Shown piece by piece: positions 1-35,160 of a stretch of DNA of 35,160 nucleotides (positions within the stretch are counted from its first letter, which is position 1; each line of letters starts with the position of its first letter). The notes below the pieces were generated by a model. That model did not search any database and had not been told where the DNA came from. It saw only the letters and a program-made list of their open reading frames with translations. Source of the DNA: Gemmatimonadota bacterium (GTDB lineage: Bacteria; Gemmatimonadota; Gemmatimonadetes; Gemmatimonadales; GWC2-71-9); contig QHTZ01000096.1 in NCBI GenBank assembly GCA_003221005.1, positions 1 through 35,160 of the forward strand, given 5' to 3'. Position numbers and translations under genes: made by a program.

Positions 1-643
1 AGACGCGCGTCGAGTCGGAGCGACCGAGGAGGCTGCTCCGGGCGAGCACAGCCAGCGCGTATCGACCGGGCGGAGCGAGATGCCCGTCGGCTAGCAAGCC
101 ATTCCACGGCAGGTCGCGCACGCCGTCGTTCGCACCTTGATATAGAACGGCGACGGTTTGCCCGTCGGCCAGCCGCAGCTCGACGCGGAGCGAGGCCGCG
201 TGAGTGGTCGTGACGGTGAACGTCGCGCGCTCCGTCCGGGGATCGACGCGAGCGACCGCCACCGGACGGGCCGCTACAGCGAACGTCAGGCCCCGCGCCT
301 GCCGGAACAGGGCCACTTGAGCGGGCGTGAACCGCTGCGCATCCAGGTCGGTAAAGGGATCCCGCTCGACCGCACCGCGGAAGTACCAGAGCGCGGAGTC
401 GCGCATGCCGGTCAGGGCGAGCGACGCGCCCAGATAGGTGTATGCCTGCAAGCGCTGCTCCTGGGTGACGTCGGCGGTCCAACTCGGGGACACGATCCGC
501 CGCAACAGCGCCAGCGCGCGCTCGATCTCGAGCTGCTCGTACAGATCCTGCGCCTGCCGCAGCAGGGCTGCGGTCTCGGTCTGGGCCGGGAGCGGCTGGG
601 GCGCTGCCACGAGCAGTGCCACGCCCAGGGCGAGGCGTCTCAC
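1..643 (-). CDS. Secreted protein with TPR-like helical N-terminus and Ig-like (FlgD-type) region; runs off the window edge
   Basis: Not in the ORF track. GTG at 643-641 overlaps the kinase TGA (GTGA) and the frame stays open to position 2. Translation: MRRLALGVALLVAAPQPLPAQ (signal peptide) TETAALLRQAQDLYEQLEIERALALLRRIV...QAYTYLGASLALTG...WNGLLADGHLAPPGRYALAV. Confidence 0.75.
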   Translation of the reverse strand, partial: MRRLALGVALLVAAPQPLPAQTETAALLRQAQDLYEQLEIERALALLRRIVSPSWTADVTQEQRLQAYTYLGASLALTGMRDSALWYFRGAVERDPFTDLDAQRFTPAQVALFRQARGLTFAVAARPVAVARVDPRTERATFTVTTTHAASLRVELRLADGQTVAVLYQGANDGVRDLPWNGLLADGHLAPPGRYALAVLARSSLLGRSDSTRV

Positions 644-2163
644 TGCTGCGGCTCGCGGCCGCGCAACGCGATCCGGCCGAGCGACATCGTGCCGCCCGAT
701 TCGACCACGACGATGGTGTCGAAACTGCTGTATCCCGGCGCCCGGACCTCCAGCCGTCTTGCGCCCACGGCGAGCGCGAGGTCGAACACGCTCCCCACGC
801 CTACGCGGCGGCCGTCGACCAGGATCTCGGCATCGCTGGGACTTGTGAGCATCCGGAGCTTGCCGCTGGGCGCCGCCGCGCTCGGCTCCGTGGCACGACT
901 GGTGTCGCGCCGGCTCGACGCGGGCGCGCTGCTCGCTTGGAGGGAAGCCGGAGGCGGCGCGGCTGTGGGACTGAGCTTCGCGTCACCGCGACGGGCGGCC
1001 AGCCGGATCGCGCCGAGGGCGAGCCCCAGGAGGAGCAGGCCGGAAATGGCCAGCATGGCCGGGACGGGCAGTCGCCTCACGCGCGGTGGCGCGGGCGTGA
1101 GCGGCACGGTAGGGCTGTCGGGGAGCGGCGGCAGGCCGCGGGTCGGCACCTTCGCGATGCCCGTGCCCTGCACCAGCTGTCTCAGCACTCCCTCGCTGTC
1201 GCGGCGCTCCGCTTCGGAGAACGGGAGGGCCTCGAGCGCCGCGAGCATGTCTCGCGTGGCCGGGAAGCGCGCCGTGGGTTCCTTCTGGAGCGCTCGGTTC
1301 AGGACTTCGACGAGGGCGACGGGCACGTCGTCGCGCACCTCCCGGATGTCCGGCACGGGTGTGAAGAAGTGATGCTGCATCATGCCCGCGATCGTGTCGG
1401 CGCGAAACGGCACCGACCCGGTGAGCATCTGGAAGCCGAGGATGCCCACGGCGTATTGGTCCGTCTGCGGCCCCGTCCGTCCGCCGGCGCACTGCTCCGG
1501 GCTCATGAACGCGGGAGTTCCGATCACCGCGCCGTCGGCCGTCAAGTTGACGTCCGAGGCCCGCAGCGCGACGCCGAAGTCCGAAACCATGACCCGACCG
1601 TCTTGGTCCACGAGGATGTTGGCACCCTTGATGTCGCGGTGGACGATGTGGCGTTCGTGTGCGTATGCGAGTGCACGCGTGGCACCGCGGAGCACCTGGA
1701 GCGCGACCGGCACGGGCAGCGCGCCCTGCGTGTCGAGGATCAGACCGAGCGAGCGACCCTCGATGAACTTCATCGCGATGAAGAAGATCCCGCCCAGCTG
1801 CCCGACGCGATACACGGGGATGATGTTCGGATGATCGAGCTCGGCCACCATGCGCGCTTCGCGCTTGAACCGCTCGGCGGCCTTCACGCTGAGCCCGACC
1901 TCCGGTGGCAGCACCTTCAGCGCGACCGATCGCCGCAGCGCCACCTCCGTCGCCTTGAAGATCACGCCCATGCCCCCGCGCGCCAGCTCGCTCTCAACCT
2001 CGTATTCACCCGCGAGCACCATGCGCACCTGCCGGAACAGCGCCTCGGGGTCTTCGGTCTCGAGCACGACGGTAGCGCCCTGCGGGTCCACCACCAGCGT
2101 GCCGCAGTTCGCGCAGAAGCGCGCCGCGTCCGGGATCGTTGCGCCGCAGCGGAAGCAGTTCAT
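640..2163 (-). CDS. Hanks-type Ser/Thr protein kinase with N-terminal zinc ribbon, one TM helix and C-terminal PEGA-like domain
   Basis: CFRC...CANC at the N-terminus; kinase motifs ARGGMG, VALKVL, HRDIKGAN, SDFG, GTPAFMSPEQ; hydrophobic LAISGLLLLGLALGAI; C-terminal GKLRMLTSPSDAEILVDG...LEVRAPGY is PEGA-like. Confidence 0.93.
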   Translation of the reverse strand: MNCFRCGATIPDAARFCANCGTLVVDPQGATVVLETEDPEALFRQVRMVLAGEYEVESELARGGMGVIFKATEVALRRSVALKVLPPEVGLSVKAAERFKREARMVAELDHPNIIPVYRVGQLGGIFFIAMKFIEGRSLGLILDTQGALPVPVALQVLRGATRALAYAHERHIVHRDIKGANILVDQDGRVMVSDFGVALRASDVNLTADGAVIGTPAFMSPEQCAGGRTGPQTDQYAVGILGFQMLTGSVPFRADTIAGMMQHHFFTPVPDIREVRDDVPVALVEVLNRALQKEPTARFPATRDMLAALEALPFSEAERRDSEGVLRQLVQGTGIAKVPTRGLPPLPDSPTVPLTPAPPRVRRLPVPAMLAISGLLLLGLALGAIRLAARRGDAKLSPTAAPPPASLQASSAPASSRRDTSRATEPSAAAPSGKLRMLTSPSDAEILVDGRRVGVGSVFDLALAVGARRLEVRAPGYSSFDTIVVVESGGTMSLGRIALRGREPQQ

Positions 2164-2564
2164 GGGCAGGGAGGCCGGGGCGCCGACCCGCCGCCCCTAA
2201 CGTGGACGCTATCCTGAGCGCTTGGTGCCGCGCCCGTGACCATCGAGCTGACGACGCGAATGGTCAGCAAGACATCCCCCGACTTCTGAGCGACGAGCGT
2301 GTCGCCGATCGGCGTAAGGGAGAGAATCGTGGAGTCGGATGATGCGAGGGTGAGTCGGGGGTTTGGGATCGTGACCCCGTCGGCCTGGACTGTCACTACA
2401 GCCGCCTGCCGCACGCCGACCTTGAGGAGGGTGTCACCGCAATACGTCACAACGACGTCGTTCAACCCCGCCGGGCGGAAGACGTCGGGCAGACCGCAGC
2501 CACCCGTCTCGAGCCCAGCCACGGCAGCGAACACGACAAGGCCAAAACATCGGAAGGGCCGCAT
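2160..2564 (-). CDS. Putative lipoprotein with Ig-like (Big_2-like) domain
   Basis: ATG at 2564 gives MRPFRCFGLVVFAAVAGLETGGC (lipobox-like Cys), then beta-rich sequence with LASSDSTILSL. The stop overlaps the kinase ATG (ATGA). Confidence 0.6.
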   Translation of the reverse strand: MRPFRCFGLVVFAAVAGLETGGCGLPDVFRPAGLNDVVVTYCGDTLLKVGVRQAAVVTVQADGVTIPNPRLTLASSDSTILSLTPIGDTLVAQKSGDVLLTIRVVSSMVTGAAPSAQDSVHVRGGGSAPRPPCP

Positions 2565-2640
2565 CACAACGCCTGTGGGACGGAGGCACTGCAAAGGATG
2601 CGGATTCGTCGGCAAGGTAACGGACCGCCGGAATGCGTCA

Positions 2641-2672
2641 CTACAACCTGCGCGTTTCCGCACGGCGGGCAA
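2641..2672 (-). promoter_or_regulatory. Candidate sigma70-type promoter for the lipoprotein-kinase-TPR unit
   Basis: Minus strand TTGCCC-N16-CAGGTT-GTAG, resembling the motifs upstream of both tRNA genes. Confidence 0.3.
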
Positions 2673-2693
2673 TACCCCAGCGGCTCGACACGC

Positions 2694-5276
2694 CTAGTAG
2701 ATGAACCCGGCGTGGAGGTAGAATGCCGTCCGTTCCGGGCTCCGGGCCGCGCTCAGGGTCACGGTGTTGGCGCGGCTCAGGAAGGCGAGCCAGATCCCGC
2801 CGCCCGCGGCCGCGTGCCAGCGGTCCGACGTCTCGCCGCTCGCGTACACGCGCCCGGCGTCTGCGAGACCGAACACACCCCAGTCCCCCGGGAGTCCCAC
2901 GAGACCTTTCCCGATGCGCAACCGCAGCTCGGCGTTGCCGTACGTCGCGCTGTTGCCGGCGAACCGATGCTCCTGGAAGGCCCGCAGCGTGCTCGATCCC
3001 CCGACGAATGCCGCTTCCTCGAAGGGGAAAGGACCCCACACCTTCTTGCCGGCCACCCGAACCGCCAGCGTCGGCCGCAGCGGGATCGCCGCCGTCAGGT
3101 ACGTCGCCGCTTCCCCATGCGCCTCGCCGAACGCGGTAGTGACGTCCCAGAACGCCGGGTACGCGCTCCCCCCGGCGCTGATGAGGACGCCTCGCGTCGC
3201 CGCGAGCCGGTAATCGCGTGTATCGATCCGGATGGCGGCCTGCACGCCGACCTGGCCGAACCGGCCGCTGCCATACGGCTGATTGATGGAGATGAACGTG
3301 CCGGGGACGGGGTCCGTCCGGGCGTACTTGAGCTGGGGCCCGATTGTGAGCTCCGTGGCACGGGAGATCGGAACCACCAGGGCGGGCTGCACCACGTACT
3401 GCGTCTGCTGCGCCTTGTAGAAATCGTTGGTCCCGCCGAGTGGCGTCTCGTTGCCGATGCCGTAAAACCGTACGATGTCGAAGCCGGACCCGCGGACGCG
3501 CAGCGTCGTGTGCAGGGCGCTGCGGAAGTCGGCGCGGAGTTCCGCGCCCAGCCGACCCGCGCCGCTCGCGTACGCCACCCGAAACAGCGCGCGCGAGCGG
3601 TACGGTACGTGCCGGAAGCCGTAAGTGGTGAGCGTGACGCCGCCGCCCACGAGGACGCCGACGTCCGCCCCGGAGCTCAGCCAGGCGAGCGGGCGCCATT
3701 CGTGGCCCCAGTCCCGCGGCCCGGCGTGGAAGCGGTCGGGGGCCGCGGCCGCGACGTAGCGCCGGCGGTCGACCCGCGTCCCAGGGCCCCGCACGATGCG
3801 ATCCGCACCCCGCGTGTTGTAGAATCGGGTGAGGTGACCGCCGCTCCCGACGCGCGACGAATCCTCGAGCGTATCGGCCCCGCCTCCGCTGATCACGCGA
3901 ACGAGAATGCTGTGCCCGACCGCGCCCCGAACCACGACGTGGTCCGCTCCACCGTGCAGATGCAGCCGGATCTCCTGCGTCTCGGCGCGATCGAAGGTCC
4001 GGGTGAAATACGCGGTCGACAGACCGGCGCTCCCCACCTCCGCCCGGCGGTACAGGTGGACGGCGACGCGCTGGTCGTCCAGGCGCTCGACCGCGGCGAC
4101 GTCGGGCTCGTCGGTGGCGTGGATGTCGGCGTCGTGGGCGAGCAATGCGTACAGTCCCAGCGCGGCCGCCGGCAGCGCGTCGCGCCGCCGTTTGAGGTCG
4201 CGCGCCAGCTGCGCGCCGTTCAAGCGGTAGTACTCGGGCGGCAGCTGCCGCACCGCCGCGTCGATGACGCTGTCGGTGAGGCGTGCCTGCAGCGTCCGGG
4301 CCGTCGAGTCCCACACGGCTCGCCCGAGGTCGCCGAGCAGCCGGCGGTCGAGATCCTGAGCGCGCCAGCTCAGCCCATACACGCTGCCGTAATCGGGACC
4401 GAACCCGACGAGCTCGGGGTTCGAGCTCCGGGCCAGCCGCGGCAACAGCCCGTCGAAACGGGCGAACGCTTCATCGCGATCCCGCGGGATCGGGCGCCAC
4501 ACGTGGTAGTCGCCCTCTTCGAACCGCGCCCAGCGCCACTGGTCGGCGTGGCGGTCGCCGTCGGCGAGATAGAGATCGATCAAGCGCGCGGCGAGATATG
4601 CGCGCGAGTCCACACGATGGCGGGCGCCATGCTCCAGGTGCTCGAGCAGCCGGGCCGTTCCCACAATGTCGCTCGAGCCGCCGAACCCTGGTTGGCCACC
4701 CTGGCCTTCGTTGGGGCGCTCCTCGATGAGCCCGAGCATCCCCGCGAAGGCGGTGCGGAACTCGCCCAGCCGCGGGTCGTCCGGCATCACGAACAGGTGC
4801 GGCGCCGCGTGCAGCACGCCGGCCGCGTCGAGCAAGGGAGCTGCCACCAGCGCGGCGGCGGGGTGCAGCACGCTGAGCTGATCCTTGAGAACGCGCTCGG
4901 CCACCGTGGCCTGGAGGTCCGCCGGCAGCCAGGCGGGCCGCTTGTCGACCGAGCGGAATACATACTGCCGGCCGTCGGCGCCGGCGAGGCGGAGCGCCTG
5001 CGTCTGACCGCCGCCGCCCCGCCGCACCGGCACGAGTCCCCCGGCGAAGCGCGCGAGATCGAGGCGCTCCACGGCGAGCGGCGTCGCCCACAGCGCGCGG
5101 TAATGCTCGCCGAACAACACCTCGTGCAGCCACCCTGCGCGGTATTGGGGTCCCGCGGTTACAGTGACGCTGTCGCCTCCGTGGGACAGCGTGTCACGGG
5201 AGCTCTGCGCCGCCAGCCGCGCCGGGCTGAGTGCGAGGATCAGGACGGCGAGACTCGGCCAGCGGGCCGCACCCAA
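2694..5276 (-). CDS. Omp85/BamA-TamA family outer-membrane barrel protein with N-terminal atypical kinase-like domain
   Basis: Signal peptide ending RLAAQ; C-terminal amphipathic beta-strands, loop motif LRAFQEHRFAG (VRGF-like) and terminal aromatic signal FYLHAGFIY; N-terminal GGGGQT, DGDRHADQW and PRDRDEAF motifs. Confidence 0.8.
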   Translation of the reverse strand: MGAARWPSLAVLILALSPARLAAQSSRDTLSHGGDSVTVTAGPQYRAGWLHEVLFGEHYRALWATPLAVERLDLARFAGGLVPVRRGGGGQTQALRLAGADGRQYVFRSVDKRPAWLPADLQATVAERVLKDQLSVLHPAAALVAAPLLDAAGVLHAAPHLFVMPDDPRLGEFRTAFAGMLGLIEERPNEGQGGQPGFGGSSDIVGTARLLEHLEHGARHRVDSRAYLAARLIDLYLADGDRHADQWRWARFEEGDYHVWRPIPRDRDEAFARFDGLLPRLARSSNPELVGFGPDYGSVYGLSWRAQDLDRRLLGDLGRAVWDSTARTLQARLTDSVIDAAVRQLPPEYYRLNGAQLARDLKRRRDALPAAALGLYALLAHDADIHATDEPDVAAVERLDDQRVAVHLYRRAEVGSAGLSTAYFTRTFDRAETQEIRLHLHGGADHVVVRGAVGHSILVRVISGGGADTLEDSSRVGSGGHLTRFYNTRGADRIVRGPGTRVDRRRYVAAAAPDRFHAGPRDWGHEWRPLAWLSSGADVGVLVGGGVTLTTYGFRHVPYRSRALFRVAYASGAGRLGAELRADFRSALHTTLRVRGSGFDIVRFYGIGNETPLGGTNDFYKAQQTQYVVQPALVVPISRATELTIGPQLKYARTDPVPGTFISINQPYGSGRFGQVGVQAAIRIDTRDYRLAATRGVLISAGGSAYPAFWDVTTAFGEAHGEAATYLTAAIPLRPTLAVRVAGKKVWGPFPFEEAAFVGGSSTLRAFQEHRFAGNSATYGNAELRLRIGKGLVGLPGDWGVFGLADAGRVYASGETSDRWHAAAGGGIWLAFLSRANTVTLSAARSPERTAFYLHAGFIY

Positions 5277-5280
5277 GCGG

Positions 5281-6387
5281 TCACCCGTCCTTGGCGAAAC
5301 CGCGCAGGGAGCGGTACTCCGCCGCGATCACATGGGGCGCGCCACGTGTCTTGAGGTGCTCCAGCAACTCGGCGGGCACAGCGTTTTTGCTGAGCCGCAC
5401 GAGGTACTGGAGCGTGGATTTGTCATCGGTCGTCGGCTGGATTTCCGCCAGTCTCCAGCGTTTCACTTCTTGATCGAGCACGGCCTCGGTGGCGCGCTGT
5501 GCCCCCTCGAGCTGCGTCGCGTGAACCAGCAACACTGCGGTGAAGGGCTTCTTCTTCCGCTCGGCTCTGCTCTTGATGTAGCGGCCGAGACGGTCTGACG
5601 CCGCGGCGACCTTGTCCAGCTCCTCGGGAGCCAGGGCGCGCAGCAGGTCGGGATCACCAATGACCGAGTACTCGCCGGTCTTGCCCGGACCCACGAGGGC
5701 CTGAGCCGGCGACATGCGACCGGCGAGTCCCTGGTCCGCGTAAATGTTTCCGAAGTTGAAGCTCCACAGTGCGAGCACCACGAAGTTGAACATCACCGAC
5801 ATGACGCCGCCCACGGTCGGAGCGAACACGCCGGCGGCGACGCCCACGCCGAGGGCGAGGAAGATGTAGACGGTATCCTTCGTGTCCTTCAGCGTGTTGC
5901 GAAACCGCACCACCGCCACGATCGCGGCGAGCGCGAACGCGAGCGCCAGGCTGTTCTGCACCAGGATTACGGTACCTGCCACGGTCATCGGGAGGATGAT
6001 CACGGTCTGCACAACGGACTGGTCGTAGCCGCGGTGCTGCTTGGTGATCATGTACACCCACGCGACCGGCAGCACGAGCGCGAGCGCGCCGAGCATCGAG
6101 AGCAGCGTGACAAGCGCCAGGTCCTGTTGCGGCAGGGCTTCGAGACCAACCCCGGCGTTGCTCGCCAGCTCGGGGCAGTGCGCGAGCAGCGCGCTGTCGG
6201 CGGGAGCCATCACGTCGAGATCCTTCACGCGCTTGCCGTTGGTGACGCTCAGCGCCGAGACGGCGCGGAAGCAGCGTAGTGTGCGCGGGACGGCGGGGAC
6301 GGCCCTCGTCAGCGACCACACAGCGGCGCCGAGGAGGACGTAGTAGCCTGTCAGCCGCACGAACGGGGACTTTAGGATCCGACTCAT
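5281..6387 (-). CDS. DUF4956 family membrane protein
   Basis: TM core with VQNSLALAFALAAIVAVVRFRNTLKDTKDTVYIFLALGVGVAAG, the family-typical RFR...KD..D..YIF...G.G signature, plus a soluble C-terminal domain. Confidence 0.82.
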   Translation of the reverse strand: MSRILKSPFVRLTGYYVLLGAAVWSLTRAVPAVPRTLRCFRAVSALSVTNGKRVKDLDVMAPADSALLAHCPELASNAGVGLEALPQQDLALVTLLSMLGALALVLPVAWVYMITKQHRGYDQSVVQTVIILPMTVAGTVILVQNSLALAFALAAIVAVVRFRNTLKDTKDTVYIFLALGVGVAAGVFAPTVGGVMSVMFNFVVLALWSFNFGNIYADQGLAGRMSPAQALVGPGKTGEYSVIGDPDLLRALAPEELDKVAAASDRLGRYIKSRAERKKKPFTAVLLVHATQLEGAQRATEAVLDQEVKRWRLAEIQPTTDDKSTLQYLVRLSKNAVPAELLEHLKTRGAPHVIAAEYRSLRGFAKDG

Positions 6388-6584
6388 GCCTGTCCCCAGA
6401 AACTAGGACCGAGCCCCGTGGTTGACTAGAGCGAGTGCATTGGGTCAGGGACGACGACTGCGTCGATGATCGGGCCGACCGGCTAGGTTCCATCCATCCC
6501 CACGCAGTGTTCCCGGTTCACTCTTGATTCGGGGCGCAGGACGCTCTGAATCAGTGCGCGATTTGCGGTCGCCACCGCCCAGTG

Positions 6585-7370
6585 CTACTTCCCGGCCGCT
6601 GCCTCGGGGCGAAACACGAGGTCGGCGCCCATGAAGAAGTCTTGCCAGATCAGCGTGTTCAAGCCGAGAGCCAAGTAATGGAGTTTCGGAATAAGTTCAA
6701 GCTGCAGGTCAGCCGCCGGGATGCGCCACTTCGCGAGCACGCGCATCCCGCCTGCCTCGGGGAACGCCTTCACTGCGGCGGTCGTCGGCTGCTGCACCCC
6801 GCGCACCGTGAGGGTACCCACCGCGCTGCAAAAGAGCGTGTCCACCTGCCTGATTAGGCCCACGAGGCTGTCCAGCGTGAAGCGGATGTCCGGGAACCGC
6901 GCTGTCTCCAAGGCCTGGTGCATCATGACGTCGCGCATCGCCTCGCCCGTGACCAGCGCGTCGGCTCTCACCGTCACCTGCCCGCGGGCGCCCCGCCACT
7001 TCACCGTGTCGGGCAGGAGGACGTGACCTGCCACCGCTTCGCTGCACACCGCGCCGACCCGATACCGCGGGTAGAGTGGGACGTGCACGGTGTCGGGGGT
7101 GTTCGCGTACCCGGACTTCGGAGGGGGCGGTCGGATGTTGAACCCCGAGCTTCGACCCTCCCCGGGGTACCACGTGGGCTCCTCAGGGCACGTGGTGGCC
7201 CAGAGGTGGTTGAGGTGTGGGGACACCTGCCACCAGGCGAGACTGGCTTTCGGATCCACAGTCCAGGCGATCTGCGCCTGCGCATCGGCTAGTGCGATGG
7301 TAATGCCCACGAGGACAGCGGCAAGACTGGGCGGCAGCGGCCTCTGGAGCCAGGGCGAAACGCGCGTCAA
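6585..7370 (-). CDS. Secreted YceI-like (lipid/polyisoprenoid-binding barrel) protein
   Basis: TTG start with GGAG upstream; signal peptide ...LADAQAQ; WTVDPKAS N-terminus and LVTGEAMRD...LETARFPDIRFT...GTLTVRGV are YceI-type motifs. Confidence 0.72.
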   Translation of the reverse strand: MTRVSPWLQRPLPPSLAAVLVGITIALADAQAQIAWTVDPKASLAWWQVSPHLNHLWATTCPEEPTWYPGEGRSSGFNIRPPPPKSGYANTPDTVHVPLYPRYRVGAVCSEAVAGHVLLPDTVKWRGARGQVTVRADALVTGEAMRDVMMHQALETARFPDIRFTLDSLVGLIRQVDTLFCSAVGTLTVRGVQQPTTAAVKAFPEAGGMRVLAKWRIPAADLQLELIPKLHYLALGLNTLIWQDFFMGADLVFRPEAAAGK

Positions 7371-7613
7371 CTATGGTCGCTCCGAACGAGGAGGTGTTCA
7401 TTAGCGTTTTCGTGTCGGCTTCCATAGCTGCTGGGGATCGCATGATAAGCGCGAGGTCGATGCAAACTCCACTCAGGCCCACTACGACGAGCACCAGCCC
7501 CGGCAAGTTGCGGGGTTGCCGTGGCCTTGTGATCTCTGACTGGGCGTGCGGACGATGTCAAACGTGATCCCTAGGGCCCTAGTGCATGCTCGAGCACGCC
7601 TACGCCACCTCTC

Positions 7614-8000
7614 CTACATACACCCATCGTCGCCTGGACAGGGGTCGGGTTCCGAGCGAGTTCCTGATTGCGTGAGGGACCGAATCAGGGCCTCGGCCAC
7701 CAGCCCCGCGGTGATGAACGCAAGGACCGTCCGCGTCCGCGCCGGCGTCTTCGCCTGGACACTCTGGATGTCCTGCAGGGGAATCGCGAGGGGCGTCTGC
7801 GTGCCCACCCACGTCCCCCTCAAGGTGTCGCCGTCGATCTGCGGCTGGGCAACGGCGACCATGGCGTTATTCGTGGTGGTAACCCAGACGAGGGCCGGCG
7901 TACGCTGGGGAATGAACTGCGTAGGCCGCACTTCCCCTATCGTCGTACAAGCAGGCAGGGCAAGGAGCAAGCCAGCGGCCGCTACTCGGTCGAGCATCAT
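7614..8000 (-). CDS. Hypothetical lipoprotein with C-terminal hydrophobic helix
   Basis: GAGGAG RBS before ATG 8000; MMLDRVAAAGLLLALPAC lipobox; C-terminal TRTVLAFITAGLVAEALI. Confidence 0.65.
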   Translation of the reverse strand: MMLDRVAAAGLLLALPACTTIGEVRPTQFIPQRTPALVWVTTTNNAMVAVAQPQIDGDTLRGTWVGTQTPLAIPLQDIQSVQAKTPARTRTVLAFITAGLVAEALIRSLTQSGTRSEPDPCPGDDGCM

Positions 8001-8061
8001 GGATAGTCTCCTCGGCAAGCTACCTGTTGACGTTGTGCTGGACTGCATTGGAACCACAATC

Positions 8062-9051
8062 CTATTTTTCACGTTCGTCTTCTTTTTCACGTTCGTCTTC
8101 AGGCTCGTGCCGCCGACCGCTACGCTCCGTCGCGTCGAGCCCGCTGCGGAGCCCCTGTGCGAGCCGGACCGCGTCTGCCACAGCCCAGAAGTGCATGAAG
8201 AAGAGCCGCGGCTCGTCGTGCAACATGTGGTTGTGGACGGCCGTCACTTCGATCCCGTGCCCCCGGAGCGCGCGAATCACCGGGTTCACCTCGCCAGCCA
8301 CGAGCACGAAATCGCCCGCGATGGCGGCGCTTCCCCCACTCGTCGGCTGAAAGTTGATCACCGTCGCAACGCCCATCGCCGGTGGGATTACCACCCCACC
8401 GTCGGTAATCGTTTCCAGCCGAGCCACGCTCACTTGATAGACACTCCCGTTCAACCTGCCCGACTGCCCGAGCGCCTGCGCGATGCCCGCCGTGTCGAGC
8501 GCCAATGTGGGGGGGGCAGCAGGGGAGGGCGCGGGCGTGCTCGTCAGGCTGATGGCCGCGAGGATCGCCCGCGCCACGGTGACGGCAGCGCCCTCACCAT
8601 GAAAGTGCATGTAGTAGATGGGCGGCGTCTGGCGCAGCACGTGATGGTGGAGCGCTGTGACGTCGATACCGCCCTCTTCCAGCTTGGTCATCACGGGCGC
8701 GATCTCACTCTCCTTCAGCACCAGGTCGCCCATCGCCATGGCGCCTGAACGCGTCCCTTTGAAGACCACGTAGGAGCCCAGGGCGAGCGCTGGCTTGAGC
8801 TGGATGCCGTCGACCGTGACCGTGAGATCGCCGCGCGGGAAGTTGAACCGGAGCACGCCGCCCGGCTGAAACGCCCCTGGGCGGCCCATCGCCGCCGCGA
8901 TCGCCGCCGAGTCCAGCGGCACAACGGGTCCGCGTTCGCTCCCGGCGAAGCTCGCCCCTAGGGAAGTCGCGGGGCCCGGCGCGATTTCGCCGCCGCGGCA
9001 TGCGCCGGGCACCAAAGCCGCCGCCAGTAATAGCAAATACTTCGTCACCAT
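8062..9051 (-). CDS. DUF1259 (LppY/LpqO-like) tandem-domain lipoprotein, likely metal-binding
   Basis: GGAGG RBS; lipobox LVPGAC; two repeats of GD.VL...E..PV...L...GI.VTA.H.H...P...YMHF/FMHF. Confidence 0.85.
   Translation of the reverse strand: MVTKYLLLLAAALVPGACRGGEIAPGPATSLGASFAGSERGPVVPLDSAAIAAAMGRPGAFQPGGVLRFNFPRGDLTVTVDGIQLKPALALGSYVVFKGTRSGAMAMGDLVLKESEIAPVMTKLEEGGIDVTALHHHVLRQTPPIYYMHFHGEGAAVTVARAILAAISLTSTPAPSPAAPPTLALDTAGIAQALGQSGRLNGSVYQVSVARLETITDGGVVIPPAMGVATVINFQPTSGGSAAIAGDFVLVAGEVNPVIRALRGHGIEVTAVHNHMLHDEPRLFFMHFWAVADAVRLAQGLRSGLDATERSGRRHEPEDEREKEDEREK
8065..8100. repeat. Perfect 18-bp tandem duplication
   Basis: TTTTTCACGTTCGTCTTC twice (8065-8082, 8083-8100); encodes EDEREK twice at the DUF1259 C-terminus. 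Confidence 0.95.
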
Positions 9052-9351
9052 AACCCACCTCCATGTTGAAGCCGCCGTTGTGCTGCGTCATTGTACTCGT
9101 CGAAGCTGCGCAGCTATCCGGTCATACGCTGACCGCGACTGGGCCGAGGTCCGCACGCCATGACCAGAGTGACGGTCAGACGCACCGGCCCAACCCGTCG
9201 TATCATGGGCTTCACCTGAGTTGAGGGGAGTAGTTCCCTGCATCGGTGGGTTCGTGCGCAGGCGAGCGACCTGCGCCAGTCCCAGGGGGGGCGCCGGAGC
9301 GATCAAGGCGAACCGGGTTGCTGTTGTTCGACAGCTGGTGCATCCGATAGA

Positions 9352-9420
9352 TTGAGACATCTCATAAATGATACGATTGAACCCACCGCGTCAACCATAT
9401 GCTATACCCTTGCGGTGGGA
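9352..9420. promoter_or_regulatory. AT-rich divergent promoter/operator region between DUF1259 and the chrB unit
   Basis: Plus strand TG-A-TACGAT (9369-9377) and TTGAAC-N15-TATGCT; minus strand TTGACG-N15-TATCAT (9394-9368); inverted repeats TGAGA-CA-TCTCA (9353-9364) and CCCACCGC/GCGGTGGG (9382-9389, 9412-9419). Confidence 0.5.
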
Positions 9421-9450
9421 AATGCGCTCTCACTACCAAGGAGCACGAGA

Positions 9451-9627
9451 GTGGCCGGGATGACGTGTTCTTGCGACGTCGCGTCAGCTCTACACTCGCC
9501 TCGCGCGAAGGCCCGGCGCGCCAAGTCGCGGACGAGGCTCCCGATCGTGGCGGTATCAGCGGCGCCCCCGCCGCAGGACCGCGCGGGCCAGCCCGTCCTC
9601 CGGATCATGTCGGGGACGCCTCCATGA
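9451..9627 (+). CDS. Candidate 58-aa leader ORF coupled to chrB
   Basis: AAGGAG 7 nt before GTG 9451; MAGMTCSCDV...; its TGA overlaps the chrB ATG (ATGA, 9624-9627). Confidence 0.35.
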   Translation: MAGMTCSCDVASALHSPRAKARRAKSRTRLPIVAVSAAPPPQDRAGQPVLRIMSGTPP

Positions 9628-10694
9628 CCCACTCGACCCCTACGGACAGCTCGGTGCCTCGACCCGGCGCGCCACGGTGGGTCCTCCTGATCCATCAGAT
9701 ACCGCCCAAGCCCGACTACTTCCGGGTCAAAGTCTGGCGCCGTCTGCGACGGCTCGGAGCGGTCGCGATCAAGGATTCAGTCTACGTTCTCCCGCGAACG
9801 GACGAAACGATGGAAGACTTCCAATGGCAGATGCGGGAGATCGTCGCCGAAGGCGGCCAGGCGTCGGTGTGCGAGGCGTCGTTCGTGGACGGCCTCAGCG
9901 ACAGCGAAATCGAGGGGCTCTTCCGCGCGGCCCGGGAAACGGACTACCGCGAGATCACGGCATCAGCGCGGCGGCTGCTCACAGCCTTGCCTTCGGGTGG
10001 GCGGGCGGCCAAGCGGGACGGGCAAATCGAGAGCGACCTGGGACGTCTGAAACGACGACTCGCGGAGGTCGTCACCATTGATTTCTTCGGGGCGCCGAGC
10101 CGGCCCGCCGCCCAGGAGTCGATCGCCCGCATCGAAGCGGGCAAGCGGACCCGCGACAAACGCGCGGCCAGCGCGCCCGCGGAGGCCGCCGTCCAGCGTC
10201 CCCGCGGGGCCGTGTGGGTCACGAGAGAAAGTGTGTATGTCGATCGGATCGCCAGCGCCTGGCTCATCCGGCGCTTCATCGATCCGGCGCCGCGCTTCAA
10301 GTTCGTTACTCCCAAGGGCTATCGCCCGCAACCTGGGGAGTTGCGCTTCGACATGTTCGAGGCGGAGTACACCCACGAGGGCGAGTCGTGCACGTTCGAA
10401 ACGCTGACCAAGCGGTTTGACCTGACCGACCCGGCGCTGCGGGCCATTGGGGAGATGGTCCATGACATCGACTACAAGGAACCGAGGTTTGGCCGGCCCG
10501 AGACGGCCGGTGTGGAGCGATTGCTCAACGGCATCGCTCGACAACACGCGGAGGACACTGCTCGGCTCACATTGGGCGCAGCGCTCTTTGACGCCCTCTA
10601 TGAAGCTCTTGCCGAGGCGCCCAAAGCGGCTGCCGACAGGCCGATCCCCCGGCCCAGTTCGCCGAAGAAGCCGCGTCGTAAGAACCGGCGGTAA
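9624..10694 (+). CDS. chrB: Chromate resistance regulator ChrB (N-terminal and C-terminal domains)
   Basis: WVLLIHQIPPKPDYFRVKVWRRLRRLGAV...VYVLP (N-terminal domain) and WVTRE...DRIASAWLIRRFIDP...FD...H.GE.CTFE (C-terminal domain). Start placed at ATG 9624 rather than 9399. Confidence 0.9.
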   Translation: MTHSTPTDSSVPRPGAPRWVLLIHQIPPKPDYFRVKVWRRLRRLGAVAIKDSVYVLPRTDETMEDFQWQMREIVAEGGQASVCEASFVDGLSDSEIEGLFRAARETDYREITASARRLLTALPSGGRAAKRDGQIESDLGRLKRRLAEVVTIDFFGAPSRPAAQESIARIEAGKRTRDKRAASAPAEAAVQRPRGAVWVTRESVYVDRIASAWLIRRFIDPAPRFKFVTPKGYRPQPGELRFDMFEAEYTHEGESCTFETLTKRFDLTDPALRAIGEMVHDIDYKEPRFGRPETAGVERLLNGIARQHAEDTARLTLGAALFDALYEALAEAPKAAADRPIPRPSSPKKPRRKNRR

Positions 10695-10709
10695 GGGGAT
10701 CTGAGTCGA

Positions 10710-11813
10710 GTGGACGACCGCCAGGGGGCCGTACTCGCACAACAGCGCCAAGCGGAGCCTGCGAGCCTTCCCGCGCTGCTCCGTTATTTCCTCCGGCTCG
10801 GGACCTTCGGATTCGGCGGGCCGATCGCGCTCGCCGGGCGCATGCAGCAGGACCTCGTGGAGCAGCGGGGCTGGATCAGCGCCCAGCAATACAAGGAGGG
10901 CCTCGCCCTGGCTCAGCTCGCGCCGGGGCCCCTCGCGGCGCAGCTCGCGATGTACCTCGGCTGGGTGCAAGCCCGGAGGCTGGGCGCGACGTTAGTCGCG
11001 CTCGCGTTCGTGGGCCCGTCCTTTCTCATGGTGCTCATCCTGTCCGCGCTCTACGTCCGCTTCGGCGGGCTGCCCTGGATGCAAGGGCTGTTCTACGGGA
11101 TCGGCGCCGCGGTGATCGCCATCATCGCCCGCAGCGTCCTGAAGCTCGTGCGGATGACGCTCGGCCGCGATCGGTTGCTCTGGGTGCTCTTCACCGCGAG
11201 CGCGCTGGTGACGGCCTGGACCGAGTCCGCCGTTCCTGGGCTCGCCACGGCGCTCGGAGGCCCAACGTCACTGGGCGTGCTCTGGAAGATCCTGGTGTAC
11301 TTTGCCGGCGCCGGACTGTTCGTCTTCGGGAGCGGGCTCGCGATCGTGCCGTTCCTGTACGGTGGTGTGGTGCAGCGGTTCCACTGGCTCACGGAGCGGC
11401 AGTTCATCGATGCGGTGGCGGTGTCGATGATAACCCCGGGGCCCGTGGTAATCACCGTGGCGTTCATTGGCTACCTCGTGGCGGGACTTGCTGGCGCTAC
11501 CCTCGCCGCGATTGGGGTTTTCCTGCCGGTGTATCTGGTGGTCGTCTTCGTCGCTCCCCACTTCCATCGGGTAGCAAAAAGCCGGCAGGTGAAGGCGTTC
11601 GTCGATGGCGTCACGGCAGCAGCCACGGGGGCGATCGCCGGTGCCGCCGTGATCCTCGGTCGGCGATCGCTTCACGACCTGCCGACGATCCTCATCGCGC
11701 TTGTGACCTTGGCGCTGCCGCTGGCGCCCTGGAAGATCCCGGAGCCGGTGCTCATCGTCGCGGCGGGACTCGTCGGGTTGGTGTTGAAGGGCGCCGCTCC
11801 GGCCGCAGGGTGA
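10710..11813 (+). CDS. chrA: Chromate efflux transporter, CHR family long chain (possible internal deletion)
   Basis: FLRLGTFGFGGP, AQLAPGP, FVFGSG, SMITPGP: two homologous CHR halves; directly follows chrB. Confidence 0.92.
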   Translation: MDDRQGAVLAQQRQAEPASLPALLRYFLRLGTFGFGGPIALAGRMQQDLVEQRGWISAQQYKEGLALAQLAPGPLAAQLAMYLGWVQARRLGATLVALAFVGPSFLMVLILSALYVRFGGLPWMQGLFYGIGAAVIAIIARSVLKLVRMTLGRDRLLWVLFTASALVTAWTESAVPGLATALGGPTSLGVLWKILVYFAGAGLFVFGSGLAIVPFLYGGVVQRFHWLTERQFIDAVAVSMITPGPVVITVAFIGYLVAGLAGATLAAIGVFLPVYLVVVFVAPHFHRVAKSRQVKAFVDGVTAAATGAIAGAAVILGRRSLHDLPTILIALVTLALPLAPWKIPEPVLIVAAGLVGLVLKGAAPAAG

Positions 11814-12262
11814 CTGGGGGTGACGCCGTGCAGTGGGTGACACGACGGCAGATCCGCGTGAATCGCGCGGCGACCGCCTGGCTCATCCGGCGCTTCATCG
11901 ATCCGGACGCCACCTTCACCTTCGTCGAACCGGGTGAAGTGGCCGAGGTCGAGCGCCGCACCGGCGCCGTCGGCTTCGATGCTCCGGGCGCCCGGTATCC
12001 GCACAAGGATGACCGAGGCCGCTGTTCGTTCGAAGCGTTGGTGCAGGAACACCGTCCCAACGACCCCGCGCTTCGTGAGCTGGCGCGCATCGTGCATAGC
12101 GCCGACTTCAAGGAGGGACTCGCCGAAACCCCGGAGGCGGCAGGCCTCATCGCCATCTCGCAGGGCTTCCCGCTGGTGGCGCGCGACGACCTCCACACCG
12201 TCGAGCGGGCGTCGTTTCTCTATGATGCGCTGTACGCGTTCCTCCAACGGCCACGGCCGTGA
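11810..12262 (+). CDS. Stand-alone ChrB C-terminal-domain protein (ChrF-like)
   Basis: WVTRRQIRVNRAATAWLIRRFIDP...FD.PGA.YPH...CSFE...DPALRELARIVHSAD...PEAAGL. GTGA overlap with chrA; GTG 11828 is an alternative start. Confidence 0.85.
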   Translation: MTGGDAVQWVTRRQIRVNRAATAWLIRRFIDPDATFTFVEPGEVAEVERRTGAVGFDAPGARYPHKDDRGRCSFEALVQEHRPNDPALRELARIVHSADFKEGLAETPEAAGLIAISQGFPLVARDDLHTVERASFLYDALYAFLQRPRP

Positions 12263-12300
12263 CCCCGTTTCGTCTCACACCCGTAGGGAGGGGATAGCTG

Positions 12301-13356
12301 GTGCTGACACTCACACTCATGGCGCTTACGCTCGCGGGCGCACCCAAGGCTCCGGCGCCCGCCTGCACACTGGGCGGCCCACCGGTCCAAGCGCGCTGGT
12401 CCGGCACCATCCCGGTGGCGTCCACGGCTGGCGTGCCCCTCCGCCTCGTCGCCGACGTGCCGCTGCCGGGGGGCACATCCCGCTTTGACTATCAGAGTCT
12501 CGAGACGGCCACCGGGCGGCTGTTCATCTCGCACATGGGCGCCGGGCAGCTCGTGGTCTTCGACGTACGCGCCGGTCGAGTCATCGCCAATCTGGACAGG
12601 TTTCCTACCGTTACCGGCGTCCTGGCCGTGCCAGCCGAACACCGGGCGTACGCCTCCGCGACTGGTGACCACGCCGTCGTGGTCGTGGACGATTCCACGC
12701 TCCAGATCGTGGCGCGGGTAGCGGGACCGCGGTTTCCGGACGGGATCGCGTATGCGCCCGAAGAGCGGCGTGTGTTCGTCTCGGACGAGTCGGGGCAGCA
12801 GGATTTCGTCCTTGATGCCGCGACGAATGCTGTCGTGGCGCGGATCGAGCTCGACGGGGAAGCGGGAAACACCCAGTACGACCCCGGCTCGCACTGCGTG
12901 ATCGTGGCGGTACAGACTACGAACCAGCTGGCCGTAATCGACCCGGCGACCGCCGCCATCGTTCGCCGCATCACGCTCGACAAAGCGGTCCGGTACCCGC
13001 ACGGCGTCTTCATCGACGCGCCGCACCGTCTGGCATTCATCGCCGGGCAGGAGAGCGCGACGCTCGGCGTGCTGGATCTCCGGACGCTCCAGCTGCGACA
13101 GGTGCTCCCAATCGGGAGCGATCCCGACGTCCTGGCGTTCGACCCAGCGCTCGGTCGGCTGTACGTGGCCGCCGAGTCCGGGGTCGTGGCTGTGCTCGAC
13201 GAGCGGGACGGCTCGCTCGCCCAGCTCGGCTGGTACCGGGCGCCGCGGGCGCACTCGGTCGCGGTCGATCCGGCCACGCACCGCGTCTACCTGCCGCTCG
13301 CGGACGTGAGCGGTCATCCTGTCCTACGGGTATTGGTCCCGAGCGATTCCCATTGA
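12301..13356 (+). CDS. Secreted YncE/YVTN-type beta-propeller protein
   Basis: Signal-like N-terminus; RFDY, repeated blades (FPDGIAY.P...RVFVS; YPHGVFID...RLAFIA; DPDVLAFDP..GRLYVA; AHSVAVDPATHRVY); GGGAGG RBS. Confidence 0.85.
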   Translation: MLTLTLMALTLAGAPKAPAPACTLGGPPVQARWSGTIPVASTAGVPLRLVADVPLPGGTSRFDYQSLETATGRLFISHMGAGQLVVFDVRAGRVIANLDRFPTVTGVLAVPAEHRAYASATGDHAVVVVDDSTLQIVARVAGPRFPDGIAYAPEERRVFVSDESGQQDFVLDAATNAVVARIELDGEAGNTQYDPGSHCVIVAVQTTNQLAVIDPATAAIVRRITLDKAVRYPHGVFIDAPHRLAFIAGQESATLGVLDLRTLQLRQVLPIGSDPDVLAFDPALGRLYVAAESGVVAVLDERDGSLAQLGWYRAPRAHSVAVDPATHRVYLPLADVSGHPVLRVLVPSDSH

Positions 13357-13375
13357 GCAGTGTCGGGAGGAGCAA

Positions 13376-14080
13376 ATGGAACGAACCCATCGATTCGCCG
13401 TCACCGCGTTGGGCGCCGTCACTCTGAGCACTGTGTTTGGTGTTCCTCGACTCCCGAGTGACGCTGAGCCCGCGGACCTGAATCGGCAGACGGCCCCGGC
13501 GGTCATTTGGCATTTCGATTCACTTCCCGCGGGGCAGCCGCCAGACGGCTTCGCGTTCGGCCGCACCGGTGGCGGCCGCGTCGGTTACTGGATTGTGCAA
13601 TCAGCTCCAGACGCGCCGAGTCCGCCGAACATCCTCGCCCAAGTCGACAGCGACCGGACCGACTACCGGTTCCCCGTCGCGGCAGCACTGTCGCCGACGT
13701 TCACCGACGGCAATGTCTCCGTGAGATGCAAGCCCGTATCGGGGCGCGTCGACCGCGCCTGCGGCCTCGTGTTCCGGTTCCAGGATGAGAACAACTACTA
13801 CCTCACGCGCGCGAATGCGCTTGAGGACAACGTCCGCTTCTATTACGTGAAGAACGGACGCCGGATCCAGCTCGCCAACTGGAGTGGGAAGGTCACATCG
13901 GGCGTCTGGCACGAGCTGCGTGCCGAGTTCCAAGGGGATCATGTGGAGGTGTACTGGGACGGCACCAAGCGGATCGACGCGCACGACCGCACGTTCAGTG
14001 GTGCCGGTCGCGTGGGGGTGTGGACCAAGGCCGATTCGTACAGCCTGTTCGACGACCTCACCGCGAGGCCGCAGCGGTAG
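13376..14080 (+). CDS. Secreted concanavalin-A-like DUF1080 (3-keto-disaccharide hydrolase-like) domain protein
   Basis: GGAGGAG RBS; signal-like N-terminus; GLVFRFQDENNYYLTRANALE...WHELRAEFQGDH...GRVGVWTKADS.SLFDDL. Confidence 0.75.
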   Translation: MERTHRFAVTALGAVTLSTVFGVPRLPSDAEPADLNRQTAPAVIWHFDSLPAGQPPDGFAFGRTGGGRVGYWIVQSAPDAPSPPNILAQVDSDRTDYRFPVAAALSPTFTDGNVSVRCKPVSGRVDRACGLVFRFQDENNYYLTRANALEDNVRFYYVKNGRRIQLANWSGKVTSGVWHELRAEFQGDHVEVYWDGTKRIDAHDRTFSGAGRVGVWTKADSYSLFDDLTARPQR

Positions 14081-14113
14081 ATCCACACGCCGCCGGGTCG
14101 CCCCGCGAGGGGG

Positions 14114-14144
14114 TTGCACAAGCCTAGGAGCCTGGCGACGTTGT
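14114..14144 (+). promoter_or_regulatory. Putative tRNA-Ser promoter
   Basis: TTGCAC-N17-GACGTT ending 9 nt before the tRNA; the motif recurs before tRNA-Gln. Confidence 0.55.
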
Positions 14145-14151
14145 GTTTCCA

Positions 14152-14242
14152 GGAGAGGTGGCCGAGTGGCTGAAGGCGGCGGTTTGCTAAACCGTTATAG
14201 GGCCTAATAGCCTTATCGGGGGTTCGAATCCCCCCCTCTCCG
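14152..14242 (+). tRNA. tRNA-Ser(GCT)
   Basis: Acceptor GGAGAGG/CCTCTCC, anticodon arm GCGGT-TTGCTAA-ACCGT, long variable arm, GGTTCGAATCC T arm, discriminator G; CCA not encoded. Confidence 0.97.
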
Positions 14243-14246
14243 TAAT

Positions 14247-14324
14247 CAACGACAAATGACCAATGCAGAATGTCCAATGATGAATTTCGAAATTGGATGT
14301 TGGACATTCGACATTGGACATTTG
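14247..14324. repeat. Heptamer tandem-repeat hairpin A (nAATGTC / GACATTn)
   Basis: caacgac aaatgac caatgca gaatgtc caatgat gaatttc | gaaattg gatgttg gacattc gacattg gacattt; dyad centre at 14288/14289. Confidence 0.9.
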
Positions 14325-14337
14325 CCTTCTCCCTTCC

Positions 14338-15627
14338 ATGCCTGACACCACCCGCGTTCGTTTCGCCCCCTCCCCGACGGGCTACCTCCACGTCGGGGGC
14401 GCGCGCACCGCGCTGTTCAACTGGCTCTACGCCCGTCACGTCGGCGGCACGTTCCTGCTCCGCATCGAAGACACCGACAAAGCCCGCTCGACAGACGAGC
14501 ACACCAAGGTGATCCTCGACGGCCTAACGTGGCTAGGACTCGACTGGGACGAGCCGCCGGTCTTCCAGGGCGCCCGGGTCACGCGCCACCAGGAGGTCGC
14601 CGACAAGCTGCTCGCCGAGGGCAAGGCCTACCTCGACGCAGGAACCATCCGCCTGCGCGTCCCGGCTGGGGAGATCGCCTGGGACGACGCGGTGCACGGC
14701 CGCATCAGCTTCCAGGGCGAAGACATCAAGGACTTCGTGATCCTGCGCTCCGATCGCTCGCCGCTCTACAACTTCGCAGTCGTCGTGGACGACATCGACA
14801 TGCGGATCACCCACGTCCTGCGCGGCGATGATCATATCTCCAACACGCCGAAGCAGATCGCCGTCTACCGCGCCGTCGGCGCCGCGCTTCCCGTGTTCGG
14901 CCATGTCCCGATGATCGCCGGCCCCGACGGCAAGAAGCTCTCCAAGCGCCACGGGGCTACGGCGGTCGGCGACTACCAGCACCTCGGCATCCTCCCCGCC
15001 GCGATGCGCAACTTCTTGGCGCTGCTCGGCTGGAGCCCGGGCGGCGACCGCGAGATCATGACGCTCGACGAGATGGTTCACCTGTTCTCGCTCGAGGGGA
15101 TCCAGAAGAAGAGCGCCATCTTCGACATGACGAAGCTCGAATGGATGAACGGGCAATATCTGTCTGCGAGCTCCGCGGACGAGCTCTACCCGCTCATCGC
15201 GCCGCCGCTCGAGAAGCTGGGAGTGAACGGCAAGCGCGACGCGGTCCTCAAGGCGATCACGGCGGTGAAGACGCGCTCGCGCACGACGCTCGACGTGGCA
15301 CGGCAGGTTGCGGCGCGGCTCGATCCCAAGCACGTCGCGCTCGACGAGAAGGCGCGGCGGGAGATCGCGCAGGACCCGGCGGGCTACAAGGCGTCCCTCG
15401 AAGCGAGCGTCGCCGCGCTGCGCGGCGCCGAATGGACGCCCGCCGCGCTGGAGCGGCAGCTACGCGAGCTCGCCGCCGAGCGCGGCGTCCCGCCCGGCAA
15501 GGTGTTCCAGCCGATTCGCATCGCGCTGACCGGCGGCACCGTCTCCGAGCCGGTCAACGAGCTGTTGTATGTAGTGGGGAAAGAAGCCGCTCTAGGGCGT
15601 TTGGAAGCAGCTGTTCGTGCGTCGTAG
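14338..15627 (+). CDS. gltX: Glutamate--tRNA ligase
   Basis: RVRFAPSPTGYLHVGG (HIGH), LRIEDTD, LRGDDHISNT, KKLSKR (KMSKS), C-terminal anticodon-binding helices with PIRIALTG. Start placed at ATG 14338. Confidence 0.96.
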   Translation: MPDTTRVRFAPSPTGYLHVGGARTALFNWLYARHVGGTFLLRIEDTDKARSTDEHTKVILDGLTWLGLDWDEPPVFQGARVTRHQEVADKLLAEGKAYLDAGTIRLRVPAGEIAWDDAVHGRISFQGEDIKDFVILRSDRSPLYNFAVVVDDIDMRITHVLRGDDHISNTPKQIAVYRAVGAALPVFGHVPMIAGPDGKKLSKRHGATAVGDYQHLGILPAAMRNFLALLGWSPGGDREIMTLDEMVHLFSLEGIQKKSAIFDMTKLEWMNGQYLSASSADELYPLIAPPLEKLGVNGKRDAVLKAITAVKTRSRTTLDVARQVAARLDPKHVALDEKARREIAQDPAGYKASLEASVAALRGAEWTPAALERQLRELAAERGVPPGKVFQPIRIALTGGTVSEPVNELLYVVGKEAALGRLEAAVRAS

Positions 15628-15642
15628 CGTCGTGGCGTCGTG
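15619..15642. repeat. Three copies of octamer GCGTCGTR across the gltX stop codon
   Basis: GCGTCGTA GCGTCGTG GCGTCGTG. Confidence 0.7.
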
Positions 15643-15648
15643 CAACGG

Positions 15649-16497
15649 CTACGGCACCGCGCGCACCGTATCCTTCGCCCCCGTCGAATCCCCCCGCGCC
15701 CGCCGCTCCGCATCGCGATCCGCCTGCTTGCGCTCGCGGATCTCGCGCACGTACTGCCGGAACTCTCGCAGCGTCTCGGTTCGCCGCGCCGCCTGGAGGA
15801 TGTCCTCGCGCATGTCTGAGATCTGCCGCGCCCGCAGCGACGCGTCGAAGTTCCCTTGAGGCAGCATGCTCCCGAGCAACGCGAGCACCGGCGCCGGGAT
15901 CTTGACCCCGGCCACGTAGATTCCCGACGAGTCGATCCCGAACTTCTTCCCCGTCACATCGGCGGTCCACGACGGCAGCCGGTGCTCCCGCTGCTCGAGG
16001 TCGATCATCTGGTTGAGCGTGTCAACCATCGCGCGCAGCCGGCCCACGACCACCGAGTCCCGCGGGGCGCTGTCCGGCGACCTGTTGTAGAGCACGTCTG
16101 CGACTTCGCTGGGGAGGGCGGGCCGCGGCGCAGGCCAGACACGAGAATCTGCGAGCCGCGGCCCGAGCACACCGGGCGCAGCAGCGCCCGGGCCCACCAC
16201 GAGCGTGGTGTCCAGCTTCCCGACCGGTGCCGGCGCGGGCTCAGCGGCGGGCGTCGCGGCGACGGGCACCGGGCGACCGAGCCCCCCACTCGGCCCCCGC
16301 CCGGGCTCCGTGCCGCCAAGCGGCGGCAGCGCGGGCAACCCGGCGAGCGGCGGAGGGGTCAGGTTGATGAACGTGATCCGCGGCACCACCCGCCACGACA
16401 CGGTGAAGATCAGCAGGAGAGCGGCGACGTGCAGCGCCGCGCTTGCGATCCAGCTGGCGCGGGTCTTGGGAAGCGGAGCCTTACGGAATTGGAACAA
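15649..16497 (-). CDS. Hypothetical membrane-anchored protein with TonB-like anchor and Pro-rich linker
   Basis: TTG start after GAGGTG; SAALHVAALLL TM (SxxxH, as in TonB/TolA anchors); Pro/Gly-rich spacer; charged helical C-terminus. Confidence 0.65.
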   Translation of the reverse strand: MFQFRKAPLPKTRASWIASAALHVAALLLIFTVSWRVVPRITFINLTPPPLAGLPALPPLGGTEPGRGPSGGLGRPVPVAATPAAEPAPAPVGKLDTTLVVGPGAAAPGVLGPRLADSRVWPAPRPALPSEVADVLYNRSPDSAPRDSVVVGRLRAMVDTLNQMIDLEQREHRLPSWTADVTGKKFGIDSSGIYVAGVKIPAPVLALLGSMLPQGNFDASLRARQISDMREDILQAARRTETLREFRQYVREIRERKQADRDAERRARGDSTGAKDTVRAVP

Positions 16498-16556
16498 CGG
16501 TCACCTCGGTGAACATCTGTCACTGATACGCGCAAGCACGCCCGGCCGCTAGTGCG

Positions 16557-19088
16557 CTATGGCCCCGTCCCGCTCCCCACCACGATCCCCTGTTCCGCGA
16601 AGAACTCCTCGCACCGCCGCCGCACGTCCTCCCAGCTCCCGATCACCGTAGTAGCGCGCGGCAGCCCTTCGAGGATCCGGGCGCCGTATCCCTTCGTGAC
16701 GGCGCGGCGGTCGAGCAGCACCACAGCACCCGTATCCGAGCGAGTGCGAATCAGGCGGCCGAAGCCTTGTTTCAGCTTGAGCGCCGCGAGCGGCACGAGG
16801 TAGTGGCTGAAGCCGTTCTGCCCGCGCTCCTCGAGCCGCTCGAGCCGTGCCGCCGTGAGCGGCTCGCTCGGGACTTTGAATGGGAGCTTGGCGAGGATCA
16901 GCACGCGCAGCGCCCGGCCCGGCACGTCAACACCCTCCCAGAAGGAATCGGTGCCGAGCAGGATCGCGGACCCCGAATCGCGGAACCGCCGCAGCAGCTG
17001 ATCGCGCTGCCCCTCTCCCTGTACGAGCAGCGGCCAGCGCGCCCCGAGTCGCCCCTGCCCCCGCACCGCGGCGGCCGTGCGGCGCAGGGCGCCGTGACTC
17101 GTGAACAGCACGAAGATGCCGCCGTCCGATACGCGGGCGAGGTCGAGCAGCACGCGTGCCACGGCGGCGTCGTGCCCCGCCTCGTCGTCACGCGGCTCGG
17201 GCAGGTCGGTCGGCACCCCGAACAAGCATTGCGCCGGGAAGTCGAACGGCGATGCGAGCACCTCCTGCACCGCCACCCGTGTGGGGGGAAGATCCAGTCC
17301 TAACCGCTCCGCGAGGAACGCGAAGTCGCCCGCGGCGGCGAGCGTGGCGCTCGTCAGCACGACGGTCCCCACGCGGTCGAATAGATTTTCCTTCAAGAGT
17401 AGCGCCAAATCGAGCGGCACCGAGGCGAGCGTCAGGTTCGCCCCCTTCCTGCCGCGCCGTTCGAGCCAGCGCACCGCCGGCGGCCCGCCGGGCGCCGGCT
17501 GCAGCGCGGCGGTGAGCCCCTGGGCAGCCGCGTCGAGCCGGCGGATGACTCCCCGCAGCTCGGCGATGAGCTGGACGGGGCGCTCCGCGGGATCCTCGAA
17601 CACCAGCCGGTCCGCGATCGTTTCGACGCCGTCCCGCAACCCTCTGAAGGCGACGAGCAGGTTTTCGAGCGCGGGGCCCAGTCCCTGGGACCAGACCGGG
17701 TCGCCGGCGAATGCGTCCGTGAGGCGCAGCACGGAGCCTGGCGCGGCTTCGGCGTCGAGCCGGTCGCCGAGCAGCAGGAAAAGAGTGTCGGCCGCGCGAC
17801 GGGCGGCGTCCAGCGCATCGAACAGGCCCTGGCGCACCAGGTCGCGGCTAGCGGCGGCGAGCAGGTCGTCGCGCCGGGCGAGCTCCGCCGCGATCGCCGG
17901 GAGCAGGCCCCGTCCGTTGCGCTCGAGCCGCGCGAGCAGCCGCTGCACGCCTACCGCGCTCACCTGAGCGCCGAGATGGGTCGCGGCGACGTCCTCCAGG
18001 TGATGCGCTTCGTCGAGCACCAGGCGGCGATAGGGCGGCAACACGGCGGCCTCGAGCCAGTTGTCGGACGCGATCCGCACCGCGAGATCGGACGCGAGCA
18101 AGTGGTGGTTCACCACGACGACGTCGGCCTCGGCGGCGCGGCGCCGCGCCTGGAACAGGAAGCAGCGCTCGAAGTGGGGACACTTGAGCCGCGTGCACAG
18201 GTCCGACTCCGCCGCGACGGAGTCCCATACCTCCGGCGACGGCTCGTCGGTCAGGTCCGCGAGGCTGCCATCGCCGGTGCGCGCCGCCCACGCGGCCAGG
18301 GCCTCGAGCTCGGCAGCGCGCGCGTCGTCGAACATCGAGTCCTGCCCGGCGCGCGCCTGCTCGAGCCGCGCCAGGCACAGATAGTTGCGCCACCCCTTGA
18401 GCAGCGCGAAGCTCGGCGTGTGGTCTCCGGTGGCGAGAGCGCGCGCCAGGATCGGCAGGTCCTTGCCGACGAGCTGCTCCTGCAGGTTGATCGTGTTTGT
18501 GGACACGACGGTGCGCTCGCCGTTCTCCCGCGCCCACACGAGCGCCGGCACGAGGTAGGCGAACGACTTGCCAACGCCGGTCCCCGCCTCGAGCAGTGCC
18601 ACTCCGCCGTCGTTGTACACGTCGGCCGTGTAGGCCGCCATATCGCGCTGGCTCGGCCGGTCCTCGAACGCGCCCAGCACGCGGGCGACGGGCCCGTGCT
18701 CGGCGAGCAGAGCGGCGACGTCCACGGGGTCGAGCCGCGCGGTCGCCCGCGCCCGCGGCACCTCGACCACCACGTAGCAGGCGGTGACGTCGTTGTCCAC
18801 GATCGCGAAGCCGACGCCGCCGTCGTGCAACCGGGCCGCGACGGCGAGGTCGGCGCCCGACGGCTCGAGCACGCCGCTCGGGTGGTTGTGCAGCAGGATC
18901 TCGCCGCGCTCGGCAATCCCCGGGAGTGCGAGCACCGCGTCCACGGTGCCCCGCGCCACGACGCGCGCCTCGACGATGCGTCTGTTCCCGTCGAGACGGC
19001 CCACGAACGAGACTTCGCGTCCCTGGGCGGCGCCGATTTCCGCGCGCAGCAGCAGCTGCACGGCCGGCGCCAGCCGCTCGACGCTCAC
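16557..19088 (-). CDS. dinG: DinG/YoaA-family Fe-S DEAH helicase with N-terminal RadC-like JAB/MPN domain
   Basis: GTG 19088 overlaps the upstream TGA; JAB motif REV...HNHPSGVLEPSGAD; RPSQ (Q motif), EAGTGVGKS, NYLC and CTRLKCPHFERC (Fe-S), LDEAHH, TSATL, FWEGVD, KQGFGRLIR. Confidence 0.9.
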   Translation of the reverse strand: MSVERLAPAVQLLLRAEIGAAQGREVSFVGRLDGNRRIVEARVVARGTVDAVLALPGIAERGEILLHNHPSGVLEPSGADLAVAARLHDGGVGFAIVDNDVTACYVVVEVPRARATARLDPVDVAALLAEHGPVARVLGAFEDRPSQRDMAAYTADVYNDGGVALLEAGTGVGKSFAYLVPALVWARENGERTVVSTNTINLQEQLVGKDLPILARALATGDHTPSFALLKGWRNYLCLARLEQARAGQDSMFDDARAAELEALAAWAARTGDGSLADLTDEPSPEVWDSVAAESDLCTRLKCPHFERCFLFQARRRAAEADVVVVNHHLLASDLAVRIASDNWLEAAVLPPYRRLVLDEAHHLEDVAATHLGAQVSAVGVQRLLARLERNGRGLLPAIAAELARRDDLLAAASRDLVRQGLFDALDAARRAADTLFLLLGDRLDAEAAPGSVLRLTDAFAGDPVWSQGLGPALENLLVAFRGLRDGVETIADRLVFEDPAERPVQLIAELRGVIRRLDAAAQGLTAALQPAPGGPPAVRWLERRGRKGANLTLASVPLDLALLLKENLFDRVGTVVLTSATLAAAGDFAFLAERLGLDLPPTRVAVQEVLASPFDFPAQCLFGVPTDLPEPRDDEAGHDAAVARVLLDLARVSDGGIFVLFTSHGALRRTAAAVRGQGRLGARWPLLVQGEGQRDQLLRRFRDSGSAILLGTDSFWEGVDVPGRALRVLILAKLPFKVPSEPLTAARLERLEERGQNGFSHYLVPLAALKLKQGFGRLIRTRSDTGAVVLLDRRAVTKGYGARILEGLPRATTVIGSWEDVRRRCEEFFAEQGIVVGSGTGP

Positions 19089-20386
19089 GTCTTCAGCTCG
19101 CGCTTCTTGGCCGCGGGGAAGAGCACGTTGTTGAGGATCAGGCGGTACCCGGGCGAGTGCGTGTGCAGCGACAGGTCGGTCGGGAGATCGCCGATCTGGT
19201 GCTGCGGGTCCTCGGGGTCGTGCCCGCCGAAGAAGGTCCACGTGCCCTTGCCCAGGTCGCCGTGGGTGTACTTGACCCATGGCGCTCCCTCCTCTTCACC
19301 GAGCACGGTGACGCTCGGCTTGAGCCGGTTGCGCATGAAGGAGGTCGTGAGGCCGTAGAAGTCCGGGATCACCTGGCGGTGGTTCTGGATCAGCATCGTC
19401 GGCACGGGATCGATCTTCGCGCTGAAGTTGAAGAGCGTGAACGCGCCGAGCGGCTGGCGCCGCGGGCCGGCGTTGACCTGGTGCCCGTCGATGTCGGAGA
19501 AGCTCGGGATCTGCGGGTTGGGCTCGATGTGCGCCCCGGTGAACGCGAGCGTCCGGCTCCAATCGAGCCTGGCGTCAGCGTCGGGGTCGATCGGCGTGCC
19601 ATCCGCGAAGCTCGCGGCGATGTCCGCGTGCTCGGCCGCGAGGGCGAGGTCGATCGTCTCGGTCGCGGTGCACATCGCGAACAGGAAGCCGCCGTTCCGG
19701 ACGTACTCGCGGATCGCGCGCGCCACGGCCTTCTTCAGGTCGGGCACCGAGCGGTACCGGAGCTGCCGCGCCGCGTCGGTGTTGAACCGGACCATCTCGG
19801 CCAGCCACGGCGCCCCCGCGTAGATGAGAAAGAACTTCGAGTATTGCCCTGTGAAGTCCTCGTGGTGCAGGTGCAGCCAGTCGTAGCTGCGGAGCGAGCC
19901 GGCCAGCACCTCGAAGTCCCACACTCGCTGGAACGGAATCCCGGCGTACTGGAGTGCCATCGTTACGGCGTCGTCCCACGGGGGCGCGTTGGGCGGCACG
20001 TACACGGCGACCTTCGGCGCCTTCTCCAGCGGCACGCTGTCCGCGTTCGTAGCCTCGATGTCGCCGCGGATGGCCGTCACGTCGGGGCCACCCACCGGCT
20101 CGACCCGGACCCCAGCGAGTGCCGCATCGCGCCGGATCGCGTCACCGTCGGCGACCAGGAACGAGCCGCCGCGGTAATTGAGGAGCCATTCCGCGGGGAG
20201 TCCCGCCTGGACGATCCGGTACACGACGCCATACGCCTTCAGATGGTCGGTCTGGGCGTCGTCCATGGGAATCAGGAGCGACGGACGGTCGGACAGTCGG
20301 ACAGTCGGACGGAACCCCATAAAGTCAGCCCCGACCGACAGTCCGACTGTCCGACCGACCGACACCAGGAACTCTCTCCGCTTCAC
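19085..20386 (-). CDS. Exported class-I glutamine-amidotransferase-like protein (family often mislabelled asparagine synthetase B)
   Basis: GTG 20386 overlaps the TPR gene stop; MKRREFL twin-Arg-like start; LIPMD..QTDHLKAYG, WLLNYRGGSF, YDWLHLHHEDFTGQY, GGFLFAMC (Cys elbow), GHDPED, GYRLILNNVLFPAA. Confidence 0.75.
   Translation of the reverse strand: MKRREFLVSVGRTVGLSVGADFMGFRPTVRLSDRPSLLIPMDDAQTDHLKAYGVVYRIVQAGLPAEWLLNYRGGSFLVADGDAIRRDAALAGVRVEPVGGPDVTAIRGDIEATNADSVPLEKAPKVAVYVPPNAPPWDDAVTMALQYAGIPFQRVWDFEVLAGSLRSYDWLHLHHEDFTGQYSKFFLIYAGAPWLAEMVRFNTDAARQLRYRSVPDLKKAVARAIREYVRNGGFLFAMCTATETIDLALAAEHADIAASFADGTPIDPDADARLDWSRTLAFTGAHIEPNPQIPSFSDIDGHQVNAGPRRQPLGAFTLFNFSAKIDPVPTMLIQNHRQVIPDFYGLTTSFMRNRLKPSVTVLGEEEGAPWVKYTHGDLGKGTWTFFGGHDPEDPQHQIGDLPTDLSLHTHSPGYRLILNNVLFPAAKKRELKT
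20280..20363. repeat. Octamer tandem-repeat hairpin B (GTCGGACA / TGTCCGAC) inside a coding N-terminus
   Basis: Left arm gacggacg gtcggaca gtcggaca gtcggacg; about 19-nt spacer; right arm cgaccgac agtccgac tgtccgac cgaccgac. Confidence 0.92.
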
Positions 20387-22143
20387 GACTTGGGAATCGC
20401 TCCTCGGGCGCGCTCTAGCTCGCGCCGCGCTTGGGGCACGACGGCGCTCTCGGGATAGGTGAGGATGAGGTGTTCGAGGTGCTGCGTAGCGGCGCTGGTC
20501 TCGCCCTGCCGCAGCAGCATCCGGGCCCACGCGAGCTCCGCCGCCGGCGCCGCCGCACCTGTGCCGCCTATCCGGATTACTTCGTCGAATAGCGCCGCCG
20601 CGGTCCGCTCGCCGTCGCCGCCCAGACCAGCTGCGACACGGCCCGCCAGCAGCAGCACGTCGGGGCGGCCGTATTCGGGCGTCAGCCGGTCCGCAACCCG
20701 CCGCAGGGTCGCGAGCGCACCCGTCGAGTCTCCGCGCGCGAGCGCCAACAGAGCGCTGCCAAGCGCCGGCAGGCGGTCCTCGGGGATCCGCTGCATCAGC
20801 GCGACCATCGCCATGCGCTCGGTCGCGTCCCGCCGGTCTCCGGCGTACGGGCCCGCGGCGCGAAACAACGCGCGCGCCGCCTGGAGGTCGCCGCGGTACA
20901 GCGCGATCCACCCGCGCACCGCGCTCGCCTCGACGCTCGAGTCCGCCCCCAGGGCCGAGTCAGCCCGCGCCAGGTCGCCGCGGCGGATGCGCGCGCGTGC
21001 CAGCGCTAGGCCCACGGCCGTGCGGTCGTCGTTCAACAGCTGGTTGCGCGCGCGCTCCAGCTGGGCCGCGGCGGAGTCCAACTGGCCCGCCTGGATCAGG
21101 GCGCGAATCAACGTGGCTTGAGCGAGCCGCTGCGCGTCGGGCGCGGCCCTAGGGTCGGCGGCCACGAGCGCGAGCTCCGCCTGCGCGGCCGCAACGTCTC
21201 CCGCCTCGAGGAACGCCCGCGCCGCATCCGCGCGCATTCGCACCGCGAGCTCGGGCGGCACCCGACGCGCGAGCTCGCGGAGGGCAAGCCCGCGCACGCG
21301 CCAGCCGGCGCGGGTGCGCTGTCCCATCGCCCAATCGGCGAAGCTGCGCAGTGCGTACGCCGCATCCACCGAGCGTCCGCTCACCGTCGGCTCGAAGACG
21401 GCCCAGGCACGCTGCGGGTCACCCCACGACAGGAGCAGCGCCGCCCCGAGCTGGCGGGCGGCCGGGGCGTCGGACGCGCCCGTCAAGACCTGGATGACAC
21501 CCTCGCGCCGGTCGACGGGAGCGTCGACAAGCTGCCCCACCGCCGTCGAGAGCTGGGCGGGAACGACCGCCAGCGCAGTGGCCCATTCCCGGGCCGCGCC
21601 TTCCCACTCGCCCATGCGACGGCGCACCTCGGCAAGCTCAACCGCCAAGGCCATCGCGTCTCCGAGCGCTTGCCGGCCGGCGAGCAGCACGTCCCGCGCG
21701 GCGGCGTTCGCCCCCGCCTCCTCGAGCGCCAGGGCCCATTCGCGATAAGGACCGGGGTCACGTGGCTGGGCGCGCGCCCACTGGCGCGCGGCGCTCCGCG
21801 CGCTGTCCGGCTGGCTGAGTGCGACATAGAGACGGAGCAGCAGGCCCCGAAACTCGGCGTTCTCCGGCTCGAGCTGCGACGCGTGTTGTGCGAGCGGCAG
21901 GACCTCTCGCAATCGGCCGAGCTGGGGCAGCACACGCTCGAGTCCGAGCAGCGCGGCGAGGTCCGTGGGATGGGCCCGCGCGGTCGCGAGATAGAAGTCG
22001 GCTGCCTGGTCGAGCCGGCCCGCGCGTTCGAGCTCGAACCCCGGACCGATGATCGCCTGCGCCGCCGCGGCGGCCGCGACGACGAGCGCCAGCCCGGCGG
22101 CGAGGCCGGCGGCTCTACCGCGAAGCTGGCGCGGAGGGCGCAT
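20383..22143 (-). CDS. Secreted tetratricopeptide-repeat protein
   Basis: Signal peptide; repeated Ala/Leu-rich helical units; C-terminal LEHLILTYPESAVVPQARRELE (BamD/YfiO-like TPR ending). Confidence 0.8.
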   Translation of the reverse strand: MRPPRQLRGRAAGLAAGLALVVAAAAAAQAIIGPGFELERAGRLDQAADFYLATARAHPTDLAALLGLERVLPQLGRLREVLPLAQHASQLEPENAEFRGLLLRLYVALSQPDSARSAARQWARAQPRDPGPYREWALALEEAGANAAARDVLLAGRQALGDAMALAVELAEVRRRMGEWEGAAREWATALAVVPAQLSTAVGQLVDAPVDRREGVIQVLTGASDAPAARQLGAALLLSWGDPQRAWAVFEPTVSGRSVDAAYALRSFADWAMGQRTRAGWRVRGLALRELARRVPPELAVRMRADAARAFLEAGDVAAAQAELALVAADPRAAPDAQRLAQATLIRALIQAGQLDSAAAQLERARNQLLNDDRTAVGLALARARIRRGDLARADSALGADSSVEASAVRGWIALYRGDLQAARALFRAAGPYAGDRRDATERMAMVALMQRIPEDRLPALGSALLALARGDSTGALATLRRVADRLTPEYGRPDVLLLAGRVAAGLGGDGERTAAALFDEVIRIGGTGAAAPAAELAWARMLLRQGETSAATQHLEHLILTYPESAVVPQARRELERARGAIPKS

Positions 22144-25100
22144 TGAGGCGTCGGAAGTATTCCAGAACCAGCCGGCGCTGCTCCGGGGTCAGGTCCCTGA
22201 GCTCGTCCCACCGGGGATAGCGGACGCGGGCACCCGCGCCCGTCGCGCCCGGCGCGAGCAGTGCGGGCACGTGGACGCTGTCGGAGCTCGCGGGACGACT
22301 AGCGCGCTCCCGCTGCTCGTCCGGCTCGGGGCCGGTGAGCGTGCGGCCCGCATCCAGGAGGCGTCGGTAGAGCCGCTCCTGGCGCTGGATCGTCTGGGCA
22401 TCGAGCCGGCCCGCCTCGAGCTGCCGCGCGAGGTCGCGCGCTTCCTGCGCCAGGGTCCCCGCCGCCTGACTCGCGCCCTCGCCGTGGAGCCGCTCGAGGT
22501 CCTCAGCGAGCGCGCGCTGCTGGGCCGCGAGCGCGCGCAGCTGGTCCATCACCTCGCCGCCGGTGGCGGCGGCGAACGAGAGTAACCCCTGCACCTCTCC
22601 GTTCAGTCCCCCCTGCTGTTGCGCCAGGTGGGCGAGCTGCTCCATCATTTCGGCGAAACCGCTGCCCGACTGCCCGCCCTGCACGTCATTGCGGCTCTTC
22701 GCCAGGGCGTAGGCCGTCGCGTTGAGCGCGTCCACCGACTCCTCCGCCAGGGCTGCGGCGGCTTCGACGTTGGGGTTCGCCTCCTCGAGCCGCTCCCGCG
22801 CCGCGCGCATCTGGCGTTGAGCAAACGCGAGCGCGCGCTCGAGCTGGGGGGAGACGAGCGCGTGCCTGCCCGCCGCAGCGCGGACCTGGCGCTCGACCGC
22901 GTCCGCGCCCTCCTCCAGGGAAGCCTGCTGGGACCGCGTGGCGGGCCCCGCCTCGCTCCGGTGCAGCGCCTCAGCGATCTGCCGCTGGCGCTCCGCGAGC
23001 GCCACCGTCTCCGAGAGGGCGCGGTCGAGCGCATCGAGCGTCTCCCGGCGCCACGCTTGCGCCAGCGAGTCACGCCGGGCGCGCAGCGCGTCCGGGATCT
23101 CTGCCAGGGCGGATTCCGCGGCGGCGCCGGCGCTCGCTGCAGCCGTGGCATCCCGCTCGCTGGCGGCGCCGGCGGCCCGACGCATGGCGCCGTGCGCGCG
23201 CGCAGCGGCTGCGCGGGGCGCCGCGAGCGGCGTGCCGCCGTCGGGCGGCGGCGCCGCCCGCGCCAGGTCGCTCGCAGCCTGCGCGATGCCGCGCGCGAGT
23301 GAATCGGTGCGCGCCGCCAGCGCGCGCTCGCGCTCCGTCGCCGAGCTGTCGACGCGCCTGGCGTCCGCCTCGTTCCACTCGGCCTGGCGCCGGCGCAGGT
23401 CTTCGGCATCTGCGGCGAGCGACTGGAGCGCGCCCTCCACCGCGGCGCGGCGGAACAGCTCCTGGCTGCGCGCCAGCGTCTCCTTGAGTTGCCGCTGCGC
23501 CTCGGCGAGGTTCGCCAGCGCCTGGCGCATCGCCTCCGGGTCGAGCTTCGCGAGCGCCTCCTGCAGCTCGCGCAGCCGCTGCTCGAGCTCAGGCGTGAGC
23601 GCGCGCTGCAGCAGCTGCTGGACTTCCGCGAGGCGCGCCTGGAACGCGGTGTCGGTCAGCCCCGCCTGCTGCGCGGCGCGCGCCACCTCGGCGACCGCCT
23701 GCGCGAGCTGCTGGGCGCGCTGCTCGACCTCTGCCTGTTGCTGCGCGATCGCCGCTGCGCGCTCGCTGGCTTCGAAGGGCAGTGTCCCGGCCTGTGCGCC
23801 CGCCGGCCGCCGGTCCGGCGTCGCCGCGTCGCGAGAACGCTCTTGCGCCAGATCGCTCGTCCGCTGCAGCACCGCCCCCGCTGCGTCGGTGAGCGAGTCC
23901 GCCGTCGCGCCGATCTCCCGCGCCGCCGCCCGCGTGGCGGCGCGCAGCTCCTCCAGGCTCAGCAGCCGCAGCGCCAGCTCGACGCTGCTGCCCTCGTGCG
24001 GCCGGGGGGCGTTGTCCCACGCGTCCACGCGGAGCCGCAGCGTGTCTCCAGGCAGCAGCCCCCGCCGCTCGGCGTCGAGCTCACCCTGAAGCAGCGCGCG
24101 ATCCCCGGCACCGCTCACGTCGAGCGCCTGACGCACTGGCTCGGCAACCTTGCCCGTTCGACTCACTCGCCAGCTCACCAACTCGACCCGGGAGACGCCG
24201 TGATCGTCGCGCACATCGATCACGACCGGTTGCCGCAGCGAGAGTGGCAGGGTCGTGTCGCGCCCCGGGACGGGGATGAACACCACTGGCGCGGAATCAG
24301 GCACCACCCGGAGGTGGAGCTCGGGCGCATCGCCCTCGAGGGGGCTGCCGTCCCCCGCCGCCACCTCGAGCCGCCAGACGCCGGAGGCGCCGGGCACGAA
24401 TCCGCCGCTGAACGCGGTGCCGCGCACGCCGAGCCGCGCGGCGTTGCGGCCCCCTGGGGACTGCACCCAGGCGGCGTGCACGACCGGCACGCTCGCGGCT
24501 CCGTTCGTAAGCACGGCGGTGCCCGCAGGCAGCGGGATGGTGTCCGGCCCCGCCACGATCTGCTCGTCGGCGCGCTGCAGGTAGGCGGGGTAGCGGGCGG
24601 TGAGCTCGAGGTCGGCAAGGAACGCGGGGAGCCTCACGACAACTGTGTGTTCGGCGCTGCGGCGGGTGCCGCTCGTCGCGCGCACATAGAGGTCCGTCTC
24701 GAGCGGACCCAGGCGGCGCATCCCGCGCCCCGACGTGTCCAAGGGGACCGGCAGCGGCCGCCACGGCTCCCCCGGCGCGCGCGTCCACAGCGTGGCACGA
24801 GTGGCGGCCGGGACTGCGATCGTGACCGTGACGCCCTCGCCCCGGCGCACTGTGTCGCGGTCGACCGCCAGCAGCACGGTTGCCCGCGCGTCCGCGAGCG
24901 TGCGCAGCGGATGCCAGAACGCGGCACGACCCCGCGCCGGCGACGCGACGACGAACAACGCGGCGCCCGCGGCCGCGGCGATCACGCCCGCCGCGACGCG
25001 ACGACGGGTCTCCCGCGCGAGCGAGCGATCCACGCGCGACGCGACGGCAGCGACCACGCGCGCTGCGCGCGCGTCGGCGAATGAGGCGAGCTCCGCGCTC

Positions 25101-25420
25101 GTCCCGCCCAGCCCAACGTCGACGGCCGCGAGCGCGCCGACCACGCTGCCGTCGCGCGCGCCCGCCGCGCCCTCCACGAGACGACCGAGCGTGTGCGGGT
25201 CCGCGCCCCGCGGAGCACGCCGCGCACCCCACGCCGCGAGGCCTGCGACAAGGGCGATCGCAAGCCACGCGGCGACGACCGCGAGCGGCCGCGGCGCGAG
25301 CCACAGCCCCAGCGCCGCTATCGCCAGGGCCAGCCCCGCCGCCGCGAGCACGAACGCGCTGATGCGCGCGCGGGTGTGCGCCAGGCCGAGCTGCCGCAGC
25401 CGGGCGCCCGTCTGGGTCAC
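22115..25420 (-). CDS. DUF4175-like membrane-anchored protein with beta-rich domains and long coiled coil
   Basis: N-terminal TM helices, ARYPAYL, VVPDSAPVV, DVRDDHGV, GLLPGD...AWDN motifs, long Q/E/A coiled coil, C-terminal RRLVLEYFRRL; GTGA coupling to DUF4159. Confidence 0.75.
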   Translation of the reverse strand: MTQTGARLRQLGLAHTRARISAFVLAAAGLALAIAALGLWLAPRPLAVVAAWLAIALVAGLAAWGARRAPRGADPHTLGRLVEGAAGARDGSVVGALAAVDVGLGGTSAELASFADARAARVVAAVASRVDRSLARETRRRVAAGVIAAAAGAALFVVASPARGRAAFWHPLRTLADARATVLLAVDRDTVRRGEGVTVTIAVPAATRATLWTRAPGEPWRPLPVPLDTSGRGMRRLGPLETDLYVRATSGTRRSAEHTVVVRLPAFLADLELTARYPAYLQRADEQIVAGPDTIPLPAGTAVLTNGAASVPVVHAAWVQSPGGRNAARLGVRGTAFSGGFVPGASGVWRLEVAAGDGSPLEGDAPELHLRVVPDSAPVVFIPVPGRDTTLPLSLRQPVVIDVRDDHGVSRVELVSWRVSRTGKVAEPVRQALDVSGAGDRALLQGELDAERRGLLPGDTLRLRVDAWDNAPRPHEGSSVELALRLLSLEELRAATRAAAREIGATADSLTDAAGAVLQRTSDLAQERSRDAATPDRRPAGAQAGTLPFEASERAAAIAQQQAEVEQRAQQLAQAVAEVARAAQQAGLTDTAFQARLAEVQQLLQRALTPELEQRLRELQEALAKLDPEAMRQALANLAEAQRQLKETLARSQELFRRAAVEGALQSLAADAEDLRRRQAEWNEADARRVDSSATERERALAARTDSLARGIAQAASDLARAAPPPDGGTPLAAPRAAAARAHGAMRRAAGAASERDATAAASAGAAAESALAEIPDALRARRDSLAQAWRRETLDALDRALSETVALAERQRQIAEALHRSEAGPATRSQQASLEEGADAVERQVRAAAGRHALVSPQLERALAFAQRQMRAARERLEEANPNVEAAAALAEESVDALNATAYALAKSRNDVQGGQSGSGFAEMMEQLAHLAQQQGGLNGEVQGLLSFAAATGGEVMDQLRALAAQQRALAEDLERLHGEGASQAAGTLAQEARDLARQLEAGRLDAQTIQRQERLYRRLLDAGRTLTGPEPDEQRERASRPASSDSVHVPALLAPGATGAGARVRYPRWDELRDLTPEQRRLVLEYFRRLNAPSAPASR

Positions 25421-26163
25421 CGGATCGAGCTCACGGCGTATGTGAATAGATTGACGCCCATCCGCAACGCGGCCTCGTGCAGCTCCGGGGGATCGTGGTG
25501 GACGTCGGGGTCCTCCCAGCCGTCACCGAGATCCGTCTGATAGGAATAGTAAACGACCAGCCGGTCCCCCAAAAAGATACCGAATCCTTGCGCGGGCAGC
25601 CCGTCGTGCTCGTGAATCTTGGGGAGGCCTTTGGGGAAGTCGTAGACCACATGGTAGATGGGATGCGCCAGCGGGACCTCCACCAGGGGATGGTCGGGGA
25701 AGACGCGCTGGATCTCGCGTCGGAACGACTGGTCCATGCCGTAGTCGTCGTCGGCGTGCAGGAAGCCTCCCTGCTCGAGATAGCGGCGCAGAATCTTCAC
25801 GTCTTCATCGGAGAAGCGCACGTTGCCGTGTCCCCGCATGAAGAGGTACGGGATGTCCCACAGCTCGGCACTCGCAAGGGTCACCACCCGCTCCCGCTCG
25901 GCGACGGGGAGCGACGTGCGCTGGCGAATGGCGGCGAGGAGGTTGGGGAGGGAGGAGGGACCCGCATACCAGTCGCCGCCGCCGTCGTAATGCAACCTTC
26001 CGATGGTGAGTGATGCTTCGTTCGGTCGGGATGCGGGATGCGAGATGCGGGATACGGGATGCACACCAAGCTCCACGCATCTCGCATCTCGCATCTCGCA
26101 TCCCGGTCTTACGTCGGCGCGCGCCAGCCACAATGTGACCGCGATGACCGCCAGGGGTCTCAT
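25417..26163 (-). CDS. DUF4159 domain protein
   Basis: ATG 26163 overlaps the rsmI TGA; RLHYDGGGDWY..PSSLPNL, PYLFMRGHG, YLEQGGFLHADDDYG, KIHEHDG, TDLGDGWED, ALRMGVNL. Confidence 0.87.
   Translation of the reverse strand: MRPLAVIAVTLWLARADVRPGCEMRDARCVELGVHPVSRISHPASRPNEASLTIGRLHYDGGGDWYAGPSSLPNLLAAIRQRTSLPVAERERVVTLASAELWDIPYLFMRGHGNVRFSDEDVKILRRYLEQGGFLHADDDYGMDQSFRREIQRVFPDHPLVEVPLAHPIYHVVYDFPKGLPKIHEHDGLPAQGFGIFLGDRLVVYYSYQTDLGDGWEDPDVHHDPPELHEAALRMGVNLFTYAVSSIR
26027..26105. repeat. Heptamer tandem-repeat hairpin C (GRGATGC / GCATCYC) inside a coding N-terminus
   Basis: gggatgc gggatgc gagatgc gggatac gggatgc, 14-nt loop, gcatctc gcatctc gcatctc gcatccc. Confidence 0.93.
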
Positions 26164-26987
26164 AAATCGTTCACGAGCCGATACGCCGTGTTTCTGGTAA
26201 TGCCCGTCTCCGCCGCCAGCCGGTCGGCGACGTCTTTGCGGGTCAATCCCTGGGCCAGGAGGGCGCGGGCCATGGCTTCGGGGTCGGGAGCGGGCTCCTC
26301 GCGCACTGCCCGTCCCGTCCCGGCCACGACGACGGTCACCTCGCCGCGGGGAGGAGCTTCCGCATAGTAACCCGCGAGATCGGTCAGGGTGCCGGCGCGC
26401 GTTTCCTCGAACACCTTGGTCAACTCCCGCGCGACCGCGGCGCGCCGCGCCCCGCCGCACGCCCCCGCCAGATCGGCGAGCAGCTCCGCGGTGCGGTTCG
26501 GCGCCTCGAACAGCACCACGGTCCACTCGCTCTTCGCGACCGTGTCGAGCAGGCGGCGCCGGTCGCCCCCCTTGCGCGGCGGGAACCCGAGGAAGAGATA
26601 GCGATCTGCGGGAAGCCCGGAGACCGCGAGCGCCGCCGCGACCGCCGTCGGTCCGGGAACCGTCACAACCGGGACGTCGCGCTCGCGAGCGGCGGCGACG
26701 AGCGCCGCGCCAGGATCGCTCACCGCCGGCGTGCCGGCGTCGGTCACAAGGGCCACGTCTTTGCCGGTACCGAGCAGATGGAGGATGCGCCGCAGGGCGG
26801 CGTCGCTCGAATGCGCGTGGAAGCTCATCAGCTCGGCGCGCGAGCCGACGTGAGCGAGCACGGTACGGGTGTGGCGGGTGTCCTCGGCCGCAACCGCGAT
26901 CACGCGGCAGAGCGTGGCGGCGGCGCGGGGCGACAGGTCGTCGAGGTTGCCGAGCGGCGTCGCGACGACGTACAGAGTGCCGGACAT
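26160..26987 (-). CDS. rsmI: 16S rRNA (cytidine1402-2'-O)-methyltransferase
   Basis: GTLYVVATPLGNLDDLSPRA, AAEDTRHT, VTDAGTPAVSDPG, FEAPNR, ARELTKVFEE, RGEVTVVV. Confidence 0.95.
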   Translation of the reverse strand: MSGTLYVVATPLGNLDDLSPRAAATLCRVIAVAAEDTRHTRTVLAHVGSRAELMSFHAHSSDAALRRILHLLGTGKDVALVTDAGTPAVSDPGAALVAAARERDVPVVTVPGPTAVAAALAVSGLPADRYLFLGFPPRKGGDRRRLLDTVAKSEWTVVLFEAPNRTAELLADLAGACGGARRAAVARELTKVFEETRAGTLTDLAGYYAEAPPRGEVTVVVAGTGRAVREEPAPDPEAMARALLAQGLTRKDVADRLAAETGITRNTAYRLVNDL

Positions 26988-26988
26988 C

Positions 26989-28005
26989 TCACCACGCCAC
27001 CTGCCACGGCAGGCCGCCGTAGAAGCCGGCGGACTGGAGCACGTAGCGGTGCTCTTTCGTCGCCTCCTTAAGGATCTTGGGTGCCGTGCCCGGCATCATG
27101 ATCTCGACGCCCTCGAGCAGCTGCAGCGACCAGTCCATGAGCGCGCTCGAGAGCTCCTCCGGCTGCACCACGGCGTCGGGCGTCTCGGCGCCGCGCGGCA
27201 CGCTCAGCACGGCGAGGGCCTTGTGCGTCCCGACGATGCCGGCGCACACCTTCTGCGCGCGCCGCCGTGCCTCACCGGGAAATTCCTTTTCCACCTCATC
27301 CACGATGCGCCAGTACAGCTCGCGGTACGTGTTGATGAGCGCGTTCGGCGCCTGCGCGGGCAGCTCCGCGACCGGCGGGAACACGACGACCGAGAGCGCG
27401 GGGAACCTGCCGTCGGCGCCGCGCTGAAACTGCACCTCCAGGAACTTCGCGACCGCCACGTCCTCCGGCTTGTCGCAGAAGTAGCCGCCCGCGAAGCGTC
27501 CCGCGTCGAACCGCAGGTACGACACGCGGCCGGCCGAGATCAGCTCGACGACGCCCGTCACCTGCTCCTGCTTCAGCACCGGGAAGAACGCCCCCGGCTG
27601 GTCGGGGTCGAGGACGCGGGGCTGCACCGGGACGGCGCAGGAGTGGTACATCCACGCGAGCTGCTCCATCGGCGCCGCGCAGTAGGCGACCTCCCCGCGC
27701 TCGACCTCGGCGCGCATCCGCTTCAGGGCCTCGGTGATCGTGGTGACTTGGCGGCCGGAGGTGTGCAGCGACGCCGCGTTCACCGCCTCCCCCTTGCGGA
27801 AGAACATCAGCAGGCACTCGTCCGGCAGGTACGCGGTGAGGTAGCCATCCACGCGCCCGTCACGGTCGCGCTTGGCGAAGGCCAGCAGATTGTCCAGATG
27901 GATGAAGGCCAGCCGCGTGCGATGAATGAGCCGATTCACCTGCGGGAACGTGAGCTCCGCCAGGCGAATCGGCGAGTTCATCAGGCGAGCAGTGCTCGCG
28001 CGCAT
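26989..28005 (-). CDS. Hypothetical protein with two DUF4388/PATAN-like alpha-beta repeats
   Basis: LDNLLAFAK...DGYLTAY...LMFFRKGEAVNA and FFPVLKQEQVTGVVEL...YLRFDAGRFAGG resemble each other; alternative start at 27981. Confidence 0.6.
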   Translation of the reverse strand: MRASTARLMNSPIRLAELTFPQVNRLIHRTRLAFIHLDNLLAFAKRDRDGRVDGYLTAYLPDECLLMFFRKGEAVNAASLHTSGRQVTTITEALKRMRAEVERGEVAYCAAPMEQLAWMYHSCAVPVQPRVLDPDQPGAFFPVLKQEQVTGVVELISAGRVSYLRFDAGRFAGGYFCDKPEDVAVAKFLEVQFQRGADGRFPALSVVVFPPVAELPAQAPNALINTYRELYWRIVDEVEKEFPGEARRRAQKVCAGIVGTHKALAVLSVPRGAETPDAVVQPEELSSALMDWSLQLLEGVEIMMPGTAPKILKEATKEHRYVLQSAGFYGGLPWQVAW

Positions 28006-28023
28006 GACCCTCCGGGGAGGAGG

Positions 28024-28356
28024 CTACGACAGATGTTGTTGAATCTTCTGGTCGAACACCGTCTTGGGGTACGCGCCCACCAGAGTGTCCACGTGGTGGC
28101 CGTCCCTGAAGAATAGAATACTCGGAATCGAGCGAACGTTAAAGCGCATCGCCGTGCGCTGGTTGGCGTCGACGTCCACCTTGGTCACCTTAACCTTGCC
28201 GTCGTACTCCCCCGCGATCTGCTCCATGATGGGCGCCACCATGTGGCACGGGCCGCACCAGGTGGCCCAGAAGTCCACGATGACGAGCCCTTTGTGTTGC
28301 TCGATCTCCTGCCCGAATGTGGCGTCAGTGACCGCCACGAGATGCGTTGCTGCCAT
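28024..28356 (-). CDS. trxA: Thioredoxin
   Basis: VDFWATWCGPC, VRSIPS; GAGGAGG RBS before ATG 28356. Confidence 0.96.
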   Translation of the reverse strand: MAATHLVAVTDATFGQEIEQHKGLVIVDFWATWCGPCHMVAPIMEQIAGEYDGKVKVTKVDVDANQRTAMRFNVRSIPSILFFRDGHHVDTLVGAYPKTVFDQKIQQHLS

Positions 28357-28397
28357 ACCCTGCACTCCTCCTCGAGTAATCATTATGTTGCCTGCCT

Positions 28398-28796
28398 ATG
28401 CCCGACGCACCTGCCCGTGTTGCTCACGTCGGCATCGCCGTGCCGAGCATCGCGGCCGCCCTGCCCTTCTATCGCGACATCCTGGGGGTCGCTCCGGGAA
28501 CCCCTGAGACCGCCGACGGCGCCACGATCGTCAGCCTGCCGCTGGGGGACGTGCGCGTCGAGCTGCTCGAGCCGCTCCAGGCGGACGGCCCCGTCGCGCA
28601 GTTCCTGGCCCGGCGTGGGCCCGGGATCCACCACATCTGCTATCGCGTGCCGGACCTCGACCAGGCGCTCGCACGCTGCCGGGCGGCGGGATACCAGCTG
28701 GTGGACGACCGGCCGCGCCGTGGCGCCGGGGGGCGACGCATCGCGTTCCTGCATCCCAAAGCGACCGCCGGCATCCTGCTCGAGCTGACGGAGTAG
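28398..28796 (+). CDS. mce: Methylmalonyl-CoA epimerase (VOC family)
   Basis: AHVGIAV, VELLEP, FLARRGPGIHHICYRV, GAGGRRIAFLHPKATAGILLEL. Confidence 0.88.
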   Translation: MPDAPARVAHVGIAVPSIAAALPFYRDILGVAPGTPETADGATIVSLPLGDVRVELLEPLQADGPVAQFLARRGPGIHHICYRVPDLDQALARCRAAGYQLVDDRPRRGAGGRRIAFLHPKATAGILLELTE

Positions 28797-28809
28797 GTAA
28801 CGCGCCGGC

Positions 28810-29265
28810 TCAGGGCGCGGTTCCTCGCCCGGGAGCGCCGCACCCCACCGCGGGATTGGGGAGGCTTTCGAGATGCACGTCGTAGATGAGCCAACCGCCC
28901 CTGCCCGTGCGCACGACGTCGATGGGCGTGACCACGTTGCAGCGCTCGCGCTGCAGCTCGACGCGAAACGTGCGCCGGTCGTCATGGCCGACGATCGGGA
29001 GCGGCCCCTCGACGATGCGGAATCCGTTGTTGGCGAGGTAGATCTGGAGCACCGTGGTGCGCTTGCGCAGGACTTCGGGCTTCATGTGCTCCGCAGCCGA
29101 GCCGCGCTGGTCGCCCCACAGCTCGCCGATGCGTTGCACGTCCTTCGCCTTGACGGCGCCGAGGAACTGCTCGACGACCTGGTTCATCGATTGCGGTGCG
29201 GTCGCCGCGGGCCGCGATCCGCAGCCCAGGCCGCCCAGCGCCGCCAGCACGGCCAGTCGTCGCAT
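28810..29265 (-). CDS. Hypothetical lipoprotein (NTF2-like/DUF4878-like)
   Basis: MRRLAVLAALGGLGC lipobox; VVEQFLGAVKAKD helix and C-terminal GGWLI strand; alternative start at 29277. Confidence 0.65.
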   Translation of the reverse strand: MRRLAVLAALGGLGCGSRPAATAPQSMNQVVEQFLGAVKAKDVQRIGELWGDQRGSAAEHMKPEVLRKRTTVLQIYLANNGFRIVEGPLPIVGHDDRRTFRVELQRERCNVVTPIDVVRTGRGGWLIYDVHLESLPNPAVGCGAPGRGTAP

Positions 29266-29312
29266 CACGAGCACCATCCCGCAGTGACGAAGTGACCCGA
29301 AGGTAAGGGCGC

Positions 29313-30035
29313 ATGCGGCTGTACGTCAACATTGATCACATCGCGACGCTGCGCGAAGCGCGCAAGACCGACGAGCCCGACCCAGTGCGCGCGGCGGAAG
29401 CGTGCGAGCGCGGGGGCGCCGACGGCATCACCGTGCATCTGCGCGAAGACCGGCGGCACATCCAGGACGCCGACGTGCGCGCGCTGCGCCGCTCGGTGCG
29501 CACGGTGTTGAACCTCGAGCTGGGCGCCCACGATGAGATCGTGCGCATCGCGTGCCGCGTGCGGCCGTTCCAGGCGACCCTCGTCCCCGAGCGGCGCCAG
29601 GAGATCACGACGGAGGGCGGCCTCGCCCTCAAGCGGCGCGACACCCGAGTCCGAGAGGCGACCGCGCGGCTCGCGCGCGCGGGAATCCGCGTGAGTCTGT
29701 TCATCGACCCCGACCTCCAGGTGATCGAGCGGGCCGCCGAGCTGGGCGCGACGGCGGTCGAGCTGCACACCGGCCGCTACGCCCACACCTGGCGGACCGG
29801 CGACGCGGCGCTGCGCCAGCTGCGGCGTGCCGCGGCGCACGCGAAGCGGTGCGGTCTGGCGGTGCACGCCGGCCACGGCCTCACCTACCAGAACGTGCAG
29901 CCGGTCGCGGCCATCCCGGAGATCGAGGAGCTCAACATCGGCCACACGATCGTCAGCAACGCGGTCTTCTGGGGGCTCGAGGAAGCGGTGCGCCGGATGC
30001 GGAAACTCGTGGATGAAGCGCGGCTGATGTCTTAA
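29313..30035 (+). CDS. pdxJ: Pyridoxine 5'-phosphate synthase
   Basis: [58 protein letters not shown]. Confidence 0.97.
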
Positions 30036-30048
30036 GTTTGAGGCCGCT

Positions 30049-31677
30049 ATGACCCAGCCCGGCAAACCGTTGGGAATGTCGGACTTCTTCGGCCTCGAGG
30101 CGGGGGAGTACCTCGAGCGCCTGGACGCCATCCTCGGGAAGCCGGAGCCCGGCGCCGAAGAGTTCGCGCGCCTGACGCGCGCGTTGCGCGGCAGCGCGCT
30201 CATGGCGAACCAGGCCGCGATCGCGCGCGCCGCCGCGGGGCTCGAGGCGCTGGCGCGCGCCGTGCGCGAAGGACGGCGCGCCTGGGACGCCGCCACGAAG
30301 CAGCTCGCGGTGCGCGCCGTGGACGACCTCAAAGTCCTGGTGCGTCGCGCGGCAACCTGGACCGATGCGGACACCGCCAAGGCGACGGCGCTCGGCGCGG
30401 AGCTCGAGCGGCTCGCGGGCCGTCCCTCGGGCGGCGTACGGTCGGGCGAAGCGCTGGGGCTCGACGCCGGCGCTCGCGCATTCGTGGCGCGAGAAGGGGC
30501 CGCGATTGCGAGCGCGCTCGATCGCGCGGCGCAGGCGCTGCGCACGAATCCCCTCGCCCACGATCCGCTCCAGCACGTGCTTCGCGCCCTCCAGCCGCTG
30601 CGCGGACTCGCGGCGCTGAACGACCTGCCGCCCCTCCCCGATCTGCTGGAAGGGATCGAGCGCGCCATCGGTGAGCTCGAGCGGCCCGGGTCCAACCCGC
30701 CCGCGAGCGTCGGCGAGCTGTTTCAGGCCGCCGCCACCGCGATCGCGCGCGCGGCGCGCGAGGTGGCCGAGCAGGGACGGCCCAACCCGGAAGGGGCCGA
30801 GTTCCAGAAGTTCGCCGGCCTCGCCGTCCAGTTCATGGAGAGCGAGCCCGACATCGTCGGCGTCGCGGCACTCTACTACAACGACGGGGGTCCGCAGGTC
30901 GTGCAGCGCGGCGTCGCCGCTGCGCGCCCGGCGGCGCTCGGCCGCCTCGAGCTCGTGAGCCACGGCGAGCACCTGCGCCAGGCTGCGGACTCGCTCGAGC
31001 GCGCCCCCAGCCCCACCCAGCGGGAGCTGCGGGCGCACACCCTCGCGGGGACGTTCCGCGCGCTCGCCAACGCCGGTGGCGGCGCCCTCGCCGAGCGGGT
31101 GGCGCGGTTCGCGCTGGTCGCGCGGGATGTGGTCACGAGCGGCGCCGCGGTGCGTGCGACCCAGGCGTTCGCGAGCCTGCTGCGGCAGGCCGGGGACCTA
31201 CTCGCCCGTTCGGGTGGGGGCATCGCCGAAGCGAACCTCGCGGAGGAGCTCGACGGGCTCATCGTCAGCCTCCGCGGGCTCCTGGCGCGCGCGTCGGGCG
31301 CGTCGGTCGTGCCGATCGAGGCGCTCGCCCCGCAAGAGACAGTCCCGGTGTCCCCGGACCTCACGGGCTCATGGACCGTCTATCAGCGCCTCGTCGGGGC
31401 CGGCGTCGGGCCCGCCTCGCTGGACGAGCTGCTGCGCGCGCCGTCGCTCGACACGGCCCGACCCGCGGCCGCGCCGGCGGCATGGCTCCGGGCGGCTCCT
31501 GTGGACGCCGGGGCGGCTCCCGTGGACATCCGCAGTCTGCTGTACCGCGGCGAGCGCGCGCTGGCGCGCGCCCAGGAGCTGCGCGGCCAGGCGAAGCAGG
31601 CGTCCGGCGATGCGCTCCGCACCCTCGTCGACGAAGTCTGCGACCTCGTTGCCCTCGCCCTCGAGCCCGATTCCTAG
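30049..31677 (+). CDS. All-helical protein with degenerate Hpt (CheA P1-like) repeats
   Basis: FFGLEAGEYLERLD...RLTRALRGSALMA...IARAAAGLE aligns with the Hpt consensus F..Ea.e.l..l......r.aHtlKGsa.m.G...i...aH.lE. Confidence 0.65.
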   Translation: MTQPGKPLGMSDFFGLEAGEYLERLDAILGKPEPGAEEFARLTRALRGSALMANQAAIARAAAGLEALARAVREGRRAWDAATKQLAVRAVDDLKVLVRRAATWTDADTAKATALGAELERLAGRPSGGVRSGEALGLDAGARAFVAREGAAIASALDRAAQALRTNPLAHDPLQHVLRALQPLRGLAALNDLPPLPDLLEGIERAIGELERPGSNPPASVGELFQAAATAIARAAREVAEQGRPNPEGAEFQKFAGLAVQFMESEPDIVGVAALYYNDGGPQVVQRGVAAARPAALGRLELVSHGEHLRQAADSLERAPSPTQRELRAHTLAGTFRALANAGGGALAERVARFALVARDVVTSGAAVRATQAFASLLRQAGDLLARSGGGIAEANLAEELDGLIVSLRGLLARASGASVVPIEALAPQETVPVSPDLTGSWTVYQRLVGAGVGPASLDELLRAPSLDTARPAAAPAAWLRAAPVDAGAAPVDIRSLLYRGERALARAQELRGQAKQASGDALRTLVDEVCDLVALALEPDS

Positions 31678-31684
31678 CGGACGC

Positions 31685-32719
31685 GTGGCGCCGCGCTGGG
31701 CGAGCGGGGGGAGGGGAGCCTGGCTCATCGGGCTCGCGGTCACCGTCGTGCTCCTCGCCTGGGCGCTGCACGGGGTGGACCCCGGCGCTGTGCTCAATCA
31801 CCTGCGCCGTGCCGACCCCCTCCTGTTCTTCGTCGCGATCGCGCTCGCGACCGCCACATTTCCGCTGCGCACCATTCGCTGGCGCGTGATTCTGCGCGAC
31901 GCCGGTGGCGCGCGCTTCCCGCTCCAGCCTCTGTGGCACGCGACGGCAGTGGGATTCATGGCCAATAACCTCCTCCCCGCGCGCGCGGGCGAAGTCGCGC
32001 GCGCCTACCTCGCCCGGCGGCAGCTCCCCGTGCGCTTTACGACCGCCCTGGCGTCGATCGGCGTGGAGCGCGTGTTCGACGGGCTGATGATGGTGGCGCT
32101 ACTCGTGGTGGCGATCGCCGCGCCATCGTTCCCGCGCGATGCGACGATCGCGGGGACGTCGTTGTCGCGCGTCGCCACGGCAGGGGCAGCGCTGTTCGGC
32201 GCGGCGCTCGTCGTAGCGCTGCTGGTCGTGCACCGCCCCGCGCCCTGGCGCGCGCGGTTCGCACGGCTGCTCCACAAGCTGCTCCCGGCGCGCCACGCGG
32301 ACCGGTTGCTGCATTTCGCCGACGGCATCGTGGCGGGGCTTGCCGTGCTCAAGAGCCCCGGGCGCTTCGTTACCGTGGTCGGCTGGTCGCTCGTGCTCTG
32401 GACGATCAACGCCCTGTCGTTCGCGGTCTGCTTCCGCGCGTTCGGCCTGCCCGTCCCGTGGGTGGGGGCATTCCTCTTACAAGGGCTGATCGGTTTCGGC
32501 GTCGCCCTGCCGTCCTCGCCCGGGTTCTTCGGTCCGTTCGAAGCGGTGACCCGCGCGACGCTGGCGCTGTACGGCATTGGGGCCGACCGCGCGGTCAGCT
32601 ATGCGGTGGCTTACCACATCGGCGGCTTCATCCCGATCACCCTGCTGGGGCTGCACTCGCTGTCACGCAGTCACATCCGGCTCGCGGAGCTGCGGCGCGT
32701 CGAGACGGTTGAGGACTGA
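31685..32719 (+). CDS. Lysylphosphatidylglycerol synthase TM-domain (UPF0104, flippase-like) membrane protein
   Basis: LRTIRWR, GFMANNLLPARAGEVAR, VERVFDG, LPSSPGFFGPFE. Start uncertain (GTG 31685 or TTG 31649). Confidence 0.85.
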   Translation: MAPRWASGGRGAWLIGLAVTVVLLAWALHGVDPGAVLNHLRRADPLLFFVAIALATATFPLRTIRWRVILRDAGGARFPLQPLWHATAVGFMANNLLPARAGEVARAYLARRQLPVRFTTALASIGVERVFDGLMMVALLVVAIAAPSFPRDATIAGTSLSRVATAGAALFGAALVVALLVVHRPAPWRARFARLLHKLLPARHADRLLHFADGIVAGLAVLKSPGRFVTVVGWSLVLWTINALSFAVCFRAFGLPVPWVGAFLLQGLIGFGVALPSSPGFFGPFEAVTRATLALYGIGADRAVSYAVAYHIGGFIPITLLGLHSLSRSHIRLAELRRVETVED

Positions 32720-32722
32720 GCT

Positions 32723-33667
32723 GTGACCGCCGAGTGCGTGCACCTGGCCGCGCACGCGAAGGTCAACCTCTTCCTCCGGATTCTCACGGGCCCTTCTCCC
32801 CGCGAGCGCGGTGGGTTCCACCAGCTGGAGACCGGGTTCGCGCTGCTCGAGCTCGCGGACGAGTTGGTGGTGCGGCGCACTGCCCACGACGTGACCCTCG
32901 AGGTGGACGGCGGAGGCCCCGACCTCGGGCCCGTGGACGAGAATCTCGCGGTGCGCGCGGCGCGGGCCGTGCTCGATGCCACGGGTCGCAAGTTCGGCGT
33001 CGCGATCGAGCTCACCAAACGAATTCCCGTGCGGGCGGGGTTGGGCGGGGGCTCGAGCGATGCCGCGGCGGCGCTGCACGCCGTCAACGCGCTTGCGCAC
33101 CACGCCGTCCCCGACGCCGAGCTGCTCCAGTTCGCGGCGCGCCTGGGCGCGGACGTCCCGTTCTTCGCGAGCGGCGCGCCGCTCGCCGTCGCATGGGGAC
33201 GGGGGGAGCGGCTGTTCCGGCTCGCGCCCCTCCCGGCGGCGCCGGTGCTCATCGCTGTACCCAAGATCGCCATCGCCACCGCCGACGCTTACCGCTGGTG
33301 GGACGAGCTGCATCCCACCCCCGAGGCGCGCGGCCCCGTGGTACTCGACGCGCCCGCGCTCGCTTCGTGGGGCAGCGTCGGACGCCTTGCCGGCAACGAC
33401 TTCGAATCGGTGGTGTTCGGCAAGCACAGCGCGCTGCGCACGCTGTTCGAGCGGATGGCCGGCACAAGTCCGTTCTGGGTACGACTGTGCGGCTCGGGGA
33501 GCGCGGTCGCGGCGGTGTACGCGAACGAGCGGCTGCGCGACGACGCGGCGATGATGCTGGGGGAGAAGCAGCAGCGGCTGATCAAGACGACGACGCGGGC
33601 TGCGCCTGCCCAACGGCCCGAGCCGAGCGTGGGGAGTGGCGGACCCGCCTCCGGCGGTGCAATCTGA
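32723..33667 (+). CDS. ispE: 4-(cytidine 5'-diphospho)-2-C-methyl-D-erythritol kinase
   Basis: AKVNLFL, GFHQLET, ENLAVRAA, KRIPVRAGLGGGSSDAA (GHMP motif), LGADVPFF, NDFE, GSGSAV. Confidence 0.93.
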   Translation: MTAECVHLAAHAKVNLFLRILTGPSPRERGGFHQLETGFALLELADELVVRRTAHDVTLEVDGGGPDLGPVDENLAVRAARAVLDATGRKFGVAIELTKRIPVRAGLGGGSSDAAAALHAVNALAHHAVPDAELLQFAARLGADVPFFASGAPLAVAWGRGERLFRLAPLPAAPVLIAVPKIAIATADAYRWWDELHPTPEARGPVVLDAPALASWGSVGRLAGNDFESVVFGKHSALRTLFERMAGTSPFWVRLCGSGSAVAAVYANERLRDDAAMMLGEKQQRLIKTTTRAAPAQRPEPSVGSGGPASGGAI

Positions 33668-33694
33668 ATGACGGGAATCATGGGAGGGGTGCGT

Positions 33695-33952
33695 ATGCCA
33701 GAGGAGCTCGTGGGCAGCGTCGTTCACTATTTCAAGGGACCGAGCGTTGCCGTGGTGCGGATTAGCGGCGCCGCGCTCGCCATCGGCGACCGCATCCGGT
33801 TTCACGGCCACACGACGGACTTCACCGAGCAGGTCAGCTCGATGGAAGTAGACCACAAGAAGGTCGAGCGCGCTGGTCCGGGCGATGAGGTGGCGATCCA
33901 GGTGACCGACCGGACGCGGCCCCACGACCAAGTCCTGAAGGTCGTTGCCTGA
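33695..33952 (+). CDS. Small translation-elongation-factor-like beta-barrel protein (U32 C-terminal-like)
   Basis: GGAGG RBS; VGSVVHYF...VAVV...L.IGD.I...GHTTDF.EQV.SM...A.PGDEVAI.V. Confidence 0.75.
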   Translation: MPEELVGSVVHYFKGPSVAVVRISGAALAIGDRIRFHGHTTDFTEQVSSMEVDHKKVERAGPGDEVAIQVTDRTRPHDQVLKVVA

Positions 33953-34424
33953 TCCGCAGCGCTTCCGCGCCACGCTCTACGCCGTCGGCATCAATCGCTG
34001 CGTCGACGTTCCGGCCCGCGTCTCGCGGGCGCTCGGCGGCGCCGCCCGCATCCCGGTGCGCGGCGCGATTGGCGCAGTGGGCTTCGAGTCCACGCTCACG
34101 CCACGGGGGCACGGCCGCCACCGGCTGTTCGTCCACAGCCGCGTGTGGCGCACCCTGGGCGTAGACCGGGGAGCCGCAGTCACCGTGACCCTCGAGCCCG
34201 CGACCCCGCGCCCCGTCTCCGTGCCCCCGCTGCCGCCGGACCTGCGCGGGGCGCTCGGCCGGCGCCCCCTCGCCGCACGCGCCTTTTCGGCGCTCACGCC
34301 CACGCTGAAACGCGAGGTGATCCGCTGGCTCACCGCCGCCAAGCGCCCCGACACGCGGGAACGGCGCCTGGAGGTGGGACTCGAACGCATCGAGGAGCGC
34401 TACCAACGTCAGAGGCGACCATGA
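33945..34424 (+). CDS. DUF1905 / YdeI-OmpD-associated family protein
   Basis: VDVP...IPVRG.I...F.STL.P.G (DUF1905-like) and LPPDL..AL...A.AF..LTP..KRE.IRWL..AKRPDTRERR (OmdA-like). Confidence 0.8.
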   Translation: MPDPQRFRATLYAVGINRCVDVPARVSRALGGAARIPVRGAIGAVGFESTLTPRGHGRHRLFVHSRVWRTLGVDRGAAVTVTLEPATPRPVSVPPLPPDLRGALGRRPLAARAFSALTPTLKREVIRWLTAAKRPDTRERRLEVGLERIEERYQRQRRP

Positions 34425-34627
34425 ACGAAGAAGCCTTCAACCTCTCGGTGCGCAAGTTCCTCAAGCACTTCGGCATCACGGCGCAGCGCGAGATCGAGAA
34501 GAGCGTTTACGCGGCGATTAACGCGGGCAAGCTCAAGGGGACCGAGATGCTCATGGCGCGGGCTCGCCTTGAGATCCAGGGACTGCCGATGGACCTCGTT
34601 ATCGAGCAGGAGATCACGCTCGCGTAG
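34421..34627 (+). CDS. Small conserved protein (DUF6494-like)
   Basis: ATGA coupling to the previous gene; MNEEAFNLSVRKFLKHFGITAQREIEK. Confidence 0.7.
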   Translation: MNEEAFNLSVRKFLKHFGITAQREIEKSVYAAINAGKLKGTEMLMARARLEIQGLPMDLVIEQEITLA

Positions 34628-34633
34628 CGACTG

Positions 34634-34664
34634 TTGCCCGTCGCCACGAGCCTAGCGAAGTTGT
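34634..34664 (+). promoter_or_regulatory. Putative tRNA-Gln promoter
   Basis: TTGCCC-N17-GAAGTT, in the same register as the tRNA-Ser upstream motif. Confidence 0.55.
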
Positions 34665-34681
34665 AGCCACCGCACCGGCGC

Positions 34682-34752
34682 TGGCCCCTCGTCCAATGGC
34701 AGGACACCGGACTTTGGATCCGGGAATGGTGGTTCGAGCCCACCGGGGCCAA
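34682..34752 (+). tRNA. tRNA-Gln(TTG)
   Basis: Acceptor TGGCCCC/GGGGCCA (U1-A72), anticodon arm CCGGA-CTTTGGA-TCCGG, T arm GGTGG-TTCGAGC-CCACC; CCA not encoded. Confidence 0.96.
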
Positions 34753-34819
34753 CTGCCCGTGAAGCCGGGTCAACTCCAGATCCGGTTGGCAACGGCGAGT
34801 CTAGCGCTGGTCCCCCAAC

Positions 34820-34843
34820 GGCGGTTTGTTCGCCTTTGCTTTT
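34820..34843 (+). terminator. Possible weak intrinsic terminator after tRNA-Gln
   Basis: GGCGG-TTTGT-TCGCC stem (one G-U pair) followed by TTTGCTTTT. Confidence 0.35.
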
Positions 34844-34900
34844 GGGGGCTCCTGGCAGCCCACTGGGGGCCGACCAACACGTCGTTTGGAGGAACCGCAT

Positions 34901-35160
34901 ATGAGGATTCGTTCACGCTCGCTCCACAGGCTGCTGCTGCGCACGCTCGCCGTCGCGCTCTTAGGCCTTCTCGCCGCGGGGGCACACGCGCCGGCGCAGA
35001 CCTGGACCGTGTATCCGAAAGCCAGTCTCGCCTGGTGGCAGGTAGATCCCCATTTAGGCCACCTGTGGGCGACGACGTGCCCCGAGGAGCCCTCGTGGAA
35101 GCCCGGTGCGGGGCACAGCTCGGGGTTTGGCAGCAATCCGGCGCTCATGAACGCACGCGA
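34901..35160 (+). CDS. Second YceI-like secreted protein, paralogue of 6585-7370; runs off the window edge
   Basis: Not in the ORF track. GGAGG RBS, ATG 34901, signal peptide, then WTVYPKASLAWWQVDPHLGHLWATTCPEEPSWKPGAGHSSGF. Confidence 0.85.
   Translation, partial: MRIRSRSLHRLLLRTLAVALLGLLAAGAHAPAQTWTVYPKASLAWWQVDPHLGHLWATTCPEEPSWKPGAGHSSGFGSNPALMNAR

What the first reader, a model, noticed from the sequence alone, without database searches (positions are those of the whole stretch)
14247..26105. Family of tandem-repeat hairpins (7/8-nt units, inverted arms) at gene 5' ends
Seen: three 78-84 bp elements share one architecture, 4-6 tandem short units followed by 4-5 reverse-complement units, but have unrelated unit sequences (AATGTC-type 7-mer at 14247-14324, GTCGGACA 8-mer at 20280-20363, GGGATGC 7-mer at 26027-26105). 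All lie within about 60 nt of a start codon, and no transposase is in the window. Known: cyanobacterial STRR heptamers and REP/BIME hairpins exist, but REPs share sequence and are intergenic. From recollection, to be verified: similar repeat arms flank four-helix-bundle (IVP-family) and other small cargo genes. Inference: these are empty sites or non-autonomous members of a structure-defined mobile or RNA-processing system, tolerated in CDS only where the peptide is dispensable.
Basis: partly seen in the sequence, partly recalled or inferred. Interest (0 to 1): 0.85.

Follow-up and report, generated by a model that had tools for sequence, protein, structure and literature searches.

The report
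Tandem-repeat hairpins tied to IVP genes
The three hairpins belong to about a hundred look-alike DNA palindromes scattered through this soil bacterium's genome, some of them read as protein, and the same repeat arms bracket every copy of a small gene first known from insertions in ribosomal RNA.

Summary
All three elements are real. They belong to about 105 copies in the 2.79 Mb Gemmatimonadales genome, against 0, 2 and 0 in shuffles. Each has an arm of about 30 nt made of about four tandem 7-, 8- or 10-mers, a short centre, then the inverse arm. The G-rich arm is 5' in 91 of 104.

All 6 PF05635/TIGR02436 (23S-rRNA IVS protein, S23p, Avd-like) genes of the genome sit between such arms. So do 62 of 80 relatives in other Gemmatimonadales. 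Four of the six share arm families with gene-less hairpins at 91-96% identity.

Orthologous sites show filled, hairpin-only and cleanly absent states. Several sites keep a hairpin but switch unit family between species.

Element 1 is intergenic, between tRNA-Ser and gltX. Elements 2 and 3 are translated in frame, within a twin-arginine-like signal and after a signal peptide. Other copies lie in inter-domain linkers of PheT, DnaX, LigD, NadE, SucA and inside KsgA.

Best reading: gene-less members of an S23p-type IVS-like selfish palindrome family that persist only where harmless. How they are copied is not shown.

Tandem heptamer stems of an S23p IVS (Coxiella) and convergent heptamer arrays (Xanthomonas) are in print. 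The genome-wide link and the in-frame copies were not found in print.

The parts
14253..14324 (.). Element 1: hairpin of AATGTCC-type heptamers with a TTCGAA-centred middle. Intergenic. Same family as the arms beside the IVP gene on contig C39.
   Evidence: 84% identity to G000:C39:1501-1577..
14152..14242 (+). tRNA-Ser(gct), ending 10 nt before element 1.
14338..15627 (+). gltX (glutamyl-tRNA synthetase). Its ATG lies 14 nt after element 1.
20280..20363 (.). Element 2: hairpin of GTCGGACA-type octamers. It is translated on the minus strand as part of the N-terminal signal-like region.
   Evidence: in frame in 7 of 7 genomes.
19085..20386 (-). Gene with no Pfam match. It starts at a GTG overlapping the upstream stop. 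The N-terminus has the form V-K-R-R-E-F-L, then the element-encoded stretch, then L-L-I-P-M-D-D.
20383..22143 (-). Upstream TPR-repeat gene. Its stop overlaps the start of the element-2 gene.
26027..26105 (.). Element 3: hairpin of CGGGATG-type heptamers. It is translated on the minus strand between a signal peptide and the DUF4159 domain.
   Evidence: in frame in 3 of 3 genomes scored.
25417..26163 (-). DUF4159 gene. The ATG at 26163 overlaps the stop of the upstream gene.
26160..26987 (-). Upstream TP_methylase-family gene.

Best explanation
The three hairpins are gene-less members of a family of palindromic 'foldback' elements. Each arm is a short tandem array, about four units and about 30 nt, whatever the unit length. 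The G-rich strand always runs 5' to 3' towards the centre.

The gene-carrying form holds a PF05635/TIGR02436 protein (IVP, S23p; a pentameric four-helix-bundle protein related to Avd). That is the kind of element known as the ORF-bearing intervening sequence of 23S rRNA.

Shown here:
- the family and its polarity;
- the link to the IVP gene;
- shared arm families between gene-bearing and gene-less copies;
- gain or loss at orthologous sites;
- long persistence of occupied sites with turnover of the unit family;
- in-frame residence in linkers and signal regions.

Inferred:
- The elements are selfish or near-neutral DNA that is copied or rewritten at the DNA level. The route looks like repair or recombination rather than cut-and-paste: there is no target duplication, junctions show microhomology, arms can bracket native DNA, and one element has arms of two families.
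- IVP oligomers may bind the repeated units.
- Selection leaves copies only where they do little harm: in minimal spacers just behind stop codons, and in frame where a floppy peptide is tolerated.
- Once transcribed, the stems are likely RNase III substrates, as shown for the Coxiella IVS. That was not tested here.
For: **Family and chance**
- 105 elements against 0, 2 and 0 in shuffles. The first scan gave 69 against 0 in each of 5 shuffles.

**Uniform build**
- Median arm 30.5 nt: 7-mers 30.0, 8-mers 29.5, 10-mers 38.5.
- 5' arm G over C in 91 of 104.
- Neighbouring complementary arrays in G-then-C order 62, in C-then-G order 1.
- 26 of 26 elements in relatives' DNA are G-first.

**IVP link**
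- 6 of 6 IVP genes are bracketed by arms, whichever strand the gene is on.
- 62 of 80 Gemmatimonadales loci and 12 of 20 in families f2 and f3 also have arms.
- This IVP subfamily has units of 8 nt or more in 62 of 62 loci, against 43 of 104 for all elements of G000.
- Arms of 4 of 6 IVP elements match gene-less copies at 91-96% over 25-35 nt.
- Variant units are shared between IVP arms and gene-less copies.

**States at orthologous sites**
- C66 site: filled in G000, G002, G005 and G009; absent in G006, where 9 nt join the flanks; a two-family hairpin in G001.
- C118 site: filled in G000 and G003; clean absence in G001.
- tRNA-Ser/gltX spacer: hairpins of different units in 6 genomes, a shorter degenerate one in a seventh (G008), a plain hairpin in 1, nothing in 2. 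Two further loci carry inserts of about 1 kb that were not examined.

**In-frame copies**
- KsgA, two SucA linkers, LigD, PheT, DnaX and NadE linkers, elements 2 and 3.

**DNA level rather than RNA level**
- No excess of G-U-compatible mismatches on the sense strand: 43 against 32, p = 0.38.
- An element's own arms are no more alike than arms of other family members in the tight families.

**Literature**
- The Coxiella 23S IVS carries an S23p ORF behind tandem GACAGAT heptamers. Their number varies between strains, and RNase III cuts at the first repeat. S23p of X. campestris is a homopentamer (PMC4990558, passages read).
- Xanthomonas has 70-75 convergent pairs of GGGAATC arrays, mostly of four units, mostly intergenic and nearer the upstream ORF (PMC4692102, section 10 and passages read).
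Against: - No new insertion was seen. All relatives are only 70-80% identical in flanking genes, so gain and loss cannot be told apart or dated.
- Many sites are occupied in all congeners. That fits old inherited structures as well as mobile ones.
- IVP count and hairpin density do not track strictly:
  - G014: 0 IVP genes found, yet 4 elements in 370 kb.
  - G025: 8 IVP matches and 0 elements in 400 kb, though 5 of its 6 IVP loci examined lack arms.
  - G004: 0 IVP genes and 0 elements in 159 kb.
- About 9 of about 15 multi-member unit families in G000 have no IVP gene in the 94%-complete assembly.
- In KsgA the arms bracket a native 72-nt coding segment. A simple insertion of one hairpin does not explain that.
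- IVP has no known catalytic activity.
- No reverse transcriptase was found.
- The two Y1 transposase genes carry other repeats.
Confidence: 0.55

Rival explanations
1. Host-serving RNA hairpins. The stems would be kept by selection as RNase III processing sites, mRNA stabilisers or terminators between cistrons. The tandem repeats would only be the way long stems grow.
For: - Position and structure are conserved while sequence changes at several orthologous sites.
- 32 of 48 co-directional intergenic copies start 10 nt or less after a stop.
- One relative has a plain GC hairpin at the tRNA-Ser/gltX site.
- RNase III cuts the heptamer stem of the Coxiella IVS (PMC4990558).
- Among co-directional copies, the sense strand folds better in 31 against 17.
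Against: - 27 of 104 lie inside CDS, including essential genes, where cleavage or termination would hurt.
- Overall there is no strand bias of stability: 43 against 32, p = 0.38.
- A downstream T-run is present in only 7 of 75.
- Close relatives lack the element at some sites, with 9-26 nt spacers.
- G004 has none in 159 kb.
- Genome-wide families with near-identical arms are not expected from local selection for a stem.
Confidence: 0.15
2. A by-product of mutation with no element identity. Replication slippage would amplify a native heptamer and template switching would copy it into an inverted partner. IVP genes would merely be cassettes that land in, or are trapped by, such palindromes.
For: - In KsgA of G003 the left array starts exactly at a native CAGGTGC that G004 also has.
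- The right array of the G005 type resembles native GCGTTTCC.
- The arms bracket native coding DNA.
- Arm copy number differs between close relatives: about 10 against 4-5 units in G006.
- Neighbours within 2 kb share a unit in 5 of 19 pairs, against 1.65 expected, p = 0.023.
Against: - Units fall into families of 4-20 members with 90-98% identical arms at unlinked loci.
- Arms have a fixed length of about 30 nt for 7- and 8-mers.
- The G-first polarity is universal: 91 of 104, and 62 against 1. Slippage does not predict either.
- An element's own two arms are not more alike than arms of other members. That argues against frequent copying from arm to arm.
- IVP subfamily correlates with unit type.
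Confidence: 0.18
3. G-quadruplex-forming regulatory simple-sequence repeats, as proposed for the Xanthomonas GGGAATC arrays.
For: - Many units carry G3 tracts spaced 4 nt apart (CGGGATG, CGGGAAA, GGGACGG).
- The Xanthomonas arrays fold into G4 in vitro (PMC4692102, abstract and passages).
Against: - Several families have no G-runs: AATGTCC (element 1), AGACGTC, CGCTACGT.
- 11 of 104 have a C-rich or neutral-to-negative 5' arm.
- The constant feature is the inverted pair, which competes with G4 folding.
Confidence: 0.05

Closest known systems
ORF-bearing intervening sequences of 23S rRNA (S23p/IVP type; Leptospira, Coxiella, Brucella)
   Same: - Same protein family between inverted flanks.
- In Coxiella the 5' flank is a run of tandem heptamers whose number varies between strains, and RNase III cuts at the first repeat (PMC4990558).
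- These IVS are regarded as selfish elements.
   Different: - None of the six copies here lies inside 23S rRNA. One lies just after 5S rRNA.
- Most copies (about 100) have no ORF.
- Many unit families coexist.
- Copies sit between and inside protein genes.
Xanthomonas GGGAATC heptamer arrays (Rehm et al. 2015, PMC4692102)
   Same: - Mostly four units per array.
- 70-75 convergent (G-strand inward) pairs per genome.
- About 90% intergenic and closer to the upstream ORF, with 7-11% intragenic.
- Positions are conserved between species while lengths differ.
- X. campestris also has a PF05635 protein (2GSC).
   Different: - One unit only, against about 15 multi-member families here.
- Described as G4-forming repeats.
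- The words 'four helix', 'intervening' and 'S23' do not occur in that paper's main text. Its supplements could not be read.
REPIN-RAYT systems
   Same: - Hairpin doublets form within-genome populations.
- A single-copy gene is flanked by its own repeat family.
- Inheritance is mostly vertical and long-lived (abstracts in the listing).
   Different: - The associated gene is not a Y1 transposase.
- The two Y1_Tnp genes here carry other, non-tandem repeats.
- Here the arms are tandem arrays.
Rickettsia palindromic elements (RPE; recalled, no paper read)
   Same: Palindromic selfish DNA that sits in frame inside protein genes and adds a peptide segment.
   Different: RPEs share one sequence family and are not tandem arrays. 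No associated gene is known for them.
Cyanobacterial STRR heptamers (recalled; mentioned in listings)
   Same: Tandem heptamers of several unit types. They are reported inside a helix of RNase P RNA (recalled).
   Different: They are mostly long single arrays. In Nostoc only a few are paired (PMC4692102).
Foldback/Galileo transposons of Drosophila (titles and abstracts in the listing)
   Same: Terminal inverted repeats are built of tandem sub-repeats around a variable or missing centre. In Galileo the sub-repeats are multiple protein-binding sites.
   Different: They are eukaryotic, kilobase-sized and moved by a transposase.

Membership tests
S23p/IVP-type IVS element | PF05635/TIGR02436 gene between inverted flanks | tested here: met
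   6 of 6 genes in G000, 62 of 80 and 12 of 20. The three window elements themselves carry no gene.
S23p/IVP-type IVS element | Flanks made of tandem heptamers | tested here: met
   Coxiella precedent: PMC4990558.
S23p/IVP-type IVS element | Sits in a helix of 23S rRNA | tested here: not met
   The six IVP genes lie between protein genes or after 5S rRNA. The 23S gene of this assembly is only partly present.
S23p/IVP-type IVS element | Excised from RNA by RNase III | not testable with these tools
   No RNA holder was listed.
Xanthomonas-type convergent heptamer arrays | About four tandem units, convergent pair with G-strands pointing inward | tested here: met
Xanthomonas-type convergent heptamer arrays | Unit GGGAATC / G3 tracts able to form G4 | tested here: not met
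   Other units are used, and several lack G-runs.
REPIN-RAYT | Y1 (RAYT) transposase flanked by the repeat | tested here: not met
   The two PF01797 genes have different flanking repeats, and no tandem-repeat hairpin lies at their flanks; the nearest is about 3.7 kb away on C66.
Diversity-generating retroelement (Avd + RT) | Reverse transcriptase next to the Avd-like gene | tested here: not met
   No PF00078 match in the 94%-complete genome. One IVP scores 25 bits on the Avd model, whose cut-off is 80.
Intrinsic terminators | GC hairpin followed by a U-run | tested here: not met
   T-run in 7 of 75 oriented elements.
Known RNA families (Rfam 15) | Match at gathering score | tested here: not met
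   Only the two tRNAs in the window. Hairpins gave sub-threshold miRNA-precursor look-alikes only.
Classical transposon/MITE | Target-site duplication at filled versus empty sites | tested here: not met
   No duplication at the two IVP sites compared with their empty alleles.

The most novel reading that the evidence does not exclude
S23p/IVP proteins, pentameric Avd-like rings, are the sequence readers of an unrecognised copy-and-rewrite system for DNA palindromes that needs no transposase and no reverse transcriptase. Each IVP subfamily keeps its own family of tandem-unit arms, much as a RAYT keeps its REPINs. The arms are laid down as G-rich repeats growing from 3' ends towards a break or hairpin, a telomere-healing-like polarity. 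That would explain the G-first rule, arms that bracket native DNA, the two-family hybrid, and family switching at fixed sites. As a side effect the system writes new linkers and signal-peptide segments into proteins.
Probability: 0.15. Interest if true: 0.9.

Novelty: new variant of a known kind. Interest (0 to 1): 0.72.

Why it matters
The function of the widespread S23p/IVP/Avd-like family outside diversity-generating retroelements is unknown. So is the origin of rRNA intervening sequences, of Xanthomonas heptamer arrays and of cyanobacterial STRRs.

This genome ties them together. The same tandem-unit arms occur with and without the gene, in many families, at sites that can be compared across species.

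It also gives a second clear case, after Rickettsia RPEs, of palindromic repeat DNA living in frame inside essential genes. Here it supplies linker and signal-region peptides.

That makes several questions testable. Does IVP bind its own arrays? Are the stems cut by RNase III? How are the arms written?

Tried and rejected

- RNA evidence: no RNA holder was listed.
- Laying Logan contigs of 4 soil runs:
  - Contigs break at the elements.
  - Depth jumps about 5-20 fold in the two bins that hold elements 2 and 3.
  - Many loose ends sit at the arm borders. These are arm look-alikes from other loci or organisms.
  - The single-contig joints at 20302/20341 and 26062/26027 are too weak to count as length variants.

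**Analyses that did not separate the hypotheses**
- Single-linkage clustering of units merged 48 heptamer elements into one family and made the neighbour test blind. It was redone pairwise.
- Test for translated N-terminal extensions among co-directional intergenic copies: the gene frame was open in 8, the +1 frame in 15 and the +2 frame in 4 of 48. There is no excess. My crude gene calls misplace some starts, element 3 included.
- IVP count against hairpin density in 5 sampled relatives shows no strict relation.

**Searches with negative results**
- Cargo other than IVP: arm pairs 200-1500 nt apart held only IVP genes or were two neighbouring elements.
- Long loops gave no IVP remnants by tblastn.
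- No target duplications.
- No reverse transcriptase.
- RAYT genes are not associated with these hairpins.
- No Rfam family.

**Literature**
- Eight searches found no paper that links PF05635/S23p genes to genome-wide tandem-repeat hairpins, and none on such repeats in Gemmatimonadota.
- Supplements are closed. The repeat tables of PMC4692102 might show whether S23p genes lie between Xanthomonas pairs.
- Integron attC sites were considered as a structure-defined analogue. This was not pursued and no integrase search was run.


Full report
**1. The observation**

The three elements are in the sequence as described.
- Element 1 pairs 14253-14291 with 14286-14324, 79% complementary.
- Element 2 pairs 20282-20312 with 20331-20361, 90%.
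- Element 3 pairs 26027-26056 with 26076-26105, 90%.

Tandem Repeats Finder reports the arrays with periods 7, 8 and 7.

The window is contig C3 of a 2.79 Mb, 141-contig, 69% G+C assembly that is 94% complete. Relatives found through a protein of the same genome are all Gemmatimonadales MAGs.

**2. They are part of a large family**

- A scan for a tandem array of period 5-10 followed within 200 nt by its reverse complement found 69 cases among 1055 arrays. It found 0 among 295-314 arrays in each of five dinucleotide shuffles.
- A more sensitive two-way scan gave 105 after filtering, against 0, 2 and 0 in three shuffles.
- 104 non-redundant elements were measured:

| Measure | Value |
|---|---|
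| Arm length, median | 30.5 nt (IQR 27-32) |
| Arm length, 7-mers (61 elements) | 30.0 nt |
| Arm length, 8-mers (33 elements) | 29.5 nt |
| Arm length, 10-mers (8 elements) | 38.5 nt |
| Loop, median | 23.5 nt |

- Units fall into 21 groups, about 15 of them with several members. The largest are AATGCGG-like (20), GGGGACG-like (12), GTCGGAC-like (11) and CGGGAAA-like (10).
- The 5' arm has more G than C in 91 elements, fewer in 11 and equal in 2.
- This polarity is the same on both strands of a palindrome, so it is a property of the element and not of the strand read.
- Among neighbouring complementary arrays, the order G-rich then C-rich occurs 62 times and the reverse once.
- All 26 elements found in DNA fetched from relatives are G-first.

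**3. Link to IVP genes**

- The genome has six PF05635 (23S_rRNA_IVP) genes, all above the cut-off. All six also hit TIGR02436 'four helix bundle protein'.
- Each is bracketed by a G-rich tandem array on the left and its complement on the right, whichever strand the gene is on.
- Two of the six have degenerate arms (C52, C132).
- Of 80 loci of one IVP subfamily in other Gemmatimonadales, 62 have such arms.
- Of 20 IVP loci in two sister families, 12 do.
- That subfamily has units of 8-11 nt in 62 of 62 loci. Only 43 of 104 elements of G000 have units of 8 nt or more (Fisher p = 2e-17). Related loci are not independent, so the p-value overstates.
- Arms of four of the six IVP elements match arms of gene-less copies elsewhere at 91-96% over 25-35 nt. 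That is better than the fit between their own two arms, 79-90%.
- Variant units recur:
  - The IVP arm of G002 reads AATGCGG AATTCGG AATGCGG AACGCGG. The AATTCGG variant is in 6 of about 12 gene-less AATGCGG copies of G000.
  - The GGAAGTC GGAACGC GGAAC end of the G000 C66 IVP arm is identical in the gene-less copy at C6:27022.
- Element 1 of the window is 84% identical over 77 nt to a copy beside the C39 IVP gene, and shares its TTCGAA-centred middle.

**4. Orthologous sites**

Relatives are 70-80% identical in flanking genes.

*Sites that keep a hairpin but change its unit family*
- tRNA-Ser/gltX spacer:
  - G000 has an AATGTCC hairpin.
  - G009 and G002 have GGTGTCG, G001 has AGGTGTC, G003 has AGGTGNT and G018 has GAGCGGT.
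  - G008 has a shorter, degenerate GGTGCTG-type hairpin.
  - G012 has a plain GC hairpin.
  - G016 and G005 have spacers of 13 and 18 nt with nothing.
  - G015 and G014 carry inserts of about 1 kb that were not examined.
- Element 2 site: octamer hairpins of GGGCGGTC type in G001 and G009, degenerate ones in G003, G005 and G006, and a single C-rich octamer array in G020.
- Element 3 site:
  - G001, G009, G005 and G006 have octamer hairpins of three other types, and G002 has a more complex one.
  - G003 has no clear array.
  - In G006 the left arm has about 10 units against 4-5 on the right.
- A further site, C118:60142, has three different families in G000, G003 and G001.
- So occupied sites are old, while the unit family at a site turns over.

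*Sites with filled, empty and absent states*
- The C66 IVP site is filled in G000, G002, G005 and G009.
- It is empty in G006, where 9 nt join the flanks. It is without arrays in G003 and G004.
- In G001 it holds a gene-less element whose left arm is GGGACG-type and whose right arm is the complement of GGCGGTCA-type.
- The C118 IVP site is filled in G000 and G003 and cleanly empty in G001.
- No target duplication is visible at either site.
- The rex-downstream copy (C66:23445) is present in G000, partly present in G002, a two-unit remnant in G001, and absent in G003, G005, G006 and G011.

*A site where the family is kept*
- At C66:2623 the AATGCGG family is kept in G000, G002, G009 and G001, with the same AATTCGG-type variant in three of them.
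- There the arms are more alike (29 of 31 between G000 and G002, read) than the flanks, which are about 76% identical.

**5. Copies inside genes**

- By my own rough gene calls, the 104 elements split as follows:

| Location | Elements |
|---|---|
| Inside a CDS | 27 |
| Between co-directional genes | 48 |
| Between convergent genes | 11 |
| Between divergent genes | 8 |
| At contig ends | 10 |

- For comparison, the genome's spacers are 1863 co-directional, 256 convergent and 250 divergent.
- Pfam on 10 of the 27 in-CDS genes (positions) puts the element between domains of one known architecture in four cases:
  - LigD: residues 525-556, between the ligase and Prim-Pol domains.
  - PheT: residues 196-218, between the tRNA_bind and B3_4 domains.
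  - DnaX: residues 377-419, between domain III and the tau C-terminal domain.
  - NadE: residues 295-329, between the hydrolase and synthase domains.
- FtsK carries one just before its alpha domain.
- Four of the other five are unclear: domains on one side only, no Pfam match, or a possible read-through. The fifth, C61, has domains on both sides but of two different proteins (see Noticed in passing).
- SucA has two copies in its two variable linkers. Within each genome both linkers use the same unit family, and the family differs between genomes.
- In KsgA the two arms bracket a native 72-nt segment that all outgroups also have:
  - The arms are present in G000, G002, G009 and G005.
  - They are partial in G006.
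  - G003 has another family (CAGGTGT).
  - They are absent in G004 and in other genera.
  - Length differences are 21 or 42 nt, which keeps the frame.
  - In G003 the left array starts at a native CAGGTGC also present in G004.
- Element 2 is translated:
  - A GTG that overlaps the upstream stop opens a frame reading V-K/R-R-R-x-F. I recall this as the twin-arginine signal motif; no tool named it.
  - The frame runs through the element to a conserved L-L-I-P-M-D-D in 7 of 7 genomes, despite different units and lengths.
- Element 3 lies between a signal peptide and the DUF4159 domain. The signal peptide starts at the ATG at 26163, which overlaps the upstream stop.
  - The frame is open in the 3 of 3 genomes that could be scored.
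  - In four others my search found the domain but not the end of the upstream gene, so the start could not be placed.
- Among co-directional intergenic copies:
  - 32 of 48 start 10 nt or less after the stop.
  - 19 of 48 end 20 nt or less before the next called start.
  - Where both neighbours are within 60 nt (23 cases), the leftover spacer has a median of 16 nt.
- So the copies fill minimal spacers just behind stop codons, as reported for Xanthomonas.

**6. DNA level or RNA level?**

- Folding both strands shows no preference for the transcribed strand: 43 against 32, Wilcoxon p = 0.38. G-U pairs number 165 against 152.
- Co-directional copies alone lean to the sense strand, 31 against 17.
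- Only 7 of 75 have a T-run downstream.
- In the tight families an element's own arms are no more alike (0.88-0.93) than arms of different members (0.88-0.93 left against right, up to 0.98 left against left).
- So arms look drawn from a family pool rather than kept matched pair by pair.
- Neighbours within 2 kb share a unit in 5 of 19 pairs, against 1.65 expected (p = 0.023).

**7. Candidate machinery**

- No reverse transcriptase was found.
- There are two Y1 transposase genes, each flanked by its own non-tandem repeats and not by these hairpins.
- The genome does encode LigD.
- The IVP profile matches two solved structures, 2GSC (XCC0516) and 2RLD, each with five chains. The Xanthomonas protein is described as a toroidal homopentamer (PMC4990558).
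- IVP count, hairpins found and kilobases sampled:

| Genome | IVP count | Hairpins | kb sampled |
|---|---|---|---|
| G004 | 0 | 0 | 159 |
| G014 | 0 | 4 | 370 |
| G025 | 8 | 0 | 400 |
| G001 | 8 | 8 (one looks spurious) | 400 |
| G013 | 13 | 6 | 241 |
| G000 (same criteria) | 6 | 86 | 2793 |

- Five of the six G025 IVP loci examined have no arms.
- The relation is suggestive and not strict.

**8. What is known**

- Warrier et al. 2016 (PMC4990558; abstract and passages read):
  - They describe the Coxiella 23S IVS as a selfish element with an S23p ORF.
  - The ORF is preceded by tandem GACAGAT heptamers whose number varies between strains.
  - RNase III cuts at the first repeat.
  - They cite the older idea that the ORF might serve mobility.
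- Rehm et al. 2015 (PMC4692102; section 10 and passages read):
  - They describe 183-186 GGGAATC arrays per Xanthomonas genome, mostly of four units.
  - 70-75 are convergent pairs.
  - They read the arrays as G-quadruplex repeats.
  - The words 'four helix', 'intervening' and 'S23' are absent from the main text.
- PF05635 is noted as Avd-like in PMC10053308 (passages read).
- Eight literature searches found nothing that joins these threads, and nothing on Gemmatimonadota.

**9. Verdict**

- The best-supported reading is that the three hairpins are gene-less members of an S23p/IVP-type, IVS-like palindromic element family. The family lives outside rRNA, persists for long periods, turns over its arm family, and survives only in harmless places, in-frame protein linkers and signal regions among them.
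- How the arms are written is not shown. It may be IVP-guided, repair-like 3'-end extension, or slippage with template switching.

Noticed in passing
G000:C34:10895-11060: A second tRNA-Ser/gltX junction in the same assembly, 83-88% identical to the window's. It has only 9 nt between the tRNA and the ATG and no hairpin. It is either a paralogous copy or a co-binned relative.
   Followed up: partly
G000:C27:17500-18450 and G000:C66:6270-7010: Two Y1_Tnp (RAYT-like) genes, each flanked by its own REP-like repeats that are unlike the tandem hairpins. One REP-like GC hairpin copy also lies inside the next gene on C66, at about 6970-7010.
   Followed up: partly
L017 (G000:C39:1-1722): A short contig holds, in order: the 23S 3' end, 5S rRNA, a CCAATGT hairpin, an IVP gene, a lone arm and another hairpin. 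An IVP element sits at the tail of an rRNA operon.
   Followed up: partly
G000:C61:22137-24440: One open frame joins aspartokinase plus ACT domains to an M20 peptidase, with a hairpin element at residues 398-425 between them. It is either a gene fusion through the element or a read-through of two genes.
   Followed up: no
G000:C21:39529-39654: The DnaX copy lies at the domain III/IV boundary. In E. coli dnaX that is the region where a hairpin-stimulated frameshift makes the gamma subunit (recalled).
   Followed up: no
L161 (G001, orthologue of the C66 IVP site): A gene-less element whose left arm (GGGACG type) and right arm (complement of GGCGGTCA type) come from different families. It keeps the G-then-C order without being a palindrome.
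   Followed up: partly
L045 (G006, orthologue of element 3): The left arm is expanded to about 10 octamer units against 4-5 on the right. This shows that arm copy number changes.
   Followed up: no
L048 (G020, orthologue of element 2): A sister-family genome has a single C-rich octamer array, with no inverted partner, at the same place. It too is read in frame after the R-R-x-F motif.
   Followed up: no
window 24941-25046: A 48-nt tandem repeat (2.2 copies, 76% matches) inside the 1101-residue ORF 22115-25420, which has no Pfam match.
   Followed up: no
window 20223-20463 and 26007-26247: In four soil metagenome runs the summed contig depth is about 5-20 fold higher in the two bins holding elements 2 and 3. 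Many contigs match only an arm. Arm look-alikes are therefore common in those communities.
   Followed up: partly
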